This document shows, piece after piece, positions 1-64,000 of a DNA stretch of 64,000 nucleotides. The notes beneath the pieces were generated by a model. That model saw only the letters and a list, made by a program, of their open reading frames with translations. It had not been told where the DNA came from and made no database searches. This stretch comes from Escherichia phage Ec_MI-02, in the sequence record OP856590.1. One strand, given 5' to 3'. Position numbers and translations under genes: made by a program. Within the stretch, counting starts at the first letter, position 1. Every line of letters begins with the position of its first letter.

Positions 1-1936
1 TCAAAGCACCGTGGTTAATAACTCTACTGGTACAGCAGCTTTGGCCGGTAAATTCCAGTGGGGTCCTGCTTTTCAAATTAAACAGGTTACAAATGAAGTA
101 GATTTAGTTAATACTTTTGGTCAACCTACAGCTGAAACTGCTGACTATTTTATGTCTGCAATGAATTTCTTACAATACGGAAATGATTTGCGAGTTGTGC
201 GTGCTGTCGATAGAGATACCGCTAAAAACTCATCTCCGATTGCCGGTAATATTGAATACACTATTTCTACCCCAGGTAGTAACTACGCGGTTGGAGATAA
301 AATCACGGTTAAGTATGTTTCAGAAGATGTTGAAACAGAATGTAAAGTTACCGAAGTAGATGCTGATGGAAAAATTAAGAAAATTAATATTCCTACCGCA
401 AAAATTATCGCTAAAGCGAAAGAAGTAGGCGAATATCCAGCATTAGGTTCTAACTGGACCGCGGAAATTTCTTCGTCTTCCTCTGGTTTAGCTGCAGTAA
501 TAACTCTTGGAAAAATTATTACTGATTCTGGTATTTTATTAGCTGAAATTGAAAATGCTGAAGCTGCTATGACAGCTGTTGACTTTCAAGCAAATCTCGA
601 AAAATATGGAATTCCAGGAGTAGTAGCTCTTTATCCAGGCGAGTTGGGCGATAAAATCGAAATTGAAATCGTATCTAAAGCTGACTACGCAAAAGGTGCT
701 TCTGCATTACTTCCAATTTATCCAGGTGGCGGAACACGCGCATCTACTGCCAAAGCAGTGTTTGGATATGGACCACAAACTGATTCACAATATGCTATTA
801 TAGTTCGTCGCAATGATGCTATTGTTCAAAGCGTTGTTCTTTCAACAAAGCGTGGTGAAAAAGATATTTACGATAGTAACATCTATATTGATGACTTTTT
901 CGCAAAAGGTGGTTCAGAATATATTTTCGCAACTGCACAAAACTGGCCAGAAGGCTTCTCTGGAATTTTAACTCTGTCTGGTGGATTATCATCAAATGCT
1001 GAAGTAACAGCAGGAGATTTGATGGAAGCTTGGGACTTCTTTGCTGACCGTGAATCTGTTGATGTTCAGTTGTTTATTGCGGGTTCTTGTGCCGGTGAAT
1101 CTTTAGAAACAGCATCTACTGTCCAAAAACACGTCGTTTCAATTGGGGATGCTCGCCAAGATTGCTTAGTACTGTGCTCACCGCCGCGCGAAACTGTAGT
1201 TGGAATTCCTGTAACTCGCGCTGTTGATAACTTAGTCAACTGGAGAACCGCAGCAGGTTCATACACTGATAATAACTTTAATATCAGTTCAACTTATGCA
1301 GCAATTGATGGTAACTACAAGTATCAGTATGACAAATATAATGATGTAAATCGTTGGGTTCCATTAGCAGCTGATATTGCTGGTTTATGCGCGAGAACCG
1401 ATAACGTTTCTCAGACTTGGATGTCTCCAGCTGGTTATAATCGCGGCCAGATTTTGAACGTTATTAAACTTGCTATTGAAACTCGCCAGGCGCAGCGCGA
1501 TCGTTTATACCAAGAAGCTATCAACCCAGTAACTGGTACAGGTGGTGATGGTTACGTATTGTATGGTGATAAAACAGCTACTTCTGTTCCTTCTCCATTT
1601 GATCGTATTAACGTTCGTCGTCTGTTTAATATGTTGAAAACGAATATCGGACGTAGTTCAAAATATCGTTTGTTCGAATTAAACAACGCGTTTACTCGTT
1701 CATCGTTCCGCACAGAAACTTCCCAGTACTTGCAGGGAATTAAAGCTCTCGGTGGAATTTATGAATATCGTGTAGTTTGCGATACAACAAATAACACTCC
1801 GTCAGTAATTGATAGAAATGAGTTTGTTGCAACATTCTACATCCAACCGGCTAGAAGCATTAACTACATTACCTTAAACTTCGTAGCAACTGCTACTGGT
1901 GCAGATTTCGATGAGTTAACTGGTCTTGCAGGTTAA
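1..1936 (+). CDS. 18: Tail sheath protein gp18, 5' end outside window
   Basis: Frame open from window edge to TAA 1934-1936; translation VVNNSTGTAALAGKFQWGPAFQ recalled as T4 gp18; followed by 19 and 20 in T4 order. Confidence 0.9.
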   Translation, partial: QSTVVNNSTGTAALAGKFQWGPAFQIKQVTNEVDLVNTFGQPTAETADYFMSAMNFLQYGNDLRVVRAVDRDTAKNSSPIAGNIEYTISTPGSNYAVGDKITVKYVSEDVETECKVTEVDADGKIKKINIPTAKIIAKAKEVGEYPALGSNWTAEISSSSSGLAAVITLGKIITDSGILLAEIENAEAAMTAVDFQANLEKYGIPGVVALYPGELGDKIEIEIVSKADYAKGASALLPIYPGGGTRASTAKAVFGYGPQTDSQYAIIVRRNDAIVQSVVLSTKRGEKDIYDSNIYIDDFFAKGGSEYIFATAQNWPEGFSGILTLSGGLSSNAEVTAGDLMEAWDFFADRESVDVQLFIAGSCAGESLETASTVQKHVVSIGDARQDCLVLCSPPRETVVGIPVTRAVDNLVNWRTAAGSYTDNNFNISSTYAAIDGNYKYQYDKYNDVNRWVPLAADIAGLCARTDNVSQTWMSPAGYNRGQILNVIKLAIETRQAQRDRLYQEAINPVTGTGGDGYVLYGDKTATSVPSPFDRINVRRLFNMLKTNIGRSSKYRLFELNNAFTRSSFRTETSQYLQGIKALGGIYEYRVVCDTTNNTPSVIDRNEFVATFYIQPARSINYITLNFVATATGADFDELTGLAG

Positions 1937-1952
1937 TACGGTGCATTCTAAA

Positions 1953-1970
1953 GGCCTGTTTCGGCAGGCC
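1953..1970 (+). terminator. Hairpin after gene 18
   Basis: GGCCTG / CAGGCC stem, 6-nt loop; no strong U tract. Confidence 0.35.
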
Positions 1971-1971
1971 A

Positions 1972-1979
1972 TATAAATA
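1972..1979 (+). promoter_or_regulatory. Late promoter TATAAATA upstream of gene 19
   Basis: Exact TATAAATA; a second copy at 2031-2038. Confidence 0.55.
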
Positions 1980-2030
1980 CACTATATCCTTAATTCTTTA
2001 ATTCTATATGCCCTAGGTTAAACATAGGGA

Positions 2031-2038
2031 TATAAATA
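2031..2038 (+). promoter_or_regulatory. Late promoter TATAAATA, gene 19 proximal
   Basis: Exact TATAAATA 15 nt before ATG 2053. Confidence 0.5.
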
Positions 2039-2052
2039 CTACAGAGGCTAAT

Positions 2053-2544
2053 ATGTTTGTAGATGATGTAACACGAGCGTTTGAATCTGGTGATTTTGCT
2101 CGACCTAACTTATTCCAAGTAGAAATTTCTTATCTTGGACAAAATTTTACGTTTCAATGCAAAGCCACTGCTTTACCAGCTGGTATTGTAGAAAAAATTC
2201 CAGTCGGTTTTATGAACCGTAAAATTAACGTAGCAGGCGATCGTACATTCGATGACTGGACTGTTACAGTAATGAACGATGAGGCACATGATGCTCGCCA
2301 GAAGTTTGTTGATTGGCAAAGCATTGCTGCTGGGCAAGGGAACGAAATTACTGGTGGAAAACCAGCAGAGTATAAAAAGAGCGCTGTTGTTCGCCAATAC
2401 GCTCGTGATGCTAAAACTGTAACAAAAGAAGTCGAAATTAAAGGCCTGTGGCCTACTAACGTGGGTGAACTTCAATTAGATTGGGATTCAAACAATGAAA
2501 TCCAAACCTTTGAAGTAACTCTTGCTCTCGATTATTGGGAATAA
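2053..2544 (+). CDS. 19: Tail tube protein gp19
   Basis: 163-aa ORF, ATG 2053 after AGAGG; sequence MFVDDVTRAFESGDFARPNLFQ recalled as T4 gp19; synteny. Confidence 0.9.
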   Translation: MFVDDVTRAFESGDFARPNLFQVEISYLGQNFTFQCKATALPAGIVEKIPVGFMNRKINVAGDRTFDDWTVTVMNDEAHDARQKFVDWQSIAAGQGNEITGGKPAEYKKSAVVRQYARDAKTVTKEVEIKGLWPTNVGELQLDWDSNNEIQTFEVTLALDYWE

Positions 2545-2576
2545 AATGAATGGGGAGAAATCCCCATCCTGCTTAA

Positions 2577-4201
<1,625 letters not shown>

Positions 4202-4202
<1 letters not shown>

Positions 4203-4459
4203 TGGAAGGTTTAATTGAAGCTATTAAATCAAACGACCTCGTAGCCGCTCGTAAATTCTTTGCTGAAGCCATGGCTGCAAGAACGATTGATTTAATTAAA
4301 GAAGAAAAAATCGCTATCGCTCGCAATTTCTTAATCGAAGGTGAAGAACCTGATGATGAGGATGATGACGAAGACGAGGATGATGAAGATAGCGATGATA
4401 AAGACGACAAAAAAGACAAAGACTCTGACGAAGATGACGAAGACGAGGATGATGAATAA
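4202..4459 (+). CDS. 67: Prohead core protein gp67 with poly-acidic C-terminus
   Basis: 85-aa ORF, TAATG overlap with gene 20; C-terminal D/E-rich tract; position between 20 and 68. Confidence 0.8.
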
Positions 4460-4884
4460 TGCTTCTGATCCCTGAAACTCATGAATTAGTTCTCGAGAAT
4501 GTCGAAGCACTTATTCCTGAAGCACAGGGTCGCTTTGACGAATTGTCTTCTGCTTTAAATAAAGACGATATAAATACAATTGTCGAGAATATGCTTGATG
4601 ATGAAACTGATTTAGCGATTGCATTAGCTTCTATTAATGAAGATATGCCGCTAAATGAATTCATCGTTAAACATGTTTCTGCTCGTGGTGAAATTACACG
4701 TACCAAAGACCGCAAAACGCGTGAACGTAATGCATTTCAAACCACCGGGCTGTCTAAAGCAAAACGTAGACAAATTGCTCGCAAAGCTACCAAAACGAAG
4801 ATTGCCAACCCAGCAGGTCAATCTCGTGCTCAGCGTAAGCGTAAAAAAGCTCTTAAACGCCGTAAAGCATTAGGATTAAGCTAA
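4459..4884 (+). CDS. 68: Prohead core protein gp68
   Basis: 141-aa ORF, TAATG overlaps at both ends; basic C-terminus; synteny. Confidence 0.8.
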
Positions 4885-5522
4885 TGAATGAACCCCAATT
4901 ACTAATTGAAACTTGGGGTCAACCTGGCGAAATTATTGATGGTGTGCCAATGCTTGAATCTCATGATGGAAAAGACCTAGGTTTAAAACCTGGTTTATAC
5001 ATCGAAGGAATATTCATGCAAGCGGAAGTCGTCAATAGAAATAAACGTCTTTATCCAAAACGCATATTAGAAAAAGCGGTAAAAGACTATATCAATGAGC
5101 AAGTTTTAACTAAACAAGCTCTCGGAGAATTAAATCATCCTCCACGCGCTAATGTTGACCCGATGCAAGCCGCTATCATTATAGAAGATATGTGGTGGAA
5201 AGGAAATGACGTATACGGACGAGCTCGTGTTATTGAAGGTGACCATGGTCCTGGAGATAAATTAGCAGCTAATATTCGTGCCGGATGGATTCCAGGAGTT
5301 TCTTCTCGTGGATTAGGTTCATTGACTGACACAAATAAAGGTTATCGTATCGTAAACGAAGGATTCAAATTAACTGTAGGTGTTGATGCAGTATGGGGTC
5401 CAAGTGCTCCAGATGCATGGGTAACTCCTAAGGAAATTACCGAATCACAGACGGCGGAAGCCGATACAAGTGCCGATGACGCCTATATGGCTCTCGCAGA
5501 GGCCATGAAAAAAGCGTTATAA
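4884..5522 (+). CDS. 21: Prohead core scaffold protease gp21
   Basis: 212-aa ORF (T4 gp21 length); synteny between 68 and 22. Confidence 0.85.
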   Translation: MNEPQLLIETWGQPGEIIDGVPMLESHDGKDLGLKPGLYIEGIFMQAEVVNRNKRLYPKRILEKAVKDYINEQVLTKQALGELNHPPRANVDPMQAAIIIEDMWWKGNDVYGRARVIEGDHGPGDKLAANIRAGWIPGVSSRGLGSLTDTNKGYRIVNEGFKLTVGVDAVWGPSAPDAWVTPKEITESQTAEADTSADDAYMALAEAMKKAL

Positions 5523-5525
5523 ATA
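5518..5525 (+). promoter_or_regulatory. Late promoter TATAAATA upstream of gene 22
   Basis: Exact motif overlapping gene 21 stop. Confidence 0.6.
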
Positions 5526-5552
5526 TTATTATCTAAACAACAGGACTACAAA

Positions 5553-6362
5553 ATGCTTAAAGAACAACTGATTGCTGAAGCGCAAAAAATTGATGCTTCC
5601 GTTGCTCTTGATAGTATTTTCGAATCAGTTAATATTTCTCCGGAAGCAAAAGAAACTTTCGGCACTGTATTCGAAGCTACCGTCAAGCAGCACGCCGTTA
5701 AATTAGCTGAATCTCATATCGCTAAAATTGCTGAAAAAGCAGAAGAAGAAGTAGAAAAAAATAAAGAAGAAGCCGAAGAAAAAGCTGAGAAGAAAATTGC
5801 TGAGCAAGCTTCTAAATTCATCGACCATCTTGCAAAAGAATGGCTCGCTGAAAATAAATTAGCAGTTGATAAAGGCATCAAAGCCGAACTGTTTGAATCC
5901 ATGCTAGGTGGATTAAAAGAGCTCTTTGTTGAACACAACGTTGTTGTTCCAGAAGAATCAGTTGATGTTGTAGCTGAAATGGAAGAAGAGCTGCAAGAAC
6001 ATAAAGAAGAATCAGCTCGTCTGTTCGAAGAACTCAATATGCGCGACGCATATATCAATTATGTGCAGCGTGAAGTGGCATTGAGCGAAAGTACTAAAGA
6101 TCTGACTGAGTCTCAAAAAGAAAAAGTCTCTGCTCTGGTCGAAGGTATGGATTATTCAGATGCATTCTCAAGTAAATTGAGTGCCATCGTAGAAATGGTG
6201 AAGAAGTCTAATAAAGATGAAAGCACTATTACTGAGGGTATAAATACTCCTGATACTGAAGCAGCCGGACTGAATTTCGTCACTGAAGCTGTAGAAGATA
6301 AAGCTGCACCTGGTGCAGAAGATATTGTAAGTGTATATGCGAAAGTCGCATCTCGTTTCTAA
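5553..6362 (+). CDS. 22: Prohead scaffolding protein gp22
   Basis: 269-aa ORF, E/K-rich, predicted helical; synteny; TATAAATA upstream. Confidence 0.85.
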   Translation: MLKEQLIAEAQKIDASVALDSIFESVNISPEAKETFGTVFEATVKQHAVKLAESHIAKIAEKAEEEVEKNKEEAEEKAEKKIAEQASKFIDHLAKEWLAENKLAVDKGIKAELFESMLGGLKELFVEHNVVVPEESVDVVAEMEEELQEHKEESARLFEELNMRDAYINYVQREVALSESTKDLTESQKEKVSALVEGMDYSDAFSSKLSAIVEMVKKSNKDESTITEGINTPDTEAAGLNFVTEAVEDKAAPGAEDIVSVYAKVASRF

Positions 6363-6380
6363 TTTTAAAGGTTAACACAA

Positions 6381-7946
6381 ATGACTATCAAAACTAAAGC
6401 TGAACTTTTGAACAAATGGAAGCCATTACTGGAAGGTGAAGGTTTACCGGAAATTGCTAATAGCAAACAAGCGATTATCGCTAAAATCTTTGAAAACCAG
6501 GAAAAAGATTTCCAGACAGCTCCAGAATATAAAGACGAAAAAATCGCTCAGGCGTTCGGTTCTTTCTTAACAGAAGCTGAAATCGGTGGTGACCACGGTT
6601 ACAACGCTACTAACATCGCTGCAGGTCAGACTTCTGGCGCAGTAACTCAGATTGGCCCAGCTGTTATGGGTATGGTACGTCGTGCTATTCCTAACCTGAT
6701 TGCTTTCGATATTTGCGGTGTTCAGCCGATGAACAGCCCGACTGGTCAGGTATTCGCACTGCGCGCAGTATATGGTAAAGACCCAATCGCTGCCGGCGCT
6801 AAAGAAGCATTCCACCCAATGTATGGTCCAGATGCAATGTTCTCTGGTCAGGGTGCTGCTAAGAAATTCACAGCTCTGGCTGCTAGCACACAAACCACAG
6901 TAGGTGATATCTATACTCACTTCTTCCAGGACACTGGTACTGTGTATCTGCAAGCTTCTGCTCAAGTAACAATTAGTGCAAGCGCAACTGACGCTGCTAA
7001 ATTAGATGCTGAAATTAAGAAACAAATGGAAGCTGGTGTACTGGTAGAAATCGCTGAAGGTATGGCTACTTCTATCGCTGAACTTCAGGAAGGTTTCAAC
7101 GGTTCTACCGATAACCCATGGAATGAAATGGGCTTCCGTATCGATAAACAAGTTATCGAAGCTAAATCTCGTCAGCTGAAAGCTGCTTACTCTATCGAAT
7201 TAGCACAAGACCTCCGCGCTGTTCACGGTATGGATGCTGATGCTGAACTGTCTGGTATTCTGGCTACCGAAATCATGCTGGAAATCAACCGCGAAGTTGT
7301 TGATTGGATTAACTACTCAGCTCAGGTTGGTAAATCTGGTATGACCCTGACTCCGGGTTCTAAAGCTGGTGTATTTGACTTCCAGGATCCGATTGATATT
7401 CGTGGTGCTCGCTGGGCGGGTGAATCCTTTAAAGCTCTGTTGTTCCAGATTGACAAAGAAGCAGTTGAAATTGCTCGTCAGACCGGTCGTGGTGAAGGTA
7501 ACTTCATTATCGCTTCCCGTAACGTAGTTAACGTTCTGGCTTCAGTTGATACTGGCATTTCTTATGCTGCACAGGGTCTGGCTACCGGCTTTAACACTGA
7601 TACTACCAAGTCAGTATTTGCTGGTGTTCTGGGTGGTAAATACCGTGTATATATCGACCAGTATGCTAAACAGGATTATTTCACTGTAGGTTATAAAGGT
7701 CCGAATGAAATGGATGCTGGTATTTACTACGCTCCATATGTAGCTCTGACTCCGCTGCGTGGTTCCGATCCGAAGAACTTCCAACCGGTAATGGGATTCA
7801 AAACTCGTTACGGTATCGGTATCAACCCATTTGCAGAATCCGCTGCTCAGGCTCCGGCTTCTCGCATCCAGAGCGGTATGCCTTCTATTCTGAATAGCCT
7901 TGGTAAAAACGCTTACTTCCGCCGTGTATATGTTAAAGGTATCTAA
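6381..7946 (+). CDS. 23: Major capsid protein gp23
   Basis: 521-aa ORF (T4 gp23 length), high-expression codon usage, strong terminator hairpin downstream. Confidence 0.95.
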   Translation: MTIKTKAELLNKWKPLLEGEGLPEIANSKQAIIAKIFENQEKDFQTAPEYKDEKIAQAFGSFLTEAEIGGDHGYNATNIAAGQTSGAVTQIGPAVMGMVRRAIPNLIAFDICGVQPMNSPTGQVFALRAVYGKDPIAAGAKEAFHPMYGPDAMFSGQGAAKKFTALAASTQTTVGDIYTHFFQDTGTVYLQASAQVTISASATDAAKLDAEIKKQMEAGVLVEIAEGMATSIAELQEGFNGSTDNPWNEMGFRIDKQVIEAKSRQLKAAYSIELAQDLRAVHGMDADAELSGILATEIMLEINREVVDWINYSAQVGKSGMTLTPGSKAGVFDFQDPIDIRGARWAGESFKALLFQIDKEAVEIARQTGRGEGNFIIASRNVVNVLASVDTGISYAAQGLATGFNTDTTKSVFAGVLGGKYRVYIDQYAKQDYFTVGYKGPNEMDAGIYYAPYVALTPLRGSDPKNFQPVMGFKTRYGIGINPFAESAAQAPASRIQSGMPSILNSLGKNAYFRRVYVKGI

Positions 7947-7960
7947 TCTTTGACGATTTA

Positions 7961-7980
7961 AGGGACCTTCGGGTCCCTTT
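7961..7980 (+). terminator. Intrinsic terminator after gene 23
   Basis: AGGGACC-TTCG-GGTCCCT then T-run. Confidence 0.7.
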
Positions 7981-7994
7981 AGTTGTTTTTATGG

Positions 7995-8002
7995 TATAAA
8001 TA
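7995..8002 (+). promoter_or_regulatory. Late promoter TATAAATA upstream of gene 24
   Basis: Exact motif between gene 23 terminator and ATG 8030. Confidence 0.6.
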
Positions 8003-8029
8003 AATCATATAAACCAAAAGGAAAGCGCA

Positions 8030-9313
8030 ATGGCTAAAATCAACGAACTTCTGCGCGAATCAACCACAACGAATAGCAACTCAATCGGTCGCCCAAATCT
8101 CGTTGCTTTGACTCGCGCTACCACTAAATTAATATATTCTGACATTGTAGCAACGCAAAGAACTAATCAACCTGTTGCTGCTTTTTATGGTATCAAATAC
8201 CTTAACCCAGATAACGAATTTACATTTAAAACTGGTGCTACTTACGCCGGCGAAGCTGGGTATGTAGACCGAGAACAAATCACAGAATTAACAGAAGAGT
8301 CTAAATTAACTCTCAATAAAGGCGATTTATTCAAATATAATAATATCGTTTATAAAGTATTAGAAGATACACCATTTGCTGATATTGAAGAAAGCGATTT
8401 AGAATTAGCTCTTCAGATTGCAATCGTTCTTTTAAAGGTTCGTCTATTTTCTGATGCTGCAGTAACAAGCAAATTTGAAAGCTCTGATAGTGAAATTGCG
8501 GATGCTAGATTCCAGATTAATAAATGGCAAACCGCAGTTAAATCTCGTAAACTTAAAACTGGCATCACAGTTGAATTAGCACAAGATTTAGAAGCAAATG
8601 GATTCGATGCTCCTAATTTCTTGGAAGATTTGCTTGCAACCGAAATGGCGGATGAAATCAATAAAGATATTCTGCAGTCTTTGATTACAGTATCAAAACG
8701 CTATAAAGTTACAGGAATTACTGATACTGGATTCATTGATTTGAGTTATGCATCTGCACCTGAAGCTGGTCGTTCATTATACCGAATGGTGTGTGAAATG
8801 GTTTCACATATCCAGAAAGAATCAACTTATACAGCAACGTTCTGCGTTGCTTCAGCTCGCGCCGCTGCGATTCTTGCTGCATCAGGTTGGTTAAAACATA
8901 AACCAGAAGATGACAAATATCTTTCACAAAATGCCTACGGGTTCTTAGCTAATGGTTTACCGCTTTATTGCGATACCAACAGCCCATTGGATTATGTAAT
9001 CGTGGGTGTAGTAGAAAATATTGGTGAAAAAGAAATTGTTGGATCAATTTTCTATGCTCCGTATACAGAAGGCCTTGACTTAGATGACCCTGAACATGTA
9101 GGTGCATTTAAAGTTGTAGTTGATCCAGAAAGTTTGCAGCCATCTATCGGTTTATTAGTTAGATATGCTTTATCTGCAAATCCTTACACTGTAGCAAAAG
9201 ATGAAAAAGAAGCAAGAGTAATTGACGGTGGAGACATGGATAAAATGGCGGGTCGTTCAGATTTGTCTGTTTTATTAGGTGTTAAGCTACCAAAAATTAT
9301 CATTGATGAATAA
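8030..9313 (+). CDS. 24: Capsid vertex protein gp24
   Basis: 427-aa ORF (T4 gp24 length); late promoter 7995-8002 upstream; synteny. Confidence 0.9.
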   Translation: MAKINELLRESTTTNSNSIGRPNLVALTRATTKLIYSDIVATQRTNQPVAAFYGIKYLNPDNEFTFKTGATYAGEAGYVDREQITELTEESKLTLNKGDLFKYNNIVYKVLEDTPFADIEESDLELALQIAIVLLKVRLFSDAAVTSKFESSDSEIADARFQINKWQTAVKSRKLKTGITVELAQDLEANGFDAPNFLEDLLATEMADEINKDILQSLITVSKRYKVTGITDTGFIDLSYASAPEAGRSLYRMVCEMVSHIQKESTYTATFCVASARAAAILAASGWLKHKPEDDKYLSQNAYGFLANGLPLYCDTNSPLDYVIVGVVENIGEKEIVGSIFYAPYTEGLDLDDPEHVGAFKVVVDPESLQPSIGLLVRYALSANPYTVAKDEKEARVIDGGDMDKMAGRSDLSVLLGVKLPKIIIDE

Positions 9314-9317
9314 AACA

Positions 9318-9340
9318 AAGGGACCTTTCGGTCCCTTTTT
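9318..9340. terminator. Bidirectional terminator between convergent 24 and rnlB
   Basis: AAGGGACC-TTTC-GGTCCCTT flanked by A/T runs. Confidence 0.7.
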
Positions 9341-9342
9341 AT

Positions 9343-10347
9343 TTAACTTACCAATTCAATCCAAGCCGGACGAAGTACATCTTGTACCATTTTAACTAAT
9401 TCCTTCTTAATCAAAGAAGGATTATCCGCTTGAGTTAGAGTAATACCTTCACGAGAAGTTTCTTCCAAAATATCTTGAACAGTTAGTCCCATCACCTTTC
9501 CAAAATCTTTTGGACCAATTTCGCCAATTTTAGAAATAACGTTATTTACTCGGTTCAGTGTAACGTAACAAGCTAAAATTCCCACCAATTTGTTATCAGC
9601 TTCTGACAGTTCAACTTTAGCTTTAATAGGCTTATCAGACTTTTTCTTTTCGCTAAATTTAGAGTTCTTGCATTTGATGGCTACACGATTGCGATTAGGC
9701 AGCCAAGAAGGATAACAAGGTTTCAATACATATCCTTCAGCGGTAAATACTTCGCCTTTTGCTTCGGCATTCCAAACGCATTTATTTGCATCAACTAATC
9801 CAGCGTGGTCTGCTGCAAAATTATAATCTTGGACGACAGAATCTAAATCATTTGGCAATTTAATAAGTTCTTCAAATTTACCGCGACCTAAAAGTGGAGC
9901 CATTTTAAATTTAAATGTATTACAGAATGATTCCATCATATAATCATCGACATAAGTCACATCACCACTTTCTGTAGTAACAATAATGTCAAACACATAA
10001 AAATCTTTATCGCCATAATCGACATTCTTCTGAATGCCAGGTCCGGCGAATTCACCGAAGACTTGATAAGATACAACCGCTGAAGTTTCCATAATATCTT
10101 GTACTGCTTTAATGGAATCAGCGTAATTCTTCAAAATAATTTCATACCCAAAGAAATCTTCAGCAGGAAGAATAGGACCAGTTCGTTTAGCACAAGTTAC
10201 TTTATCACGCTCAATAATCAATGAGAAATTTGTGCCATGAATCTTTTCACGAGCTACCCATTCGCCGCCAGTCAATCCTAAACTGTAAAGTTTTTCAATA
10301 AATTTAGAATTGTAATGATTTTCAAGACTGCTATACTTTTTAAACAT
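9343..10347 (-). CDS. rnlB: RNA ligase 2 (Rnl2)
   Basis: 334-aa ORF; N-terminal nucleotidyltransferase motif KIHGTN (lysine adenylation site); T4 Rnl2 length and position. Confidence 0.85.
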
Positions 10348-10356
10348 AATTAATCC

Positions 10357-10635
10357 TCAAAATGTAATTTCTAACCAATCACCATCACGCTGATCACTAT
10401 TGGCTTTAAAGCTAAATCCTTCTTTTCTCAGCCAATCACCAATTTCTTCAGTAATCAATTTATCGCGAGCAGTACAATAATAACTAAAATATGTTTTACC
10501 TTGTTCAGCTGCTTTATTAGCAAGTTCCGAAAAATCTTTAATAAAACACTCTAGCTTAAACTGTTTACTTTTAAGTGCTTTTTCACGTAATTGATTAGCA
10601 AAAGATTCATTTTCATAAAGATCATACTGTTCCAT
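10357..10635 (-). CDS. 24.2: Hypothetical protein (T4 24.2 position)
   Basis: 92-aa ORF, ATG start, tightly packed after rnlB. Confidence 0.6.
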   Translation of the reverse strand: MEQYDLYENESFANQLREKALKSKQFKLECFIKDFSELANKAAEQGKTYFSYYCTARDKLITEEIGDWLRKEGFSFKANSDQRDGDWLEITF

Positions 10636-10837
10636 TTTTCACCTTTTTATTAATATGCCTTTTTCTATAGACAACTTTTTCTCGAGTTTCAAATTTATTC
10701 TTAGCAGTCATAGCTCGAGCCCATAATACAGCCACTTCCTTTGCCTGTAAGTTCAATTCACGAGCAATTTCAATGAATGACTTTCCAGACTCATGAAGAG
10801 TAAACACCACAACCTCAGTTCTCATAATCAATCTCAT
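10622..10837 (-). CDS. 24.3: Hypothetical small protein, possible helix-turn-helix (T4 24.3 position)
   Basis: 71-aa ORF, ATG 10835-10837; segment SFIEIARELNLQAKEV resembles an HTH. Confidence 0.55.
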   Translation of the reverse strand: MRLIMRTEVVVFTLHESGKSFIEIARELNLQAKEVAVLWARAMTAKNKFETREKVVYRKRHINKKVKNGTV

Positions 10838-10906
10838 GTTATCGAGTTGGTGCCATTATATACATCATTTTCTGAGTGTGTTTTGTGTGCTTTCAAAATG
10901 AAGAAA

Positions 10907-10920
10907 GGGGCCGAAGCCCC
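10907..10920 (-). terminator. Hairpin after hoc
   Basis: GGGGC-CGAA-GCCCC with U-run on - strand. Confidence 0.55.
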
Positions 10921-10925
10921 TAAGA

Positions 10926-12056
10926 TTATGGATAGGTATAGATGATACCAGTTTCTAAAGCAGTTTTATGAATGATGTATCCATTACGTGATTCTTGAAC
11001 ATCAACTTCTGGATAGTCTTTCATCATCTTCTGAAGGGTGTAACGATGCAGGTAGTATTTACTATCTGGATCTTCAGTTTTCCAATCTTTACCTTCTTCG
11101 GTCATTTTTTGGATTTCATCCATAACCCACCAACCGCACCAGATATAAGCCGAAGTACGATGTGGAAGAGGATGAACATAAGGCAATTCACCTTCTGGTT
11201 CTGGAGCAACTTTATCAGTTACCTGAACTTGACCTTCTGCTGTGATAGTTTTGCTATCATAATCAGTAGCGGTAACAGTTGCAGTAACTTCAATAGTTTG
11301 ACTTCCAATAGATGATGTATCAACCGTGTATACATTAGTTGACCCTTCTACTGGAGAAGAATCTTTCTTCCATGAATATTCGATTTGTGCTTCTTCTGGA
11401 GCATCCGTAACATTAGCAGTAAATGTAGCCGAAGCATCTTGCTGAACGTTAATAGAAGGAGGAGTCAATGTAACCTGTGGATTCATTGTTTTCTTATTAA
11501 CTGTTAATGATACTTCATTAGAAGTAACTTCCTTTTCATTGTAATTTTCTGCAGTTACTTGCGCTACACACTTAACTGTTTTAGCTCCAACTGTGGTAGG
11601 AGTATAGTTAAATGTAGTAGTAGTTTCTCCATCGACCAGAGAACCGTCAACATACCACTGATACGTAGCAGACGCTCCTGGTGGCTGTGAAGCCAAGGCA
11701 GCAGTAAATTGAACTGGGGTTCCAATTACTCCGGCAGCAGGATTAGCAGGAGTTACGGCTAACGTAGTTGTCTGTGTCTTATTTTGAACTGTGATAGTTG
11801 TAGTAGTTTCTGCTGTTTCAGGTTCAGATTCTGCAACTTGATTGGTTGCAACCACCTTAATAGTCTTTTGACCGGCAGGTCCTTTTAGTACATAACTAAA
11901 AGTTGCTTCAGATCCATCTTGTGGAACATCGTCTACAGTCCAAGCATATGTAATAGGTCCATCTCCAGTTTGACCACTGGGTGTAGCAGTAAACTGCTGA
12001 GTCTGATCTATAACTCCAGTAGGTGTTTTAGGAGTTATATCAACTGTAAAAGCCAT
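10926..12056 (-). CDS. hoc: Hoc, outer capsid decoration protein with Ig-like domains
   Basis: 376-aa ORF (T4 Hoc length), T/V/S-rich beta-type repeats; synteny; hairpin terminator downstream. Confidence 0.85.
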   Translation of the reverse strand: MAFTVDITPKTPTGVIDQTQQFTATPSGQTGDGPITYAWTVDDVPQDGSEATFSYVLKGPAGQKTIKVVATNQVAESEPETAETTTTITVQNKTQTTTLAVTPANPAAGVIGTPVQFTAALASQPPGASATYQWYVDGSLVDGETTTTFNYTPTTVGAKTVKCVAQVTAENYNEKEVTSNEVSLTVNKKTMNPQVTLTPPSINVQQDASATFTANVTDAPEEAQIEYSWKKDSSPVEGSTNVYTVDTSSIGSQTIEVTATVTATDYDSKTITAEGQVQVTDKVAPEPEGELPYVHPLPHRTSAYIWCGWWVMDEIQKMTEEGKDWKTEDPDSKYYLHRYTLQKMMKDYPEVDVQESRNGYIIHKTALETGIIYTYP

Positions 12057-12065
12057 AAGTTATCC

Positions 12066-12746
12066 TTATTTTAATGTTACGAAAGAAGAATTACGTGTTT
12101 CACGAATTAGAACTGATCCGTCACGATTAATGTAGTAAATTAAGCTAAATAAAGTTTGGTGCGCCGACGCGTGTTCAAAACTAGTTGGGTGAGATTTCCA
12201 ATCCGGAGTTTCAGCAATCCACTGGTAAATCCACCAAGGAACAGTGCAGAATCCTGGATTTTTTCCAATCAGCTGAAGATTCGGACTAAAGTTTTCCGGA
12301 AGAGTAAATACAGACGGCTTTTCAGATTCAATAATCTCAGCTACAGCCTGCTCGAATTTTTCTTCAACAAAAGGAGTATCTTCAATCAAAACATCGGTAT
12401 TTTCAGGAATTTTATCCGTTTCTACTACTTCAATTTTAATGTCAGATTTAACTGGAGAATCAATCAGAAGTGCTGCTTCTGGATTGACTTCTTCATCGTC
12501 ATATTTTAATCCATCTGCAGCATCAGCAGCATCTATTAAGTCTTTAATAGATAACCCATCAGTCTCTGGCATAGGTTCACTAGCGAGCTTCTGGAGAGCT
12601 TCTTCAATATCATTAACGATATTATCAAAAGATTTATTCTTTTTGACCTTTATACCAAACTGTTCAGCATATTCAGCTAATTTAGCTTTAGCTTCTTTAT
12701 TATCATCAAGAGCCTTCAGCTCTGCAATATAATCTTTATCTATCAT
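12066..12746 (-). CDS. inh: Inh, inhibitor of prohead protease
   Basis: 226-aa ORF (T4 Inh length) immediately upstream of hoc. Confidence 0.7.
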   Translation of the reverse strand: MIDKDYIAELKALDDNKEAKAKLAEYAEQFGIKVKKNKSFDNIVNDIEEALQKLASEPMPETDGLSIKDLIDAADAADGLKYDDEEVNPEAALLIDSPVKSDIKIEVVETDKIPENTDVLIEDTPFVEEKFEQAVAEIIESEKPSVFTLPENFSPNLQLIGKNPGFCTVPWWIYQWIAETPDWKSHPTSFEHASAHQTLFSLIYYINRDGSVLIRETRNSSFVTLK

Positions 12747-12759
12747 AATATTTCCTCAG

Positions 12760-12767
12760 TATAAATA
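12760..12767 (+). promoter_or_regulatory. Late promoter TATAAATA upstream of uvsW
   Basis: Exact motif 30 nt before ATG 12797. Confidence 0.6.
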
Positions 12768-12796
12768 TAGATATATTTATTACATGGTATTTAGAC

Positions 12797-14308
12797 ATGA
12801 CTGACATTAAAGTACATTTTTATGATTTTAGTCACGTGAGAATTGATTGTGAAGAAAGCACATTTCATGAACTCCGTGATTTCTTTAGCTTTGAAGCTGA
12901 TGGGTATCGTTTTAATCCAAAGTACAAATATGGTCACTGGGATGGACGAATCCGTCTTTTAGATTATAATCGTCTTCTTCCATTCGGCTTAGTCGGGCAA
13001 ATTAAAAAGTTCTGTGATAACTTTGGCTATAAAGCCTGGATTGACCCACAGATTAACGAAAAAGAAGAATTATCAAGAAAAGATTTTGATGAATGGCTTT
13101 CTAAATTAGAAATCTATTCAGGAAATAAAAGAATTGAACCGCATTGGTATCAAAAAGATGCAGTGTTTGAAGGATTAGTTAATCGTCGTAGAATTCTTAA
13201 TCTTCCAACATCCGCAGGTAAATCTTTAATTCAAGCTTTGCTCGCTCGATATTATTTGGAAAATTATGAAGGTAAAATTCTTATCATTGTTCCAACAACT
13301 GCTCTGACAACTCAGATGGCTGATGACTTTGTTGACTATCGTTTATTCAGTCATGCAATGATAAAGAAAATCGGCGGTGGAGCATCAAAAGATGATAAAT
13401 ATAAAAATGATGCACCAGTCGTTGTTGGTACATGGCAAACTGTAGTAAAACAACCGAAAGAATGGTTCTCACAGTTTGGAATGATGATGAATGATGAATG
13501 TCATCTTGCTACAGGAAAAAGTATTTCATCTATCATATCAGGTTTAAATAACTGCATGTTCAAATTCGGTTTGTCTGGTTCATTACGTGATGGCAAAGCC
13601 AATATCATGCAGTATGTTGGAATGTTTGGTGAAATATTTAAGCCAGTAACGACTTCTAAATTAATGGAAGATGGACAAGTAACTGAGTTAAAAATTAATA
13701 GCATTTTTCTTCGCTATCCCGATGAGTTCACTACTAAATTAAAGGGAAAAACTTACCAAGAAGAAATAAAAATTATTACTGGACTCAGTAAAAGAAATAA
13801 ATGGATCGCTAAATTAGCTATTAAGCTTGCACAAAAAGATGAAAACGCTTTTGTCATGTTTAAACACGTATCGCATGGTAAAGCTATTTTCGATTTAATT
13901 AAAAATGAATACGATAAAGTTTATTACGTATCAGGGGAAGTTGATACCGAAACTCGCAATATAATGAAAACCTTAGCTGAAAACGGTAAAGGAATAATTA
14001 TAGTAGCTAGTTATGGTGTATTTTCTACTGGTATTTCAGTTAAAAATCTGCATCACGTCGTTTTAGCACACGGTGTTAAATCTAAAATTATTGTATTGCA
14101 AACAATAGGTCGCGTATTACGTAAGCATGGTTCTAAAACAATCGCAACAGTCTGGGACCTCATCGATGATTGTGGTGTTAAGCCAAAATCTGCTAATACG
14201 AAAAAGAAATACGTTCATTTGAATTATCTTTTAAAACACGGCATTGATCGTATTCAGCGCTACGCAGATGAAAAATTTAATTACGTAATGAAAACAGTTA
14301 ATTTATAA
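12797..14308 (+). CDS. uvsW: UvsW RNA-DNA and DNA-DNA helicase
   Basis: 503-aa ORF with SF2 helicase motifs (LPTSAGKS Walker A, DECH box); late promoter upstream. Confidence 0.9.
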   Translation: MTDIKVHFYDFSHVRIDCEESTFHELRDFFSFEADGYRFNPKYKYGHWDGRIRLLDYNRLLPFGLVGQIKKFCDNFGYKAWIDPQINEKEELSRKDFDEWLSKLEIYSGNKRIEPHWYQKDAVFEGLVNRRRILNLPTSAGKSLIQALLARYYLENYEGKILIIVPTTALTTQMADDFVDYRLFSHAMIKKIGGGASKDDKYKNDAPVVVGTWQTVVKQPKEWFSQFGMMMNDECHLATGKSISSIISGLNNCMFKFGLSGSLRDGKANIMQYVGMFGEIFKPVTTSKLMEDGQVTELKINSIFLRYPDEFTTKLKGKTYQEEIKIITGLSKRNKWIAKLAIKLAQKDENAFVMFKHVSHGKAIFDLIKNEYDKVYYVSGEVDTETRNIMKTLAENGKGIIIVASYGVFSTGISVKNLHHVVLAHGVKSKIIVLQTIGRVLRKHGSKTIATVWDLIDDCGVKPKSANTKKKYVHLNYLLKHGIDRIQRYADEKFNYVMKTVNL

Positions 14309-14321
14309 GGGCTTCGGCCCT
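14308..14321 (+). terminator. UUCG tetraloop hairpin between uvsW and uvsW.1
   Basis: AGGGC-TTCG-GCCCT just upstream of uvsW.1 SD. Confidence 0.45.
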
Positions 14322-14333
14322 TTGGAGAAAAAG

Positions 14334-14564
14334 ATGTTACTAGAATTTAAACAATTTCTTTATGAAGCTTCTATTGATGAATTTATGGGTAAAATTGCCT
14401 CTTGTCAAACGATAGAAGGTCTAGAAGAACTTGAAGCTTATTACAAGAAAAGAGTTAAAGAAACTGAATTAAAAGATACTGATGACATCTCTGTGAGAGA
14501 TGCTTTGGCAGGAAAAAGAGCTGAATTAGAAGATTCAGACGATGAAGTAGAAGAAAGCTTTTAA
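14334..14564 (+). CDS. uvsW.1: UvsW.1 small protein
   Basis: Table ORF starts at TTG 14322; ATG 14334 after GGAG gives 76 aa; acidic C-terminus. Confidence 0.6.
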   Translation: MLLEFKQFLYEASIDEFMGKIASCQTIEGLEELEAYYKKRVKETELKDTDDISVRDALAGKRAELEDSDDEVEESF

Positions 14565-14619
14565 ATTAAAAAAGGCCCAACCAAAAAGGAAGGGCCAAAA
14601 CTATAGACTAAAGGTCACA

Positions 14620-14787
14620 CTATAGCAAAAGTTGTGTTTCATTTAATTGTTCTTCCGAACTTTCTGAAACTGGTAGTTCTTTAATGTAATTATAACAAGG
14701 CCCAGGATGTACAGGACCTTTGTCTGTTTCAACAACCAATGCAGAATCGATTGGAGTTTTACAGACAACGCAAATCTTATCTGACAT
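14620..14787 (-). CDS. uvsY.-2: Small 55-aa protein with CxxC...C motif (T4 uvsY.-2 position), not in ORF table
   Basis: Hand translation MSDKICVVCKTPIDSALVVETDKGPVHPGPCYNY...; ATG 14785-14787 after GAGGAG; TATAAATA 14813-14820 on - strand. Confidence 0.5.
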   Translation of the reverse strand: MSDKICVVCKTPIDSALVVETDKGPVHPGPCYNYIKELPVSESSEEQLNETQLLL

Positions 14788-14812
14788 GATTGTCTCCTCT
14801 AAATTATATATC

Positions 14813-14820
14813 TATTTATA
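14813..14820 (-). promoter_or_regulatory. Late promoter TATAAATA (- strand) upstream of uvsY.-2
   Basis: Reverse complement TATTTATA on + strand; overlaps uvsY.-1 stop. Confidence 0.5.
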
Positions 14821-15040
14821 TAACTCTCATATGCATATCAATGCCCATATCTTTAGAATAAAAATATTCATCAAGATATCCAGCAAATTTTCCTTTAACA
14901 TAAAGTACATCTTCACCGCATGGGTGGTCGGCCAGGATACGAATATCCTGACGCTTGAGATTATACTTTTTCATTAAGAATTGAATTTCCGTTTCGAATT
15001 CTTCTTCATAATTAAAAGCATCATCAATGCTATATCTCAT
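14816..15040 (-). CDS. uvsY.-1: Hypothetical protein (T4 uvsY.-1 position)
   Basis: 74-aa ORF directly downstream of uvsY. Confidence 0.6.
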   Translation of the reverse strand: MRYSIDDAFNYEEEFETEIQFLMKKYNLKRQDIRILADHPCGEDVLYVKGKFAGYLDEYFYSKDMGIDMHMRVI

Positions 15041-15453
15041 TATTTTCCAGCCTCAAATGCTCGCATGTCTTGAATATGCTTAATAGCAAATCCGCGTGAT
15101 TTAATAGCATCAAGAGCTCCGCTACAGAAATCCAATAAAATTCCCCAATATTGCAATGAAGTATCAACTTTTAAAACATCCTTATCAGCTGATAGAACTG
15201 TCTTCATTTCTGATTTCTCATAACGGTCCATACTAAATTCATCACCATCTCCTCGTCCCGAGTAGTAGTCTAATTTAGCTTTAAGAGCAACTTTTTTCTG
15301 TGCGTCAATTCTAAGCATTTCCTTTTTAATACTTGAATGCTTATTAAGCCATTTACTATATAACATCACATTATTAGCTGCTTCATACTGTAATTTAGTC
15401 GAATCTATAAACACATCTTTCTTCAATTCTTCTTGAAGATCTTCTAATTTCAT
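15040..15453 (-). CDS. uvsY: UvsY recombination mediator
   Basis: 137-aa ORF (T4 UvsY length); MotA-type middle promoter upstream. Confidence 0.85.
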   Translation of the reverse strand: MKLEDLQEELKKDVFIDSTKLQYEAANNVMLYSKWLNKHSSIKKEMLRIDAQKKVALKAKLDYYSGRGDGDEFSMDRYEKSEMKTVLSADKDVLKVDTSLQYWGILLDFCSGALDAIKSRGFAIKHIQDMRAFEAGK

Positions 15454-15493
15454 ATTGTTCTCTATTCAATTGTTATTGGATGGACTTAGATTC

Positions 15494-15519
15494 ATTATAC
15501 CACGTTTATACGTGAAGCA
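15494..15519 (-). promoter_or_regulatory. MotA-dependent middle promoter for uvsY
   Basis: On - strand: MotA box aaTGCTTCA, 13-nt spacer, -10 TATAAT. Confidence 0.55.
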
Positions 15520-15918
15520 TTATACTCTGTTACTGGAAGCCAGTTGTAGTTTTATCTGCTCAATATCATCAGGGTTATCGATGACTGAAAAGCGTATTTC
15601 TACTATCAGAGTATAATCATCATAAACTGGTATTACATTAACTGCTAATTTATCAATACGAGGCTCGTAGTTTCTTACTGCGCTTTCAATGTTCCGCTCA
15701 ACAGTATCAGCAGTAAGAGGAGTCATATTCTCAAAAAGCTGATCAGATAAATCGCATCCAAATTCTGGGTCAAATGGCCTTGACCCTTTCCTGGTTGTAA
15801 TAATTCCTAAAAGGCTATTTTTAATTGACCTTAATCCAAGGGATCTGGAAACGTCTTTGTCCCAATCCATTTTCATTTCTGGGTCAATGTCAGAATAAAG
15901 CTTATTAATATTTGCCAT
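15520..15918 (-). CDS. 25: Baseplate wedge protein gp25
   Basis: 132-aa ORF (T4 gp25 length); stop overlaps start of 26. Confidence 0.85.
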   Translation of the reverse strand: MANINKLYSDIDPEMKMDWDKDVSRSLGLRSIKNSLLGIITTRKGSRPFDPEFGCDLSDQLFENMTPLTADTVERNIESAVRNYEPRIDKLAVNVIPVYDDYTLIVEIRFSVIDNPDDIEQIKLQLASSNRV

Positions 15919-16544
15919 TACAATAGCTCAAAGAATTCTTTGAGTCCTCTTATTACATGAGCGTGAGTTTTTCCACACTCTGGACACTTAATTGGAACAG
16001 CCAAATAAACAGTAGGCTTTAAAAGCATATCTTTTATAGCTACAATATCTGACTCTGTGATGATAGAATATAAATCTTCCAATTCTTTTTCATTTAAGTC
16101 TTCAATTGGAATGCTTTCACCGTTAGCATGAATCGTTTCTATACATGATACTATCATGTGGGCTATATTTTTATCATCAAAAATTTTAGGGTAATGGAAC
16201 TTAATTTTAATGTCACCCAGTGTATACCAGAGGTCTTCTGGTGCATCTATTTGTGTATGTAATAGATTTATATGGGTTGGTATTTCAGTTCCACAGGTGC
16301 ACTTCCAGGAGTTTTCGTGATTAACTTCTCCAAGAGAATGCGCCCATAAATGAATCAACAGTAGTTCTGATTCTTGGCGGTTTAAATCTTTTGCATTTGT
16401 ACAGTCTTTGATTAGCTTTTTAACGATCTCTTCTACTGAACCGTTCTTTTTAGCAGTAATAAGTTCTAGATATTCTTTAAGAGTAAATGCGCGACAGTTG
16501 ATTATTTTAGAACCAACTCTCACATCAAATTTGTATTCATACAT
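15918..16544 (-). CDS. 26: Baseplate hub protein gp26
   Basis: 208-aa ORF, divergent from gene 51 with shared late promoter palindrome. Confidence 0.8.
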
Positions 16545-16565
16545 ATTTAGCTCCTTTATTTATCA

Positions 16566-16577
16566 TATTTATAAATA
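16566..16577. promoter_or_regulatory. Divergent late promoters for genes 26 and 51 on palindromic TATTTATAAATA
   Basis: TATAAATA readable on both strands; SDs on both sides. Confidence 0.55.
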
Positions 16578-16594
16578 GAATAAAAGGAGCATCT

Positions 16595-17344
16595 ATGGCA
16601 AACATTATTCGTTGTAAATTACCAGATGGTGTTCATCGTTTTAAACCATTTACGGTAGAAGATTATCGAGATTTTTTGTTAGTTCGAAACGATATAGAAC
16701 ATCGGTCACCACAAGAACAAAAAGAAATAATTGCTGATTTAATTGCCGATTATTTTGGAGACTATCCGAAGACTTGGCAACCATTTATATTTTTGCAGGT
16801 ATTTGTAGGGTCAATAGGTAAAACTAAAGTACCGGTCACATTTGTATGTCCAAAATGTAAAAAAGAAAAGACAGTTCCATTTGAAATATATCAAAAAGAA
16901 TTAAAGGAACCTGTTTTTGATGTAGCTAATGTTAAAATTAAATTAAAGTTTCCTTCTGAGTTTTATGAAAATAAAGCAAAGATGATTACTGAAAATATTC
17001 ATTCCGTTCAAGTAGATGAAATGTGGTATGATTGGAAGGAAATTAGCGAATCAAGTCAAATAGAACTTGTTGATGCCATCGAGATAGAAACATTAGAAAA
17101 AATTCTCGATGCAATGAATCCTATTAATTTAACATTACATATGTCATGTTGTAATAAGTATGTAAAAAAATACACTGATATAGTAGATGTGTTTAAGCTA
17201 TTAGTTAACCCAGATGAAATATTTACTTTTTATCAAATTAATCACACACTCGTAAAAAGTAATTATAGCTTAAATTCAATAATGAAAATGATTCCTGCTG
17301 AGCGCGGATTCGTATTAAAACTGATTGAGAAGGATAAACAATAA
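16595..17344 (+). CDS. 51: Baseplate hub assembly protein gp51
   Basis: 249-aa ORF, SD AAAGGAG, TATAAATA 16570-16577. Confidence 0.8.
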
Positions 17345-18519
17345 TGAGTATGTTGCAACGCCCAGGATATCCAAATCTCAGCGTTAAATTATTTGATAGC
17401 TACGACGCTTGGAGTAATAATAGATTTGTTGAATTAGCTGCTACTATTACCACATTAACTATGCGGGATTCTCTTTATGGCCGAAATGAAGGAATGCTGC
17501 AGTTTTATGATTCTAAAAATATCCATACAAAAATGGATGGAAATGAAATAATTCAGATTTCTGTAGCTAATGCAAACGATATTAATAATGTTAAAACACG
17601 AATTTATGGATGCAAGCATTTTTCCGTGTCAGTAGATTCAAAGGGTGATAACATCATTGCTATTGAATTGGGAACTATTCATTCTATAGAAAATCTTAAA
17701 TTTGGCAGACCGTTTTTCTCTGATGCAGGTGAATCTATAAAGGAAATGCTTGGTGTCATTTATCAGGATCGCACGTTATTAACTCCAGCAATAAATGCTA
17801 TAAATGCATATGTTCCTGATATTCCATGGACTAGCACATTTGAAAACTATTTGTCGTATGTCAGAGAAGTTGCTCTAGCTGTAGGAAGTGACAAATTTGT
17901 ATTTGTGTGGCAAGACATCATGGGAGTTAACATGATGGACTATGATATGATGATAAATCAAGAACCGTATCCAATGATTGTCGGTGAGCCATCTTTAATA
18001 GGTCAATTCATCCAAGAATTAAAATATCCATTAGCATATGATTTCGTTTGGTTGACTAAATCGAATCCTCACAAACGCGACCCAATGAAAAATGCTACTA
18101 TTTATGCTCATTCATTTTTAGATTCTTCATTGCCAATGATTACTACAGGAAAGGGCGAAAACTCTATTGTAGTATCAAGGTCAGGTGCTTATTCTGAAAT
18201 GACTTATAGGAATGGCTATGAAGAAGCTATTCGTCTTCAAACTATGGCACAATACGATGGCTATGCTAAATGTTCTACTGTCGGTAATTTTAACTTGACT
18301 CCTGGCGTTAAAATTATTTTTAATGATAGTAAAAACCAATTTAAAACAGAATTTTACGTTGATGAAGTTATCCATGAATTATCCAATAATAATTCAGTAA
18401 CTCATCTATATATGTTCACTAATGCAACGAAACTGGAAACAATAGACCCAGTTAAGGTTAAAAATGAATTTAAATCTGATACTACCACTGAAGAAAGTAG
18501 TTCTTCCAATAAGCAATAA
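17344..18519 (+). CDS. 27: Baseplate hub protein gp27
   Basis: 391-aa ORF (T4 gp27 length), TAATG coupling to gene 51. Confidence 0.85.
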
Positions 18520-18997
18520 AGAAGTTTCTATTCCTAAAATGGGTCTTAAACATTATAACATTTTAAAAGATGTTAAAGGTCCTGATGAAAATTTAAAACT
18601 TCTTATTGATTCTATTTGCCCGAATTTATCACCGGCAGAAGTTGATTTCGTTTCAATTCATTTATTGGAATTTAATGGAAAGATTAAATCTCGTAAAGAA
18701 ATAGATGGTTATACTTATGACATTAATGATGTTTATGTGTGCCAAAGATTAGAATTTCAATACCAAGGAAATACATTTTATTTTAGACCTCCTGGAAAAT
18801 TTGAACAATTTTTAACGGTGAGCGATATGTTATCCAAATGCTTGCTTAAGGTCAACGATGAAGTTAAAGAAATTAATTTTCTTGAGATGCCAGCATTCGT
18901 TTTAAAATGGGCAAATGATATTTTTACAACTTTAGCAATTCCTGGCCCTAATGGTCCAATAACTGGAATTGGTAATATTATTGGATTATTTGAATGA
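18464..18997 (+). CDS. 28: Baseplate hub distal protein gp28
   Basis: 177-aa ORF overlapping the 3' end of 27 in another frame, as in T4. Confidence 0.8.
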
Positions 18998-20766
18998 AAA
19001 AGCCACAAGAAATGCAAACGATGCGTAGAAAAGTTATTTCAGATAATAAACCAACACAGGAAGCGGCTAAATCCGCTTCCAACACTTTATCTGGACTTAA
19101 CGATATATCTACGAAGTTGGATGATGCTCAAGCTGCTTCTGAATTAATTGCTCAAACTGTCGAAGAAAAATCGAATGAAATAATTGGAGCAATTGACAAT
19201 GTAGAAAGCGCAGTGAGTGATACTACTGCTGGTTCTGAGTTAATTGCTGAAACTGTCGAAATTGGCAACAATATTAATAAAGAAATCGGTGAATCACTCG
19301 GAAGTAAATTAGATAAATTAACAAGTTTACTAGAGCAAAAAATTCAGACAGCCGGAATTCAACAAACTGGAACTAGTTTAGCTACGGTTGAAAGCGCTAT
19401 TCCTGTTAAAGTTGTTGAGGACGATACAGCTGAATCTGTAGGTCCTTTATTACCGGCTCCTGAAGCAGTTAATAATGATCCTGATGCTGATTTTTTCCCT
19501 ACCCCTCAGCCAGTTGAACCTAAACAAGAATCGCCAGAAGAAAAACAGAAAAAAGACGCATTTAACTTAAAATTATCTCAAGCTTTAGATAAATTAACAA
19601 AGACTGTTGATTTCGGATTTAAGAAATCTATTTCAATTACTGATAAAATATCAAGCATGCTATTTAAGTATACTGTCAGTGCTGCTATTGAAGCTGCTAA
19701 AATGACTGCAATGATATTGGCTGTTGTTGTTGGAATAGATCTGCTGATGGTTCACTTTAAATATTGGTCAGATAAATTTTCGCAGGCTTGGGATTTATTT
19801 AGTTCAAACTTTACTAAATTCTCTAGCGAAACCGGAACATGGGGTCCTTTATTACAGAGCATCTTTAGTTCTATTGATGAAATTAAAAAATTCTGGGAAG
19901 AGGGAGATTGGGGCGGTTTGACGGTAGCTATTGTAGAAGGGCTCGGAAAGGTTCTTTACAATTTAGGTGAACTTATTCAATTAGGTATGGCTAAATTATC
20001 TGCGGCAATTCTTCGAGTTATTCCTGGTATGAAGGATACTGCTGATGAAGTAGAAGGAAGAGCGCTGGAAAATTTCCAAAATTCTACTGGAGCATCTCTT
20101 AATAAAGAAGACCAGGAAAAAGTTGCGAATTATCAAGATAAACGAATGAATGACGATCTTGGTCCAATAGCAAAAGGATTAGATAAAATTGCTAATTGGA
20201 AAACCCGTGCATCTAACTGGATTCGTGGTGTTGATAATAAAGAAGCATTGACAACCGATGAAGAACGCGCAGCAGAAGAAGAAAAATTAAAGCAACTTTC
20301 ACCTGAAGAAAGAAAAAATGCTTTAATGAAGGCTAATGAAGCACGTGCCGCGATGATTCGTTTTGAAAAATATGCTGATTCAGCTGATATGAGTAAAGAC
20401 TCAACGGTTAAATCAGTTGAAGCTGCCTATGAAGACCTTAAAAAACGAATGGATGACCCGGATTTAAATAATTCACCGGCAGTTAAAAAAGAACTTGCTG
20501 CTAGATTTTCTAAAATTGATGCTACTTATCAAGAGCTCAAGAAAAATCAGCCTAATGCCAAACCTGAAACTTCTGCTAAATCGCCAGAAGCAAAACAAGT
20601 CCAGGTAATAGAAAAGAACAAAGCACAGCAAGCTCCTGTTCAACAAGCATCTCCTTCAATCAATAATACTAATAATGTTGTTAAGAAAAATACTGTCGTT
20701 CATAATATGACACCCGTAACGAGCACGACTGCTCCTGGTGTATTTGATGCGACTGGAGTTAATTAA
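18994..20766 (+). CDS. 29: Baseplate hub and tail length determinator gp29
   Basis: 590-aa ORF (T4 gp29 length); ATGA coupling to 28. Confidence 0.85.
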   Translation: MKKPQEMQTMRRKVISDNKPTQEAAKSASNTLSGLNDISTKLDDAQAASELIAQTVEEKSNEIIGAIDNVESAVSDTTAGSELIAETVEIGNNINKEIGESLGSKLDKLTSLLEQKIQTAGIQQTGTSLATVESAIPVKVVEDDTAESVGPLLPAPEAVNNDPDADFFPTPQPVEPKQESPEEKQKKDAFNLKLSQALDKLTKTVDFGFKKSISITDKISSMLFKYTVSAAIEAAKMTAMILAVVVGIDLLMVHFKYWSDKFSQAWDLFSSNFTKFSSETGTWGPLLQSIFSSIDEIKKFWEEGDWGGLTVAIVEGLGKVLYNLGELIQLGMAKLSAAILRVIPGMKDTADEVEGRALENFQNSTGASLNKEDQEKVANYQDKRMNDDLGPIAKGLDKIANWKTRASNWIRGVDNKEALTTDEERAAEEEKLKQLSPEERKNALMKANEARAAMIRFEKYADSADMSKDSTVKSVEAAYEDLKKRMDDPDLNNSPAVKKELAARFSKIDATYQELKKNQPNAKPETSAKSPEAKQVQVIEKNKAQQAPVQQASPSINNTNNVVKKNTVVHNMTPVTSTTAPGVFDATGVN

Positions 20767-20774
20767 GGAATAAT

Positions 20775-21869
20775 ATGGCAATTGTTAAAGAAATAACTGC
20801 TGATTTAATTAAAAAGTCCGGTGAGAAAATTTCAGCCGGACAGAGTACTAAATCAGAAGTAGCAACTAAAACATACACTGCCCAGTTTCCAACTGGGCGT
20901 GCTAGTGGTAATGACACTACAGGGGACTTCCAGGTAACAGATCTATATAAGAATGGATTATTATTTACTGCATACAATATGTCATCTAGGGATTCTGGAA
21001 GTCTTAGATCGATGAGATCTAACTACTCTTCTTCATCTTCGAGTATTTTAAGTACAGCTAGAAACACTATTAGTAGTACAGTATCAAAACTATCAAATGG
21101 ATTAATATCAAATAACAATTCAGGAACAATAAGTAAAGCTCCTGTCGCAAACATTCTTTTACCGAGATCTAAATCTGATGTTGATACATCATCACACAGA
21201 TTTAATGATGTTCAAGAAAGTCTTATCAGCAGAGGCGGAGGTACTGCTACTGGTGTGTTAAGTAATATTGCTTCAACTGCAGTATTTGGGGCACTGGAAA
21301 GTATAACACAGGGTATAATGGCTGATAATAATGAACAGATTTATACGACAGCCAGAAGTATGTATGGTGGTGCTGAGAATAGAACTAAAGTGTTTACATG
21401 GGATTTGACTCCACGTTCAACAGAAGATTTGATGGCTATTATCAATATCTATCAATATTTTAACTATTTTTCTTATGGTGAAACGGGCAAATCTCAATAT
21501 GCTGCTGAAATAAAGGGGTATTTAGATGATTGGTATCGTTCTACGTTAATTGAACCTTTATCTCCGGAAGACGCAGCTAAAAATAAAACACTATTTAAGA
21601 AAATGACATCGAGCTTAACTAACGTTCTAGTAGTTTCAAACCCGACAATTTGGATGGTGAAAAACTTTGGTGCAACATCTAAGTTTGATGGAAAAACGGA
21701 AATATTTGGCCCATGCCAAATACAGAGCATCAGATTTGATAAAACACCTAATGGTAACTTTAACGGATTAGCTATTGCTCCAAACCTCCCTAGTACATTT
21801 ACTCTTGAGATTACTATGAGAGAAATTATCACGTTAAACCGTGCTTCTTTATATGCGGGGACTTTTTAA
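20775..21869 (+). CDS. 48: Baseplate tail tube cap gp48
   Basis: 364-aa ORF, synteny. Confidence 0.85.
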   Translation: MAIVKEITADLIKKSGEKISAGQSTKSEVATKTYTAQFPTGRASGNDTTGDFQVTDLYKNGLLFTAYNMSSRDSGSLRSMRSNYSSSSSSILSTARNTISSTVSKLSNGLISNNNSGTISKAPVANILLPRSKSDVDTSSHRFNDVQESLISRGGGTATGVLSNIASTAVFGALESITQGIMADNNEQIYTTARSMYGGAENRTKVFTWDLTPRSTEDLMAIINIYQYFNYFSYGETGKSQYAAEIKGYLDDWYRSTLIEPLSPEDAAKNKTLFKKMTSSLTNVLVVSNPTIWMVKNFGATSKFDGKTEIFGPCQIQSIRFDKTPNGNFNGLAIAPNLPSTFTLEITMREIITLNRASLYAGTF

Positions 21870-22834
21870 TGTATTCTTTAGAGGAATTTAATAATCAAGC
21901 AATAAACGCAGATTTCCAACGTAATAATATGTTTAGCTGCGTTTTTGCGACAACTCCATCAACTAAAAGCTCTTCGTTGATAAGTTCAATTAGCAACTTT
22001 TCTTATAATAACTTGGGTCTAAATTCAGACTGGTTAGGATTGACTCAAGGCGATATTAATCAGGGAATTACCACGCTAATTACTGCTGGCACACAAAAAC
22101 TGATAAGAAAATCAGGGGTTAGTAAATATCTTATTGGTGCCATGAGTCAACGTACAGTTCAAAGTTTATTGGGCTCATTTACAGTTGGTACATATTTAAT
22201 TGATTTCTTTAATATGGCATATAATTCATCTGGATTGATGATATATTCTGTAAAAATGCCAGAGAATAGATTATCCTATGAAACTGACTGGAACTATAAT
22301 TCTCCTAATATTCGCATAACTGGGAGAGAATTAGACCCTTTGGTTATTTCATTTAGAATGGATTCAGAAGCTTGTAACTATCGTGCAATGCAAGACTGGG
22401 TTAACGCTGTTCAAGACCCAGTAACTGGACTGCGTGCTTTGCCGCAAGATGTCGAGGCAGATATTCAGGTTAATCTTCATGCTCGTAATGGATTACCTCA
22501 TACTGCAGTGATGTTCACCGGATGCATTCCAGTGTCAGTGAGCGCTCCTGAGCTATCATATGATGGAGATAACCAAATAACTACATTTGATGTTACTTTT
22601 GCGTATAGAGTCATGCAGGCTGGGTCGGTTGATAGACAAGCTGCGCTTGAGTGGCTTGAATCTGCTGCTATAAACGGTATTCAAAGCGTTCTCGGAAATA
22701 GTGGAGGTGTTACTGGATTATCTAATTCGCTTTCACGACTTAGTAGATTAGGGGGAACTGCTGGAAGCATTTCAAACATTAATACTATGACGGGAATTGT
22801 CAATTCGCAAAGTAAAATATTAGGAGCAATATAA
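21869..22834 (+). CDS. 54: Baseplate tail tube initiator gp54
   Basis: 321-aa ORF, TAATG coupling to 48; terminator downstream. Confidence 0.85.
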   Translation: MYSLEEFNNQAINADFQRNNMFSCVFATTPSTKSSSLISSISNFSYNNLGLNSDWLGLTQGDINQGITTLITAGTQKLIRKSGVSKYLIGAMSQRTVQSLLGSFTVGTYLIDFFNMAYNSSGLMIYSVKMPENRLSYETDWNYNSPNIRITGRELDPLVISFRMDSEACNYRAMQDWVNAVQDPVTGLRALPQDVEADIQVNLHARNGLPHTAVMFTGCIPVSVSAPELSYDGDNQITTFDVTFAYRVMQAGSVDRQAALEWLESAAINGIQSVLGNSGGVTGLSNSLSRLSRLGGTAGSISNINTMTGIVNSQSKILGAI

Positions 22835-22837
22835 CAA

Positions 22838-22866
22838 TGGGGACCGAAAGGTCCCCATATTTTTAT
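22838..22866 (+). terminator. Terminator after gene 54
   Basis: TGGGGACC-GAAA-GGTCCCCA then TATTTTTATTT. Confidence 0.7.
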
Positions 22867-23153
22867 TTACGGAATGAAATAAAAGCAGCAACTGAAGCAA
22901 CTAAGCTGTCTTCAATATAAACTTCAATTTTTACCGGAGCTTCTGACTCAAATTTACCTGTTACTACACCTTGGAAAATGCTTTCAGTCTGCTCTGGCTT
23001 TGAAAAATTTTCAGAAGGAAAAATTCCGAACTTTTTATCTGTTCCAAAAATTTTGATAAATTCATCATAAACTGCTTCATTAAAAGCGTTATCAGCAGGA
23101 ATAACGCCTTCAACTACAAGTTCTTGACCTAAAAAGCGTAAAGAAGATTTCAT
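22863..23153 (-). CDS. alt.-3: Hypothetical protein (T4 alt.-3 position)
   Basis: 96-aa ORF downstream of the alt genes. Confidence 0.5.
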   Translation of the reverse strand: MKSSLRFLGQELVVEGVIPADNAFNEAVYDEFIKIFGTDKKFGIFPSENFSKPEQTESIFQGVVTGKFESEAPVKIEVYIEDSLVASVAAFISFRK

Positions 23154-23213
23154 TTTGTGTTCCTCATGTTATGTCAGTAAAACTATTGTAACACAACACG
23201 AGGGACTTGTAAA

Positions 23214-25271
23214 CTACATCTTGAACTTTTTAGACATTCCGTTGATGTTAACCAAAGAAGCCAAGATTTGAGAAACTTCGTTTTCCTCTTCTTTTGATTC
23301 TTCTACAAGGAATTGATTAAACCCAGCCATTGGACGAACTTCACCAGTTTCCATTAGATGATCGCCATCATATACCGATTCTTCTAATTGTTCAGAAGGA
23401 GGAACGATTGTGCCTTCGATTAGATACTTATTATAAGCAGTTTCTTTCATCATGTACGTGCTCACTTTATTAATCTTCAGCAAAATTCCACGCGGTAAAA
23501 TAACTTCAGCTTCTGATGGAAATCCTGATAAATGACCTGGAACGATAACTTTGATTCGCTCAGCCCCTTTAATTACCATACCTACGCTAGTTTCAGCATC
23601 TTCATTAGCATATGCAGAATGACTACCCATATGCATTAAATCTTCAGCATCAACAGAACCTTCTCCTTCACCAGAAAATACTGCGCCGGAATCATCTAGA
23701 GCCATATAGTTTTTACCATGCTCACCGAAGATATTTGGTTTAAGCGATGTTGATACGAAGTTCTTGAAATAGAACATTTTATTTTCAATATTATGACGTA
23801 AAGTTTTAAAAGTAACTTCTTGTCCACGATAAAGCGTAGTTCCCGGAGGAAGAACTGATCCTTTGGCAAAGGCAGAATCCATTGTCTCGATGTGTTTAAT
23901 AGCTCGTTCCATGTATTCTTCACGGGTAGAATCTGGTTTACCCAAGAGGAACGAGTTCATTTCAACATATGAATCTGCACAATAATCTTCGATTACATCA
24001 GACTCAGCCTGAGTCAGTCCTTTTGGAGTTACTTCGGTGCTTGCATATTCATATGCCTGAGCAGCAGATTCATTAATCAATTTATAAATGCCATTCATGA
24101 CAAATTGAATAATAGCTACCTTTTCGTCTGGTGTGGCTTTAGAACCTTTAACTAAATCATTGATAATTTTCTTAATAACATCAAAGCTATTAGAAATATT
24201 AATGTCAGCGAGATCGCTCAAAATTTTATCGGTTTTATAATCAAAAAATTCTTTATTCTTTAAATATTCTTGAGAACCTTGATGTGTTATATCGCTCTGC
24301 AGTCTGATAGACGGATCACGTAAACGTGCATGGGCCAATGCAATATGATTTCGGAAGCTTTCTAGTTCATAATCGCTAGATTTAAAACGAGAAGCACTTC
24401 TCATACCACCGATAGCTCCTTTTCCGAAGTTTGAACCAATCTGAATAACACCAGAGTTCATTGGTCCTTCTGCTTTATATACCGGAACTTTAGATTCAAA
24501 CTCTTGATATTTCTTGGCAGCGAAGCTATCACCCTGAAGCGAAGCATCTACAGTAGAATATTGAGCTTGTGCTGCCAATCGACGACTAATTTTAGTTTTC
24601 TGAATAACAGCTTGATCCGTGCGCTTATCATTTTCTAAAGCAATAGAAGCAGCAACAGCAACAGCTTTAGGAACAGCATTACCTGTTTTAACATCTACAT
24701 AAACATCACCAACCTTTGATTCAACTTTTGTGAATAACTCAGTTGAAATAGGAGGTACACCTGGAATGTCTTCTAAATTGGCATTTTTACGGTAAACCAT
24801 AATATATGCATACTTTTTATCATAATCCCAGATTTCCTTTAAAAGAACATATCGACCTGCTCCTTTAGTACGTACTAAACGGTCAGCAATAACTTGCATT
24901 TGACGAGCAGCTCCATTTGTTTTACTTTTTAGTACGCGGAATAGGCATGCGTCAATTTTATACTGTTTCATTGTTTGAAGAGCAGTATCAAAAACCGCAT
25001 TAATGACACCAATTGGATTTCCACCCAAGTTTTTAAGTTTAACTAATGATAGTTTCTCATTAACACCTATCATTACGATATGCATCATTTTATCGCCTGG
25101 CTTAACGTTTTTATTTGTATCACCACCAGAGGTGTATGTACAAAATCTAAATCCAGGAAGCACACTTTCTTCGCCGGCTTGAATAGCAAAAATTTGAGGT
25201 ATTTTATGCTTAGGATTTAAGTTAACAATCGGCGCCGAAGCGCCGTCAAATAATTCTGTAATAAGTTCCAT
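23214..25271 (-). CDS. Alt-like ADP-ribosyltransferase paralog, full length
   Basis: 685-aa ORF; N-terminal ~230 aa close to Alt incl. MELITE; C-terminal R (TLYRGQ), STS (FVSTSL) and ExE (EAEVILPRG) motifs. Confidence 0.75.
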   Translation of the reverse strand: MELITELFDGASAPIVNLNPKHKIPQIFAIQAGEESVLPGFRFCTYTSGGDTNKNVKPGDKMMHIVMIGVNEKLSLVKLKNLGGNPIGVINAVFDTALQTMKQYKIDACLFRVLKSKTNGAARQMQVIADRLVRTKGAGRYVLLKEIWDYDKKYAYIMVYRKNANLEDIPGVPPISTELFTKVESKVGDVYVDVKTGNAVPKAVAVAASIALENDKRTDQAVIQKTKISRRLAAQAQYSTVDASLQGDSFAAKKYQEFESKVPVYKAEGPMNSGVIQIGSNFGKGAIGGMRSASRFKSSDYELESFRNHIALAHARLRDPSIRLQSDITHQGSQEYLKNKEFFDYKTDKILSDLADINISNSFDVIKKIINDLVKGSKATPDEKVAIIQFVMNGIYKLINESAAQAYEYASTEVTPKGLTQAESDVIEDYCADSYVEMNSFLLGKPDSTREEYMERAIKHIETMDSAFAKGSVLPPGTTLYRGQEVTFKTLRHNIENKMFYFKNFVSTSLKPNIFGEHGKNYMALDDSGAVFSGEGEGSVDAEDLMHMGSHSAYANEDAETSVGMVIKGAERIKVIVPGHLSGFPSEAEVILPRGILLKINKVSTYMMKETAYNKYLIEGTIVPPSEQLEESVYDGDHLMETGEVRPMAGFNQFLVEESKEEENEVSQILASLVNINGMSKKFKM

Positions 25272-25274
25272 GAT

Positions 25275-27329
25275 TTATCCTTGAACGAACTTGTAAGGCA
25301 TGTTTGCAATATCTATGCAAGATGCAATAATTCCAAGAGATGATTCTACTTTTTGTTTAACATTTGATGAAACAAATGATGCAAAATCAACTCTGTCTTC
25401 TATTTCAATATCACCTGTCATTGCAACTACTTCACCGGTTTCCATTAGACGGTCACCGTCATAAATTACTGATTCGGTGAGTTCTTCTGTAGTCATAACT
25501 TCAGCTTGAATAAGCTTGTTGTTAGTTTTAGCTGTTCCATCATTGTAAGATGCGTCGGTTATTTTATTGACTTTGACCATCAATCCACGCGGCAAAATGA
25601 CTTCCATTTCATTTGAAGGCGCTAAACTTCCACCTGGTAAAACAACGTTGACTTTATCAGCCCCAGTAATAACCCATCCAATTCCAACTAAATTATCGCT
25701 AGAATTAACAAGTCCTTCATCGTTTTTATCGATAGAAATGTTTAGACGCTTTTCGTCTGGTAAAACACCCACAGCTGAATCAGTCATCCAAGTACCAAAA
25801 ATGTTTGGATATAATGATGTTGATACAAAATTTCTAAAATAAAAAACTCGATTTTTTACCAATGCTTCATATATTGAAGGTAACATTCGCTGTGAACGAT
25901 ATAAAGTAATACCTTTTGGCAGTCGATCACCATTTTTAAAGGCTGAATCTAAATTATCGATGGCTTGTTCTATTTCTGGTGCTGTTAAAATACTTGTACG
26001 CTCATCTGGATTATATAATCCCAAAAGAGCATTATTCATGTCTACATATCCTGAACCTACGTATTCACGAATTCCGCGTTTTTGTGCCGGTGTGTATTTA
26101 GATGAATCTTTATTTTCGACTATAGAATGCAATGACCATCCAACGGTAAGAGCATATCCACGTAATTCTCTTCGAATAATCTTTGTTTTTATTGCATTCC
26201 AAGAATTTTGCACTAACTCATTCGCAGCATCTTGATTTAAATGCGAATGCTTGTTAATATTTCTTTCTAACCAAGCACCTTTATATTTTTCTAAAGTATC
26301 ATCAACTATAGAAGCAATAGTTTCTAAAGTTTTTATTGAAGTAATAGATTCTTTTCGTAATCTTTCTAAAGCTTTATTTTTTATTTCTGCATTAACATCA
26401 GATTCTTTATCTTCAGGAATTATAGAAGCTTCTCTGAATGCCATTCCAGCTGTAACACTATTAAGAGCATTCTCTAATGCAAATCCTGAAGTAGAAATAA
26501 CAGTTAATTCGTTAGCATCAGAAATTAAAGGCGCGTCAGCGGGTTTATTTAATTCTGCTGCTGAAGCCTCAAATTTTTGAAACATTGGTGTTTCAAATCT
26601 AGAAGATTCTAACGATTGACTTTGTGCAATTGCTCTACGGGAAATTTTAACTTTAACGATTACAGCTTGATCAGAACGTTTATCGTTTTCTTGCGCAATA
26701 GATGCTGCAATTGCCTCATTTTTAGTTACTTGAGCTCCAGTATCTTTATTGATATAAACATCACCGACCTTCGATTCAACTTTAGTAAAGAGCTCGGTAC
26801 TAATTTCCGGAACTCCTGGAATGTCTTCTAATGATACATTTTTGCGATGTATAAGAATATATGCGTACTTTTTATCGTAATCCCAGAGTTCCTTAAGAAG
26901 GACGTATCTGCCACCTGAACGACTGCGGATAAGTCTATCAGCAATAAGTTGAATTTGACGAGCTTGACCAGCAGTTTTAGACTTAAGAATACGGAGCATA
27001 CAGGCATCAATTTTATACTGACGCATCGTCTGCATCGCAACAGTAAAAACTGAATTGATGTAATTAATTGGGCTTGGACCGAGACCTTTTAATTTAGCAA
27101 TTGAACCTTTGGCAGTTAATGTAAAAGGAACAATATGCATCATTTTATCGCCCATCTTTAAATCGCGATTAGTATCACCTCCAGATGTATAAGTACATAA
27201 ACGAAAGCCTGGTTGTTCAATTGCGTCATCAACATGAACTGAAAAAATTTGCGGTATTTTCTTCTTTGGATTTAAGTTTGTAATCGGAAGAGTAGTATCT
27301 TCGTCAAATAATTCTGTAATAAGTTCCAT
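25275..27329 (-). CDS. alt: Alt ADP-ribosyltransferase (head-packaged, injected)
   Basis: Table ORF has two N-terminal ATGs; second (27327-27329) has better SD spacing; R/STS/ExE motifs (TLYRSQ, FVSTSL, EMEVILPRG); TATAAATA upstream. Confidence 0.85.
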   Translation of the reverse strand: MELITELFDEDTTLPITNLNPKKKIPQIFSVHVDDAIEQPGFRLCTYTSGGDTNRDLKMGDKMMHIVPFTLTAKGSIAKLKGLGPSPINYINSVFTVAMQTMRQYKIDACMLRILKSKTAGQARQIQLIADRLIRSRSGGRYVLLKELWDYDKKYAYILIHRKNVSLEDIPGVPEISTELFTKVESKVGDVYINKDTGAQVTKNEAIAASIAQENDKRSDQAVIVKVKISRRAIAQSQSLESSRFETPMFQKFEASAAELNKPADAPLISDANELTVISTSGFALENALNSVTAGMAFREASIIPEDKESDVNAEIKNKALERLRKESITSIKTLETIASIVDDTLEKYKGAWLERNINKHSHLNQDAANELVQNSWNAIKTKIIRRELRGYALTVGWSLHSIVENKDSSKYTPAQKRGIREYVGSGYVDMNNALLGLYNPDERTSILTAPEIEQAIDNLDSAFKNGDRLPKGITLYRSQRMLPSIYEALVKNRVFYFRNFVSTSLYPNIFGTWMTDSAVGVLPDEKRLNISIDKNDEGLVNSSDNLVGIGWVITGADKVNVVLPGGSLAPSNEMEVILPRGLMVKVNKITDASYNDGTAKTNNKLIQAEVMTTEELTESVIYDGDRLMETGEVVAMTGDIEIEDRVDFASFVSSNVKQKVESSLGIIASCIDIANMPYKFVQG

Positions 27330-27352
27330 CATATCCTCTCTAGTGTTTATTC

Positions 27353-27360
27353 TATTTATA
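27353..27360 (-). promoter_or_regulatory. Late promoter TATAAATA upstream of alt
   Basis: Reverse complement TATTTATA; 24 nt upstream of alt ATG. Confidence 0.55.
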
Positions 27361-27365
27361 AAATT

Positions 27366-27383
27366 AAAGGCCCGAAGGCCTTT
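27366..27383. terminator. Hairpin between ligase-proximal ORF and alt promoter
   Basis: AAAGGCC-CGAA-GGCCTTT. Confidence 0.45.
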
Positions 27384-27570
27384 AATAATCTATTGGTAAG
27401 AGAGTACGGTATATTTCAAACTTTGGACCTTTTTCATAGGCATCAAATGTTTCTGTGAATTTATTATAAGCATATGCATCTATAAATTCAATCATAATTT
27501 GTGATACAGAAGTAGAAACATCTCCACCTTCTTTTTGAGCCACGACAATTGTTTCTAAATAAGCTTTCAT
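27382..27570 (-). CDS. Hypothetical small protein between ligase and alt
   Basis: 62-aa ORF, ATGA overlap with ligase stop. Confidence 0.5.
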   Translation of the reverse strand: MKAYLETIVVAQKEGGDVSTSVSQIMIEFIDAYAYNKFTETFDAYEKGPKFEIYRTLLPIDY

Positions 27571-29030
27571 AGACCAGTTACCTCATGAAAATCACCAAAT
27601 ACATCCTCGAATGTATTAGCTTTAGTTTTATCTTCACGTAAACGAATCGCAATTGGAAGAAATAATTTAACGTAATCGGTGCGGCCATCAGATTTTAACC
27701 AACCATTACATTCGCATTCTAGAATTTTTCCAATATAATAATTTTGGTTTTCCATAATGCGAGTACGGTCAAGTTCATGCGATTTTACACCGGCTTTATC
27801 TTTTAAACCTGAACCAGCATTTACTTTAATTTTTCCACATTCTGATTCAAGAATAAATCCACCCGCTTTAGTAGGGTCTTTACGGTGAGGATAAATTCCT
27901 ACAATTTTTAAATCAACATCAATTACTTCTTTAAATTTATAGAGATTTTTTGAACGAGCATTTTCCCATAATCCATCGATATTTTTGAGAATAATACCTT
28001 CAAGACCTTGGTCAATATACTTTTTATAAATTACCTTAGCTTCATCTAGGTTATTTACTATCTGGTTTTCAATTAAAATTACTTTATCATATCCTGATGT
28101 CATTTGTTCTAGTTTAGAAAAACGTACATCATATTTTAAACGAAACGCTGGAAGACCGTATATTTCTACCAACGGGACATAATCCCAGACCTGAAACTTC
28201 ATGCATTGAGCTTCTTTTTCAGAAATGGTTCCCTTTAAAGATTTATTGGCGATTCCATTAGAAGTAGTACGAGATTCCGCTACTTCGGCGAATTCTTTAG
28301 CTTTACTAATTTCAGGATAAGCATCAAAAAGAAAATCTAGGCCTTCTGGTTCCTTTTTAACTTGCTCATGGTATACCAATTCGCCATCAATTAACACACC
28401 TTCTGGATGAATCTGGCGGGCTTCAGCAGTCATTTTGATTAATTCTTCCTTAAGAAGATCTAATCCTAGATATTCATTACCAGCTCGTGATAAAAGACGA
28501 ACATCATCTAATTCATCGCCTCGGACTTCAGCAAAACACCGGGCTCCATCTGCTTTTAACTGTGCAAAGGCTGGAAATTTGATATTCTTACTAATGCCTT
28601 TTTCATCATAAGAACTTGCCAGCATTTGAGGTTGTTCAGGAATTAAACCTGGCCAAACTTTGTTTGCAATAGATACTGAAGCACCGCATTCAAGGTCTCG
28701 CATCATCACTCGACGCAAAACTTCAACATCATCCTTTTTACCATCAGTGATATATCCAGTTAATTCCTCAATTGCCGCATTTCCAGTCAATTTCCGAGTA
28801 GCTAACGTGAATTCAATGAAGTCAAGCATATCGGTAATAGTCAGCATTCCAAAACTCTGGGTAGCAATACCAGGCTTAGGCCATTTCTTGATATAATACT
28901 GTAACCCACGAGAATAAGTCAGACGATATACTCGTTTAAGCAATTCGTTATCTTTATTCTTTTCAAGAATTGCTTGCTTCTGCTTAGTTGATCCAATAGA
29001 TGCTATTTCATTCAGAATTTTAAGAATCAT
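27567..29030 (-). CDS. 30: ATP-dependent DNA ligase
   Basis: 487-aa ORF (T4 ligase length); adenylation motif KADGAR; N-terminus MILKILNEIASIGSTKQKQ. Confidence 0.95.
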   Translation of the reverse strand: MILKILNEIASIGSTKQKQAILEKNKDNELLKRVYRLTYSRGLQYYIKKWPKPGIATQSFGMLTITDMLDFIEFTLATRKLTGNAAIEELTGYITDGKKDDVEVLRRVMMRDLECGASVSIANKVWPGLIPEQPQMLASSYDEKGISKNIKFPAFAQLKADGARCFAEVRGDELDDVRLLSRAGNEYLGLDLLKEELIKMTAEARQIHPEGVLIDGELVYHEQVKKEPEGLDFLFDAYPEISKAKEFAEVAESRTTSNGIANKSLKGTISEKEAQCMKFQVWDYVPLVEIYGLPAFRLKYDVRFSKLEQMTSGYDKVILIENQIVNNLDEAKVIYKKYIDQGLEGIILKNIDGLWENARSKNLYKFKEVIDVDLKIVGIYPHRKDPTKAGGFILESECGKIKVNAGSGLKDKAGVKSHELDRTRIMENQNYYIGKILECECNGWLKSDGRTDYVKLFLPIAIRLREDKTKANTFEDVFGDFHEVTGL

Positions 29031-29296
29031 TGTTCATCCTTCAGAGTTTGATTTACATTTCTATTATAAATCAATTCATCATTAAGCTCAGGCAAAGACT
29101 TGTGATATGTAGTTCTAACTTTATTTCCTTGCATCCAGTGCTTGACGTAAATGAAACCTTGCTCTACACATTTTTTAAAAATTCGTTCGTCTTTTTGAGC
29201 TCGGAATTCTGGATTGCATCTAAAAAATTGATTTACGTGACCGTAATCACGTGTAGTATTACCTTCATTTTCATAAATAGTATGAACAACAAACAT
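29027..29296 (-). CDS. 30.1: Hypothetical protein (T4 30.1 position)
   Basis: 89-aa ORF, ATGA/TAATG coupling on both sides. Confidence 0.55.
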   Translation of the reverse strand: MFVVHTIYENEGNTTRDYGHVNQFFRCNPEFRAQKDERIFKKCVEQGFIYVKHWMQGNKVRTTYHKSLPELNDELIYNRNVNQTLKDEQ

Positions 29297-30135
29297 TAGA
29301 ATGCTCCTTGGAAAATATTATCACCACAAGTAGGTCTATTATACAAATACTCTATACCACCAGGTTTAATATAGTTCCATGTCTGAAATGGATGTGTCTG
29401 ATATGGATGATATAGATGATTATAAGGATTAAATCCAGGCGTTCTCCAGGTAGTGTTCCAAGGAAAAGAATCGTTTTTAACCATCTTCTCAATTAAATCT
29501 TTTATAGCTTTTTCACTATCAAAACTTTCTTTATTTTCCTTTGGTGAAAAAAGCTTATTTTCTATATCATTCCATGTATAAACTCGCTGGGCAGTTTTTG
29601 GAATATTGTCACGCTCTCCTCGAGCCATCCAATACACAGGAACATTTAATATTTCACTCGCATGATCGCAATGGTGAGCGAGATCGTCAATATAACAAAT
29701 TACGCTATATTTCTCTTTTGCCTTTTTGAACAACTCTTCTTTTGAAGAATCATGAACACACATCATTACTTCTGAGAAGGCACCAGGAAAAAGAGCATTC
29801 AAATTAAATTGACGATTCAACAGAGCGTCAATAGAATCACCCAATGCTGTGACAGCTACAAAATTATAATCTTCTTTTAATTTGTTAATTACACACAGGG
29901 CATCTTTATATGGAGACAAGTAACGAATAAAATCTGATCGATTGTATTTTTCAATTAGCTTGACACCGAGTTCTTCATCACAATTAAAGAGTTTACCCGG
30001 AGAAATAAATTTCTCATCTTGGATCATTTTTAAAATATGTTCTAACGGAAGATTATATTTCTGAGCAAAATAAGGAAGGCCTGATTGCCAGCTTAAACAT
30101 ACTCCATCAATATCAGTTAAAATAGTAGGCTTCAT
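29296..30135 (-). CDS. 30.2: HAD-like hydrolase-fold protein (T4 30.2 position)
   Basis: 279-aa ORF; N-terminal LTDIDGV matches HAD motif I (DxDx[TV]). Confidence 0.7.
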   Translation of the reverse strand: MKPTILTDIDGVCLSWQSGLPYFAQKYNLPLEHILKMIQDEKFISPGKLFNCDEELGVKLIEKYNRSDFIRYLSPYKDALCVINKLKEDYNFVAVTALGDSIDALLNRQFNLNALFPGAFSEVMMCVHDSSKEELFKKAKEKYSVICYIDDLAHHCDHASEILNVPVYWMARGERDNIPKTAQRVYTWNDIENKLFSPKENKESFDSEKAIKDLIEKMVKNDSFPWNTTWRTPGFNPYNHLYHPYQTHPFQTWNYIKPGGIEYLYNRPTCGDNIFQGAF

Positions 30136-30590
30136 AGAGAGTCTCTTAATAGGTTTAACACATCAATAAATTCAGCTTCGGTTAATATTGTATCATCTTT
30201 TGTTAGACCATTAGCCATGCTGTGCTTCAAAACTTTTCCTTTCGAGGCTTGTAATGCATCACGAAAGCCCTTGTTTTGGAACGCTGCTTCAAAATATGCA
30301 TTTGTATATAATTCTTTCCACGCTGGAGAGTATCTTGAAAACGGAACTCCAAGCCAGAAGAGGGTCCCACGGTCCTGAGCTCTAGCATAAGACCTTCCAG
30401 CTTGTTGGGCGGCAAGCCCGGATAACCCAAATATACGACGTTGTTGTTCAATATTTTTCACCTTACACCCTTGGAGGAATCCTTCGAGACCTCCAAATTG
30501 GATACCATCCATAACAAAAGGCCATTGGGCGAAATTACTTAATGCGCATGATGGCCATCTAAAATTGCTTCTAATCTCTAACTCAGACAT
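30132..30590 (-). CDS. 30.3: NADAR/YbiA-like (DUF1768) protein (T4 30.3 position)
   Basis: Table ORF starts at TTG; ATG 30588-30590 gives 152 aa; motif CALSNFAQWPFVMDG resembles the NADAR signature. Confidence 0.65.
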   Translation of the reverse strand: MSELEIRSNFRWPSCALSNFAQWPFVMDGIQFGGLEGFLQGCKVKNIEQQRRIFGLSGLAAQQAGRSYARAQDRGTLFWLGVPFSRYSPAWKELYTNAYFEAAFQNKGFRDALQASKGKVLKHSMANGLTKDDTILTEAEFIDVLNLLRDSL

Positions 30591-30789
30591 TTTCAATACT
30601 TATAATTTCAACATCAGCCCAATGACCATAGCAAGGAAGACGAAATTCAACTGGCCAGTTAGGGTCCTTTTCTAATATAATAGACTGTACTTGTGGCTCT
30701 TCATATTCATCGGTATACGGACCTTTATACGTTACTTTATATGTGACCTTAATGTACTGAATTCCAAAAATCTTATTAATTATATTCAT
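30583..30789 (-). CDS. 30.4: Hypothetical protein (30.4 position)
   Basis: 68-aa ORF, 8-nt overlap with 30.3 start. Confidence 0.5.
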   Translation of the reverse strand: MNIINKIFGIQYIKVTYKVTYKGPYTDEYEEPQVQSIILEKDPNWPVEFRLPCYGHWADVEIISIENV

Positions 30790-30983
30790 ACTAATTCCTT
30801 TAATCCGTAAATAGGAGATAATTCATCGCCCATACGAAGGTCTTCATTTCCATCTACCCAGGAAACAATATAAGCCTCTTTTATTTGAATACCACTCCAT
30901 TTAAATGGAGGTAGAACCTTAGAAATTAATCCAGGTATACCAACTCCCTTTAATTCAACAGTTTGACCTAAAAAGAATTTCAT
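30786..30983 (-). CDS. 30.5: Hypothetical protein (30.5 position)
   Basis: 65-aa ORF, ATGA-type overlap. Confidence 0.5.
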   Translation of the reverse strand: MKFFLGQTVELKGVGIPGLISKVLPPFKWSGIQIKEAYIVSWVDGNEDLRMGDELSPIYGLKELV

Positions 30984-31270
30984 TAGAACCTCATCTGAAA
31001 GCCATGCGATTTAACATTACCGCCGCCAATATCAGAAATATTAATTTCACGCGCAATTGAAGGGTCAATGTCAATTTCACGATTGAGTTTAGTGATAGCT
31101 AAAGTATCGCGCCCATTTACAGTACGGAACTCTAAAGGACATACTACATTAACGTAGTTTTTAATCGATTCGCTGGTAGGTTGCAAATGAGCAGGAAGGT
31201 CTTTAGGCGCTTTAGAGAAAACCACTTCACAGAAATTTTTGCGGGTGTCAAAATAAGTAGTCATAAACAT
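30983..31270 (-). CDS. 30.6: Hypothetical protein (30.6 position)
   Basis: Table ORF 112 aa from 31321, but a GC hairpin lies inside that extension; ATG 31268-31270 after GAGGAAAA gives 95 aa. Confidence 0.5.
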   Translation of the reverse strand: MFMTTYFDTRKNFCEVVFSKAPKDLPAHLQPTSESIKNYVNVVCPLEFRTVNGRDTLAITKLNREIDIDPSIAREINISDIGGGNVKSHGFQMRF

Positions 31271-31310
31271 AGTATTTTCCTCAGTAAGGGGCCGAAGCCC
31301 CTGTTTTATT

Positions 31311-31676
31311 TTAAATATCAAATTCGTTAAGAACTACATCAAAGATTGCTTCAAGATGCTCAGGTTTAGCTCTGTTACTCAGAATATGACGAATCCAAGT
31401 TTTAACCAGAAGCTTGCGATTAACGCCATTCCAGCAAGGATGAGTCCCTAAATCGCGTTGACGAAAATCATCATCCAAAGCGATTTTGAAGTTGGAACCT
31501 TCCATTGTGATTGAAACCGTGATGCCATTTTCAAATCGCATATAAACGTAGTTAGGAGTCATATACTGTTCAATTTCGCATACTGATCCATTTTGATGTT
31601 TCCAAAGGCAAATAGTATCAATAGAACCTGCAATACCGTTAGAAACATATTTACGTTCAAAGTTGATGTAGTTCAT
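31311..31676 (-). CDS. 30.7: Hypothetical protein (30.7 position)
   Basis: 121-aa ORF; early promoter in inverted repeat upstream. Confidence 0.55.
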   Translation of the reverse strand: MNYINFERKYVSNGIAGSIDTICLWKHQNGSVCEIEQYMTPNYVYMRFENGITVSITMEGSNFKIALDDDFRQRDLGTHPCWNGVNRKLLVKTWIRHILSNRAKPEHLEAIFDVVLNEFDI

Positions 31677-31702
31677 TTTTATTCTCCGAGATGTTTAATT
31701 GC

Positions 31703-31742
31703 GGTACAGGTATATAATATCATATCCTGTACCAAAGTAAAC
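31703..31742 (-). promoter_or_regulatory. Early promoter for 30.7 embedded in 8-bp inverted repeat
   Basis: On - strand GTTTAC-17 nt-TATTAT with TG extension; GGTACAGG 31703-31710 / CCTGTACC 31726-31733 flank the -10. Confidence 0.5.
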
Positions 31743-31744
31743 AA

Positions 31745-32077
31745 TTATTTTACTACTTTCCAGTGCTGCATGTCAAGTTTACCAACTTTTTTCATCTTCT
31801 CAATTAAGCGTTCTGCGCGTTGGCGAGCTGTAACATAATGCCATTCACCTAATTCATTTTGTTCAATTTTTCCAACGATTACTGTATTCAATTCATAAAT
31901 CCAACCAGTAAAGAAATTATGAACTTGAATTGTAAAGGTGAAATCTGTTCCCATACCTTCTGTTGTTTCTACTTCAATAATATCACCTTCAACTGCCATT
32001 AAGAACCACATAGTTTCATCATATTTACCATTGAAGCATTTAGTTTTAACTGTAGCGTTCAGATTAATCGTTTTCAT
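31745..32077 (-). CDS. 30.8: Hypothetical protein (30.8 position)
   Basis: 110-aa ORF, SD AAGGAG, GTTTAC-type promoter upstream. Confidence 0.55.
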   Translation of the reverse strand: MKTINLNATVKTKCFNGKYDETMWFLMAVEGDIIEVETTEGMGTDFTFTIQVHNFFTGWIYELNTVIVGKIEQNELGEWHYVTARQRAERLIEKMKKVGKLDMQHWKVVK

Positions 32078-32104
32078 TTTATTCTCCTTTGTTTGTGTAA
32101 GATA

Positions 32105-32134
32105 ATACTATCACAAAGGAACCATACTGTAAAC
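32105..32134 (-). promoter_or_regulatory. Early promoter upstream of 30.8
   Basis: On - strand GTTTAC-18 nt-TAGTAT with TG extension. Confidence 0.45.
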
Positions 32135-32163
32135 AACTTTGTGCAATCTTTGGAAAATAAAAA

Positions 32164-32183
32164 AGGACTCCCGAAGGAGTCCT
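32164..32183 (-). terminator. Terminator downstream of 30.9
   Basis: AGGACTCC-CGAA-GGAGTCCT then U-run on - strand. Confidence 0.65.
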
Positions 32184-32187
32184 CAAC

Positions 32188-32364
32188 TTATGCTTTCTGC
32201 TTACCAAAACGAGAAGCATCATCTCGAAGAACCGCACGTGCTCGGCGCATGATCTTCTCAACAGTTTGATTGATACGAGAGTTCGACCCACGCTTGTAAC
32301 CAGCGCGTTTAGAATCACCAACTTTCTTTTCAACTGCTTTCTTTGCTTTAGCTTGTTTTGCCAT
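32188..32364 (-). CDS. 30.9: Small basic lysine-rich protein (30.9 position)
   Basis: Table ORF starts 32406 with SD too close; ATG 32362-32364 gives MAKQAKAKKAVEKK..., 58 aa; terminator hairpin downstream. Confidence 0.5.
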   Translation of the reverse strand: MAKQAKAKKAVEKKVGDSKRAGYKRGSNSRINQTVEKIMRRARAVLRDDASRFGKQKA

Positions 32365-32558
32365 TATAAATTCTCTTTTAAATGAAAATGCAGGACTTAT
32401 TGGCATTGCCTGCGCAAGCCCTCAAGGGGAACATAGGTTTTGAATATTTACCGACAGGATAACCATAAACCTCGTCAACATTCAAGAGGTACACCGTAAA
32501 ACAAAGTTAGACGGCTCCTCGATTTTAGCTCACACTAAGGCAGTGAATCTCCAATAAA

Positions 32559-32807
32559 TTACTTCAGTGTTACCACAAAGTGACGAACTGCTTTTCGTGC
32601 AGCAGAAGCCAGAGGCTTAGCATATTTAAGTTCATCTTTTTCCTGAAGCTCAGCGGCTAATGCAGTTTGAGCAGGATTCAGATGTTTGAAATAACGCAGG
32701 ATTTCAAGAGCTTCGGCTTCAACATCAATAGATGCGCCATAGTTTTCGTGACCATTATTCCATGCGTTTCGTTGCAGTTCAAGAGCGTGTTGTAATTGTT
32801 TAATCAT
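32559..32807 (-). CDS. rIII: RIII lysis-inhibition accessory protein
   Basis: 82-aa ORF (T4 RIII length), position between 30.9 and 31. Confidence 0.8.
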   Translation of the reverse strand: MIKQLQHALELQRNAWNNGHENYGASIDVEAEALEILRYFKHLNPAQTALAAELQEKDELKYAKPLASAARKAVRHFVVTLK

Positions 32808-32946
32808 TTAAAAATTCTCGTTAGAGATTAAAACTCGGTAGTCACGTTCTTCTGAATTTCATCTTCTTTCGACAGATCTCTCAGTTGTAGACTACCACGT
32901 AGAATTGTTCGGTTAACTTATTATTCCGACACCCAATTCATATTAT

Positions 32947-32954
32947 TATTTATA
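32947..32954 (-). promoter_or_regulatory. Possible late promoter TATAAATA upstream of rIII
   Basis: Reverse complement TATTTATA within the 3' end of gene 31. Confidence 0.35.
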
Positions 32955-33290
32955 TCACTTATAAAGACACGGAATAGCTTTATAGTGACAGGTAACGAAT
33001 TTTTGTTTAATTTCTTTTGGCTGCTTAAGTCCCAAGGCTACAAAAGGATGCGGAACGTTTCGAATTTGACCAACTGGAAGAGAAGTCAAATCACCAACTT
33101 CGCAGAAACCTTCAGGAACATCAGGACCAACAGAGTGAACTACACACAGTTCAGGAACTTCACCTTGAACACGTTTACCGATAATAAGTCCTGATTCTGT
33201 AACTTCTTCATCACCGGCTTGTGCAGGTTCAGAAACTAAAATAACATATTCACCGACAGCACGAATTGGTAGCTGTTGTACTTCAGACAT
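32955..33290 (-). CDS. 31: gp31 co-chaperonin (GroES-like)
   Basis: Second of two ATGs gives 111 aa starting [19 protein letters not shown], recalled as T4 gp31. Confidence 0.85.
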
Positions 33291-33346
33291 CATTTTTCCT
33301 TTTTGTTAACAGATGAATTAATAATAACAAATAATTCTTAAAGCAT

Positions 33347-33655
33347 TTATTTACCAATAAATTGAAGCAAATGCTCAGCTTTCATACCATTAACGGAAAT
33401 CAATTTGTCAATAGAAAAACCTCGCCACACGCCAAGCTCAACATCAAATACTGGAATCATATCAGTAGATTCTTTCCGAGCAGATTCAGTCAATTTACCA
33501 GTTTGCATGGTTGGCATAAAGTCCGCATCACGAGTGCCTTTCATAGTACGAATAGTACCATCAGACTTTTCAAAAACTACGTTTGAAACCCCCATGGACA
33601 ATTTAGTTTTCAAAATTTCACGAATTGCTACTTTTTGTTCAGTCGTCAGTTTCAT
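33347..33655 (-). CDS. 31.1: Hypothetical protein (31.1 position)
   Basis: 102-aa ORF. Confidence 0.55.
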   Translation of the reverse strand: MKLTTEQKVAIREILKTKLSMGVSNVVFEKSDGTIRTMKGTRDADFMPTMQTGKLTESARKESTDMIPVFDVELGVWRGFSIDKLISVNGMKAEHLLQFIGK

Positions 33656-33892
33656 TTATTTACCTATTACAGTTTTAATATGAGTTGTTCCACGTTCTTT
33701 AAGAGTGGAAAGCAATTTTTGGCATTTTTCTAAATCAGATTTCCAACTATACGGCCTATCAATACTAGTCCAATCAGTTTTATAATACTGTTTCCATTTA
33801 GAGAAAAAATATTTCTTATACTCTACAGCAAATGAAATGTTCTCGTTAGAATAAGAACTAATTGCTGTGAGCTGTACCAAACGAAATTTCAT
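33656..33892 (-). CDS. 31.2: Hypothetical protein (31.2 position)
   Basis: 78-aa ORF, stop adjacent to 31.1 start. Confidence 0.5.
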   Translation of the reverse strand: MKFRLVQLTAISSYSNENISFAVEYKKYFFSKWKQYYKTDWTSIDRPYSWKSDLEKCQKLLSTLKERGTTHIKTVIGK

Positions 33893-34473
33893 TATTCACC
33901 ACAGAATTCGTTGATATTTTCCCAGTTTAACTTATTCAAGTTTTTCTTAGGAACATTAAACACTTCAATACCTGCATTTCGCAGAATATCATCCCAGCCA
34001 GGTTTATTTTTATCGTATGTTTCGCAATAAACCAGCTTTTTAATACCAGATTGAGCTATCGCTTTTGCACAATCTGGGCAAGGAGAAAGTGTTACATACA
34101 TAGTAGCACCTTCAATTGAAGAACCGTTTCGTGCAGCAAACAAAATCGCATTTAATTCAGCATGAATTTCATTTTTAGACGACCATTCAGAGTGCGCGCT
34201 ACGGTGTTCTTTCGCCAAGACAAAACGATCAGTTGAACCAAATGATACACATTCAGGCTTATGACCTTGAATGATAGTATGTTTAGGTTTATTCAGCAAC
34301 CAACCTTGCTCGGCAGCATAATCACAACAGTTCACACCCCCGGCAGGTGAACCATTATATCCGGTAGAAATAATACGTCCATTCTTTTCAATTACTGCTC
34401 CTACCTTCCAGGAGCAACATTTTGATTCTTGCGATACTAAATATGCAATTTGAAGTACTGTACTCGCTTTCAT
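33892..34473 (-). CDS. cd: dCMP deaminase
   Basis: 193-aa ORF; zinc-binding deaminase motifs HAE and PCxxC (SPCPDCAKAI). Confidence 0.9.
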   Translation of the reverse strand: MKASTVLQIAYLVSQESKCCSWKVGAVIEKNGRIISTGYNGSPAGGVNCCDYAAEQGWLLNKPKHTIIQGHKPECVSFGSTDRFVLAKEHRSAHSEWSSKNEIHAELNAILFAARNGSSIEGATMYVTLSPCPDCAKAIAQSGIKKLVYCETYDKNKPGWDDILRNAGIEVFNVPKKNLNKLNWENINEFCGE

Positions 34474-34808
34474 TTCATAATCACCAAATAAGCAGATTTA
34501 GCAGTTTCAACACGATAAATTTCGTGACGAAGTTTAGTTATACTTTTAATAACAGAACTAATTATATTCTGCCCATCTTTAAAGCGGTTTTTCTTATCAA
34601 TAAAAATTGCGCCAACCATCTTTTTGTGAAGCTCAACTGGATACTTCGTCACAATAATAGCATCATACACAGAAGGATGAATACTATTCACTAGAGTGTC
34701 ATTCATTAAAGTTATTCTAATAAACTGTGCTGTGTCAGAGTCAAGCGCTCTATGATCGCCAGTATCATTTTCAAGACAATTATCAATTATATCAGTTAAA
34801 TTCATCAT
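34470..34808 (-). CDS. cd.1: Hypothetical protein (cd.1 position)
   Basis: 112-aa ORF, ATGA coupling to cd. Confidence 0.5.
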   Translation of the reverse strand: MMNLTDIIDNCLENDTGDHRALDSDTAQFIRITLMNDTLVNSIHPSVYDAIIVTKYPVELHKKMVGAIFIDKKNRFKDGQNIISSVIKSITKLRHEIYRVETAKSAYLVIMK

Positions 34809-35041
34809 AGTACGCCATACACCCTTTGTGCTTCAACTAATCCATCAAAATCCAATTTGAGATGTGTTATTTGGTCACCATCACCTGGATTCACAATTAC
34901 TAATACTGAACGAGGAGTTTCGGTAATAACGCGAACCGATGTTTCTGGAAATCGTTCAGAAACCTTATTTACCAATTCCTGAGCAAATAGTTTAACTTTT
35001 TCTTGGAATTCTTTAACAGTAATTGGTTTTTCACTTAGCAT
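34805..35041 (-). CDS. cd.2: Hypothetical protein (cd.2 position)
   Basis: 78-aa ORF, ATGA coupling. Confidence 0.5.
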   Translation of the reverse strand: MLSEKPITVKEFQEKVKLFAQELVNKVSERFPETSVRVITETPRSVLVIVNPGDGDQITHLKLDFDGLVEAQRVYGVL

Positions 35042-35562
35042 GTTGATCCCAGCTCCTTACTTTCAACGTTTTTAACTAATTTGACAGAAACTAATTCGGC
35101 ATCTTGGGTAATCATTACCGGACCTTCTTCATACTCTTCAAGATATTCTAGAGCTTTCTTTTTAGCTTCTTCCTTCGTATCAGTTTGAGCATAGATATAA
35201 AACATGCAACCAGTAATACCTACTACTTTCCACTTAATTTCTTTATCAGTTTTAATTTCAAATTTACTGACAGAATCATCTTTTTGAACTTCTTCGAAAA
35301 AAGAATATTCTAACATATAAGCAATTGAAAATAGCGGGCTAACTTTATAGGATTCGCCCATTACATCAACAGCTTTATACCAGCAGTCATCAATTTCGCG
35401 TTTAATGCTAATAACATTTTTCGCAGGATCTATTTTTACTTTAAATGAATTTTCCCCAATAAACTGGGCAATTCGTTTATTAGCCCCGCAAGTTTCATTA
35501 AAAATATCTTTATATCCAGCTTTAAAGCGATAAACCTTATCTTCTTCAAACCATTCGCTCAT
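35035..35562 (-). CDS. cd.3: Hypothetical protein (cd.3 position)
   Basis: 175-aa ORF, SD GAGGA, early promoter upstream. Confidence 0.55.
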   Translation of the reverse strand: MSEWFEEDKVYRFKAGYKDIFNETCGANKRIAQFIGENSFKVKIDPAKNVISIKREIDDCWYKAVDVMGESYKVSPLFSIAYMLEYSFFEEVQKDDSVSKFEIKTDKEIKWKVVGITGCMFYIYAQTDTKEEAKKKALEYLEEYEEGPVMITQDAELVSVKLVKNVESKELGSTC

Positions 35563-35583
35563 TTCAATTTCCTCATTTGTTTT

Positions 35584-35622
35584 GGTAGAGCTATAATATC
35601 ACAACTCTACCGTAAAGTAAAC
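35584..35622 (-). promoter_or_regulatory. Early promoter for cd.3 embedded in 7-bp inverted repeat
   Basis: On - strand GTTTAC-18 nt-TATTAT with TG extension; GGTAGAG 35584-35590 / CTCTACC 35605-35611. Confidence 0.5.
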
Positions 35623-35624
35623 TA

Positions 35625-35906
35625 TTAAATTGCTTTGAATTCTGATGTCTGTGATTCAAAGCGAATATCGCCTTTGATGACTAGCTCAGCATCAAGACCA
35701 AATACGACAATGATATGCGCGGAACCCGGATACAGCGTAATTGCAATAGAATCCACCTGGTCTGGAAGCAAAGTGTTCAATACATGAGTCACTTGAGCAT
35801 GAATTCGAAGCTCGGCTGCGTTATCAAGCTTTTCAAACATATTATTAGCGATAATTTGACTAAACACTACTTCTACGATTTTAGAATAAGTCGGAAACAT
35901 ATTCAC
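35625..35906 (-). CDS. cd.4: Hypothetical protein (cd.4 position)
   Basis: 93-aa ORF. Confidence 0.5.
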   Translation of the reverse strand: MNMFPTYSKIVEVVFSQIIANNMFEKLDNAAELRIHAQVTHVLNTLLPDQVDSIAITLYPGSAHIIVVFGLDAELVIKGDIRFESQTSEFKAI

Positions 35907-36095
35907 CCCACATAATTTTCTTCAAGCCAATTAATAACATCCAACGCATTATCAAAAGTTGAACCATCTACTATGTCTTCTGTTTCATAATCAAGAATAT
36001 CTAAGTCTATTCTTCCATCAACAATAGGCCATAAACAAAATAAATATTTCTTTTCTTTTTCAATTTTATCACAAAGTTGATAAATCTTTTCTATG

Positions 36096-36103
<8 letters not shown>
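35903..36103 (-). CDS. cd.5: Hypothetical protein (cd.5 position)
   Basis: 66-aa ORF, ATGA coupling. Confidence 0.5.
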
Positions 36104-37518
<1,415 letters not shown>

Positions 37519-37521
37519 TTA

Positions 37522-37752
37522 TTATTTCTCAACCAATGATTGAATATAATCATGCAGGTCTTTAGATGCTTTACCCCACTTATTTTGGTATTCATTTTTA
37601 AGATTAGCACGTGATTGAGCTAATAAAACATCATTAGTTGGAGGTAAAGATTCTAACCGCTGAATCTGGCGTCCGTAAATCATTGCAGCCATCTCGGATT
37701 CATAAATCAATCCTTTGAGATGTTCAAATTGATGCCATGAAATCATTTGCAT
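37522..37752 (-). CDS. Hypothetical protein
   Basis: 76-aa ORF between spanin pair and pseT-proximal ORF. Confidence 0.5.
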   Translation of the reverse strand: MQMISWHQFEHLKGLIYESEMAAMIYGRQIQRLESLPPTNDVLLAQSRANLKNEYQNKWGKASKDLHDYIQSLVEK

Positions 37753-38042
37753 TTATCCTCTTTTAACTCTTGGCGATAATAACATATCATAGTTTTCTGA
37801 TCATGTACATATCGTTTTACATCATTAAGCCAAATACGAAATTCCTGGGAATCTTCGAATGGCATACCGACCCAAGCTTTACCATCAATAACTTTAACTT
37901 GCCAAGATAGTTTAGCTTCATCGTATGACTTTATTTGTACTGGCCAATTAGGATGAACTGTTTCTTTCTTTACTTCTAGAGGCTTTGTCGAACAACCAAC
38001 TAGAAGACCGATAGATAATATTACTGCTGACAGTTTAATCAT
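37743..38042 (-). CDS. pseT.2: Outer-membrane spanin (o-spanin) lipoprotein
   Basis: 99-aa ORF; signal peptide with lipobox LLVGCS; ATGA coupling to i-spanin; T4 spanins recalled as pseT.3/pseT.2. Confidence 0.7.
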   Translation of the reverse strand: MIKLSAVILSIGLLVGCSTKPLEVKKETVHPNWPVQIKSYDEAKLSWQVKVIDGKAWVGMPFEDSQEFRIWLNDVKRYVHDQKTMICYYRQELKEDKCK

Positions 38043-38392
38043 TTAGAAAGGTCCTGGATGTCTTCTGCGAACTTGTTGAAGGAGTTGTTGATTTGTTTTT
38101 CAACCAATCCTGGCTTATGAGCCACCACATCCGCCTTCTTTGCGTCTTTGCGCAGTTTTTCATTTTCACGCTCAATAGCAGCAATTGCCTCACGATTTTT
38201 ATTATTCATCGCATCAATATAATTATACTGAATTCGCAAATTATTTAATGCTAAAGCGTTTTCATTGGCCGTTTTTGTAATTTCTACAACAGACGTTTCT
38301 AATCTTTCAATTTTATTTTTTAAAATTAAAGAAGTTCCGCCCAATGCAATTACAATTAATAACAAGCCTGTTGTCGTATTACTTAATTGCAT
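38039..38392 (-). CDS. pseT.3: Inner-membrane spanin (i-spanin)
   Basis: 117-aa ORF; N-terminal TMD (GLLLIVIALGGTSLIL) then charged coiled-coil region; upstream of o-spanin. Confidence 0.7.
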   Translation of the reverse strand: MQLSNTTTGLLLIVIALGGTSLILKNKIERLETSVVEITKTANENALALNNLRIQYNYIDAMNNKNREAIAAIERENEKLRKDAKKADVVAHKPGLVEKQINNSFNKFAEDIQDLSK

Positions 38393-38886
38393 AAAGTTTT
38401 AATAACCTCTATAATATCGTCTTGAGAAAGACCGTTAATTAAAATATGATGTTCAGCCGGAGATTTAGAAATTTTAAAGCATGCCTCAACATCTTCTGCC
38501 ATATCTGATGCACTACGATTTGGATTACTAATTCCAAGACGGTGTTTTCCCGTTAAAGGATTAACGATGATATAGCATTTACAGTTGTTAATATGAACAT
38601 TAGGTTGAGTCTGATTAATGAACACATCACAATCATATTTCGCAAGCTGATTTTCTAAAAAGACTTTCATCTCCTCAACCGCATCAGGAAGCATATCACG
38701 AGCTTGCTCAAGACGACGATTTCGATATTCTTTAATGGTCGTTTTCCGCTTGACTTGCTTAGCTAAATCTTTCTTAAGATCGGTGATATATCCAACTCGA
38801 CGATTTCCTTTAAATACAGAAATCCCATCTGTAGTATCACCGTATGCTTCAACGACCATCTCAGTAGTAATAAGCTGCAAATCCAT
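38383..38886 (-). CDS. alc: Alc, inhibitor of host transcription on cytosine DNA
   Basis: 167 aa from second ATG; position between spanins and rnlA as in T4. Confidence 0.65.
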   Translation of the reverse strand: MDLQLITTEMVVEAYGDTTDGISVFKGNRRVGYITDLKKDLAKQVKRKTTIKEYRNRRLEQARDMLPDAVEEMKVFLENQLAKYDCDVFINQTQPNVHINNCKCYIIVNPLTGKHRLGISNPNRSASDMAEDVEACFKISKSPAEHHILINGLSQDDIIEVIKTLCN

Positions 38887-38950
38887 CATAAAGTCCTCAT
38901 GTTATGTCAGTAAGACTACTGTAACACAACACGAGGGACTTGTAAACAGC

Positions 38951-40538
<1,588 letters not shown>

Positions 40539-40565
40539 AATAAAATGGGCCTTGCGGCCCACTCC

Positions 40566-41744
40566 TTAAAAATATTTTTTAAAACTCATCATAACTTTAT
40601 CATCAACATCATTATCAATCTGTGCTACAAGGTAAGATGACAGTTCTACTTCTTGTGGCGCGGATTGAACATTATCAGAATTAAGATATTCACGAATCCA
40701 AGGATACGGATGTTTAACCGGAGCATCGGTAATTGGGCATGGAAGACCGCACTGTTTCATACGAGATACAGTTAAGTAATCAATAAAGCTCCACATGCTA
40801 TTTGTATTTAATCCAGGAACATCGCCATCTTTAAATAAATGAACTGCCCAATCTTTTTCTTGGCGGTTAACTTCCATGAAAATATCAACTGCTTCTTGTT
40901 CACACTCTTGGGCGATTTTAACCCATTCATCACCATCAGTGCCAAGTTGAAGTTGACGAATAATATATTGGGTGCCTTTAAGGTGAAGCTGCTCATCACG
41001 TGCAATGAACTTCATAATCTTGGCATTACCTTCCATGATTTCCATGTTTTTATGGAAGTTAAAGGTACATGCGAAAGATACATAAAAACGAATAGCTTCC
41101 AATGCGTTGATTACGTGCAGGCAGAGGTAAAGAGAGCGCATTAGTTCACGTTTCCAATACATTTCATGCTCTATGGCATCTTTAATATCATCTTCGTCTG
41201 CGTTAATTTCTTTTTGGTACTCAATATCAGCTTTAGCATTCTGCCAATATCTAGTTTTCTTAATAACATCATCATAATAACGACCAATAGATTCAGCACG
41301 TTTCATGATAGCTTTATCTAATACAATCTCATCAAATACCTTTGACGGATCAGTATAAAGATTCCGCATAATATGAGTGTATGAACGACTGTGAATAGTT
41401 TCACTAAAAGTCCATGTAGCAACCCATGTATCAAGGCTTGGGTCTGAAATTAATGACATAAGTACAGCAGACGGTGCACGACCCTGAATGCTATCTAGAA
41501 GTGATTGATACTTCAGGTTATTAGTAAAAATATCTTGCTGATACTGAGGAAGCTTGTTAAATTGTGCAGCATCCATCATCAAGTTTACTTCTTCAGGACG
41601 CCAGAAAAATGATAATTGCTTTTCGGTTAAATCTTCAAAAACTTTATGACGTTGAATATCATAACGCGCAATACCAAGACCTGAACCGAAGAACATAGGT
41701 TCTTTTAAAACATCAACTGGATTTGTATTAAAAACTGTGCTCAT
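40566..41744 (-). CDS. nrdB: Ribonucleotide reductase small subunit, uninterrupted
   Basis: 392-aa continuous ORF with ferritin-like helices; no intron-sized insertion. Confidence 0.9.
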   Translation of the reverse strand: MSTVFNTNPVDVLKEPMFFGSGLGIARYDIQRHKVFEDLTEKQLSFFWRPEEVNLMMDAAQFNKLPQYQQDIFTNNLKYQSLLDSIQGRAPSAVLMSLISDPSLDTWVATWTFSETIHSRSYTHIMRNLYTDPSKVFDEIVLDKAIMKRAESIGRYYDDVIKKTRYWQNAKADIEYQKEINADEDDIKDAIEHEMYWKRELMRSLYLCLHVINALEAIRFYVSFACTFNFHKNMEIMEGNAKIMKFIARDEQLHLKGTQYIIRQLQLGTDGDEWVKIAQECEQEAVDIFMEVNRQEKDWAVHLFKDGDVPGLNTNSMWSFIDYLTVSRMKQCGLPCPITDAPVKHPYPWIREYLNSDNVQSAPQEVELSSYLVAQIDNDVDDKVMMSFKKYF

Positions 41745-41795
41745 AAATTTTCCGCTTAGTTAATAGATAGTGACTCGTCCGTGAGTCAAATTATA

Positions 41796-44060
41796 TCATA
41801 ATTTACAGGATGAACAATCTTCAGCTTTTGGAGTTTCTATTTCATAATCATCAGTACCAGAACCATCACGGGTATTATGATAATAGAAATTTTTTCCGCC
41901 AAAATACCAAAAATACAAAAGGTCATCAATCATTATTGACATTGGAACCTTTCCTTTTGGAAAAATCTGCGGGTCATAATATGTATTCGCTGAAGCTGAT
42001 TGACATACCCATTTCAGCATAATAGCTACTTGCGTAAGATAAGGTTTATTACCTTTTTTAGCTAATTTCCACGTATAATCATACAGGTCTATGTTATGCT
42101 CAATATTGGGCACGACTTGATTAAAGGAGCCCTCTTTTGATTCTTTAACAGAGACTGGTCCACGTGGAGGCTCGATACCGTTTGTACTGTTAGAAACTTG
42201 GGAAGATGACTCACATGGCATAAGTGCTGATAATGTGCTATTACGGATGCCAAAGAGCTTAAGGTCTTCCCGCAGCGACGACCAGTCACAAACGTATTTT
42301 GGAGCTGCGATTTGGTCAATCTTTTTATTGTACCAGTCGATAGGTAATTCGCCTCGAGACCAACGAGTGTCTGAATAATATTCGCAAGGTCCTTTTTCTT
42401 TGGCGAGCTTAATGGATGCTTTAATGAGTCCATACTGTAATCTCTCAAATAGTTCATGTGTTAAATCGTTAGCATCTTCATAAGAAGCAAAATTACTTGC
42501 CAGCCAAGCTGCATAGTTAGTAACACCTACGCCAAGGTTTCGACGCTTTTTAGCTTTTTCTGCTTCAGGAACTGGATATCCTTGGTAGTCCAAAAGATTA
42601 TCAAGAGCACGAACTTGGACTTCTGCCAATTCATTAATTTTATCTTGGTCTTGCCAATCGAAGTTATCTAACACAAATGCAGATAACGTGCACAATCCAA
42701 TTTCAGCATCAGGACTATTCACATCATTTGTTGGAATAGCAATTTCACAACACAAGTTACTCTGACGAATAGGTGCCTTTTCACGAATAAATGGCGTATA
42801 GTTATTCGTATTATCAATGAACTGCACATAAATCCTTGCTGTTCCTGAGCGTTCAGTCATGAGTAATTCAAACAGTTCACGGGCTTTAATACGCTTTTTA
42901 CGAATATTAGGGTCTTTTTCTGCGGCTTCGTATAATTCACGGAAACGGTCTTGGTCTTTAAAATAAGAATAATAAAGTTCGCCACCCATTTCATGCGGAC
43001 TGAACAAAGTAATGTAATCATTCTTTCCGAATCGTTCCATCATTAGGTCATTCAGTTGAACGCCATAATCCATATGACGGATACGGTTTTCTTCTACACC
43101 TTTGTTATTTTTCAAAACGAGAAGATTTTCAACTTCCAAATGCCAAATAGGATAATAAGCAGTAGCAGCGCCGCCACGAATTCCACCCTGTGAACATGAT
43201 TTAACTGCAGTCTGAAAATGTTTCCAAAAAGGAATAACACCAGTATGACGCACTTCACCCATTCCAATCTTAGAACCTTCGGCACGAATCATACCAACGT
43301 TAATACCAATTCCAGCGCGTTTGGAGATATATTCAACAATTGAAGCAGAAGCCTTATTGATAGACTTTAATGAATCACCTGCCTCAATAACAACGCATGA
43401 ACTAAACTGCCGAGTTGGAGTACGGCAACCAGCCATAATAGGGGTTGGCAGTGAAATCTGTCGAGTAGATACTGCTTCATAAAAACGAATAACATGTTTT
43501 AATCTATCAACAGGTTCATCTTGATGCAATGCCATTCCAATAGTCATAAATGCAAACTGTGGAGTTTCATAAATTTGACCAGTGGTTTTATCTTTAACTA
43601 GATATTTTTCTTTTAATTGCATCGCCCCGGAATAAGTAAATTCCATATCCCGTTCGTGCTTAATTTTTGATTCTAAAAATGTAATTTCTTCTGCTGAATA
43701 TTTTGACAATAATTCAGGGTCGTATTTACCTTCATTTACACAATAAGAAATATGATCAATAAATGAACGTGGTTCATACTGTCCATAAACATGCTTACGA
43801 AGAGCGAACATTAAACAGCGTGCAGCTACATATTGGTAATCAGGCTCTTCAACTGAAATAGAATTCGCAGCAGCCTTAATTACAATGGTTTGAATGTCAT
43901 CAGTTGTCATTCCATCACGGAGATATGATTTAATATTTTCATATAATTCATAAGGATCTACAGATGTTCCTTCAGCTGCCCAAGATAAAACTTTAATAAT
44001 TTTTTGCGGGTCAAAGCTCTGAGAAACACCACTACTTTTGATAACATTAATTAATTGCAT
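41796..44060 (-). CDS. nrdA: Ribonucleotide reductase large subunit
   Basis: 754-aa ORF (T4 NrdA length). Confidence 0.95.
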   Translation of the reverse strand: MQLINVIKSSGVSQSFDPQKIIKVLSWAAEGTSVDPYELYENIKSYLRDGMTTDDIQTIVIKAAANSISVEEPDYQYVAARCLMFALRKHVYGQYEPRSFIDHISYCVNEGKYDPELLSKYSAEEITFLESKIKHERDMEFTYSGAMQLKEKYLVKDKTTGQIYETPQFAFMTIGMALHQDEPVDRLKHVIRFYEAVSTRQISLPTPIMAGCRTPTRQFSSCVVIEAGDSLKSINKASASIVEYISKRAGIGINVGMIRAEGSKIGMGEVRHTGVIPFWKHFQTAVKSCSQGGIRGGAATAYYPIWHLEVENLLVLKNNKGVEENRIRHMDYGVQLNDLMMERFGKNDYITLFSPHEMGGELYYSYFKDQDRFRELYEAAEKDPNIRKKRIKARELFELLMTERSGTARIYVQFIDNTNNYTPFIREKAPIRQSNLCCEIAIPTNDVNSPDAEIGLCTLSAFVLDNFDWQDQDKINELAEVQVRALDNLLDYQGYPVPEAEKAKKRRNLGVGVTNYAAWLASNFASYEDANDLTHELFERLQYGLIKASIKLAKEKGPCEYYSDTRWSRGELPIDWYNKKIDQIAAPKYVCDWSSLREDLKLFGIRNSTLSALMPCESSSQVSNSTNGIEPPRGPVSVKESKEGSFNQVVPNIEHNIDLYDYTWKLAKKGNKPYLTQVAIMLKWVCQSASANTYYDPQIFPKGKVPMSIMIDDLLYFWYFGGKNFYYHNTRDGSGTDDYEIETPKAEDCSSCKL

Positions 44061-44314
44061 AAGTCCTCAACTTGAAAATCGTCTTTAAACAATCGGTTAA
44101 CTATATGAGCTATTATATCACCATGACACGGCTTCGGTTTACATGTGCATCCTAGCCTCATTCCACGTAAAGGCTCTAAATGTGCTTTAGTTATTTCTCC
44201 GGATTTAATTCGACGTATAAAATCTTTTTTTGAATAATTCAATGGCAGCCTCCCGGCTGCCAGCATCTTTACCGACGTAATTTCCCCAAAATGTACCACG
44301 GTGAATATTAACAT
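44051..44314 (-). CDS. nrdA.1: Small Cys/His-containing protein (nrdA.1 position)
   Basis: Table ORF starts TTG; ATG 44312-44314 gives 87 aa; motif CTCKPKPCHGD; overlaps nrdA start by 10 nt. Confidence 0.5.
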   Translation of the reverse strand: MLIFTVVHFGEITSVKMLAAGRLPLNYSKKDFIRRIKSGEITKAHLEPLRGMRLGCTCKPKPCHGDIIAHIVNRLFKDDFQVEDLCN

Positions 44315-44331
44315 CAAAGTCGGATTTATAT

Positions 44332-44595
44332 TTATTCACTACCTGGCATAGACGGCCCGCGCGGTGATAATTCGTCATATTGTTTTTCCGTTAAAACAGT
44401 AATATCATAATAACAGTCAGAAGAAGTTTTAACTGTGGAAATTTTATTATCAAAATACTCACGAGTCATTTTATGAGTATAATATTTTTTGCCATAAATG
44501 ATAATAGGCTGATTTGGTCCTGGAACTTCTAACTCGCTTGGATTAGGAAGTGTAAAAAGAACGACACCAGAAGTATCTTTAAATCGTAAAATCAT
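44332..44595 (-). CDS. nrdA.2: Hypothetical protein (nrdA.2 position)
   Basis: Table ORF starts TTG; ATG 44593-44595 after GAGGA gives 87 aa. Confidence 0.5.
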
Positions 44596-44618
44596 ATATC
44601 CTCGCAATTAAATTAAAA

Positions 44619-45478
44619 TTATACCGCCATCTTTCCTTTAATTGGCGGGTGAGATACATAGTTGTTAAGAACAAAATCATGCGGCTTTGCGAATTGACTC
44701 AACCAAAATACCTGTGATTCTGTGTTCCATTCATCAAATTCATCTGGAAATTTTAATTGTAATTCGCATAAATCCATAGGTTCACGACGCAAAATTTCTT
44801 TACATTGTTCTACGTGATTCATATAGATATGAGTATTACCACCAGAAAATATCAAATCTCCAGGAATAAGATTACACATCTTAGCTACAATATGAACTAA
44901 CGTAGCATATGATGCAATATTAAATGGAAGACCGAGGAAAACATCTACCGAACGTTGATACCACTGCAAATCCAAATAGCCATTACGCACATTAAATTGA
45001 TAGAACATATGACAAGGTGGTAATGCCATTTGCTTGAGTTCAGCTGGATTCCATGCTGAAACAATTTGACGTCTATCATTTGGCAGTTTTTTAATACGAT
45101 CAACAACTTCTATAATTTGGTCTACACCACCAAAATCACGCCACTGTTTTCCATAAATTGGACCAAGTTCACCACTATGGTATCCTAAATCTTTTGCTTG
45201 ATTTTCGTAATTTTCATCCCAGACTGTTTTGCCTTGAATTAATGAATCATGTTGAATTAATCGCAAATCATTGACATTTGTGCTTCCCGATAAAAACCAT
45301 ATTAGCTCAGCAATGCAAGCTTTCCAGGCAAGCTTCTTAGTCGTTACTGCAGGAAAACCTTTAGTTAAATCCCAGCGTAATTTAGTACCGAACAAAGCAA
45401 TTGTTCCTGTGCCTGTTCGGTCATCGGTTTCATAACCGTTTTCCAGGATATTTTTAATTAAAAATTGGTATTGTTTCA

Positions 45479-45479
<1 letters not shown>
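44619..45479 (-). CDS. td: Thymidylate synthase, uninterrupted
   Basis: Table ORF starts TTG 45491; ATG 45477-45479 gives 286 aa starting MKQYQ; continuous frame, no intron. Confidence 0.9.
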
Positions 45480-46511
<1,032 letters not shown>

Positions 46512-46521
46512 GTTATTTTCC

Positions 46522-46764
46522 TTAAACAGACTTTTTCACAATTTTCCAATCAGCTTTAAACTGATCGACGTCAGAATGGTAAATCCAGAATCCTGCGCTT
46601 TCTCCATCTTCATAAAGAGGACATCCATCACATTCATCTTCCCATCCCATATCACGCAAAAGACGTTCAGCTTTTTCAATGAGTTCAGAATCTTTACCGA
46701 TGATATTAAAATACCATTTACCTCTAACTTCTGAATCTTTAATGCTCTGACGTTGTAATCTCAT
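46522..46764 (-). CDS. frd.2: Hypothetical protein (frd.2 position)
   Basis: 80-aa ORF, strong SD AAGGAG, GTTTAC promoter upstream. Confidence 0.55.
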   Translation of the reverse strand: MRLQRQSIKDSEVRGKWYFNIIGKDSELIEKAERLLRDMGWEDECDGCPLYEDGESAGFWIYHSDVDQFKADWKIVKKSV

Positions 46765-46784
46765 TTTATTCTCCTTAGTTGATA

Positions 46785-46819
46785 GGGTAATAGTATCACA
46801 CTACTACCCTTTTGTAAAC
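46785..46819 (-). promoter_or_regulatory. Early promoter for frd.2 with imperfect inverted repeat around -10
   Basis: On - strand GTTTAC-18 nt-TACTAT; arms GGGTAATAG / CTACTACCC (one mismatch). Confidence 0.45.
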
Positions 46820-47199
46820 TACTTTTTGAAAGTTTTTCGCAAAAGTTCAATGATTTCGTCTACATTATTTTCGTCAACAATGCAGTGAATTTTTGTTACG
46901 CCAGAAACCTTGTCTTCGACTTCATCTTCTTCGGAAGTCGGTTCTTTATACTCACGAAAACAATGAAATTCGTCTTCGCAAATTTCTAAAAGTCTATCTT
47001 TGAGGTAAAAATGCTTTCCGTTAGCGCATTCAATATGTTTTACCGCTTTAAATCCATTAGCAAAGAAAACTTCTTTAACTTCAAACCATCCGCCATTTTC
47101 TCGAATAATTTTAACTATTGACGCGTTGGATCGTGGGCTATAATTAATAAATGTATCAATAAGTCTTGGAACAAGTTCATACTTTTTGCCAATATACAT
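46819..47199 (-). CDS. frd.3: Hypothetical Cys/His-containing protein (frd.3 position)
   Basis: 126-aa ORF, SD GAGGA; hairpin upstream. Confidence 0.55.
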   Translation of the reverse strand: MYIGKKYELVPRLIDTFINYSPRSNASIVKIIRENGGWFEVKEVFFANGFKAVKHIECANGKHFYLKDRLLEICEDEFHCFREYKEPTSEEDEVEDKVSGVTKIHCIVDENNVDEIIELLRKTFKK

Positions 47200-47243
47200 T
47201 ACGTTTTCCTCATTTTAACGGGGCTGTAATAGCCCCTTGATAA

Positions 47244-47474
47244 TTATTGTTCAATCAATCCCATGTAAAATTCTGCGTCTTCAGAATCCATGCCGTCACA
47301 ATACTCATTAGCCATAAAGCGGGTGAGGTCTTCAAGAGGACCTTCAATGACAATAGAAAAATTGCAATAATTGGGATCATCGTGAATACTTGTGATACTA
47401 AGTTCAGGATAACGATTACGAATAATTTCTTCAATATATTCAAAATCAACGATGTCAATATCAACTTTAGCCAT
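47244..47474 (-). CDS. Hypothetical acidic protein downstream of gene 32
   Basis: Table ORF 83 aa; internal ATG 47472-47474 after AAGAGGA gives 76 aa; early promoter and gene 32 terminator upstream. Confidence 0.5.
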
Positions 47475-47517
47475 ATTATTTTCCTCTTTAATCATCAGCA
47501 GTATTGCCGATAGTTGT

Positions 47518-47547
47518 ATAGTACCATAAAGCTTTATGCTTGTAAAC
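47518..47547 (-). promoter_or_regulatory. Early promoter downstream of gene 32 terminator
   Basis: On - strand GTTTACA...GGTACTAT with A/T-rich upstream element; near-identical to the motA promoter. Confidence 0.55.
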
Positions 47548-47577
47548 CGTTTTGTGAAAAAATTTTGAAATAAAAAA

Positions 47578-47596
47578 GGGGACCTCTAGGGTCCCC
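47578..47596 (-). terminator. Terminator after gene 32
   Basis: GGGGACC-loop-GGTCCCC then TTTTTATTT on - strand. Confidence 0.7.
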
Positions 47597-47618
47597 AATT
47601 AATTAGTAATATAATCTA

Positions 47619-48527
47619 TTAAAGGTCATTCAAAAGGTCATCCAGGTCCGTGTCATCAGCACTAGATGAACTGCCAGAGCTTGAGCTCATAAAATCATCT
47701 TCAGTTTTTGTATTGAAGTCGTCAACATTGAATGCATCCAAATCATCAGCAACTTTATCAGCTTTCTTAGCGGCAGTCGCTGCGGCACCACCCATAGCAG
47801 CAGTTCCCATAACTTGACTGAATTTAGTGCTCAGTTCTTCAAACGATTTGAATTTATCTTTAGAAGTCATTTCAGAAAGGTCAACCATTTGTTCGAACAG
47901 TTCTTTCTGGAAAGATTCATCATCAATGTTTGGAATCGCAGATTGATTCAGGAATTTAGATTCGTCGTAGTTACTAAAACCAGAAACTTGTTTAACTTTC
48001 AGTACAAAGTTAGCACCTTCCCACGGACAAGTTACATCAACCGGAGTTTCACCCATTTCAACATCAACTGCAATCATTGCATTGATTTTATCCCAGATTT
48101 TCTTACCGAAGCGGTATTTAAATACTTTACCTTCATTTTCTGGAGCAGCCGGGTCTTTTACTACAAGAATGTTAGCCCAGTAAGAAGTTTTACGTTTAAC
48201 AAGACCGTACTCTTTATTGTCAGTGTTATACAAATCATTTTTACTGATGTACTGACATACTGGACAAGAATCGTAATCACCGTGGGTAGATGAACAGTTT
48301 TCAATATACCATTTACCATTTTTCTTGAAACCGTGATTTACAAGAATTGCAAATGGTGCTTGTTCATCATTTTTAGACGGAAGAAAACGAATTACTGCTT
48401 GACCGTTACCCGCATTATCGAGTTTCAGTTTCCACTCGCCTTTATCTTCAGAAGAAAAACCACCTTTATTTCCAGCCAGTTTAGCCATTTGTGCAGCGAG
48501 TTCAGCAGTAGATTTACGTTTAAACAT
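47619..48527 (-). CDS. 32: Single-stranded DNA-binding protein gp32
   Basis: 302-aa ORF; acidic Ser/Asp-rich C-terminal tail; characteristic leader pseudoknot upstream. Confidence 0.9.
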
Positions 48528-48561
48528 TTTTATTTCCTTTTTAATTTAATTAACAGTTGGT

Positions 48562-48593
48562 GCTATGACGATGTATGACCTCATAGCTGGTCA
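48562..48593 (-). promoter_or_regulatory. Gene 32 mRNA leader pseudoknot (translational autoregulation operator)
   Basis: On - strand TGACC-A-GCTATGA-GGTCA-TACATCG-TCATAGC forms interleaved H-type stems, then AU-rich tract to ATG. Confidence 0.7.
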
Positions 48594-48601
48594 GTGAGAT
48601 A

Positions 48602-48629
48602 ATTATAATCTATTTATAATAAGCAATTA
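48602..48629 (-). promoter_or_regulatory. Gene 32 stacked middle (MotA box) and late (TATAAATA) promoters
   Basis: On - strand ATTGCTTAT, then TATAAATA, then TATAAT. Confidence 0.55.
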
Positions 48630-49280
48630 ATACTTGCAAGATTTCACAGTTTCAATGAAAACACTTTTAGCTTTCTGCGAATCAATATTTAAAATTTTTC
48701 TATAAGCCTTTAACTTTATAGAATAATTATTCCAGACTAAATTATCAGTCTGTTCATCATGTTTATCAATTATATTTAAAAACGAATCAAGCAAGATAAA
48801 CGTCTCAAACGAAATTATATTCGATTGAAGTAGTTTAAAAATATAACTTGATTGAACTTTTGGATTATACTCAAAGATTTCTTTAAAAGCAGAAACTTCA
48901 ACTTTTTTACTAAAATAATAAATGTTGCGAATATCTTCTTCAAACTTAAATTTAATTTGCTTTAAGCGTCCGATATATTCACGATAAAACACAAGTGCAT
49001 CAGCGTCAGAGATGTCACCAATCCAAGCATCTTGGTTAGCAACCAGATTGCTTATAAAGATTAAAGCAAGTTCCTTTAATTTATATTTTTCTGATAACTT
49101 CTGGAAAAAATACTTATCCCTTCGCTTTTGATAAGCGGCATCAGACACCCGCATGCACCAATTATACTTAATTACATCATACTTTCCATTCATATGCTGT
49201 TTTATCATTAAGTATAATTTATAAACTGATTTACCATCAATATATCTTTCACCACCAGCAGGCATGCGGAGTTTAATCAT
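48627..49280 (-). CDS. 59: gp59 helicase loader
   Basis: 217-aa ORF (T4 gp59 length); synteny. Confidence 0.85.
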   Translation of the reverse strand: MIKLRMPAGGERYIDGKSVYKLYLMIKQHMNGKYDVIKYNWCMRVSDAAYQKRRDKYFFQKLSEKYKLKELALIFISNLVANQDAWIGDISDADALVFYREYIGRLKQIKFKFEEDIRNIYYFSKKVEVSAFKEIFEYNPKVQSSYIFKLLQSNIISFETFILLDSFLNIIDKHDEQTDNLVWNNYSIKLKAYRKILNIDSQKAKSVFIETVKSCKY

Positions 49281-49615
49281 AGTAGAAAATCTAATGTATT
49301 AGTTTTTTCACAACGAACAACAGAAGGACGTAAAAGATTTTCGTCAATAGCTTCTGACTGAATTTTTTCAATTATACCCGAAGGAATAAATTTAGCAAAT
49401 TGAGTTTCAGGAATAGAATTTTCTTCTAAGAATGCTGTTGTAGCTTCAAGATAACTCATTCCAAACTCTTCTACCATTTTTTCAATAATAAATCCATTTT
49501 CTTGACGATCAAGAAGCTTTGCAATTTCATCCTTTTCTTTCTTAATTGAAAGTTCTTTTTCTGAAAGACCGGTCTCATCGACCGGACGAATATCATTTAG
49601 AGAAAACTGTGTCAT
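49277..49615 (-). CDS. 33: gp33 late transcription co-activator
   Basis: Table ORF starts TTG; ATG 49613-49615 gives 112 aa starting MTQFSLNDIRPVDETG. Confidence 0.8.
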   Translation of the reverse strand: MTQFSLNDIRPVDETGLSEKELSIKKEKDEIAKLLDRQENGFIIEKMVEEFGMSYLEATTAFLEENSIPETQFAKFIPSGIIEKIQSEAIDENLLRPSVVRCEKTNTLDFLL

Positions 49616-49862
49616 AAAGTTCAACTACCTCTTCAGTTTCAGCTTCAAACACATCACGGTTATCTTTATGATACAAAGCTAACAGACGATTAAACATCTT
49701 GCCATCAACGCCAAGTTCATCTTTGGCACGAATTCGAATATCTTTAATCAATTCATTATAACCAGAAATTTTCAGTTTATGATCAGATGCTTCTTTAATA
49801 AATTTAGCCAAATCTTCGCCATGGATAGCTTCATCAAATTCAACCATTTCTTTTTTAGCCAT
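49593..49862 (-). CDS. dsbA: DsbA double-stranded DNA-binding protein
   Basis: 89-aa ORF overlapping start of gene 33 as in T4. Confidence 0.75.
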   Translation of the reverse strand: MAKKEMVEFDEAIHGEDLAKFIKEASDHKLKISGYNELIKDIRIRAKDELGVDGKMFNRLLALYHKDNRDVFEAETEEVVELYDTVFSK

Positions 49863-49870
49863 TATTCACC

Positions 49871-50788
49871 TCAAAATTCATTAATGCTATTAGTTAATTT
49901 AGAAAGACCCGCTTTTACAAAATATGAATAAATTTTGCCACGCGGTGGTAATTTATATGAATTATAGTAATTCACAATGTTTGAAGCAATATTATCAGGA
50001 ATATAATCAAAATCAATTAGAACTAAATTTTCTTTATATCGATTATATTCAGATTCTGTGAGAAGCACCTTAGCTTGCTCACGGTCATTAGCAATAGCTT
50101 CAACAATAGAGGTTTTCATTGAAGGAGTTCGTTCACCTTCAACTCTAGTAAACCAAAAGTCAGATCGTACTTTAACTGAGGCGACGTTATCCTTTTTGTC
50201 ACCTTTAAGGATTTTAGTCATACAGTCAATTTCAGCAGAACCGCTTTTAATTTTAACCCATTTCTTGTGCATCGGTGACCACTGCTTAACATTTGGATAT
50301 TTATGAAGTTGAGTAAAGTCACCATCCGATGAAATGATTAAAATCTTGTGTCCTTCTAAAGAGAACTTTTTAACAAGAACAGCAATATGGTCATCTGCTT
50401 CATACTTATCAATATCCATAACGATGTATGGCATATAAGCTTTCAGTTCATCTATAACTTTATGACTGGATTCAAAATAACCTTCCCAATCCCAAGTAGA
50501 TTCTTCTCGTGCTTTTCCACGGTTTTTCTTATAATAATAAGCAAAATCACGACGCCAGTATCCAGATTTCGCGTTATCAATACACAGTACAATTTTAGTG
50601 TATCCAAGAGTTTTTGCTTTTTTGACATTAAACTTAATTGAGTTCAATATCAAATGACGAACCATTGATAAATTAATTTTTTCTTTATCTGGAAAGTTTA
50701 CCAAAGCAGTTGAAAGCGCAATCTGACTAAAGTCAATTAAGCAGATTCCTTCTTTGTAATCTTCATCCAGCATCATTTCTAAATCCAT
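49871..50788 (-). CDS. rnh: RNase H (5'-3' exonuclease/flap endonuclease)
   Basis: Table ORF starts TTG; ATG 50786-50788 after GAGGT gives 305 aa starting MDLEMMLDEDYKEG. Confidence 0.85.
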   Translation of the reverse strand: MDLEMMLDEDYKEGICLIDFSQIALSTALVNFPDKEKINLSMVRHLILNSIKFNVKKAKTLGYTKIVLCIDNAKSGYWRRDFAYYYKKNRGKAREESTWDWEGYFESSHKVIDELKAYMPYIVMDIDKYEADDHIAVLVKKFSLEGHKILIISSDGDFTQLHKYPNVKQWSPMHKKWVKIKSGSAEIDCMTKILKGDKKDNVASVKVRSDFWFTRVEGERTPSMKTSIVEAIANDREQAKVLLTESEYNRYKENLVLIDFDYIPDNIASNIVNYYNSYKLPPRGKIYSYFVKAGLSKLTNSINEF

Positions 50789-50850
50789 ATGAACCTCGTT
50801 CAATTAGTGAGATTTCTATTATATACCATCTGAATCTTAAAGTAAACAAG

Positions 50851-50858
50851 TATAAATA
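50851..50858 (+). promoter_or_regulatory. Late promoter TATAAATA upstream of gene 34
   Basis: Exact motif 34 nt before ATG 50893. Confidence 0.6.
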
Positions 50859-50892
50859 CTTATTATTGAAAACACAATAGGAGCCCGGGAGA

Positions 50893-53800
50893 ATGGCCGA
50901 GATTAAAAGAAAGTTCAGAGCAGAAGATGGTCTGGACGCAGGTGGCGATAAAATAATCAACGTAGCTTTAGCTGATCGTGCCGTAGGAACTGACGGTGTT
51001 AACGTTGATTACCTAATTCAAGAAAACACAGTTCAACAATACGATCCAACTCGTGGATATTTAAAAGATTTTGTAATCATTTATGATAACCGTTTTTGGG
51101 CTGCTATAAATGATATTCCAAAACCAGCGGGAGCTTTTAATAGCGTACGCTGGAGAGCATTACGTACTGATACTAATTGGACAACTGTTTCATCAGGACC
51201 TTATCAATTAAAGTCAGGTGAATCAATTTCAGTTAATACTGCAGCAGGAAATGATATCACATTTACTTTGCCAACTTCTCCAATTGATGGAGATACTATC
51301 GTTCTTCAAGATATTGGTGGAAAACCCGGAGTTAACCAAGTTTTAATTGTAGCTCCAGTGCAAAGTATTGTAAACTTTAGAGGCGAACAAGTACGATCAG
51401 TACTAATGACCCATCCAAAATCACAGATAGTTTTAATTTTTAGTAATCGTCTGTGGCAAATGTATGTGGCTGATTATAGCAGAGAAGCGGTAGTTGTGAC
51501 GCCAGCAAGTCTCTACCAGGCGCAGTCAAACGATTTTATCGTGCGCAGATTTACTTCTGCTGCACCGATAAATATTAAACTTCCGAGATTTGCTAATCAT
51601 GGCGATATTATTAATTTCGTTGATTTAGATAAATTAAATCCTCTTTATCATACAATTGTTACTACATATGATGAAACTACATCAGTACAAGAAGATGGAA
51701 CTCATTCGATTGAAGGACGTACATCGATTGACGGTTTCTTGATGTATGATGATAATGAGAAATTATGGAGATTATTTGACGGGGATAGTAAAGCACGTTT
51801 ACGTGTTATAACAACTAATTCTAATATTCGTCCAAACGAAGAAGTTATGGTATTTGGTGCGAATAATGGAACAACTCAAACAATTGAACTTCAGCTTCCG
51901 ACCGATATTTCCATTGGCGATACTGTTAAAATTTCCATGAATTACATGAGAAAAGGCCAAACAGTTAAAATCAAAGCTGCCGGTGAAGATAAAATTGCTT
52001 CTTCAGTTCAATTGCTGCAATTCCCAAAACGTTCAGAATATCCACCTGAAGCTGAATGGGTGACTGTTCAAGAATTAGTTTTTAACGGTGAAACTAATTA
52101 TGTTCCAGTTTTACAACTTGCTTATATCGAAGATTCTGACGGAAAATACTGGGTTGTACAGCAAAACGTTCCAACTGTAGAAAGAGTTGATTCTTTAAAT
52201 GATTCTACTAGAGCAAGATTAGGTGTGATTGCTTTAGCTACACAAGCTCAAGCTAACGTCGATTTAGAAAATTCTCCACAAAAAGAATTAGCAATTACTC
52301 CAGAAACATTAGCTAACCGTACTGCTACAGAAACTCGTAGAGGTATCGCAAGAATAGCAACCACTGCTCAAGTGAACCAGGACACTACATTCTCTTTTGC
52401 TGATGATATTATCATCACTCCTAAAAAGCTGAATGAAAGAACTGCTACAGAAACTCGTAGAGGTGTTGCTGAAATTGCTACACAGCAAGAAACTAACGCA
52501 GGTACTGATGATACTACAATCATCACTCCTAAAAAGCTTCAAGCTCGACAAGGTTCTGAATCATTATCTGGTATTGTAACCTTTGTATCTACCGCAGGAG
52601 CTACTCCAGCTTCTAGTCGTGAATTAAATGGTACAAATGTTTATAATAAAAACACTAATAATTTAGTTGTTTCGCCTAAAGCACTGGATCAATATAAAGC
52701 TACTCCAACGCAACAAGGTGCAGTAATTTTAGCAGTTGAAAGTGAAGTAATTGCTGGACAAAGCCAAGAAGGATGGGCAAATGCGGTTGTAACTCCAGAA
52801 ACGTTACATAAAAAGACATCAACTGATGGAAGAATTGGTTTAATTGAAATTGCTACGCAAAGTGAAGTTAATACAGGAACTGATTATACTCGCGCAGTCA
52901 CTCCTAAAACTTTAAATGACCGTAAAGCAACTGAAAGTTTAAGTGGTATAGCTGAAATTGCTACGCAAGTTGAATTCGACGCAGGCGTCGACGATACTCG
53001 TATCTCTACACCATTAAAAATTAAAACCAGATTTAATAGTACTGATCGTACTTCTGTTGTTGCTCTATCTGGATTAGTTGAATCAGGAACTCTCTGGGAC
53101 CATTATACCCTTAATATTCTTGAAGCAAATGAGACACAGCGTGGTACACTTCGTGTGGCTACACAAGTTGAAGCTGCTGCAGGAACATTAGATAATGTTC
53201 TAATAACTCCTAAAAAGCTTTTAGGTACTAAATCTACTGAAGCGCAAGAAGGCGTTATTAAAGTTGCAACTCAATCTGAAACTGTAGCTGGAACGTCAGC
53301 AAATACTGCTGTATCTCCAAAAAATTTAAAATGGATTGTGCAGAGCGAACCTACTTGGGCAGCAACTACTTTGGTAAGAGGTTTTGTTAAAACTTCATCT
53401 GGTTCAATTACATTCGTTGGTAATGATACAGTTGGTTCAACGCAGTCATTAGACTTGTACGAGAAAAATAGCTATGCAGTATCGCCATATGAATTAAACC
53501 GTGTATTAGCAAATTATTTGCCGTTAAAGGCAAAAGCTGCTGACACGAATTTATTGGATGGTCTAGATTCATCCCAGTTCATTCGTAGGGATATTGCGCA
53601 GACGGTTAATGGTTCACTAACCTTAACTCAACAAACGAATCTGAGTGCCCCTCTTGTATCATCTAGTACTGCTACGTTTGGTGGATCAGTTTCAGCAAAT
53701 AGTACACTAACTATTTCTAATACTGGAACAGAAACTCATTTGATTTTTGAGAAAGGACCTCAAACTGGAACTAACCCTGCACAGACGATGACTGTTAGAG

Positions 53801-54762
53801 TGTGGGGGAATCAATTTAGTGGGGAATCAAACACAACACGTTCTACCGTATTTGAAGTTAGTGATGAAACATCTTATCACTTTTATTCTCAACGCGATAA
53901 AGATGGTAATATAGCATTTAGCATTAATGGTACTGTAATGCCAATAAATGTGAATGCTTTAGGTTCTTTGAACGCGAACGGCGTTGCAACATTCGGTAGT
54001 TCAGTTACTGCTAATGGCGAATTTATCAGTAAATCGTCGAATGCTTTTAGAGCAATAAACGGTGATTATGGATTCTTTATTCGTAATGATGCTGCTAACA
54101 CCTATTTTATGCTTACTGCATCTGGTGATCAGACTGGTGGATTTAATGGATTACGTCCATTATCAATTAATAATCAATCTGGTCAGGTTACAATTGGTGA
54201 AAGCTTAATCATTGCCAAAGGTGCTACTATAACTTCAGGTGGTTTAACTGTCAACTCGAGAATTCGTTCTCAGGGTACTAAAACCTCTGATTTATATACT
54301 CGTGCGCCAACATCTGATACTGTAGGATTCTGGTCAATCGATATTAATGATTCAGCCACTTATAACCAGTTCCCGGGTTATTTTAAAATGGTTGAAAAAA
54401 CTAATGAAGTGACTGGGCTTCCATACTTAGAACGTGGCGAAGAGGTTAAATCTCCTGGTACATTGACTCAGTTTGGTAACACACTCGATTCACTTTACCA
54501 AGATTGGATTACTTATCCAACGACTCCAGAAGCACGTACCACTCGCTGGACGCGTACATGGCAGAAAACCAAAAACTCTTGGTCAAGTTTTGTTCAGGTA
54601 TTTGATGGAGGTAACCCTCCTCAGCCGTCTGATATCGGTGCTTTACCATCTGATAATGCTACAATGGGGAATCTTACTATTCGTGATTTCTTACGAATTG
54701 GTAATGTTCGCATTATTCCTGACCCAGTGAATAAAACGGTTAAATTTGAATGGGTTGAATAA
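50893..54762 (+). CDS. 34: Long tail fibre proximal subunit gp34
   Basis: 1289-aa ORF (T4 gp34 length); TATAAATA 50851-50858; internal repeated TATETRRG segments. Confidence 0.9.
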   Translation: MAEIKRKFRAEDGLDAGGDKIINVALADRAVGTDGVNVDYLIQENTVQQYDPTRGYLKDFVIIYDNRFWAAINDIPKPAGAFNSVRWRALRTDTNWTTVSSGPYQLKSGESISVNTAAGNDITFTLPTSPIDGDTIVLQDIGGKPGVNQVLIVAPVQSIVNFRGEQVRSVLMTHPKSQIVLIFSNRLWQMYVADYSREAVVVTPASLYQAQSNDFIVRRFTSAAPINIKLPRFANHGDIINFVDLDKLNPLYHTIVTTYDETTSVQEDGTHSIEGRTSIDGFLMYDDNEKLWRLFDGDSKARLRVITTNSNIRPNEEVMVFGANNGTTQTIELQLPTDISIGDTVKISMNYMRKGQTVKIKAAGEDKIASSVQLLQFPKRSEYPPEAEWVTVQELVFNGETNYVPVLQLAYIEDSDGKYWVVQQNVPTVERVDSLNDSTRARLGVIALATQAQANVDLENSPQKELAITPETLANRTATETRRGIARIATTAQVNQDTTFSFADDIIITPKKLNERTATETRRGVAEIATQQETNAGTDDTTIITPKKLQARQGSESLSGIVTFVSTAGATPASSRELNGTNVYNKNTNNLVVSPKALDQYKATPTQQGAVILAVESEVIAGQSQEGWANAVVTPETLHKKTSTDGRIGLIEIATQSEVNTGTDYTRAVTPKTLNDRKATESLSGIAEIATQVEFDAGVDDTRISTPLKIKTRFNSTDRTSVVALSGLVESGTLWDHYTLNILEANETQRGTLRVATQVEAAAGTLDNVLITPKKLLGTKSTEAQEGVIKVATQSETVAGTSANTAVSPKNLKWIVQSEPTWAATTLVRGFVKTSSGSITFVGNDTVGSTQSLDLYEKNSYAVSPYELNRVLANYLPLKAKAADTNLLDGLDSSQFIRRDIAQTVNGSLTLTQQTNLSAPLVSSSTATFGGSVSANSTLTISNTGTETHLIFEKGPQTGTNPAQTMTVRVWGNQFSGESNTTRSTVFEVSDETSYHFYSQRDKDGNIAFSINGTVMPINVNALGSLNANGVATFGSSVTANGEFISKSSNAFRAINGDYGFFIRNDAANTYFMLTASGDQTGGFNGLRPLSINNQSGQVTIGESLIIAKGATITSGGLTVNSRIRSQGTKTSDLYTRAPTSDTVGFWSIDINDSATYNQFPGYFKMVEKTNEVTGLPYLERGEEVKSPGTLTQFGNTLDSLYQDWITYPTTPEARTTRWTRTWQKTKNSWSSFVQVFDGGNPPQPSDIGALPSDNATMGNLTIRDFLRIGNVRIIPDPVNKTVKFEWVE
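52321..52560 (+). repeat. Tandem ~120-bp diverged repeat inside gene 34
   Basis: Exact 24-mer actgctacagaaactcgtagaggt at 52321 and 52441; atcatcactcctaaaaagct at 52411 and 52519. Confidence 0.8.
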
Positions 54763-54770
54763 GAGGTATT

Positions 54771-55886
54771 ATGGAAAAATTTATGGCAGAGTTTGGACAA
54801 GGATATGTCCAAACGCCATTTTTATCGGAAAGTAATTCAGTAAGATATAAAATAAGTATAGCGGGTTCTTGCCCGCTTTCTACAGCAGGACCATATGTTA
54901 AATTTCAGGATAATCTTGTCGGAAGTCAAACATTTAGCGCAGGTCTTCATTTAAGAGTTTTTGACCCTTCCACTGGAGCATTAGTTGATAGTAAGTCATA
55001 TGCTTTTTCGACTTCAAATGATACTACATCAGCTGCTTTTGTTAGTTTCATGAATTCTTTTTCAAACAATAGACTTGTTGCTATATTAACTAGCGGAAAG
55101 GTTAATTTTCCTCCTGAAGTAGTATCTTGGTTAAGAGCAGCAGGAACGTCTGCTTTTCCATCTGATTCTTTATTGTCAAGATTTGACGTATCATATGCTG
55201 CTTTTTACACTTCTTCTAAAAGAGCTATTGCATTGGAGCATGTTAAACTAAGTAATAGAAAAAGCACAGATGACTATCAAACTATTTTAGATGTTGTATT
55301 TGACAGTTTAGAAGACGTTGGAGCTACAGGATTTCCTAAAAGAACATATGAAAGCGTTGAGCAATTTATGTCAGCAGTCGGTGGAACTAATAACGAAATT
55401 GCACGTTTACCAACTTCATCCGCGATAAGTAAACTCTCTGATTATAATTTAATTCCTGGCGATGTTCTTTATCTTAAAGCGCAGTTATACGCTGATGCAG
55501 ATTTACTTGCGCTTGGAACTACAAATATATCAATCCGTTTTTATGATGAATCGAATGGATATATTTCTTCAACACATGCTGAGTTTACTGGACAAGCCGG
55601 GTCATGGGAATTAAAGGAAGATTATGTAGTTATTCCAGAAAATGCAGTAGGATTTACGATATATGCACAAAGAACTGCACAAGCAGGTCAAGGTGGCATG
55701 AGAAATTTAAGCTTTTCTGAAGTATCAAGAAATGGCGGAATTTCAAAACCTGCTGAATTTGGCGTCAACGGTATTCGAGTTAATTATGTCTGCGAATCTG
55801 CTTCACCTCCGGATATAATGGTACTTCCTACGCAAGCATCGTCTAAAACTGGTAAAGTGTTTGGGCAAGAATTTAGAGAAGTTTAA
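54771..55886 (+). CDS. 35: Long tail fibre hinge protein gp35
   Basis: 371-aa ORF immediately after 34. Confidence 0.8.
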   Translation: MEKFMAEFGQGYVQTPFLSESNSVRYKISIAGSCPLSTAGPYVKFQDNLVGSQTFSAGLHLRVFDPSTGALVDSKSYAFSTSNDTTSAAFVSFMNSFSNNRLVAILTSGKVNFPPEVVSWLRAAGTSAFPSDSLLSRFDVSYAAFYTSSKRAIALEHVKLSNRKSTDDYQTILDVVFDSLEDVGATGFPKRTYESVEQFMSAVGGTNNEIARLPTSSAISKLSDYNLIPGDVLYLKAQLYADADLLALGTTNISIRFYDESNGYISSTHAEFTGQAGSWELKEDYVVIPENAVGFTIYAQRTAQAGQGGMRNLSFSEVSRNGGISKPAEFGVNGIRVNYVCESASPPDIMVLPTQASSKTGKVFGQEFREV

Positions 55887-55891
55887 ATTGA

Positions 55892-55914
55892 GGGAGCCTT
55901 CGGGTTCCCTTTTT
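55892..55914 (+). terminator. Terminator after gene 35
   Basis: GGGAGCC-TTCG-GGTTCCC then TTTTT. Confidence 0.7.
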
Positions 55915-55917
55915 CTT

Positions 55918-55925
55918 TATAAATA
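55918..55925 (+). promoter_or_regulatory. Late promoter TATAAATA upstream of gene 36
   Basis: Exact motif after gp35 terminator. Confidence 0.6.
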
Positions 55926-55948
55926 CTATTAAAATAAAGGGGCATACA

Positions 55949-56605
55949 ATGGCTGATTTAAAAGTAGGTTCAACAACTGGAGGCTCTGTCATTTGGCATC
56001 AAGGAAATTTTCCATTGAATCCAGCCGGTGACGATGTACTCTATAAATCATTTAAAATATATTCAGAATATAATAAACCACAAGCTGCTGATAATGATTT
56101 CGTTTCTAAAGCTAATGGTGGCACGTATTTAAATAAAGTAATTTTTAATAAAGGAATGACTGTTCCCGGTGCAGGGTCAGGTGACAATGGTATTTTTGCT
56201 GGTCCTGGTGATAATGCCACGTATGATACTACAAATATGGATATTGTTTCGTGGTATGGTATTGGTTTTAAATCATCACAAGGTTCAGCGGGTAGAACTG
56301 TAGTAATTAACACACGAAATGGAGATATTAGCTCAAAGGGTGTAATTGAAGCATCACAAATACGCGCAACTTCATTATCTCCAGTAAATAATTATGACCT
56401 TACACGGAAAGATTATGTCGATGGAGCAATAAATATTGTTACAGCAAACGCAAACTCTAGGGTATTACGCTCTGGAGATACTATGACAGGTAACTTAACC
56501 GCGCCAAACCTTTTTTCGCAGAATCCTGCATCTCAACCATCACATGTTCCACGATTTGATCAAATTGTTATTAAGGATTCTGTTCAAGATTTCGGCTATT
56601 ATTAA
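55949..56605 (+). CDS. 36: Long tail fibre distal connector gp36
   Basis: 218-aa ORF; late promoter and terminator upstream. Confidence 0.8.
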   Translation: MADLKVGSTTGGSVIWHQGNFPLNPAGDDVLYKSFKIYSEYNKPQAADNDFVSKANGGTYLNKVIFNKGMTVPGAGSGDNGIFAGPGDNATYDTTNMDIVSWYGIGFKSSQGSAGRTVVINTRNGDISSKGVIEASQIRATSLSPVNNYDLTRKDYVDGAINIVTANANSRVLRSGDTMTGNLTAPNLFSQNPASQPSHVPRFDQIVIKDSVQDFGYY

Positions 56606-56613
56606 GAGGACTT

Positions 56614-59316
56614 ATGGCTACTTTAAAACAAATACAATTTAAAAGAAGCAAAACCGCAGGAGCACGTCCTGCCGCTTCAGTATTAGCCGAAGGTGAATTG
56701 GCTATAAACTTAAAAGACCGTGTACTTTTTACTAAAGATGACCAAGGAAATATTATTGATCTGGGTTTTGCTAAAGGCGGTAGCATTGACGGGAATGTTA
56801 TTCATATAGGAAATTATAATCAAACTGGTGATTATACTTTAAATGGAACCTTCACTCAGACAGGTAATTTTAATTTAACTGGTATTGCTCGAGTAACTCG
56901 TGATATTATTGCCGCTGGGCAGATTATGACTGAAGGTGGGGAACTTATTACAAAAAGTTCAGGTACAGCGCATGTTCGTTTTTTCGATAGCAATAGCCGC
57001 GAACGCGGAATCATTTATTCACCGGCTAATGATGGATTAACTACACAAGTACTTAATATCAGGGTTCAAGACTACGCCGCTGGTAGCGAAAGCACTTATG
57101 CATTTTCAGGCAATGGCCTATTTACTTCACCTGAAGTATCAGCATGGAAATCTATGTCAACTCCTCAGATTTTGACCGATAAAGTTATTACAGATGGGAA
57201 GAAGACAGGCGATTATGATATCTATTCATTATCAAATAACACTCCATTGGCAGAAAGCGAAACGGCTATTAACCACCTCCGTGTTATGCGAAATGCTGTA
57301 GGAGCAGGTATTTTCCACGAAGTTAATGTTAATGACGGAATAACCTGGTATTCCGGAGATGGCTTAGACACTTATATTTTGTCGTTTAACTGGGCCGGTG
57401 GATTGAAAGCCGGTCATTCTATTTCTGTAGGTCTTCCAGGTGGCCCTAAAGGATATTCTGAATTAGGAACAGCTTCAATTGCCCTCGGTGATAATGATAC
57501 CGGATTTAAATGGCATCAAGATGGGTATTTCCATACAGTAAACAACGGAACAAAAACTTTCATTTACGGTCCTGCGGAAACACAAAGCCTTAGAAAAATG
57601 GTTATGGGTTATTCTCCGGATGGTATTCTCATGACAACGCCACCGACAGAAAACTATGCTCTTGCTACTGTCGTAACATATCATGATAATAATGCGTTTG
57701 GAGATGGCCAGACTCATTTAGGTTATTATCAAGGCGGTAATTATCATCACTATTTCCGCGGTAAAGGTGTCACAAACATTAATACTCATGGCGGTTTGTT
57801 AGTTACTCCTGGTAATATTGATGTTAATGGCGGTTCGGTTAATATTGACGGTCGTAATAATGCTTCTACCGTGATTTTTAAAGGAAATACAACCGGTTAT
57901 AGTTCAGTTGATAATGTGGAAATCAAAGTTTGGGGTAATACCTTTACTAATCCTAGTGAAGGCACCCGTAAAAATGTCATGGAAATTTCTGACGCAACTA
58001 GTTGGATGAGCTATATTCAACGAACAACTGCAGGTAAAGTCGAATCGGTTATAAATGGTACCCAGATTGTTAATGAAAACTTGACAGTAGTAAAAAATGC
58101 TACATTTGACGGTACAATCAGCGCAGCCGGTGAAATCGCGGCAAATGCTGTAAATGCGCTTCGCATTTGGAACGCAGATTATGGAGCCATTTTTAGACGT
58201 TCAGAAGGCAGTCTTCATATTATTCCAACTGCCTATGGTGAAGGTAAACATGGCGATATTGGTCCACTTCGCCCGTTTAGCATGGCTTTAGATACTGGTA
58301 AAGTCACTATTCCAGATTTACAATCAAGTTACAATACGTTCGCAGCAAACGGTTATATTAAATTTACTGGTCACGGAGCAGGCGCTGGTGGTTATGATAT
58401 TCAATATATTCAAGCAGCTCCTATTTTCCAGGAAATCGATGATGACGCAGTAAATAAATATTATCCTATTGTTAAACAGAAGTTTTTAAACGGTAAAGCT
58501 GTTTGGTCTTTAGGTACTGAAATTAATTCGGGTACATTCGTTATTCATCATCTGAAAGAAGATGGTTCACAAGGCCATACGTCTCGTTTTAATCAAGACG
58601 GTACTGTTAACTTCCCAGATAACGTTTCTGACCCACAAGCTATATATGAATTTCACCATAACGGAACTCTGTATGTTCCTAACATGGTTAAAACTGGAGC
58701 AAGATTATCAGCTGGCGGCGGCGACCCGGTGTGGACTGGGCCATGTCTTGTTATTGGTGATAATGATACTGGTTTAGTCCATGGCGGTGATGGCCGAATC
58801 AATATGGTTGCCAATGGTGTTCATATTGCTTCATGGTCATCTGCTTATCATCTCCATGAAGGTCTTTGGGATACTACTGGTGCTTTGTGGACTGAGCAAG
58901 GAAGAGCTATTATTTCTTTTGGTCATTTAATCCAACAGAGTGATGCCTATTCTACATTTGTCCGTGATGTTTATGTCCGTTCTGATATTCGCGTTAAAAA
59001 AGACCTCGTTAAATTTGAAAATGCTTCTCAGAAGCTTTCTAAAATTAACGGTTACACTTATATGCAGAAGCGAGGCCTGGATGAGGAAGGTAATCAGAAA
59101 TGGGAACCTAACGCTGGTTTAATTGCTCAAGAAGTTCAAGCTATTTTACCAGAATTAGTTGAAGGCGACCCTGATGGTGAAGCTTTACTTCGTTTGAACT
59201 ATAACGGTGTAATTGGTTTAAATACAGCTGCAATCAATGAGCATACTGCAGAAATTGCAGAACTTAAATCAGAAATCGAAGAACTTAAAGCATTAATTAA
59301 ATCATTGTTAAAATAA
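56614..59316 (+). CDS. 37: Long tail fibre distal subunit gp37 with C-terminal intramolecular chaperone domain
   Basis: 900-aa ORF; His-x-His motifs in distal part; C-terminal SDIRVKKD...[15 protein letters not shown] resembles S74-type autoproteolytic chaperone. Confidence 0.85.
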
Positions 59317-59321
59317 TAAGA

Positions 59322-59335
59322 GGGGCTTCGGCCCC
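59322..59335 (+). terminator. UUCG tetraloop hairpin between 37 and 38
   Basis: GGGGC-TTCG-GCCCC immediately before gp38 SD; no U-run. Confidence 0.45.
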
Positions 59336-59347
59336 TTGGAGGTTTAT

Positions 59348-60142
59348 ATGGCAGTAACAGGACCGTGGGTAGGATCGTCTGCAGTAGTTAATACAGGACA
59401 AAATTGGATGGGTGGTGCGGCCCAACGATTAAGAATGGGCATTCCGTTCTGGATGAGTAATATGATAGGTCGATCTGTTGAAGTAATTCACACACTTGGA
59501 GCAGACCATAACTTCAATGGTCAATGGTTCCGAGATAGATGTTTTGAGGCAGGTAGTGCACCTATAGTGTTTAATATCACCGGAAATTTGGTATCATATT
59601 CCAGAGACGTTCCTTTATTCTTCATGTACGGAGATACACCAAATGAATATGTTCAGTTGAATATTATTGGTGGAGCTCATATGTGGGGAAGAGGCGGACA
59701 AGGTGGATGGACTCATTCTGGTGGAGATGGTAATGGCCAACAAGGTGGGCATTGTATTCAAAATGATATTGGTGGACGATTAAGAATTAATAACGGCGGA
59801 GTAATTTGTGGCGGCGGTGGCGGCGGTGGCGGTATCGCTTATCGTTCTCACTCTGGTGCAAACTGGCGGGATATTGGTGGCGGTGGAGGAAGACCATTTG
59901 GCCCAGGAGGTGGCGGTGGTTATTCAGGAGGTGCTGCTTCTTATGATGGCCCAGGAGGCGGTTATAATTATGGTAATGCTCACTCTGGACAGGGTGGTGA
60001 TGCTGGTGCAAATGGACAAAATGCCTGGCATGATGGCGGTAAAGTACTAAAAGTCGGGGCTGGCGGGGCTGCAGGTTATGCTGTCATAGGGTCTACGCCA
60101 ACATGGCAAAATGTTGGCGTAATATATGGTCCAAGAGTATAA
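59348..60142 (+). CDS. 38: gp38 receptor-binding adhesin (T2-type, glycine-rich motifs)
   Basis: Table ORF starts TTG 59336; ATG 59348 after GGAGG gives 264 aa; poly-Gly motifs separated by variable segments. Confidence 0.8.
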
Positions 60143-60172
60143 TTTGAATAAATATCCTTAAAAGGAGGGTCT

Positions 60173-60829
60173 ATGGCAGCACCTAGAATATCATTTTCGC
60201 CCTCTGATATTCTGTTTGGTGTTCTAGATCGCTTGTTCAAAGATAACGCTACCGGGAAAGTTCTTGCTTCCCGGGTAGCTGTCGTAATTCTTTTGTTTAT
60301 AATGGCGATTGTTTGGTATAGGGGAGATAGTTTCTTTGAGTACTATAAGCAATCAAAGTATGAAACATACAGTGAAATTATTGAAAAGGAAAGAAATGCA
60401 CGCTTTGAATCTGTCGCCCTGGAACAACTCCAGATAGTTCATATATCATCTGAGGCAGACTTTAGTGCGGTGTATTCTTTCCGCCCTAAAAACTTAAACT
60501 ATTTTGTTGATATTATAGCATACGAAGGAAAACTACCTTCAACAATAAGTGAAAAATCACTTGGAGGATATCCTGTTGATAAAACTATGGATGAATATGC
60601 AGTTCATTTAAATGGACGTCATTATTATTCCAATTCAAAATTTGCTTTTTTACCAACCAAAAAGCCTACTCCCGAAATAAATTACATGTACAGTTGTCCA
60701 TATTTTAATTTGGATAATATCTATGCTGGAACAATAACCATGTATTGGTATAGAAATGATCATATAAGTAATGACCGCCTTGAATCAATATGTGCTCAGG
60801 CGGCCAGAATATTAGGAAGGGCTAAATAA
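60173..60829 (+). CDS. t: Holin T
   Basis: 218-aa ORF; one N-proximal TMD (VAVVILLFIMAIVWY) and large C-terminal domain; SD AAAGGAGGG. Confidence 0.85.
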   Translation: MAAPRISFSPSDILFGVLDRLFKDNATGKVLASRVAVVILLFIMAIVWYRGDSFFEYYKQSKYETYSEIIEKERNARFESVALEQLQIVHISSEADFSAVYSFRPKNLNYFVDIIAYEGKLPSTISEKSLGGYPVDKTMDEYAVHLNGRHYYSNSKFAFLPTKKPTPEINYMYSCPYFNLDNIYAGTITMYWYRNDHISNDRLESICAQAARILGRAK

Positions 60830-61102
60830 TTATTTGTTTGTATACATCTCTAGATATCGATATACACCCTCAAAACCCTCGTTGAATTCATCGATGAGGG
60901 TTTTCTTATCTTCTTGAGTTAATTCAGAAACAATTTTACGGAATGAATTCTGATTCAACTTTCTACCTTCATGCGTTACTCCAATCTCATTCAGAAATGC
61001 AATAAAATTAGCACGATTCTCAACAATATCTTCTCGGGAAAATTTAATCAAAATAGACGCAACAGTAATAATTTCACGAACTGTATCAATATTTTTATTC
61101 AT
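60830..61102 (-). CDS. asiA: AsiA anti-sigma70 factor
   Basis: 90-aa ORF; sequence MNKNIDTVREIITVASILIKFSREDIVENRANFIAFLNEIG recalled as T4 AsiA. Confidence 0.85.
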   Translation of the reverse strand: MNKNIDTVREIITVASILIKFSREDIVENRANFIAFLNEIGVTHEGRKLNQNSFRKIVSELTQEDKKTLIDEFNEGFEGVYRYLEMYTNK

Positions 61103-61114
61103 TAACTATACCAC

Positions 61115-61267
61115 TCAATTAGTTGACTTTACTATAATATCATCAGACGCTTGATTTGTAAACTGGTCTGTGGTATTTTCTTCAAAAATTTTTTCTACGA
61201 ATTCCTTGAACGACTTACGTTCCTGAGCTACATTATGCTCGATTACTTTTTCAAGATTATGACTCAT
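61115..61267 (-). CDS. Unannotated 50-aa ORF between arn and asiA
   Basis: Hand translation MSHNLEKVIEHNVAQERKSFKEFVEKIFEENTTDQFTNQASDDIIVKSTN; ATGA overlap with arn stop; below ORF-table cutoff. Confidence 0.4.
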   Translation of the reverse strand: MSHNLEKVIEHNVAQERKSFKEFVEKIFEENTTDQFTNQASDDIIVKSTN

Positions 61268-61542
61268 TCGAAATAATCTTCAATTTCATAATCAAGAACA
61301 TAAATCATTATAGTTTTTAATACATCATCAATACTTTTTCCTGGAGCTGGAATTACGTAAAAATATCCCGCCTTTGAATTATCTTTATAAATTCCAACCA
61401 AGAAATCATTATTCTCAAGATGCAGTTCTTCAACTAATTCATTAACAATTGAGTGGTATAAATTTGGTAGTAACTTATATAGCTTTTCTAGAATATCAAT
61501 TTTGATTGTGTATTGAACTACAGATTGAGAATCAATAATCAT
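61264..61542 (-). CDS. arn: Arn anti-restriction protein (McrBC inhibitor), acidic
   Basis: 92-aa acidic ORF (T4 Arn length) upstream of asiA. Confidence 0.7.
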   Translation of the reverse strand: MIIDSQSVVQYTIKIDILEKLYKLLPNLYHSIVNELVEELHLENNDFLVGIYKDNSKAGYFYVIPAPGKSIDDVLKTIMIYVLDYEIEDYFE

Positions 61543-61619
61543 AGACCTTCCCCTTATGTTTCTGTTTGCGATTAGATTCTTTAAACGCTTTCTTCTTATC
61601 TTTATGGACAGAAGCTTTA

Positions 61620-61844
61620 TTAAAATTGTGTTTTGCGACTAAATTGTTCATAGTGCTGAATTACCTCTCTTAAACAATTGCATGTGAATGAAAACTTTTT
61701 AGCTACACCACATTCAAATATATGTTCTCTTAAATCACGTGTATCAGTATATCCCATCTTAACGATAAAATGCCGTATTAGATTTTTATCTTTATCATTG
61801 AGAGAATTAAAATAATCGGATTTTGAATTAATTTCCCTGGCCAA
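61620..61844 (-). CDS. Hypothetical protein (arn.x region)
   Basis: 74-aa ORF. Confidence 0.45.
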   Translation of the reverse strand: MAREINSKSDYFNSLNDKDKNLIRHFIVKMGYTDTRDLREHIFECGVAKKFSFTCNCLREVIQHYEQFSRKTQF

Positions 61845-62124
61845 ATTGAACCACCTTCAGTTGACGTTTTAGTTCTTTTATCATTTCTTCGTTCATCGCA
61901 ATATAAAGATCGCGTAAAGCAGGTTTTAACATTCCATTTATTGGAGAACTAAATGGGCATACATAATCTTTTCCTACGAGCTTTTTGGTGAATTCCATAT
62001 TACAGAACTGAAATGCCGGTTCATTGGCATAAATTCCCCAATTAGTTGACATCATTTTATTGGCATATTCTAGTGCCTGGATTTGATTCTTAATTCCATC
62101 AATTTGAAACTTTTTAATATTCAT
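61828..62124 (-). CDS. Hypothetical protein (arn.x region)
   Basis: 98-aa ORF, ATGA-type coupling upstream. Confidence 0.5.
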   Translation of the reverse strand: MNIKKFQIDGIKNQIQALEYANKMMSTNWGIYANEPAFQFCNMEFTKKLVGKDYVCPFSSPINGMLKPALRDLYIAMNEEMIKELKRQLKVVQFGQGN

Positions 62125-62585
62125 TAGTAAAGGTCCTCAGAGTAAAGTTCTTTTTCACTACCACCGCGTTCAATACGTACTTGTCCGGCGTAAGTTGCAA
62201 TAATCATTGCTTCTTCACGTGTCCAATAATTACTATATTGGTCAATAAACCCTTGGTCATCATCACAAACTTGTTGAGTAACTAATTGAGGTTTAACTAC
62301 ATCTAAAACTTCTGCCATATCTTTAGAATAATGACGAGCACCCGGAATAACAAGAGTTCGTCCATCTTTTAATTTAAAACGGTTGGCTGCGCAAACAATT
62401 CGTCGTTGATATTTTTGGTTTTCGTCCCAATACGCAGTCTGCCAACAGATTTCAGGAACTTCATCTAAAACATTTTGTTCTGTGTATTCACCACTGTAAG
62501 AAGCTAATTTAGCAGCCAAACTTTCTGGAGTCTCACGTGACAAAGCTTTATCTAACAGAGCTAAACGTTCTTTAAAAGTTTTCAT
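62124..62585 (-). CDS. Hypothetical protein (arn.x region)
   Basis: 153-aa ORF, ATGA coupling on both sides. Confidence 0.5.
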
Positions 62586-62911
62586 TTAAACCATCCTTTA
62601 ATACGCTGCCACAAAGTTTTCTGTTGAGCTTTATTAACACCAATTGAGCGAATAACTGGTTGAGATTCCTGGAATTCTTTATAATCAGCAAGGTAAATTT
62701 CGTAAGCTGCATCCGTAAATGAACTTATCGCCGCCATAAAATTATTGCGAATACCTACTGGAGCATCTTTACTTTCACGAATAATCATGTATTTACCAGT
62801 CTTAATCTTTACGATAGTTCCAAGATAAGCTCCGTGGTACCAGATGTCCCATCCCTCTTGAGTGGGTTCTGCACAACGACGAAGTTCATTAACAATTTCT
62901 AACTTGTTCAT
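62582..62911 (-). CDS. Hypothetical protein downstream of motA
   Basis: 109-aa ORF. Confidence 0.5.
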
Positions 62912-62921
62912 TATTTATTCC

Positions 62922-63557
62922 TCACAGTTCAGATGCTACGGTGATTACTGCTTCAATGTTTTCTGCCGAGCGTTTAATGTCAAGATACACATTACCGTTT
63001 TTAGCGATTTTACATGACATTCCGATATCAGTAAATTTCTGAATATGATGTTCCATCATTTTGTATCCAAAAATTCGCATATTTCCGTTGTTGTTAATTT
63101 CAAAATTGCGAATTCCGTGAGTGCGTTTTTCTAAAATAGCAAGATAGTTACTGCGGTAAGTTTCAACCTTTTTAAGAACAAATCCATTTTCATCTAAAAG
63201 TTTTAACATGAAGTCTTTATCTTCTTCCATATCGGAAGTAATCTCACGAGCTTTACGAGTTGCTCGTTTTTTCAGCAGTTCAGGAGCATTTTCCTGTGCG
63301 TATAAAGTTGCTGCGTTTGAAATAATATCCTGAGCTTCACCAGTAATGATTAATCCATCACCAGATTTCTCCACCAGGCCTTTTTTAATCAATACCCCAA
63401 TATTACTATTAACTACTGCATTACCTAAATCTGGATGCACCTCACGAACTTCTGCAGCTGTAATGAAATCTTTCTTAGCAATGGTAATTAAAATCGCAGC
63501 AGTTTTTTCATTCAGAACATCGTTAGAAGCTTTGATGATGTAAGTTACTTTAGACAT
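62922..63557 (-). CDS. motA: MotA middle-transcription activator
   Basis: 211-aa ORF (T4 MotA length); early promoter plus terminator cassette upstream. Confidence 0.85.
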   Translation of the reverse strand: MSKVTYIIKASNDVLNEKTAAILITIAKKDFITAAEVREVHPDLGNAVVNSNIGVLIKKGLVEKSGDGLIITGEAQDIISNAATLYAQENAPELLKKRATRKAREITSDMEEDKDFMLKLLDENGFVLKKVETYRSNYLAILEKRTHGIRNFEINNNGNMRIFGYKMMEHHIQKFTDIGMSCKIAKNGNVYLDIKRSAENIEAVITVASEL

Positions 63558-63598
63558 TTTCTAATCTCCGTAATTCTGTATCAGTAGTTGATAGTTGT

Positions 63599-63628
63599 AT
63601 AGTACCACAGTATGCTTTGGTTGTAAAC
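63599..63628 (-). promoter_or_regulatory. Early promoter for motA
   Basis: On - strand GTTTACA-16 nt-GGTACTAT with upstream A/T tract; follows terminator 63661-63680. Confidence 0.6.
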
Positions 63629-63660
63629 CATTTTGTGAAAAAATTTTTTGAAATAAAAAA

Positions 63661-63680
63661 GGGAGAGCCGAGGCTCTCCC
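63661..63680 (-). terminator. Terminator upstream of motA promoter
   Basis: GGGAGAG...CTCTCCC then TTTTTTATTT on - strand. Confidence 0.7.
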
Positions 63681-63685
63681 TAAAA

Positions 63686-63835
63686 TTACTGCATGACTGT
63701 GATAACTGTCATGATAACACGTTGAATTCCGAACGCAAGAAGACCTCCTGCTACGGCAGGAACAACACCTAAACCCGCCAGTAAAACGCAACCAGATACT
63801 AATGCAGCGCTTGTAATACCTATGAATGGACTCAT
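63686..63835 (-). CDS. Unannotated 49-aa hydrophobic membrane peptide
   Basis: Hand translation MSPFIGITSAALVSGCVLLAGLGVVPAVAGGLLAFGIQRVIMTVITVMQ; ATGA overlap with upstream ORF stop; terminator directly downstream. Confidence 0.45.
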   Translation of the reverse strand: MSPFIGITSAALVSGCVLLAGLGVVPAVAGGLLAFGIQRVIMTVITVMQ

Positions 63836-64000
63836 TTGATTTCCTCTAAATCTTTGGTGTATTCTGTAACTACATCAGTAGTTTTCCAATATTCGTTTTC
63901 TTCTTTTTTAGCTTTAGCTTCTTCAGCAAGTTTCTTTGCTTCGTCGGAAGTCATATGAAAAATATTCATTCCAACTAGTTTATCAACATAAGAAGAATAC
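63832..64000 (-). CDS. 3' end of a gene continuing beyond window (possibly gene 52 by T4 synteny)
   Basis: Frame open to window edge; C-terminus ...AKKLAEEAKAKKEENEYWKTTDVVTEYTKDLEEIK; identity not established. Confidence 0.4.
   Translation of the reverse strand, partial: YSSYVDKLVGMNIFHMTSDEAKKLAEEAKAKKEENEYWKTTDVVTEYTKDLEEIK

Follow-up and report, generated by a model that had tools for sequence, protein, structure and literature searches.

Immediately downstream of alt, Escherichia phage Ec_MI-02 encodes a second full-length member of the Alt family, here called AltP. The gene was found in the window, the whole 64,000-nt stretch of DNA analysed (OP856590.1). Its reading frame is intact, its product belongs to the Alt family and retains the catalytic and cleavage motifs, it is under purifying selection, it shares an operon layout with alt, and it is widely distributed among related phages. 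AltP probably functions as a second member of the T4 Alt group of arginine-specific mono-ADP-ribosyltransferases (ARTs), a reading of its activity that draws on sequence and a predicted structure and that we weigh jointly with the mechanism proposed below. It is most likely co-transcribed with alt, packaged in the head, processed and injected, with a central domain different from that of Alt.

Phage Ec_MI-02 is a Tequatrovirus with 99% identity to Shigella phage pSs-1. The open reading frame listing contained two minus-strand frames of 685 aa each, 23214–25271 and 25275–27332, and the 3-nt gap between them, described in an earlier note on this DNA, was borne out. The upstream frame opens with MM. 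We read alt as 684 aa from the alternative start at 27329 (MELITE), since this codon has GAGG 5 nt upstream and the same start is found in T4 Alt. The genes of the locus were placed as follows:

25275–27329, minus strand: alt, T4 Alt ortholog, 684 aa plus stop, 96% identity to T4 Alt
25272–25274, minus strand: spacer of 3 nt (atc) between the alt stop codon TAA (25275–25277) and the AltP start codon ATG (25269–25271)
23214–25271, minus strand: AltP, alt paralog ('alt.-2' in the RB14 and T6 records), 685 aa plus stop
22863–23153, minus strand: alt.-3, downstream neighbour, 96 aa, DUF5498 (PF17602, E = 1.4e-64), in synteny with T4

The 3-nt spacing of alt and AltP was also present in pSs-1, T2, T6, RB14, phiD1 and Dhakavirus IME341. 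The alt product of the window matched PF03496 (117.9 bits, E = 4.7e-34; gathering threshold 23.4) and contained the ART residues R478, S503-T-S505 and E574-M-E576 as well as the gp21 sites ITE-6 and LTE-619.

AltP matched PF03496 over residues 416–620 (72.8 bits, E = 3.2e-20; cutoff 23.4) and the 'Alt-like' family phrog_802 (E = 4e-255). It was 42% identical to the window Alt overall (BLASTP E = 3e-158) and approximately 35% identical in the ART region. Given this E-value, and with both proteins above the Pfam gathering threshold for PF03496, the similarity is not due to chance. As the earlier note had reported, both proteins begin with MELITELFD, and the ART signatures TLYR, FVSTSL and EAEVILPRG or EMEVILPRG were all found in the pair. 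The N-termini, which it had called near-identical, shared only about 67% identity (161 of 240 alignment columns). Its description of the central regions as unrelated was fair at the sequence level: compared alone, Alt 237–405 and AltP 236–415 gave a BLASTP E-value of 3.3.

The closest characterized relative, T4 Alt (gpAlt, NP_049811), is a head-packaged NAD:arginine mono-ADP-ribosyltransferase of 682 aa (AltP: 685 aa). The two proteins have a common architecture of N-propeptide, N-domain, helical middle, R-S-E ART domain and C-propeptide, with residues 1–240 67% identical and with R/STS/ExE and both gp21 motifs conserved; AltP also adjoins alt, apparently in the same late operon. In contrast, overall identity to T4 Alt was only 42%, the central 180 aa lacked detectable similarity, and the ART loop between STS and ExE differed in length and sequence. 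AltP was nearly monomorphic (98% identity across phages), whereas Alt came in at least two alleles, a T4-type and a T2-type, that diverge to 35% identity in the centre.

The domains of AltP were delimited as follows:

25254–25271, minus strand: residues 1–6 (MELITE), predicted N-terminal propeptide ending in the gp21 motif I-T-E, identical to T4 Alt ITE-6
24567–25253, minus strand: residues 7–235, alpha/beta N-domain common with Alt (about 67% identity), predicted fold tentatively GNAT-like
24027–24566, minus strand: residues 236–415, paralog-specific central domain, helical in the model
23379–24026, minus strand: residues 416–631, ADP-ribosyltransferase domain (PF03496 match)
23217–23378, minus strand: residues 632–685, predicted C-terminal propeptide after L629-E-E631, aligned with T4 Alt

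The AF2 model of AltP had a pLDDT of 76.8 overall and below 50 for residues 630–685, a low-confidence tail that falls on the predicted C-propeptide. Conserved motifs in this segment (residues 632–685) were YDGDxLMETGE and a terminal KF, and its counterpart in the alignment with T4 Alt was LTE-619 followed by SVIYDGD. Precomputed protein-database annotations, which give no position within the protein, listed PF26846 beside PF03496 for the Alt and AltP lineages. The N-domain fold recurred in other phage proteins whose C-terminal parts differ, at the N-terminus of proteins annotated as zeta-toxin, deaminase or ParB/Srx. For the central domain, fold and Pfam searches returned nothing; the domain was 45% identical (E = 1e-49) to that of the downstream Alt copy of Dhakavirus IME341.

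This Dhakavirus copy (gp077 of JS98, JS10 and IME341; 707 aa) lies, like AltP, after alt and a 3-nt spacer and before alt.-3. It shared 47–48% overall identity and a homologous central domain with AltP, but was much more diverged and had a longer ART-loop insert. Since a rough neighbour-joining tree of gap-poor columns did not place the two as sisters, their orthology rests on the central-domain match and synteny.

The ART part of the predicted model matched Vis (4xzj, E = 2.1e-6), C3bot/C3bot2, CDTa, VIP2, Iota Ia and C2-I in Foldseek, with E-values of 2e-6 to 1e-3 and a probability of 1.0. These PF03496 toxins have the predicted fold and the R / S-T-S / E-x-E signature in common with AltP at 15–20% identity, and LYR of Alt aligned with VYR of CdtA. 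The C3-like and binary toxins are secreted bacterial proteins with eukaryotic targets; AltP, unlike them, is a phage protein with additional N-terminal and central domains and prohead-protease propeptides.

Three elements of the AltP active site were located:

23826–23828, minus strand: R482 (in TTLYRGQ), catalytic Arg, invariant in both family alignments
23745–23753, minus strand: S507-T508-S509 (in NFVSTSL), S507 and S509 invariant
23505–23513, minus strand: E587-A-E589, E-x-E motif, both Glu invariant

Invariance was scored in alignments of 11 and 16 sequences spanning 42–93% identity, in which the surrounding motifs FYFxNFVSTS and E-x-E-V-I-L-P-R-G were invariant too. Loss of a catalytic triad residue, named in the earlier note as evidence that would count against an active enzyme, was not seen on alignment, AltP retaining R, STS and ExE. 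In T4 Alt the mutation E577A abolished ADP-ribosylation (PMC11404850); the published E577 appears to match the second ExE glutamate of Alt, which we count as E576.

The 685-aa frame was intact in all six phages examined. Among these (dS up to 0.25), dN/dS was 0.03–0.05 overall and 0.02–0.11 per domain, lowest in the ART domain (0.02–0.05) and 0.03–0.11 in the central domain. Pairs with the window, leaving out the near-identical pSs-1, differed by 70–94 synonymous and 11–16 nonsynonymous changes. The invariant R-S-E residues, the predicted ART fold and a dN/dS of approximately 0.04 uphold the earlier view of the downstream gene as an intact Alt-family ART.

The gp21 cleavage sites of T4 Alt have been mapped to ITE-6 and LTE-619, and the reported mass of the mature protein, 68.2 kDa, equals that of residues 7–619 of the window Alt, 68.2 kDa (PMC5694885). 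Within the family, E6 was invariant and [LI]-x-E-[VL]-[FL]-D was present in nearly all of 66 members. AltP L629-E-E631-S aligned with Alt L617-T-E619-S, and E631 was invariant in 16 sequences. As motifs, both T4 Alt sites are conserved in AltP (ITE-6 and LEE-631); the N-terminal one had been recognized before, and the C-terminal one was absent from the earlier note.

Putative expression signals were found around both genes:

27366–27383, minus strand: G+C hairpin (aaaggcc-ttcg-ggccttt, then a T-rich tract) right after the alt.1 stop codon, read from the sequence
27353–27360, minus strand: core TATAAATA of a T4-type late promoter, found by exact-pattern scan; the alt start codon follows 24 nt downstream
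25278–25282, minus strand: Shine-Dalgarno sequence AAGGA for AltP, within the last alt codons, 6 nt upstream of the AltP ATG
23185–23213, minus strand: sigma-70 / T4-early-like promoter (G)TTTACA-17-TACAAT with TG extension, upstream of alt.-3
22837–22858, bidirectional: strong intrinsic terminator, 9-bp stem with 6 G-C pairs, between alt.-3 and gene 54

Apart from the core TATAAATA, the minus strand had no perfect late-promoter match in the interval 22800–27700, and thus none directly before AltP. The layout of alt and AltP suggests a bicistronic late mRNA, and the alt-AltP(-alt.-3) transcript likely ends at the terminator at 22837–22858. Tentatively, the hairpin, which a simple terminator scan did not pick up, is a possible terminator or attenuator of upstream early or middle transcripts. 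The GTTTAC −35 element of the promoter before alt.-3 corresponds to the T4 early consensus (PMC1524935).

Relative to the window, blastn and global alignment showed that T4 lacks 1,699 bp (23225–24923, minus strand; codons ~117–682). Direct repeats of 9 bp, CTAAAAAGT, delimit the missing segment at 24924–24932 and 23225–23233. A second lesion lies further upstream in the gene:

25112, minus strand: loss of 1 nt in T4 from an A-run at codon ~54, splitting the remnant into alt.-1 and alt.-2

T4 alt.-1 (NP_049810) and alt.-2 (NP_049809) occupy the same locus as AltP, and the remnant DNA was 96–97% identical to its first ~350 nt, its last ~20 nt and the downstream spacer, but it has only a pair of short ORFs, neither with an ART domain. 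AltP was lost from T4 by a microhomology-mediated deletion of these 1,699 bp plus the frameshift, and alt.-1/alt.-2 are, as judged from sequence comparison, the wreck of its gene. The intactness of the T4 counterpart, left open in the earlier note, is thereby answered in the negative: it is a frameshifted, internally deleted AltP remnant. GenBank labels the T4 ORFs 'old duplication of the first part of gene alt', wording that refers to this remnant and not to the full-length ancestor.

Of the 461 phage records that matched, 401 contained an intact AltP gene, among them those of T2, T6, RB3, RB14 and RB68, and the sequence was 94–99% conserved in about 400 records. The T4-type deletion was found in 91 records, and one junction was common to all 91, which points to a single deletion event rather than recurrent decay. 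The AltP gene is the ancestral and majority state in Tequatrovirus. Since T4 and approximately 90 other records are without it, the phages can dispense with it on some hosts at least. The novelty implied by the earlier note did not hold: the full-length paralog, present in these ~401 records, already has database annotations ('Alt-like RNA polymerase ADP-ribosyltransferase' or 'alt.-2'), and earlier publications mention the alt duplication (PMC1524935, PMC4177764). The former name was transferred to AltP by homology only, and no functional study of AltP was found in the literature.

We propose that AltP is transcribed late on the alt message from the single late promoter at 27353–27360, as the consensus motifs suggest, and that its translation begins 3 nt past the alt stop codon, guided by a Shine-Dalgarno sequence of its own. 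The protein would enter the prohead core via the N-domain and the terminal propeptides it has in common with Alt. There the gp21 prohead protease would trim it after E6 and E631 to a mature form of ~69 kDa, which would be injected with the DNA and ADP-ribosylate host proteins at the very start of infection. The central helical domain (236–415) probably directs it, by conjecture, to a target set unlike that of Alt. These steps taken together seem to us a good deal likelier than their alternatives.

AltP could instead be an active ART that is never packaged and acts intracellularly, late or, by read-through, early, just as ModA and ModB are not injected. The hairpin that follows alt.1 does not qualify as a strong terminator, so early read-through from gene 30 is possible. 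Yet the N-propeptide, the N-domain, the C-propeptide and both gp21 sites are under strong purifying selection, and such constraint has no easy explanation in a protein kept out of the prohead. At ~200 aa, the ARTs ModA and ModB (their phiD1 homologues have 200 and 207 aa) are too short to carry the propeptide and N-domain modules, and we regard an unpackaged AltP as unlikely.

A packaged AltP might still be mainly a structural or scaffolding component of the core, or a catalytically dead paralog serving head assembly or the delivery of some other cargo, and its function would then not be ADP-ribosylation. A core-protein role has been ascribed to Alt in addition to its enzymatic one (PMC11404850), which lends this explanation some weight, and the recurrence of the N-domain fold with different C-terminal parts means that the conserved part could be the functional one. 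In a dead enzyme, however, drift would be expected in the ART domain, and there all catalytic residues and surrounding motifs are invariant and dN/dS is lowest; this explanation is improbable. The disrupted copies in T4 and the 91 records, and fragmented annotation such as that of the phage sb4 record, could be taken as signs of a functionless duplicate decaying into a pseudogene. That view is effectively refuted by the dN/dS of ~0.04, and the intact frame in six phages, the 94–99% conservation in ~400 records and the one shared deletion junction also oppose it, leaving it a negligible chance.

T4 is the model for phage ADP-ribosylation, and Alt, ModA and ModB have been treated as the T-even set. 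The gene, its family and the duplication are already on record and are not new in kind; the value of the present analysis lies in redirecting attention to AltP, not in the discovery of a new kind of system. T4 is atypical in this respect: in about four fifths of the Tequatrovirus records sequenced so far, a second Alt has stayed intact and under strong constraint. With somewhat less than even confidence, we suggest that most T-even phages, including T2 and T6, inject two Alt-type ARTs, that AltP is a fourth T-even ART with its own set of host targets, and that the N-domain is a GNAT-like module serving effector-like phage proteins as a general handle for capsid delivery. If this is true, the target of AltP may be not RNA polymerase but a factor in defence or translation, and through the single deletion in T4, five decades of work on T4 host takeover would have missed it. 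Should AltP prove to be packaged and active, most T-even phages would reprogramme their hosts early on with an additional injected enzyme, and this could explain differences between T4 and T2 or T6 in host range or in sensitivity to defence systems.

The alt locus contained two adjacent open reading frames on the minus strand: alt, the ortholog of T4 Alt, and a downstream Alt-type paralog, here called AltP (685 aa). The ORF listing and a reading of the spacer agreed with the earlier note that they lie 3 nt apart, and the Shine-Dalgarno sequence of AltP (AAGGA) sits within the final alt codons. The features of the locus were as follows.

27382–27570 (−): alt.1 (62 aa), Pfam PF24647 'Phage blade protein' (E = 7.5e-29)
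27353–27360 (−): late promoter TATAAATA, 24 nt before alt
25275–27332 (−): first ORF of the pair, alt, as longest ORF
23214–25271 (−): second ORF of the pair, AltP
23185–23213 (−): T4-early-like promoter (GTTTACA-17-TACAAT, with TG) between the AltP stop codon, which it directly follows, and alt.-3
22863–23153 (−): alt.-3 (DUF5498, 96 aa)
22837–22858: strong bidirectional terminator, 3' of alt.-3

The window belongs to a Tequatrovirus, and its 4.1-kb two-alt region was 99.2% identical to Shigella phage pSs-1. The gene order was that of T4 (gp48, gp54, alt.-3, the two alt genes, alt.1, gene 30 ligase). The alt frame opens with two consecutive in-frame ATGs (ATGATG, 27327–27332). Since the second (27329) has GAGG 5 nt upstream and agrees with the T4 annotation, alt encodes 684 aa. 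In Shigella phage sb4 (PQ666542.1, 123935–128047) the annotation divides the two alt genes into four ADP-ribosyltransferase (ART) fragments and two hypothetical proteins. The locus is otherwise 96.9% identical, and the split suggests frameshifts, which may be sequencing errors or real disruptions.

The late promoter before alt was the only perfect match on the minus strand between 22800 and 27700. Just upstream of AltP, neither a perfect late box nor a convincing MotA box was found; a MotA-like box at 24636–24644 lies within the gene itself and was not taken as its promoter. The simplest reading of this promoter and terminator layout is a bicistronic late alt–AltP message. With a T4-early-like promoter of its own, alt.-3 may be expressed early, without depending on the late alt genes. 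Homologues of alt.-3 (Gp199) and alt.1 (Gp202) were detected in the virion proteome of phage phiD1, though not at the strict threshold (PMC8309999). A GGCC-TTCG-GGCC hairpin follows alt.1, directly before the alt late promoter.

The upstream protein was 96% identical to T4 Alt, and AltP was 42% identical to Alt (BLASTP). By part (MAFFT), the identity of Alt and AltP was approximately 67% over residues 1–240, 15% over residues 240–415 and 35% over the rest. The central segments showed no significant similarity when compared on their own (E = 3.3), as expected from the earlier description of them as unrelated. Judging from these alignments, that description of the gene pair was right apart from its "near-identical" N-termini, for which 67% is too low.

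Several lines of evidence identified AltP as a member of the ART family. It scored 72.8 bits against Pfam PF03496 (cutoff 23.4), and phrog_802 ('Alt-like') matched it end to end. R482, S507/S509 and E587/E589 were invariant in alignments of 11 and 16 family members with identities down to 42%, as were the surrounding blocks FYFxNFVSTS and ExEVILPRG; the loss of a catalytic residue, named beforehand as the observation that would speak against an intact enzyme, was not seen. A T4 Alt mutation published as E577A abolishes activity (PMC11404850), and the residue appears to be the second glutamate of the ExE motif. Counted along the 682-aa T4 Alt, these glutamates are at 574 and 576, one below the published number. 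Similarly, the Alt propeptide is given as 7 residues (PMC9026906, a further source on the processing of T4 Alt by the prohead protease gp21) and has 6 when counted from MELITE. Some authors may count from an upstream ATG (compare ATGATG in the window).

In the AlphaFold model of AltP (pLDDT 76.8, pTM 0.68), the C-terminal domain matched Vis, C3bot, CDTa, VIP2, Iota Ia and C2-I (Foldseek, E = 2e-6 to 1e-3). Full-length AltP had no match among PDB sequences, and a solved structure was found for neither Alt nor AltP. A profile search with A1, an alignment of Alt family members, gained no distant relatives. The central domain alone returned a single fragment in a word-indexed protein search; its sole Pfam return, CesA, was sub-threshold (E = 0.026) and was disregarded. 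In a set of 1.84 billion representatives, the Alt family comprised 114 clusters at 50% identity. Since many of them align in the N-domain and ART domain only, a variable centre characterises the family as a whole.

AltP also retained the sites at which Alt is processed. In T4 Alt, gp21 cleavage was mapped at ITE-6 and LTE-619, giving a mature protein of 68.2 kDa (Ali et al. 2017, PMC5694885); the computed mass of residues 7–619 of the window Alt was likewise 68.2 kDa. AltP starts with the identical MELITE, and its L629-E-E631-S aligned with L617-T-E619-S of Alt. In family alignments E6 and E631 were each invariant, and nearly all of the 66 family representatives had [LI]xE-[VL]-[FL]-D close to the N-terminus, at varying distances from the methionine. 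The low-confidence tail of the AltP model (residues 630–685) coincides with the predicted C-propeptide. From these motifs we infer that AltP is packaged and processed by gp21, with a predicted mature form of residues 7–631 (69.1 kDa, computed). The mechanistic guess of the earlier note is thus reasonable, and better supported than its author knew, because the second mapped cleavage site is conserved as well.

Comparing AltP between the window, pSs-1, T2, T6, RB14 and phiD1 by the Nei-Gojobori method gave a dN/dS of 0.03–0.05 for the whole gene; no single domain exceeded 0.11, and dS reached 0.25. AltP is under strong purifying selection, and the idea that it is a pseudogene was rejected on this ground.

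Whether the T4 counterpart, alt.-1/alt.-2, is intact had been left open; the alignment showed that it is not. T4 DNA aligned at 96–97% to window 25320–24933 and then jumped to 23233–22819, lacking 1,699 bp (window 23225–24923) between two copies of CTAAAAAGT. T4 also lacks one base in the A-run at window 25112 (GATACAAATAAAAACG); this frameshift divides what remains into alt.-1 and alt.-2. A homopolymeric A tract is a slippage-prone context. By this alignment, what the GenBank note on T4 calls an 'old duplication of the first part of gene alt' is all that is left of a second alt gene that was once full-length.

The 1,699-bp segment that T4 lacks was present (identity ≥90%, coverage ≥80%) in 401 of 461 matching phage records, including T2, T6, RB3, RB6, RB14, RB33 and RB68, and the T4-type deletion junction was contiguous in 91 of 499; both counts are of records and include RefSeq/GenBank duplicates and laboratory T4 derivatives. 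The junction was the same every time, which suggests a single deletion event. AltP is listed as 'alt.-2 hypothetical protein' in RB14, as 'apparent insertion in alt.-2; also similar to alt' in T6, and as 'Alt-like RNA polymerase ADP-ribosyltransferase' in RefSeq.

Dhakavirus IME341 (1913–6124 of the comparison sequence) had the same arrangement as the window (alt, 3-nt spacer, second alt, alt.-3), and the central domain of its downstream copy was homologous to that of AltP (45% identity, E = 1e-49). On the basis of this common domain, the AltP lineage appears to be older than the Tequatrovirus/Dhakavirus split. A rough neighbour-joining tree of 66 family members, unreliable in its deep branches, did not group AltP with the Dhakavirus downstream copy; we gave it little weight, since the direct central-domain comparison recovered the relationship. 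Other Straboviridae genera sampled with tblastn (Mosigvirus-like coliphages; Klebsiella, Acinetobacter and Proteus phages) mostly had one Alt-like place per genome.

Alt itself was compared between the window (25275–27329), T2 (5043–7136 of its comparison sequence), T6 and RB14. Two types were found, one of 697 aa (T2, T6, RB14, phiD1) and the window/T4 type of 682–684 aa. They were approximately 100% identical in residues 1–240 and the final 80 or so residues, approximately 35% identical in the centre (E = 3e-31), and mostly 60–80% identical in the ART domain, with lower values across the STS–ExE loop. The pattern is mosaic and suggests that cassettes were exchanged, with recombination between conserved flanks. 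Both window genes were matched over at least 80% of their length in only 118 of 500 records. AltP, in contrast, was 98% identical among the window, T2, T6, RB14 and phiD1; the locus therefore holds a polymorphic enzyme beside a conserved one.

Duplication of alt is on record for T4 alt.-1/alt.-2 and phage 44RR ORF187c (Nolan et al. 2006, PMC1524935) and for phages ZZ1, Ac42, JS98 and Bp7 (Jin et al. 2014, PMC4177764). Full-text literature searches found only these mentions of the duplication and no functional study of the paralog. The finding is real, although AltP belongs to a known family, is widespread and already carries an annotation. The present analysis contributes the exact nature of the T4 lesion, the evidence that marks T4 as the exception, the evidence from selection and from processing motifs, and the contrast between a polymorphic Alt and a conserved AltP.

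Follow-up and report, generated by a model that had tools for sequence, protein, structure and literature searches.

Gene 30.3 of phage T4 was renamed adfN in 2025. Its product, AdfN, is a DNA ADP-ribosylglycohydrolase of the NADAR type, and resistance to DarTG1 both requires this enzyme and needs no other (Johannesman et al., Nat Commun 2025, PMC11825919). Experiments in vitro and in vivo have demonstrated that the T4 enzyme takes ADP-ribose off guanine, and that loss of adfN has a phenotype on DarTG1 specifically (PMC11825919). Provided in trans, adfN alone restores plaquing of RB69, whose own inactive allele codes for a truncated protein that has lost the C-terminal helix, and full activity of AdfN requires a further T-even factor (PMC11825919). 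Uninfected cells are not rescued from DarT1 by AdfN. In a transposon sequencing screen of T4 on DarTG1, exactly two genes were significant, namely 30.3 (log2FC -7.25, padj 0) and 30.4 (log2FC -1.79, padj 0.014) (HIDEN-SEQ Data S6). [quoted passage not shown] Few enzymatic phage counter-defences are known, and AdfN is one of them.

Here, we analysed a stretch of 64,000 nucleotides from Escherichia phage Ec_MI-02 (OP856590.1), referred to as the window, in which two neighbouring open reading frames had been described as a NADAR-like and HAD-like pair. The surrounding 5-kb region shares 97-98% identity with many Tequatrovirus genomes in a sequence search, and the two reading frames are genuine minus-strand genes of a Tequatrovirus (T4-like) genome, corresponding to T4 genes 30.3 and 30.2. 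That they are not chance open reading frames follows from their matches to PF08010 (30.3) and phrog_420 (30.2). Gene 30.3, or adfN, occupies positions 30132..30590 on the minus strand; the open reading frame 30132..30596 starts with TTG, and the ATG at 30590 yields the 152-aa protein that is annotated in T4. Gene 30.2 (29296..30135, minus strand) codes for a 279-aa protein with the N-terminus MKPTILTDIDGV. Both belong to a minus-strand run of T4-type early genes, 30.4-30.3-30.2-30.1-30, as neighbours in a compact series of overlapping genes. Gene 30.4 (30583..30789, minus strand, 68 aa, phrog_2042) lies directly upstream of adfN and its end runs 8 nt into the adfN start. As read in the sequence, the stop codon of 30.3 overlaps the start codon of 30.2 in an ATGA (30132..30135, minus strand), which makes translational coupling possible, and a TAATG likewise holds the stop of 30.2 and the start of 30.1. 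Gene 30.1 (29027..29296, minus strand; DUF3045, PF11243, E 4.5e-62) is located between 30.2 and gene 30, which codes for an ATP-dependent DNA ligase (27567..29030, minus strand; PF01068, E 3e-32). Two Alt-type ADP-ribosyltransferase genes (25275-27332 and 23214-25271; 685 aa each, PF03496) are found at distances of approximately 2 and 4 kb from 30.2, and the DNA ligase gene lies in between. Scans for promoters and terminators returned signals at chance level only.

The protein encoded by 30.3 belongs to the NADAR superfamily, and within it to the phage (gp30.3/AdfN) family. It matches the Pfam family PF08010 (Phage_30_3) with 231.7 bits (cutoff 36, E 2.8e-69), and the alignment spans the entire profile (positions 1-138 of 138). 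Over its full length it shares 97% identity with T4 gp30.3, from which it differs by a few conservative substitutions. The segments CALSNFAQWPFVMDG, GLEGFLQGCKV and GLAAQQAGRS, in which the preliminary description had noted a resemblance to the NADAR signature, are present exactly as read. E36 and K43 sit in GLEGFLQGCK and do not vary among 9-10 homologues, the most distant of which has 40% identity; H123 is likewise invariant and is located in a predicted strand (120-124) that corresponds to the last-strand catalytic position. The C-terminus is complete: the protein ends with LLRDSL like that of T4, and a helix is predicted for residues 138-151. The AF2 model (pLDDT 82, pTM 0.79) has the NADAR fold, a helical core with small beta hairpins, and resembles the three solved NADAR structures, with 2b3w, 8bau and 8bat as the top three Foldseek matches in the PDB and the sole matches at a probability of at least 0.9. 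The general NADAR profile PF08719 did not match the window protein at E<=1 in a Pfam search, and a fused homologue of 30.3 reached 19.7 bits, below the cutoff of 35.1. The link between 30.3 and NADAR proteins therefore rests on the fold together with a weak profile match to YbiA, the best PDB hit of the 30.3 profile (E 0.057), which covers the SNFAxWP...E..Q..K segment. Searches of the PDB with the single sequences of 30.3 and 30.2 yielded noise only, so that profiles were needed.

Because of the 97% identity to the T4 protein and the conserved catalytic residues, we infer that the window AdfN is a DarTG1 counter-defence enzyme that removes ADP-ribose from DNA. During infection, it would cleave the N-glycosidic bond by which the host DarT1 attaches ADP-ribose to guanine in phage DNA, and this removal would allow phage replication to continue. 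The expectation that a NADAR protein counters a DarT toxin is borne out by experiments on the T4 protein (PMC11825919; HIDEN-SEQ Data S6). The identity of AdfN and its counter-defence role are already known from T4; the window adds an intact adfN allele in another Tequatrovirus, which is of value for annotation and adds no new biology.

The protein encoded by 30.2 matches phrog_420 (E 5e-92) and has no Pfam or NCBIfam match at E<=1. Matches of 30.2 homologues to PF00702, PF13419 and PF06941 are mostly below threshold as well. All four HAD motifs can nevertheless be assigned on the window protein. Motif I, D8-I-D10-G-V12, follows strand 4-7 and retains the DxDGV pattern noted earlier, with D8 and D10 invariant in 42 sequences. 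Motif II (T96) is found at the end of strand 91-96, motif III (K132) just ahead of helix 133-142 and motif IV (D150-D151) at the end of strand 145-150; every residue of motifs II-IV shows conservation of at least 90% or does not vary at all, and motifs I-IV are kept across the 42 homologues. A confident predicted model displays the secondary-structure order of HAD proteins and a Rossmann-like HAD fold with a cap, in agreement with the HAD assignment made from motif I. Residues about 1-195 form the core with a helical C1 cap, which is large in the model (helices 16-86), and a variable tail follows at about 200-279; this tail is mostly of low confidence in the model and probably disordered. Judged by its complete set of catalytic motifs and the modelled fold, gp30.2 belongs to the HAD superfamily. 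Its core would be a phosphatase, probably of the NT5C-like type.

Several comparisons point to nucleotide phosphatases as the probable closest relatives of gp30.2. The top PDB match of its profile is the deoxyribonucleotidase 2jao, with which it shares DxDGVxxx[W/F]xSGL in the alignment, and a broader family profile matches the nucleotide phosphatases 3nuq, 3onn and 3bwv. Among Pfam families, NT5C collects the largest number of members (20/73), and hhalign of the gp30.2 family against a bona fide NT5C domain gave a probability of 88.9% (E 2.4e-6). This similarity to NT5C-type 5'(3')-deoxyribonucleotidases suggests a small nucleotide-like phosphomonoester as the most likely substrate. We propose that gp30.2 is a separate C1-capped HAD phosphomonoesterase, with Mg2+ dependence assumed from the superfamily. 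The family comprises 1358 cluster representatives at E<=1e-3 and is present across T4-like phages (Straboviridae). Eight longer members were scanned for fusions, and only one of them had generic sub-threshold HAD matches. Literature searches for gp30.2 retrieved nothing relevant.

The tail of gp30.2 carries the sequence IEYLY, which resembles a sliding-clamp-binding motif; for comparison, T4 gp43 ends with SLDFLFG, T4 gp55 with SLDFLYEAND and the window gp33 with TLDFLL. The pattern fits one tail class only and about 0.3 such open reading frames per window are expected by chance, as a rough estimate from residue frequencies, so that we regard this motif as a weak lead.

We consider it likely that 30.3 codes for AdfN and that 30.2 codes for a separate, ligase-linked HAD phosphatase, which is not required for counter-defence against DarTG1. 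In T4, disruption of 30.2 by transposons is neutral on DarTG1 (log2FC -0.12, p 0.61, 71 sites; HIDEN-SEQ Data S6), in an assay that covers one DarTG1 system under laboratory conditions and would miss a redundant or auxiliary role, and 72/72 TA sites of the gene are insertable (HIDEN-SEQ). Across genomes, 30.2 is most stably associated with the DNA ligase gene rather than with adfN. The ligase gene is located downstream on the same strand in 69/75 30.2-anchored loci, and is adjacent even where the order is inverted, whereas 30.3 lies upstream of 30.2 in 36 of the 77 loci. Conversely, 30.2 is missing within 5 kb in 10/28 30.3 loci, and in some genomes the two genes are approximately 55 kb or more apart. 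The earlier proposal of a joint anti-DarT module is not sustained by these data, given that adfN alone complements, while the more general idea of an ADP-ribose-processing pair draws support from domain fusions.

Such fusions were found in proteins associated with Bacteroidales: in 120/120 of them, the best 120 of 1345 matches, a NADAR domain of the gp30.3 type and an NT5C-type HAD domain form one protein, and in 16 of these 120 a KptA/Tpt1 domain is also present, KptA being an NAD-dependent 2'-phosphotransferase. In both contexts that were examined, the fusion gene is part of an RNA-ligase repair cluster. In two loci the fusion gene is next to an ADP-ribosylglycohydrolase gene, accompanied in one of them (L113) by PARG, and a third locus contains further NADAR genes. 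The fusions independently support a functional link between NADAR and HAD proteins, and a general pairing of the two for ADP-ribose processing is conceivable. One might speculate that a phage-type NADAR and an NT5C-like HAD form an old recurrent unit attached to polynucleotide ligases, fused in Bacteroidales-associated sequences and present in T4-like phages as two genes, 30.3 and 30.2, next to that for DNA ligase, with gp30.2 as the second step in the reversal of ADP-ribose damage. Under this speculation, which we regard as on balance unlikely, gp30.2 would clear ADP-ribose-derived or ADP-ribosylated nucleotides and be dispensable in the single laboratory DarTG1 assay.

A more direct cooperation, in which 30.3 and 30.2 are a true two-enzyme ADP-ribose-processing unit, appears rather improbable to us. 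The NADAR protein would release ADP-ribose or act on ADP-ribosylated nucleotides, and the HAD protein would dephosphorylate a product; candidates are ADP-ribose-1''-phosphate, ADP-ribosyl-dGMP and, following cleavage by a Nudix enzyme, AMP or ribose-5-phosphate. Such a unit would agree with the proposal that ADP-ribose set free by glycohydrolases is handled by phosphatases, among them a HAD 5'-nucleotidase (Iyer et al., 2022), and it is favoured by the ATGA overlap, by the many T4-like loci with 30.3 directly upstream of 30.2, by the fusions with their ADP-ribosylglycohydrolase and NADAR neighbours, and by the homology of the fused HAD domain with the gp30.2 family. However, this domain shares only about 20% identity with gp30.2 and the two are therefore not clearly orthologous; the neutral 30.2 insertions, the restoration of RB69 by adfN alone and the frequent separation of the genes also argue against the unit. 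Since AdfN requires an additional T-even factor, the phosphatase might even be the factor that potentiates it, but the neutrality of T4 30.2 insertions on DarTG1 makes gp30.2 an unlikely candidate. As for 30.4, an iterative search found none beside distant 30.3 genes beyond close relatives. The fusions and the ATGA overlap nevertheless speak for a possible functional coupling of the two activities; under our preferred reading of two separate enzymes, any cooperation, such as the disposal of ADP-ribose-derived or ADP-ribosylated nucleotides, is unproven and would be auxiliary.

The remaining explanations fare worse. That the NADAR protein reverses or tunes ADP-ribosylation by the phage's own Alt transferases 2-4 kb away, as a writer/eraser pair, is very improbable. 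The genes are close together, a placement that the preliminary description called conspicuous, but Alt modifies arginine in host proteins, as is well established. T4 AdfN acts on guanine-linked ADP-ribose, reported NADAR activities are on ADP-ribosylated bases and not on proteins, with specificity for modified guanosine, and NADAR genes are found in loci without an adjacent alt gene. The idea is further contradicted by the DarTG1-specific phenotype of adfN and by alt insertions in T4, which are neutral on DarTG1 (log2FC -0.01; HIDEN-SEQ Data S6). We give almost no credence to damage control of riboflavin intermediates by a YbiA-like N-glycosidase and a YigB/YbjI-type HAD phosphatase. E. coli YbiA is the structure that the 30.3 model matches best, and one database source labels a 30.2 homologue 'FMN phosphatase YigB', but phage NADARs have a histidine at the defining glutamate of the YbiA family, AdfN clusters nearest to DarG1 NADARs, the 30.2 profile matches nucleotidases and not riboflavin-pathway phosphatases, and DNA de-ADP-ribosylation has been assigned by experiment (PMC11825919).

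Taken together, gp30.2 emerges as an enzyme that is conserved, has kept its catalytic motifs and is persistently linked to DNA ligase, and the widespread NADAR-NT5C(-KptA) fusions suggest that a phosphatase step is often paired with the removal of ADP-ribose from nucleic acids. If this pairing or 30.4 were to explain why AdfN is fully active in T-even infections only, the question of the AdfN authors would be answered.

Among known systems, the 3'-phosphatase domain of T4 Pnkp (1ltq, 5uj0) is a HAD enzyme that acts on polynucleotide ends and has no cap, in contrast to gp30.2 with its large C1 cap. A C1 cap in HAD enzymes usually goes along with small-molecule substrates. The NT5C deoxyribonucleotidases (cdN/mdN 2jao, 2i7d and 1q92; S. 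epidermidis 3bwv) are about 15-20% identical to gp30.2, which falls below the Pfam thresholds and possesses an extra tail of 80 residues. The Bacteroidales fusions combine the same enzyme types in the same order, NADAR and then HAD, with the phage-type histidine and in ligase-centred clusters. They differ in being one polypeptide, in some cases with an N-terminal KptA/Tpt1 domain, instead of two genes; their HAD domain is a canonical NT5C with a shorter cap than gp30.2, and their clusters contain RNA ligases with PNK-like kinases, in contrast to the DNA ligase of the phage. E. coli YbiA (2b3w), although the best structural match of 30.3 (Foldseek E 7.4e-4, TM 0.62/0.57), has its defining glutamate replaced by histidine in AdfN and is a housekeeping protein of riboflavin metabolism, whereas AdfN serves counter-defence. 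The DarG1 NADAR antitoxins (E. coli C7; Geobacter lovleyi, 8bat) have the same fold and likewise remove guanine-linked ADP-ribose; unlike them, AdfN lacks an N-terminal extension, has histidine instead of aspartate at the last-strand catalytic position, is not encoded beside a DarT gene and does not rescue uninfected cells. Closest of all is T4 AdfN itself, which is 97% identical over the same 152 residues and encoded at the same place between 30.4 and 30.2, with E36, K43, H123 and the C-terminal helix all present in the window copy; whereas T4 has one alt gene and remnants, the window phage carries two full-length alt paralogues.

The two genes of the preliminary description, 30.3 (30132-30590, minus strand, 152 aa) and 30.2 (29296-30135, minus strand, 279 aa) in T4 nomenclature, are real and conserved genes judging by their profile matches, to the Pfam family PF08010 (Phage_30_3; 231.7 bits) and to phrog_420 (E 5e-92), respectively, and every peptide string quoted for them was found in ORFs of the window. 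The minus-strand gene order is that of phage T4, namely alt, alt.1, 30 (DNA ligase), 30.1, 30.2, 30.3, 30.4 and onward, and in a nucleotide search many Tequatrovirus genomes, among them those of the Shigella phages ESh16 and Sf24, matched positions 27000-32000 at 97-98% identity; 492 records span 80% or more of this region. Within the window sequence, ATGA is common to the 30.3 stop and the 30.2 start, TAATG is common to the 30.2 stop and the 30.1 start, which overlap by one base, and gene 30.4 (30583-30789, minus strand) overlaps the start of 30.3 by 8 nt. A 74-aa ORF in another frame inside 30.3 (30227-30451, minus strand) corresponds to the annotated, putative internal gene 30.3' of T4.

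Gene 30.3 is adfN, and its NADAR and anti-DarT function has already been published. Resistance of T2 and T4 to the bacterial defence system DarTG1 was mapped to gene 30.3, which was renamed adfN (Johannesman et al., Nat Commun 2025, PMC11825919). T4 and T2 need the gene for resistance, for RB69 it suffices when supplied in trans, AdfN takes ADP-ribose off DarT1-modified DNA in vitro, and its function is lowered by E36A, K43A or a 15-residue C-terminal truncation resembling the natural RB69 allele (PMC11825919). The 30.3 protein of the window is full length and 97% identical to T4 gp30.3, and residues E36, K43 and H123 are invariant across homologues down to 40% identity. In the AlphaFold model (pLDDT 82), H123 is located within the last strand, and the best three PDB matches of this model are the three solved NADAR structures, YbiA (2b3w), a Phytophthora NADAR (8bau) and Geobacter DarG1 (8bat); YbiA is also the best PDB match of the family profile (E 0.057, over the segment SNFAxWP...E..Q..K). 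The Pfam match, retained residues and fold bear out the assignment of 30.3 as a NADAR gene, and the experiments on T4 AdfN support the statement that NADAR proteins counter DarT toxins (PMC11825919). During T4 infection, replication is blocked once DarT1 has attached ADP-ribose to guanine of the phage DNA, and it resumes when AdfN hydrolyses the adduct; based on identity, residues and fold, the allele in the window would act in the same way. The preliminary observation is confirmed and its interpretation largely right, its core being already in print. In the methods of PMC11125620 (Toxins 2024), the T4 gp30.3 construct is given as residues 1-208, although the gene product has 152 residues both in T4 and in the window, a discrepancy that probably stems from numbering or a tag.

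The product of 30.2, which had been described as HAD-like from its first motif, has no match in Pfam or NCBIfam. No variation is seen among 42 homologues (34-75% identity) at D8 and D10 (motif I, DxDGV), K132 (motif III) or D150-D151 (motif IV), and conservation of T96 (motif II) is 90% or higher. The AlphaFold core, residues 1-190, is very confident (block-mean pLDDT 93-98) and places the motifs as in HAD enzymes: motif I follows strand 1, motif II closes strand 2, motif III precedes the helix leading into strand 4, and motif IV ends that strand. Motifs I and II are separated by a helical cap (residues 16-86). Going by these motifs and the model, gp30.2 has the HAD fold and the full set of catalytic motifs of such enzymes. 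Several lines of sequence comparison suggest that it is nearest the NT5C nucleotidases: the best PDB match of its profile is mouse cytosolic 5'(3')-deoxyribonucleotidase (E 0.039; aligned signature DxDGVxxx(W/F)xSGL), a broader family profile matches the nucleotide phosphatases 3nuq, 3onn and 3bwv, and more members match NT5C than any other Pfam family (20/73, best E 4.2e-10). Going by its motifs and fold, gp30.2 would hydrolyse a phosphomonoester, D8 forming the aspartyl-phosphate intermediate and D10 serving as general acid/base, and the C1 cap and NT5C affinities suggest a small nucleotide-like substrate. Residues ~200-279 are variable in sequence and mostly modelled with low confidence. 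In the long forms of gp30.2, this tail (window 29296-29530, minus strand) is Pro/Trp-rich and ends in short conserved motifs that differ by clade, G[IVL]EY[LWY]xxxPT in the window and T4, and LRAYY or [DE]Y.LLN..AND in other clades. A weak likeness links the IEYLY core to the tails by which T4 gp43 (SLDFLFG), T4 gp55 (SLDFLYEAND) and window gp33 (TLDFLL; 49280-49624) bind the clamp. In P0034, a 302-aa protein of a homologue cluster, the 30.2 HAD core and a DUF3045 (30.1) domain share a single ORF; as 30.2 and 30.1 overlap by one base in the window, either a genuine fusion or a frameshift from sequencing may account for this.

It had further been proposed that 30.3 and 30.2 act as an ADP-ribose-processing or anti-DarT pair. 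In the HIDEN-SEQ transposon screen of T4, comparing control with DarTG1 (bioRxiv 10.1101/2025.11.20.689424, Data S6), exactly two genes were significant, 30.3 (log2FC -7.25) and 30.4 (log2FC -1.79, padj 0.014), while 30.2 was neutral (log2FC -0.12, p 0.61, 71 sites) and, with insertions at 72/72 sites, non-essential. According to the AdfN authors, who postulate a further phage factor, the enzyme is fully active only in T-even infections. In view of the T4 genetic data, gp30.2 is unlikely to be this factor. Gene 30.4 could be, and its homologues are found upstream of 30.3 only in phages with an AdfN at least 75% identical; in main-text passages of the screen paper, adfN alone is named (10.1101/2025.11.20.689424). 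Due to the 8-nt overlap with the adfN start, polarity or translational coupling is the simple explanation for the 30.4 signal, against which can be set the DarTG2 screen, where the hit tk.4 scored -2.64 and tk.3, its predecessor in the gene list, had no such effect (-0.03).

Gene linkage, which counts against a pair, ties 30.2 to the ligase. In IMG/VR loci anchored on 30.2 or 30.3, which are not independent samples, DNA ligase is downstream on the same strand in 69/75 30.2-anchored loci, 30.3 is upstream in only 36/77, and 30.2 is absent within 5 kb in 10/28 30.3-anchored loci. In distant T4-like contigs (L115, L116, L109-L111), a 30.2-like HAD gene lies within a few hundred bases of DNA ligase even with the order reversed, which points to selection for linkage beyond inherited synteny alone. 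In two other loci (L025, L027), the NADAR gene (4977-5471) directly abuts the ligase gene (5446-6954); their flanks contain no convincing 30.2-like gene, with one marginal match (E 0.002) in L025.

In favour of a pair, a gp30.3-type NADAR is joined to an NT5C domain within a single protein in two viral contigs (L030, 4914-5969; L031, 3478-4440; PF08010 and PF06941 at 39-55 bits against a cutoff of 24.8). A protein search with such a fusion gave 1345 matches, one cluster alone having 950 member sequences, and all of the best 120 (P0265-P0384) carry both domains, 16 of them also KptA/Tpt1 (PF01885); where a source is named, it is a Bacteroidaceae or Prevotellaceae assembly. In the fusions the NADAR part retains the phage-type His, and 101 of 102 distinct fused HAD domains keep both motif-I aspartates. 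Profile comparison indicates homology between the NT5C domain of the fusions and the gp30.2 family (88.9% probability by hhalign, E 2.4e-6, 145 columns, ~20% identity). An ADP-ribosylglycohydrolase gene adjoins the fusion in L031 and L113. The loci L113 and L114 are RNA-repair clusters with an RNA ligase, a PNK-like HD+AAA_33 kinase and a methyltransferase. In L113 there are also PARG and a regulator of the Nudix type, and L114 has a regulator of the WYL type plus two additional NADAR genes. We found no discussion of the NADAR-NT5C(-KptA) architecture in the literature searched; according to a proposal by Iyer et al. (2022), ADP-ribose set free by glycohydrolases would be acted on by phosphatases, among them a HAD 5'-nucleotidase. 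The NADAR-HAD-ligase association is seen too frequently to be set aside. We consider a true functional coupling of 30.2 with ADP-ribose processing improbable. What remains of interest is the ligase-linked HAD enzyme gp30.2, the NADAR-NT5C(-KptA) fusions and 30.4 as the second gene of the transposon screen.

The closeness of 30.3 to ADP-ribosyltransferase genes, which had seemed conspicuous, is real but reflects the conserved T4 gene order. The substrate of Alt is arginine in host proteins; for the T4 NADAR, removal of base-linked ADP-ribose is reported. With a log2FC of -0.01 in the T4 screen, alt is irrelevant to DarTG1 fitness (10.1101/2025.11.20.689424). Whereas T4 possesses one alt gene and, as remnants, alt.-1 and alt.-2, which its annotation ascribes to an old partial duplication, the window contains two full-length 685-aa paralogues in tandem on the minus strand (PF03496; 23214-25271, E 3.2e-20, and 25275-27332, E 4.7e-34). 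The gp30.3 proteins, earlier classed as "phage NADARs", have a His at the position taken by Glu in the YbiA family and by Asp in DarG1.

Follow-up and report, generated by a model that had tools for sequence, protein, structure and literature searches.

The genes for the tip of the long tail fiber raise two questions in Escherichia phage Ec_MI-02 (OP856590): why is the distal fiber subunit, gp37, so short, and which receptor does the adhesin gp38 recognize? We analyzed a window of 64,000 nucleotides, by which we mean the whole stretch of DNA examined, from this phage, whose backbone is 96–99% identical to Tequatrovirus genomes. The two proteins are exact matches to UZV41567.1 (gp37) and UZV41568.1 (gp38). 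Genes 37 and 38 very probably encode the standard T2/S16-type long-tail-fiber tip of a Tequatrovirus. The phage has been published, GenBank contains both proteins, and the T2/S16-type tip system is textbook material that has been described before. The published papers on Ec_MI-02, HY01, and SH7 do not mention a short gp37 and do not identify the receptor, and the Ec_MI-02 paper contains no analysis of gp37 or gp38.

Layout and Expression Signals of the Locus

The genes around the module follow the canonical T-even order of g34, g35, g36, g37, g38, and t, and then asiA on the opposite strand. The main features, numbered from the first letter of the window, are as follows.

55918–55925, plus strand: late-promoter consensus TATAAATA, 24 nt upstream of gene 36 (pattern search)
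56614–59316, plus strand: gene 37, long tail fiber distal subunit precursor, 900 aa (ORF from ATG; phrog_1699, E = 0)
59321–59336, plus strand: hairpin AGGGGC-TTCG-GCCCCT between genes 37 and 38 (sequence read; minus-strand match in the terminator scan)
59338–59342, plus strand: Shine-Dalgarno sequence GGAGG of gene 38 (sequence read; 5 nt upstream of ATG 59348)
59348–60142, plus strand: gene 38, T2-type tail-fiber tip adhesin, 264 aa (PF21721 and PF05268; phrog_2056, E = 6e-110)
60173–60829: gene t, holin (PF11031, E = 2e-117)

Gene 37 ends in a TAA (59314–59316) with a second TAA directly after it, and gene 38 occupies the position expected for a T2-type adhesin, directly after the g37 stop (59316) and before the holin gene t. 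The reading frame of gene 38, which ends at 60142, could encode 268 residues from TTG 59336 or 264 residues from ATG 59348; we assign 264 residues because GGAGG precedes the ATG and the relatives all start at the equivalent MAV.GPW. Base composition changes sharply at 59500–60250, where GC rises to 0.47–0.48 and GC skew to about +0.3, compared with a GC of about 0.35 elsewhere; this spike is due to the GGN codons of gp38.

Stable C(UUCG)G-type mRNA hairpins are known from T4 intercistronic regions, and the hairpin between genes 37 and 38 would be an intercistronic mRNA hairpin of this type. Judged by the T4 late-promoter consensus, TATAAATA is a likely candidate for the start of a late g36-g37-g38 transcript. 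A sigma-70 promoter and terminator scan of 55800–61200 returned 15 promoter-like sites versus 16.3 expected from shuffles, which is no enrichment, and such a scan is uninformative for a late operon.

A C-Terminal S74-Type Chaperone in gp37

Gene 37 matches phrog_1699, annotated as ‘long tail fiber protein distal subunit’. Within its product, three regions and a predicted mature form can be delimited.

57961–58281, plus strand: Gp34_trimer-like fiber domain, gp37 aa 450–556 (PF21446, E = 2.2e-8, 35 bits, cut-off 27)
58744–58980, plus strand: gp37 distal tip, aa 711–789, ending in the DVYVR strand (phmmer to 6F45_A from residue 27)
58981–59313, plus strand: Peptidase S74-type intramolecular chaperone, aa 790–900 (111 aa; PF13884 match, aa 790–849)
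56614–58980, plus strand: predicted mature gp37, aa 1–789 (alignment to the mapped S16 cleavage site)

The Gp34_trimer-like domain also aligns to the T4 gp34 structures 4UXE and 5NXF. The distal tip is homologous, by phmmer against 6F45_A, to the crystallized β-helix of S16 gp37 that docks gp38, a structure described in PMC6851490 and PMC7917993. An earlier reading of this DNA, made from the letters without database searches (hereafter the sequence-only reading), had reported a gp37 of 900 residues, quoted its C-terminal sequence, and likened that sequence to an S74-type intramolecular chaperone. The translation of the ORF at 56614–59316 agrees exactly with the quoted C-terminal sequence, and the C terminus does align to S74 chaperones: PF13884 matches with 48.2 bits (E = 1.4e-12, cut-off 22) over profile positions 1–57 of 58, beginning at S790, and 6F45_A, which comprises both the tip and the chaperone of S16 gp37, aligns across the cleavage site (E = 1e-42). 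The chaperone is located at the extreme C terminus (from residue 790 of 900), directly after the β-helical tip (aa 711–789), and its own end is a heptad-like tail.

The catalytic role of the Ser/Lys pair is known from the endosialidase chaperone, and the S-x4-K motif is present in gp37 as S790 and K795 within SDIRVK. The cleavage site of S16 gp37, DLNVS^SDRRIKK, which was mapped by experiment (PMC7917993), lines up with DVYVR^SDIRVKK in Ec_MI-02, and both the S74 domain and the cleavage motif also occur in gp37 of T2, T6, PP01, and HY01. In the mechanism that we propose, gp37 would trimerize with the aid of its own S74 chaperone (aa 790–900), which is predicted to release itself by a cut after R789, directly before S790, probably through the putative catalytic pair S790/K795. 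Removal of the chaperone would then expose the DVYVR strand at the fiber tip.

gp38 as a Tip Adhesin

The product of gene 38 matches phrog_2056 (‘tail fiber protein; host specificity’) and contains PF05268, the GP38 glycine-motif/variable-loop domain (E = 7.9e-68). It also aligns to two structures, the S16 adhesin 6F45_D (E = 3.4e-52, aa 1–261) and 9V85_A (E = 1.4e-72). Two regions are of particular relevance to its function.

59348–59467, plus strand: gp38 N-terminal gp37-attachment domain, aa 1–40 (PF21721 Gp38_N, E = 1.1e-21)
59663–60097, plus strand: gp38 specificity region, about aa 106–250, Gly-rich motifs alternating with hypervariable segments (Gly runs; alignment)

The N-terminal gp37-attachment region on which the sequence-only reading depended is present, both as the PF21721 match and as three tryptophans (W7, W20, and W35) that are invariant in an alignment across T2, T6, PP01, FL08, AV119, and Jbel. 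The part that these tryptophans play as prongs is described in PMC6851490. The protein had further been described as 264 residues long with several poly-Gly motifs between variable segments, and this description stands: there are four Gly runs of 3–8 residues, namely 8 (aa 155–162), 5 (aa 177–181), 5 (aa 187–191), and 3 (aa 203–205), along with many GG pairs. Glycine makes up 26.5% of gp38 overall and 38.6% of residues 106–250, and a Gly run of 8 was reached in only 44 of 10,000 shuffles of the protein's own residues. The alignment contains invariant Gly columns and also a conserved C-terminal motif, PTWQNVG.IYG.RV. Because the alignment to 6F45_D spans the full length of gp38, we infer a polyglycine-II sandwich fold. 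One gp38 monomer would dock on the gp37 tip via its N-terminal helical bundle, through W7, W20, and W35, and the polyglycine sandwich would turn the variable loops toward the host outer membrane.

Two known systems share this organization. In T2, gp37 likewise ends in an S74 chaperone (aa 1243–1300) with DVYIR-SDIRLK, and gp38 belongs to the same family; however, T2 gp37 is 1341 aa long, from about 100 bp into the gene onward its DNA is only 40–60% identical, and T2 gp38, which binds OmpF and FadL, is 46% identical to that of Ec_MI-02. S16 (6F45; Dunne et al. 2018) follows the same plan in both proteins, with a β-helix tip and then a self-cleaving chaperone of about 111–113 aa (SD.R.KK) in gp37, and a three-Trp attachment bundle, a β-helix, and a polyglycine sandwich in gp38. 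S16 has nevertheless diverged in sequence: the gp37 tip of Ec_MI-02 has a 12-aa insertion relative to S16, and the gp38 loops differ, those of S16 binding Salmonella OmpC.

An In-Frame Deletion in the gp37 Shaft

With 900 residues, gp37 of Ec_MI-02 is shorter than its counterparts in T4 (1026 aa), T2 (1341 aa), T6 (994 aa), and PP01 (1109 aa), so that ‘shortened’, the term used in the sequence-only reading, is apt. The best 120 clusters of gp37 homologues range from 1051 to 1114 aa throughout, apart from those of Ec_MI-02 (900) and HY01 (912), and in databases such short alleles are seldom seen, making up 2 of 121 clusters. The closest gp37 is that of PP01, with 94% amino acid identity over aligned residues. 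Protein and DNA alignments against PP01, Jbel, and FL08 place a gap of 627 bp, or 209 codons, in frame at a single junction.

58626–58630, plus strand: deletion junction TTCTG across V671/S672 of gp37 (protein and DNA alignments)

In PP01 gp37 coordinates, the missing segment is nt 2013–2639 (aa 672–880), and the frame, tip, and chaperone are kept intact across the gap. By these alignments, the short gp37 of Ec_MI-02 results from a 627-bp in-frame deletion, which takes out one shaft module while sparing both the N-terminus that binds gp36 and the tip on which gp38 docks.

How the segment was lost can be addressed at the junction. TTCTG occurs at both ends of the missing segment in Jbel, giving a shared flank of 5 nt, whereas the microhomology is 1 nt with PP01, FL08, or AV119 as the parent. 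Since the length depends in this way on the parent assumed, microhomology as the mechanism in Ec_MI-02 is only suggestive. The HY01 deletion is a clearer case, flanked as it is by a 6-nt direct repeat, GGTAAC (GGAAC-type). Recombination between two internally homologous knob segments of a long gp37 allele was considered as a cause and rejected, because the shared stretch is only 33 aa at 42% and the junction is out of register. A Logan contig (L008) was considered as the undeleted parent, its gp38 being 95.8% identical and adjoining a full-length gp37 of 1102 aa; it was likewise rejected, because its gp37 DNA is only 86.7% identical and offers no junction microhomology. An exact-protein contig look-up for Ec_MI-02 gp38, run as part of the parent search, returned no record.

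The position of the deletion has a precedent. When PP01 was passaged on O157:H7, gp37 deletions arose repeatedly in a hotspot at nt 1980–2650 (PMC6027323, Akusobi et al. 2018). The evolved deletions measured 579–686 bp (2061–2640 in E1/E3), were seen by passage 2–3, and swept 4/4 replicate lines, and a clone carrying the deletion alone adsorbed to O157:H7 faster than the wild type (PMC6027323). The 627-bp deletion of Ec_MI-02 falls inside this hotspot and is comparable in size to the evolved ones, and the host used for selection or enrichment, O157:H7, is also the same; its endpoints, however, are unlike those of the PP01 mutants E1/E3, E2, and E4. HY01 gp37, the only other natural short allele among the best 120 clusters, lacks an overlapping block through an independent deletion of 573 bp (PP01 nt 2050–2622); HY01 also infects O157:H7, and its gp38 is of the PP01/AR1 type. 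The adsorption benefit is known for PP01 with its OmpC-type gp38, whereas the Ec_MI-02 allele is accompanied by a different gp38.

By analogy with PP01, the gp37 deletion may have adaptive value in Ec_MI-02. We tentatively propose that it is an independent, adaptive ‘short distal fiber’ allele that occurs with an OmpA-type adhesin, those of PP01 and HY01 being OmpC-type, a reading that we regard as plausible rather than probable. It is also possible, if somewhat doubtful, that selection played no part in a genuine deletion, or that enrichment in the laboratory produced it as a by-product; the removed module would then be one that the phage can spare and that tends to be lost through microhomology, and its loss would not be an adaptation to O157:H7. 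E. coli O157:H7 served as the host both for the enrichment of Ec_MI-02, on strain NCTC 12900, and for its propagation; a single adsorption constant (1.55e-8 mL/min) is reported for the phage. The speed with which deletions appeared in PP01 means that one could have arisen during these steps; moreover, short direct repeats lie beside both natural deletions, and short alleles are rare. A neutral change is harder to reconcile with the behavior of PP01, where the sweep of all four replicate lines and the faster adsorption of the deletion-only clone argue for selection over drift, at least on O157:H7.

Probable Receptor of gp38

The gp38 of Ec_MI-02 is 96% identical to that of FL08, 94% to AV119, 90% to RB32, 70% to PP01, 66% to T6, and 46% to T2. 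The sequence-only reading had proposed an alignment with known adhesins to classify the variable segments; run with T2, T6, and PP01, and with FL08 and AV119 in addition, it places the gp38 loops in the OmpA-dependent ‘type 1’ class, a grouping that rests on pairwise identity to a few reference adhesins. By this measure, gp38 sides with FL08 and AV119 and not with the Tsx (T6), OmpF (T2), or OmpC (PP01) binders. FL08 and AV119 lose infectivity on an ompA deletion mutant (PMC12032242, Lutz et al. 2025), and RB32/33 need OmpA together with LPS (PMC3157838, Trojet et al. 2011), dependences that were measured on K-12 and not on O157:H7. Because the highly similar adhesins of FL08, AV119, and RB32 are all OmpA-dependent by experiment, OmpA most likely serves as the primary receptor of Ec_MI-02, and the LPS core may contribute.

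The published FL08 contacts R165, D217, R181, and R262 are kept in gp38 as R166, D218, R182, and R263. Of the stretch next to R165 in FL08 (V166–A170), gp38 keeps H168–A171, but V166 is replaced by Ser167; this serine adjoins the key arginine at a position where both FL08 and AV119 have valine, and at least five further loop positions differ as well.

We consider a receptor different from OmpA unlikely, whether OmpC, as in the O157:H7 phages PP01 and AR1, or Tsx. Ec_MI-02 was isolated on O157:H7, like PP01, and in the gp38 tree the type 1 OmpA adhesins have the Tsx binders as their nearest neighbors, with the type 2 OmpA adhesins lying farther away (Lutz et al. 2025). Seven positions in or near the loops are unlike FL08 (S167, R174, D200, G201, N207, A221, and H228), and one to three loop substitutions can alter gp38 receptor use, switching or extending it (PMC3157838, Trojet et al. 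2011). The identities of only 70% to PP01 (OmpC) and 66% to T6 (Tsx) nonetheless fall well below the 90–96% shared with the OmpA-dependent adhesins, DNA identity to PP01 drops to 58–64% across the loops, and the FL08 contacts R165, D217, R181, and R262 are kept.

The sequence-only reading had also named the module as a likely recombination target, and the mosaic pattern of identity agrees with this, as do the published genetics of gp38 (PMC3157838). DNA identity in the gp38 specificity region is 58–72% to PP01 and HY01 and 83–93% to Jbel, FL08, and AV119, and no sequenced phage combines the closest gp37 with the closest gp38.

Integrity of the Sequence and Comparison with T4

In a set of about 15 billion proteins, the 900-aa gp37 forms a cluster of its own. 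A 100-nt query across the deletion junction gave no match covering at least 80% in 50,697 phage records, and a degenerate 23-nt junction pattern gave 0 matches in viral contigs. The Ec_MI-02 genome, moreover, was determined from short reads only. These observations would fit an error in the deposited genome, either a sequencing artefact or a collapse during assembly, but we consider such an error highly improbable: the gap is exactly 209 codons with the frame, tip, and chaperone all kept, the 5 nt at most that its flanks have in common fall far short of what repeat collapse would need with 150-nt reads, the same assembly was obtained from three independent read subsamples, and real deletions of like size and place recur in PP01 and exist in HY01.

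Scarcely credible is a T4-type arrangement, with a receptor-binding tip within gp37 and gp38 as an assembly chaperone absent from the virion: the gene order is that of T4 and the homologous N-terminal two-thirds of gp37 (aa 1–646) is 35% identical to T4 gp37, but Pfam shows Collar and Phage_fiber domains in T4 gp37, where S74 is absent, while Ec_MI-02 gp37 has the reverse, and T4 gp38, an unrelated chaperone with no Pfam match, has no similarity (E = 0.86) to Ec_MI-02 gp38, which belongs to an adhesin family with a solved fiber-tip complex. At the sequence level this arrangement is refuted, in keeping with the earlier view that the module differs from T4.

Implications for Phages of O157:H7

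As a discovery the locus carries little weight, given a tip system well characterized both structurally and genetically and a phage that is already public. Its practical meaning lies in the receptor, which is probably OmpA, as opposed to the OmpC of PP01 and AR1, and which bears on cocktail design and on the resistance routes to be expected in O157:H7 biocontrol. The short-fiber allele, of the kind that improves PP01 adsorption, adds a third independent case, whether of natural origin or derived from enrichment, and the short gp37 of Ec_MI-02 provides material for testing why O157:H7 selects shorter distal fibers. If the deletion is indeed adaptive, growth on O157:H7 would select for loss of the gp37 shaft module whatever outer-membrane protein the tip binds, possibly for reasons of reach across the O157 O-antigen layer or of baseplate triggering, and the length and geometry of the fiber would be a host-dependent, tunable parameter of infection.

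Operon organization

The long tail fibre genes occupy the + strand of the window in the canonical T-even operon, as read from a six-frame ORF list, and the gene that follows holin t, asiA, lies on the opposite strand.

Long tail fibre operon and holin gene
50893–54762, + strand, gene 34, 1289 aa
54771–55886, + strand, gene 35, 371 aa
55949–56605, + strand, gene 36, 218 aa
56614–59316, + strand, gene 37, 900 aa, ending in a double stop TAATAA (59314–59319)
59348–60142, + strand, gene 38, 264 aa from ATG 59348
60173–60829, + strand, holin gene t, 218 aa

The products of genes 37 and 38, the long tail fibre distal subunit precursor (gp37) and the tip adhesin (gp38), match UZV41567.1 and UZV41568.1 of Escherichia phage Ec_MI-02 exactly (GenBank; genome of 165,454 bp). 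Ec_MI-02 is a Tequatrovirus from pigeon faeces, isolated on E. coli O157:H7 NCTC 12900, and the paper describing it contains no analysis of gp37 or gp38 (PMC10253784). Apart from the fibre module, the window is 96–99% identical to many Tequatrovirus genomes.

The start of gene 38 at ATG 59348 is preceded by GGAGG (59338–59342) and is equivalent to the start used in all relatives; the mechanical TTG start at 59336, which opens a 268-aa ORF, falls within a perfect AGGGGC-UUCG-GCCCCU hairpin (59321–59336) located between the gene 37 TAATAA and the gene 38 Shine-Dalgarno sequence. Intercistronic regions of T4 carry very stable C(UUCG)G hairpins similar to this one. A terminator-like hairpin, GAGGGAGCC-TTCG-GGTTCCCTT with a T-run (55890–55911), stands 3' of gene 35 and is followed immediately by the late-promoter consensus TATAAATA (55918–55925) upstream of gene 36, and a second copy of this consensus lies at 50851, ahead of gene 34. 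Just past the holin t stop, within the 3' end of the convergent asiA, the hairpin AAAACCCTCGTTGAATTCATCGATGAGGGTTTT (60872–60904; 14-bp stem, T-rich tail) may serve as the terminator of the late fibre/t transcript. Residues 58–123 of gp35, the proximal hinge connector (window 54942–55139), match the Pfam ILEI domain PF15711 (E = 1.2e-7; 32.6 bits against a cut-off of 27), whose name, "Interleukin-like EMT inducer," is surprising for a phage fibre protein.

A predicted self-cleaving chaperone at the gp37 C-terminus

The sequence-only reading had assigned gp37 an S74-type intramolecular chaperone. Its rendering of the C-terminal residues is exact, the length of 900 aa agrees with the ORF list, and the assignment itself is borne out by two comparisons. 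Peptidase_S74 (PF13884) matches residues 790–849 from profile position 1 with 48.2 bits against a cut-off of 22 (Pfam), and residues 711–900 align to the S16 gp37 tip in the S16 gp37-gp38 structure (PDB 6F45, chain A; E = 1e-42). In PHROG, the profiles of numerous unrelated fibre proteins cover only the C-terminal part of gp37, which is the usual signature of a shuffled chaperone module. S16 gp37 loses its last 113 residues by autocleavage within DLNVS^SDRRIKK (PMC7917993). Since the alignment pairs this mapped site with DVYVR^SDIRVKK of the window protein, we infer cleavage between Arg789 and Ser790, which would yield a mature gp37 of 789 aa and a chaperone of 111 aa. Ser790 and Lys795 form an S-x4-K arrangement, and the same domain and motif are common to the gp37 proteins of T2, T6, PP01, and HY01.

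The distinction that had been drawn between this T2-type module and T4 also holds. T4 gp37 contains Collar and Phage_fiber domains but no S74 domain, and its homology to the window gp37 covers only residues 1–646 of the latter, at 35% identity. T4 gp38, in turn, has no Pfam match and no similarity to the window gp38 (E = 0.86).

The gp38 adhesin and its likely receptor

As initially noticed, gp38 is glycine-rich (26.5% Gly, with runs of 8, 5, 5, and 3); a run of 8 was reached in only 44 of 10,000 shuffles of its residues, and the GGN codons produce a spike in GC and GC-skew at 59500–60250. Pfam identifies Gp38_N at residues 1–40 (E = 1e-21) and GP38 at residues 45–264 (E = 8e-68), and over its full length the protein can be aligned with both the S16 adhesin (6F45_D, E = 3e-52) and the GFP-gp38 fusion 9V85 (E = 1e-72). 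Trp7, Trp20, and Trp35 are kept in all seven adhesins aligned; in S16 gp38, the same three Trp residues fit into pockets of the gp37 tip (PMC6851490). In the adhesin alignment, sequences differ in the segments between the glycine motifs, which are themselves invariant. This is the GRM/HVS organization described by Trojet et al. (PMC3157838) and that of the S16 polyglycine sandwich (PMC6851490).

The closest adhesins, at 95–98% identity, are those of F1, FN, ELT1, SH7, CE1, HY03, FL08, Jbel, wV7, KIT03, and O157 typing phage 7, followed by AV119 and AV120 (93%) and RB32/33 (90%). FL08 and AV119, whose dependence on OmpA was shown with MG1655 deletion mutants, define a broad-host-range "type 1" OmpA adhesin (PMC12032242), and RB32/33 require OmpA and LPS (PMC3157838). 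Identities to adhesins with other receptors are far below those of the OmpA types: 70% for PP01 (OmpC), 66% for T6 (Tsx), and 46% for T2 (OmpF/FadL). The modelled FL08 contacts Arg165, Asp217, Arg181, and Arg262 are kept as Arg166, Asp218, Arg182, and Arg263. Because identity is high to OmpA-dependent adhesins and lower to the others, and the contact residues are kept, OmpA is the best receptor prediction and a fairly probable one. The assignment is tempered by the fact that a few loop substitutions can alter gp38 specificity (PMC3157838); FL08 Val166 is Ser in the window gp38, and six more differences from FL08 lie in or near the loops.

Identity measured in 200-nt sliding windows from g36 to t gives a mosaic pattern, which supports the earlier suggestion that the module is a recombination target. 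Both g36 and t are 97–100% identical to all T-evens, and between them identity is much lower and depends on the partner. For gp37, PP01 comes closest (locally up to 98%), but across the gp38 loops (59549–60049) its identity drops to 58–72%, against 83–93% for Jbel, FL08, and AV119. Conversely, F1 and FN, the best gp38 matches (97.7%), are only about 85–90% identical in gp37. The switch points fall in two conserved parts of gp38, the N-terminal domain and the C-terminal motif, the same regions in which Tetart, Trojet, and colleagues located exchanges (PMC3157838).

An in-frame deletion in the gp37 shaft

Compared to the gp37 proteins of PP01, Jbel, and FL08 (1109 aa each), the window gp37 lacks one contiguous block of 209 residues beginning after FPDNV, equivalent to 627 bp in frame (PP01 gp37 nt 2013–2639). 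The only GDTMTG-containing module of gp37 is lost with it, and the homologue of the gp38-docking tip (from residue 711), whose counterpart has been crystallised, is untouched. In Jbel, TTCTG occurs at both ends of the missing segment and the window holds one copy (58626–58630); with other relatives as reference, junction microhomology is just 1 nt. An assembly artefact is an unlikely cause of the gap, because it is in frame, flanking homology is at most 5 nt, and three read subsamples agree on the assembly.

Short gp37 alleles are uncommon: among the best 120 homologue clusters, only the gp37 proteins of Ec_MI-02 and HY01 are shorter than 1051 aa, and the one of 900 aa forms a cluster by itself. 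Junction queries against phage records and viral contigs returned no other record spanning the junction. The best whole-module DNA match is 90.6% identical, in a phage record collection from which the Ec_MI-02 genome, OP856590, seems absent, although NCBI nr contains its proteins. The block missing from HY01 gp37 (912 aa) overlaps that of Ec_MI-02 but has endpoints of its own (PP01 nt 2050–2622), and in PP01 a 6-nt GGTAAC repeat borders the HY01-deleted segment; the HY01 deletion is thus an independent event.

The position of the Ec_MI-02 deletion is well inside a known hotspot. Passaging of PP01 on E. coli O157:H7 produced, in each of four lines and by passage 2–3, deletions of 579–686 bp within gp37 nt 1980–2650, and a clone with the deletion alone adsorbed faster than wild type; Akusobi et al. 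(2018) pointed to HY01 as carrying a natural deletion of this kind and suggested that short fibres have a "trigger-happy" effect (PMC6027323). Ec_MI-02 was likewise enriched and propagated on O157:H7 (PMC10253784). The deletions of Ec_MI-02 (627 bp), HY01 (573 bp), and the evolved PP01 lines E1/E3 (579 bp) are in frame. Two other evolved PP01 deletions, of 620 bp and 686 bp, have reported lengths that are not divisible by three (PMC6027323) and as written would frameshift the tip and chaperone, so the published coordinates are probably approximate. UFV-AREG1 is described by Akusobi et al. as having an HY01-like gp37 deletion (PMC6027323, Figure 5), whereas its entry in the protein collection (P0082) is full length at 1101 aa.

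In T6 gp37 (994 aa; nt 7706–10690 of record L007), a knob segment sharing homology with the block that Ec_MI-02 has lost (YYPILKARS...QAIFEFHHDG) almost directly abuts the DVYIR-SD cleavage motif, and the GDNDTGL...triangular tip of the PP01, S16, and Ec_MI-02 proteins is missing. Thus, among T2-type phages, the same attachment domain of gp38 meets at least two different gp37 tips.

The T2/S16-type fibre tip of this published phage, which the sequence-only reading located and interpreted correctly, is in itself ordinary; the additions made here are a probable OmpA specificity, an exact predicted cleavage site, and a shaft deletion of a known hotspot class.

Follow-up and report, generated by a model that had tools for sequence, protein, structure and literature searches.

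The motA.1 ortholog of Escherichia phage Ec_MI-02: a conserved, probably membrane-embedded peptide of 49 residues encoded at the end of gene 52

A short ORF between gene 52 and motA, in the 64,000-nucleotide stretch of the Escherichia phage Ec_MI-02 genome analysed here (the window), is the ortholog of phage T4 gene motA.1. Its product is quite probably a small inner-membrane helix of early infection, made in coupling with gene 52. The evidence comes from the signals that surround the gene, from the way its codons vary among relatives, from the physical character of the peptide and from the recurrence of comparable, mostly unrelated, hydrophobic mini-ORFs at the same place in other T4-like phages. 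Several other readings of the locus are weighed against this one below.

Identity, signals and coding status of the gene

The phage is a close relative of T4 (genus Tequatrovirus), its sequence in this region being 98% identical to that of T4, where motA.1 occupies positions 163730..163879 of NC_000866 (NP_049874.1, UniProt P39512 / Y16H_BPT4, Pfam PF26886 Phage_T4_Y16H, PHROG 3487). The ORF of the window, 63686..63835 on the minus strand, translates exactly as MSPFIGITSAALVSGCVLLAGLGVVPAVAGGLLAFGIQRVIMTVITVMQ (49 aa), and shares with its T4 counterpart 145 of 150 nucleotides and 47 of 49 residues (96% amino acid identity), as well as the position between gene 52 and motA, the ATGA overlap, the terminator and the length of 49 aa. 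The five nucleotide changes that distinguish the two consist of three synonymous and two conservative ones, with C16 and V17 here in place of the S16 and I17 of T4; position 16 varies among small residues (G, S, A or C) across the genus. The profile of phrog_3487, whose PHROG function label is unknown, matches the peptide over residues 1-49 of 49 (E = 1.1e-30), and a precomputed PF26886 hit is carried both by the identical database protein (P0001) and by all homologues, whilst hmmscan of the peptide against a Pfam release lacking PF26886 gave nothing significant.

Intact copies of the ORF occur in about 470-500 Tequatrovirus records, most of which annotate it. motA.1 is, in other words, an already catalogued T4 gene and a Pfam family of uncharacterised function, and the finding of the locus is not in itself new; a preliminary description, made from the letters of the window, had called the gene unannotated, which is true only of the size-limited ORF table that it had at hand. 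The labels given to MotA.1 in many records include "periplasmic protein", "transcriptional regulator" and "flagellar motor protein MotA". The last two appear to have been propagated from the name of the gene, and are rejected here: the Pfam scan gave no MotA_activ, MotCF or DNA-binding domain, and the product has 49 aa that are almost all hydrophobic, with one charged residue. The first is considered further below.

The features of the locus are collected in Table 1. The ATGA is made up of the ATG of motA.1 (63835..63833) and the TGA of gene 52 (63834..63832), and the GAGG of the Shine-Dalgarno sequence (63846..63843) stands 7 nt upstream of that ATG. Gene 52 is cut off by the end of the window, which holds only its 3' part; this fragment (45 aa) matches the DNA topoisomerase II family phrog_551 with E = 2e-13. 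On the other side of motA.1, the terminator begins 4 nt past the stop codon and consists of a stem of 9 pairs (6 of them GC) with a loop of 4, followed by a TTTTTTATTT tail. It folds at -21.1 kcal/mol (z = -5.5), none of 200 shuffles doing as well, and its stem is identical in T4, the difference being confined to the loop; it figures under the name 'motA.1' in the terminator list of PMC5931544. The motA promoter, too, has an identical sequence in T4. Since the terminator and this promoter separate motA.1 from motA, motA.1 belongs with gene 52 and not with motA: the gene 52 transcription unit ends with it as its last cistron, and motA starts from a promoter of its own. The arrangement of motA.1 relative to gene 52, as read from the sequence, implies translational coupling between the two.

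Table 1. Features at the gene 52-motA.1-motA junction (positions in the window)
Feature	Position	Strand	Basis or remark
motA.1 ortholog, 49-aa hydrophobic peptide gene	63686..63835 (stop codon included)	-	ORF and translation
ATGA overlap of motA.1 start codon and gene 52 stop codon	63832..63835	-	Putative translational coupling site, from sequence
Shine-Dalgarno GAGGA for motA.1	63842..63846	-	Inside the last codons (…LEEIK*) of gene 52; read from sequence
Gene 52, 3' end (DNA topoisomerase II medium subunit)	63832..64000	-	phrog_551; annotation in T4 and relatives
Intrinsic terminator of the gene 52-motA.1 unit	63650..63681	-	Stem 63681..63660, then T-run
Sigma-70 early-type promoter for motA	63599..63627	-	TTTACA, 17-nt spacer, TACTAT, upstream TG
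motA, activator of middle transcription	62922..63557	-	211 aa; tblastn 100% identity to annotated MotA; T4 annotation
76-aa TTG ORF of the ORF table, not a gene	63561..63791	-	Frame +2 relative to motA.1; pN/pS 3.4

An Rfam scan of 63300..64000 returned no match at gathering score, and only sub-threshold tails of CrcZ, sraA and SorY, all of them on the terminator hairpin; a reading of this region as an RNA gene was dropped on these grounds.

The coding status of motA.1 was examined at the codon level by comparing 16 distinct DNA copies, drawn from T4 relatives and from metagenomes. The columns that vary number 12, 4 and 26 at codon positions 1, 2 and 3. The frame of motA.1 has a pooled pN/pS of 0.19 and a Jukes-Cantor dN/dS of 0.17, whereas the two remaining forward frames have 0.89 and 3.4-3.5. 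Because purifying selection is specific to its frame, motA.1 is a real gene, protein-coding and held under that selection. Stops are present in every antisense frame of every copy, and an antisense gene is rejected accordingly, the pN/pS of 0.29 in antisense frame 1 being the usual artefact of wobble alignment. The ORF at 63561..63791 is spurious, given its pN/pS and its course through the terminator and the motA promoter.

The family to which the peptide belongs is narrow and length-invariant. An alignment of 15 members remains free of gaps down to 37% identity, essentially all members have 49 aa, and the invariant residues (M1, S2, F4, G6, A10, A11, L12, G15, G21 and R39) are all found in the peptide of the window. 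The divergent members, at 37-53% identity, are two metagenomic proteins and the version of Enterobacter/Kosakonia phages (e.g., CIP9). An HMM search of 1.84 billion representatives yielded four clusters, and a search with a broadened profile, over 5.8 billion proteins, yielded 23, in both cases with 49-aa phage or metagenome members only and with no bacterial homologue or functionally annotated relative. Since only T4-like phages of enterobacteria carry the family, the function of MotA.1 is not transferable by homology.

What the preliminary description had put forward is borne out in part by these results. It had seen a genuine gene for a small hydrophobic peptide of membrane type upstream of motA, with an ATG overlapping the stop codon of the upstream gene, a strong terminator behind the ORF and a table ORF of spurious appearance, and each of these points agrees with the data above. 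It had also proposed a comparison with the T4 motA-52 junction, which turns out to hold the same gene with an identical ATGA, and had staked its reading on the frame being conserved in related phages, as it is among the 16 copies and down to 37% identity. Its suggestion of a modulator of a membrane process would be a reasonable guess.

Nature of the product and its likeness to other small membrane proteins

The peptide has a GRAVY of 1.66 (only 2.4% of the six-frame ORFs of 20-60 aa in the window exceed 1.6), its Kyte-Doolittle hydropathy is at least 1.3 over every run of 19 residues, and R39 is its sole charged residue. The hydrophobic stretch, from about residue 4 to residue 37 and with a hydrophobic tail behind it, is too long for one span, and the centre rich in Gly, Pro and Gln (residues 21-31) could act as a hairpin turn. 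With the family alignment as input, AlphaFold2 predicts a single helix, unbroken from residue 3 to residue 48 (pLDDT 88.8), in a monomer modelled without membrane that is hence not decisive on topology. From these properties we infer that MotA.1 is an integral inner-membrane helix of 49 residues, without cleavable signal peptide or soluble domain. Its orientation would most likely be with the N-terminus out and the C-terminus in, the cytoplasmic boundary being probably set by R39 together with the aromatic residue 35. Five small residues that never vary (G6, A10, A11, G15 and G21) seem to make up a small-xxx-small face for helix packing, with G6xxxA10 and A11xxxG15 as its motifs. A holin or a peptide resembling type I toxins was considered but is not supported, given the early transcript, the lack of a neighbouring lysis gene, of a charged C-terminal tail and of an antisense ORF, and the lack of an Rfam match at gathering score.

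The early region that flanks gene 52 in T4 encodes several proteins of the same size class, namely Ac (51 aa), 52.1 (46 aa), Stp (26 aa) and Ndd.2 (36 aa), which are hydrophobic with the exception of Stp and which, like MotA.1, have little or no known mechanism. They lie, however, upstream of gene 52 and are not coupled to its stop codon. BLASTP of MotA.1, run leniently without SEG filtering or composition correction, gave no match to any of the four, so that the kinship with the T4 ac and stp products that the preliminary description had entertained finds no support in similarity.

Bacteria have small transmembrane proteins with regulatory or accessory roles, such as AcrZ (49 aa), MgrB (47 aa), MgtS, KdpF (29 aa) and CydX (37 aa), of which KdpF and CydX are encoded in the operon of the complex that they join and are co-translated with it. 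MotA.1 resembles them in its size, its predicted single hydrophobic helix, its few charges and its small-xxx-small packing motifs. It differs from this class in having no homology to it in Pfam, NCBI-scale or profile searches, and from KdpF and CydX in that gp52, the neighbour with which it would be co-translated, does not form a membrane complex but acts on DNA as a soluble enzyme.

In a time-resolved omics study of T4, the motA.1 transcript was detected and classed as early, whilst the protein went undetected in the T4 proteome (Class_P 'NA') (PMC9697503, Table S2). This is weak evidence against the protein, because shotgun mass spectrometry is expected to miss a hydrophobic peptide of 49 aa with one tryptic site. 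In a genome-wide CRISPRi-ART screen of T4, motA.1 was scored 'Semi-Fit' among the genes of unknown function, a class defined by large but guide-variable effects, and gene 52 was scored 'Fit' (bioRxiv 10.1101/2023.09.18.558157, Supplementary Text S2). The guides of that screen tile 35 nt around the start codon (bioRxiv 10.1101/2023.09.18.558157), and since this region overlaps the last codons of gene 52 and the guides disagreed, the score of motA.1 is confounded and amounts to a hint. A literature search met 'motA.1' in the main text of one paper only, in its terminator table (PMC5931544), with no discussion of the protein itself; a preprint on Emp is not about MotA.1, as it concerns a gene of 109 aa on the other side of motA. 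A further search, on membrane association of gp52 and on coupled small hydrophobic ORFs, gave nothing relevant, and no paper was met in which MotA.1 binds or modulates a larger membrane protein.

Hydrophobic mini-ORFs behind gene 52 in related phages

The survey of other phages drew 37 gp52 loci from IMG/VR, 35 of which could be scored. In 28 of these 35, an ORF of 22-59 aa with a GRAVY of 1.2-2.7 has its start on or beside the gene 52 stop codon, by an ATGA or TTGA overlap in 25 cases, a TAATG overlap in two and a GTG 7 nt downstream in the remaining one; most of the 28 have GGAGG or GAGGA within the last codons of gene 52. The mini-ORFs fall into about ten sequence families, with detectable kinship between some of them only (Table 2). 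Apart from the CIP9-like version, which is homologous, and that of CHI14, which is weakly similar, these positional analogues have no recognisable similarity to MotA.1. What they share with it is a Shine-Dalgarno sequence that lies inside gene 52 at its end, a start on or beside the stop codon, a hydrophobic product, a terminator that usually comes next and, where this could be tested, purifying selection. Several mini-ORFs are missing from GenBank/RefSeq records, and those of Jiaodavirus, Mosigvirus and Dhakavirus are without annotation in the records examined. The ORFs that lie between gene 52 and motA differ in other genera.

Table 2. Forms of the mini-ORF behind gene 52
Form	Length	Remark
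Tequatrovirus (MotA.1)	49 aa	
CIP9-like (Enterobacter/Kosakonia phages)	49 aa	Clearly homologous to MotA.1, 45% identity
Dhakavirus	34 aa	
VR20-like	32 aa	
Unplaced form	29 aa	
Mosigvirus	26 aa	TTG start
Jiaodavirus	23 aa	
Klebsiella phage Marfa	59 aa	
Serratia phage CHI14	46 aa	Weakly similar to MotA.1
Pectobacterium phage PM2	22 aa	
Yersinia phage fHe-Yen9-01	26 aa	

As controls for chance, a coupled small ORF with a GRAVY above 1.2 follows one of 61 long ORFs in the 64-kb window, where a GRAVY of 1.2 is reached by 7% of the ORFs of 20-60 aa, and no comparable mini-ORF was found after either gene 39 or gene 60 of T4. In the frame of the peptide, four further families have pN/pS values of 0.15, 0.08, 0.25 and 0.19, the Jiaodavirus family having too few changes to be judged. 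The fraction of T in the mini-ORFs is 0.24, 0.51 and 0.40 at codon positions 1, 2 and 3, and their hydrophobicity is above the mean of their own nucleotide shuffles in all 11 families compared, at p < 0.03 in nine of them. The terminator begins at most 7 nt from the stop codon of the peptide in 8 of 12 representative loci, and K and R are confined to the C-terminal part in 6 of 11 families, which gives a hint on topology. A frameshift fusion of gp52 with the peptide was rejected as a general mechanism, no slippery heptamer being common to the junctions.

The succession of gene 52, coupled transmembrane mini-protein and terminator forms a cassette conserved in position and divergent in sequence. 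Where gp52 shares at least 67% identity with that of T4, most T-even-type phages have this cassette. Among the loci surveyed, the mini-ORF is absent in phages with a gp52 at most 63% identical to T4 gp52, and at the PG7-like locus it has been lost, its Shine-Dalgarno sequence and its ATG being both mutated. Given its absence from PG7-like phages and from the more distant relatives, the mini-ORF is dispensable in some backgrounds. The comparative picture of this cassette and of its unannotated members is new, if modest.

Possible roles of the peptide

The layout of ATGA, Shine-Dalgarno sequence and terminator suggests that ribosomes ending the synthesis of gp52 would re-initiate on motA.1, and that the peptide would be produced early in infection, in step with gp52. 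Once in the membrane, MotA.1 may pack with a second transmembrane protein, or with further copies of itself, and so tune some membrane process of early infection, as an accessory factor and not an essential one. Such a mode of action, in which the packing of a helix adjusts an early membrane process in the manner of AcrZ, MgrB or KdpF, is drawn by analogy, and we would give it about an even chance of being right.

A more specific possibility is that MotA.1 and its positional analogues tether or recruit gp52, and hence the gp39/52/60 topoisomerase and the early replication complexes, to the inner membrane, their coupling setting the stoichiometry. Some facts lean this way: in about ten families it is gene 52, specifically, that has the mini-ORF at its 3' end, without an equivalent behind T4 genes 39 or 60 and with a single one behind the 61 other long ORFs of the window, and start/stop overlaps are typical of partners produced together. 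Fractionation studies of the 1970s are said to have placed gp39 and gp52 in membrane fractions. gp52 is 'membrane-associated' according to the GenBank record of RB32, and the CRISPRi-ART scores, 'Fit' for gene 52 and 'Semi-Fit' for motA.1 (bioRxiv 10.1101/2023.09.18.558157), could be counted here as well. Even so, we find this partnership rather unlikely. The linkage could just reflect a convenient slot for expression where an early operon ends, the peptides of minimal length (22-26 aa) consist of little but transmembrane sequence and offer no soluble surface to a cytoplasmic enzyme, and the peptide sequences are wholly different between genera whilst the C-terminus of gp52 is well conserved, with no evident co-variation between them. 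PG7-like phages, moreover, keep gp52 and have lost the peptide, and the literature search gave no link between the two. If, against these indications, the gp52-coupled transmembrane micro-protein were a conserved, fast-evolving T-even module, often missed in annotation on account of its mere 22-34 aa, that connected the inner membrane with the topoisomerase and the machinery of early replication, or else with the gene 52 message under translation, an idea that we hold to be improbable, this link would account for the old reports of membrane-associated gp52, and MotA.1 would be the first named member of a class of 'gp52-coupled membrane anchors', defined by position and physics and not by sequence.

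The remaining readings do away with the peptide, or place it elsewhere. It is very unlikely that the act of translation matters in cis and the peptide is irrelevant, with the ribosome that stops 4 nt before the hairpin masking the terminator, modulating read-through into motA or stabilising the 3' end of the gene 52 mRNA. This would suit the short distance (at most 7 nt) between stop codon and terminator stem in 8 of 12 families, the lack of amino acid conservation between genera and the spread of ORF lengths from 22 to 59 aa; but terminators commonly adjoin stop codons in compact phage genomes, motA has a strong promoter of its own, and a purely cis-acting ORF would need neither the hydrophobicity that every family keeps nor its frame-specific basis (T at codon position 2). 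Nor does it agree with the purifying selection on amino acids in five families (pN/pS 0.08-0.25), or with a MotA.1 family that is strictly 49 aa long and retains its invariant residues down to 37% identity. A secreted or periplasmic protein with a cleavable signal peptide is essentially excluded by what the sequence contains, and we attach hardly any probability to it: T4, RB32 and other records do carry the annotation 'predicted periplasmic protein', and the A-V-A at residues 27-29 of the hydrophobic N-terminus resembles a signal-peptidase site, but there is no positively charged n-region (no K or R precedes residue 39), a cut after A29 would leave a fragment of 20 residues that is still hydrophobic and has no soluble domain, and the A-x-A motif is not kept in the CIP9-like or metagenomic members. 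A bacterial lipoprotein is rejected likewise. Judged by a conserved [LVI][ASTVI][GAS]C behind a charged n-region, the lipobox-like V13-S14-G15-C16 is peculiar to the variant of the window, position 16 being G, S or A elsewhere, and the match to LPAM_1 is insignificant (E = 1.1; 10.3 bits, with a cut-off of 20 bits). As to an ORF arising by chance in the untranslated 3' region of gene 52, its shortness, the lack of a protein in proteomics and the ability of T-rich phage DNA to yield hydrophobic ORFs might have suggested it, but the dN/dS of 0.17 with its third-position bias, the intact ORF of about 470-500 records, the divergent homologues of identical length, the good Shine-Dalgarno sequence with its start/stop coupling and a hydrophobicity above that of all 2000 nucleotide shuffles essentially exclude it, leaving it next to no probability at all.

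This work provides codon-level proof that motA.1 is a real gene and corrects mislabels that are widespread. A cistron for a transmembrane mini-protein at the stop codon of gene 52 recurs across many T4-like genera in spite of a complete turnover of its sequence, several of its versions of 22-34 aa being missing from reference annotations. On account of the cassette and of the 'Semi-Fit' score, motA.1 qualifies as a reasonable target for knockout.

Coupled mini-ORFs after gene 52

In most of the T-even-type phages compared, gene 52 is followed by a coupled hydrophobic mini-ORF and usually a terminator (the cassette), and in six relatives the mini-ORF is missing from the GenBank/RefSeq annotation (see table). 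These six encode hydrophobic peptides of 22-34 aa and either overlap the stop codon of gene 52 or lie directly against it; wherever several copies are available, the unannotated mini-ORFs are under purifying selection, with pN/pS of 0.08 in Dhakavirus and 0.25 in Mosigvirus. The PG7-like Karamvirus locus is a clean case of cassette loss, its gene 52 junction reading AAAGAAATCAAATAA versus GAGGAAATCAAATGA in T4, and it retains neither the Shine-Dalgarno sequence nor the ATG from which the coupled mini-ORF would start.

Coordinates of the features discussed (L numbers, loci of relatives in their own coordinates)
Feature	Location	Strand	Phage	Remark
Terminator after motA.1	window 63660..63681		Ec_MI-02	
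Weak terminator-like hairpin	window 63745..63762	-	Ec_MI-02	within motA.1, codons 25-30
motA.1 codon 16	window 63788..63790		Ec_MI-02	TGC, Cys
109-aa ORF	window 62582..62911	-	Ec_MI-02	directly downstream of motA; T4 arn.4 / Pfam Phage_T4_Y16F
75-aa ORF	L019 883..1110		Tequatrovirus fFiEco06	extra, between motA.1 terminator and motA
ORF in same slot	L007 1871..2098		Dhakavirus IME281	counterpart of 75-aa ORF
Gene 52 junction	L034 around 2800..2820		PG7-like Karamvirus	
Unannotated mini-ORF	L004 1584..1655		Klebsiella phage KPV15	
Unannotated mini-ORF	L006 1692..1772		Escherichia phage JN02	
Unannotated mini-ORF	L007 1649..1753		phage IME281	
Unannotated mini-ORF	L038 2814..2882		Pectobacterium phage PM2	
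Unannotated mini-ORF	L039 1773..1853		Yersinia phage fHe-Yen9-01	
Unannotated mini-ORF	L042 2823..2921		Escherichia phage VR20	

Hairpins, residue 16 and labels of motA.1

The stem of the terminator that follows motA.1 is the same in the window, T4 and UFV13 (the latter taken from PMC5931544), while its 4-nt loop reads CTCG, CGAG and TTCG, respectively, a pattern that fits selection acting on the hairpin rather than on the sequence of its loop. A second hairpin, inside the gene, has 7 pairs and a poor T tail, and is probably incidental, since T4 differs from the window at one of its stem positions.

In the N-terminal half of the motA.1 peptide, no residue varies as much as that at position 16, which is small in every copy: Cys in Ec_MI-02, which gives this peptide a lipobox-like V-S-G-C, and G, S or A in all the others.

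Many GenBank/RefSeq records name motA.1 and its homologues ‘transcriptional regulator’, ‘flagellar motor protein MotA’ or ‘periplasmic protein’. The sequence of the peptide fits none of the three, and the first two look like propagation of the name ‘motA.1’.

Neighbours of motA on either side

The 109-aa ORF downstream of motA, 75% identical to the Mosigvirus JN02 protein in the equivalent position, has a probable ortholog in AV110 Gp94 ‘Emp’, an early protein of 109 aa that adjoins MotA and whose reported target is MreBCD (bioRxiv 10.64898/2026.09.14.751387). Of this ORF, the T4 reference leaves just the C-terminal 68 aa open, and annotates them as arn.4 (L001 1128..1334).

Upstream of motA, the ORFs that fFiEco06 and IME281 carry in matching positions differ at only two residues, which suggests that genera have recently exchanged the content of this variable slot.
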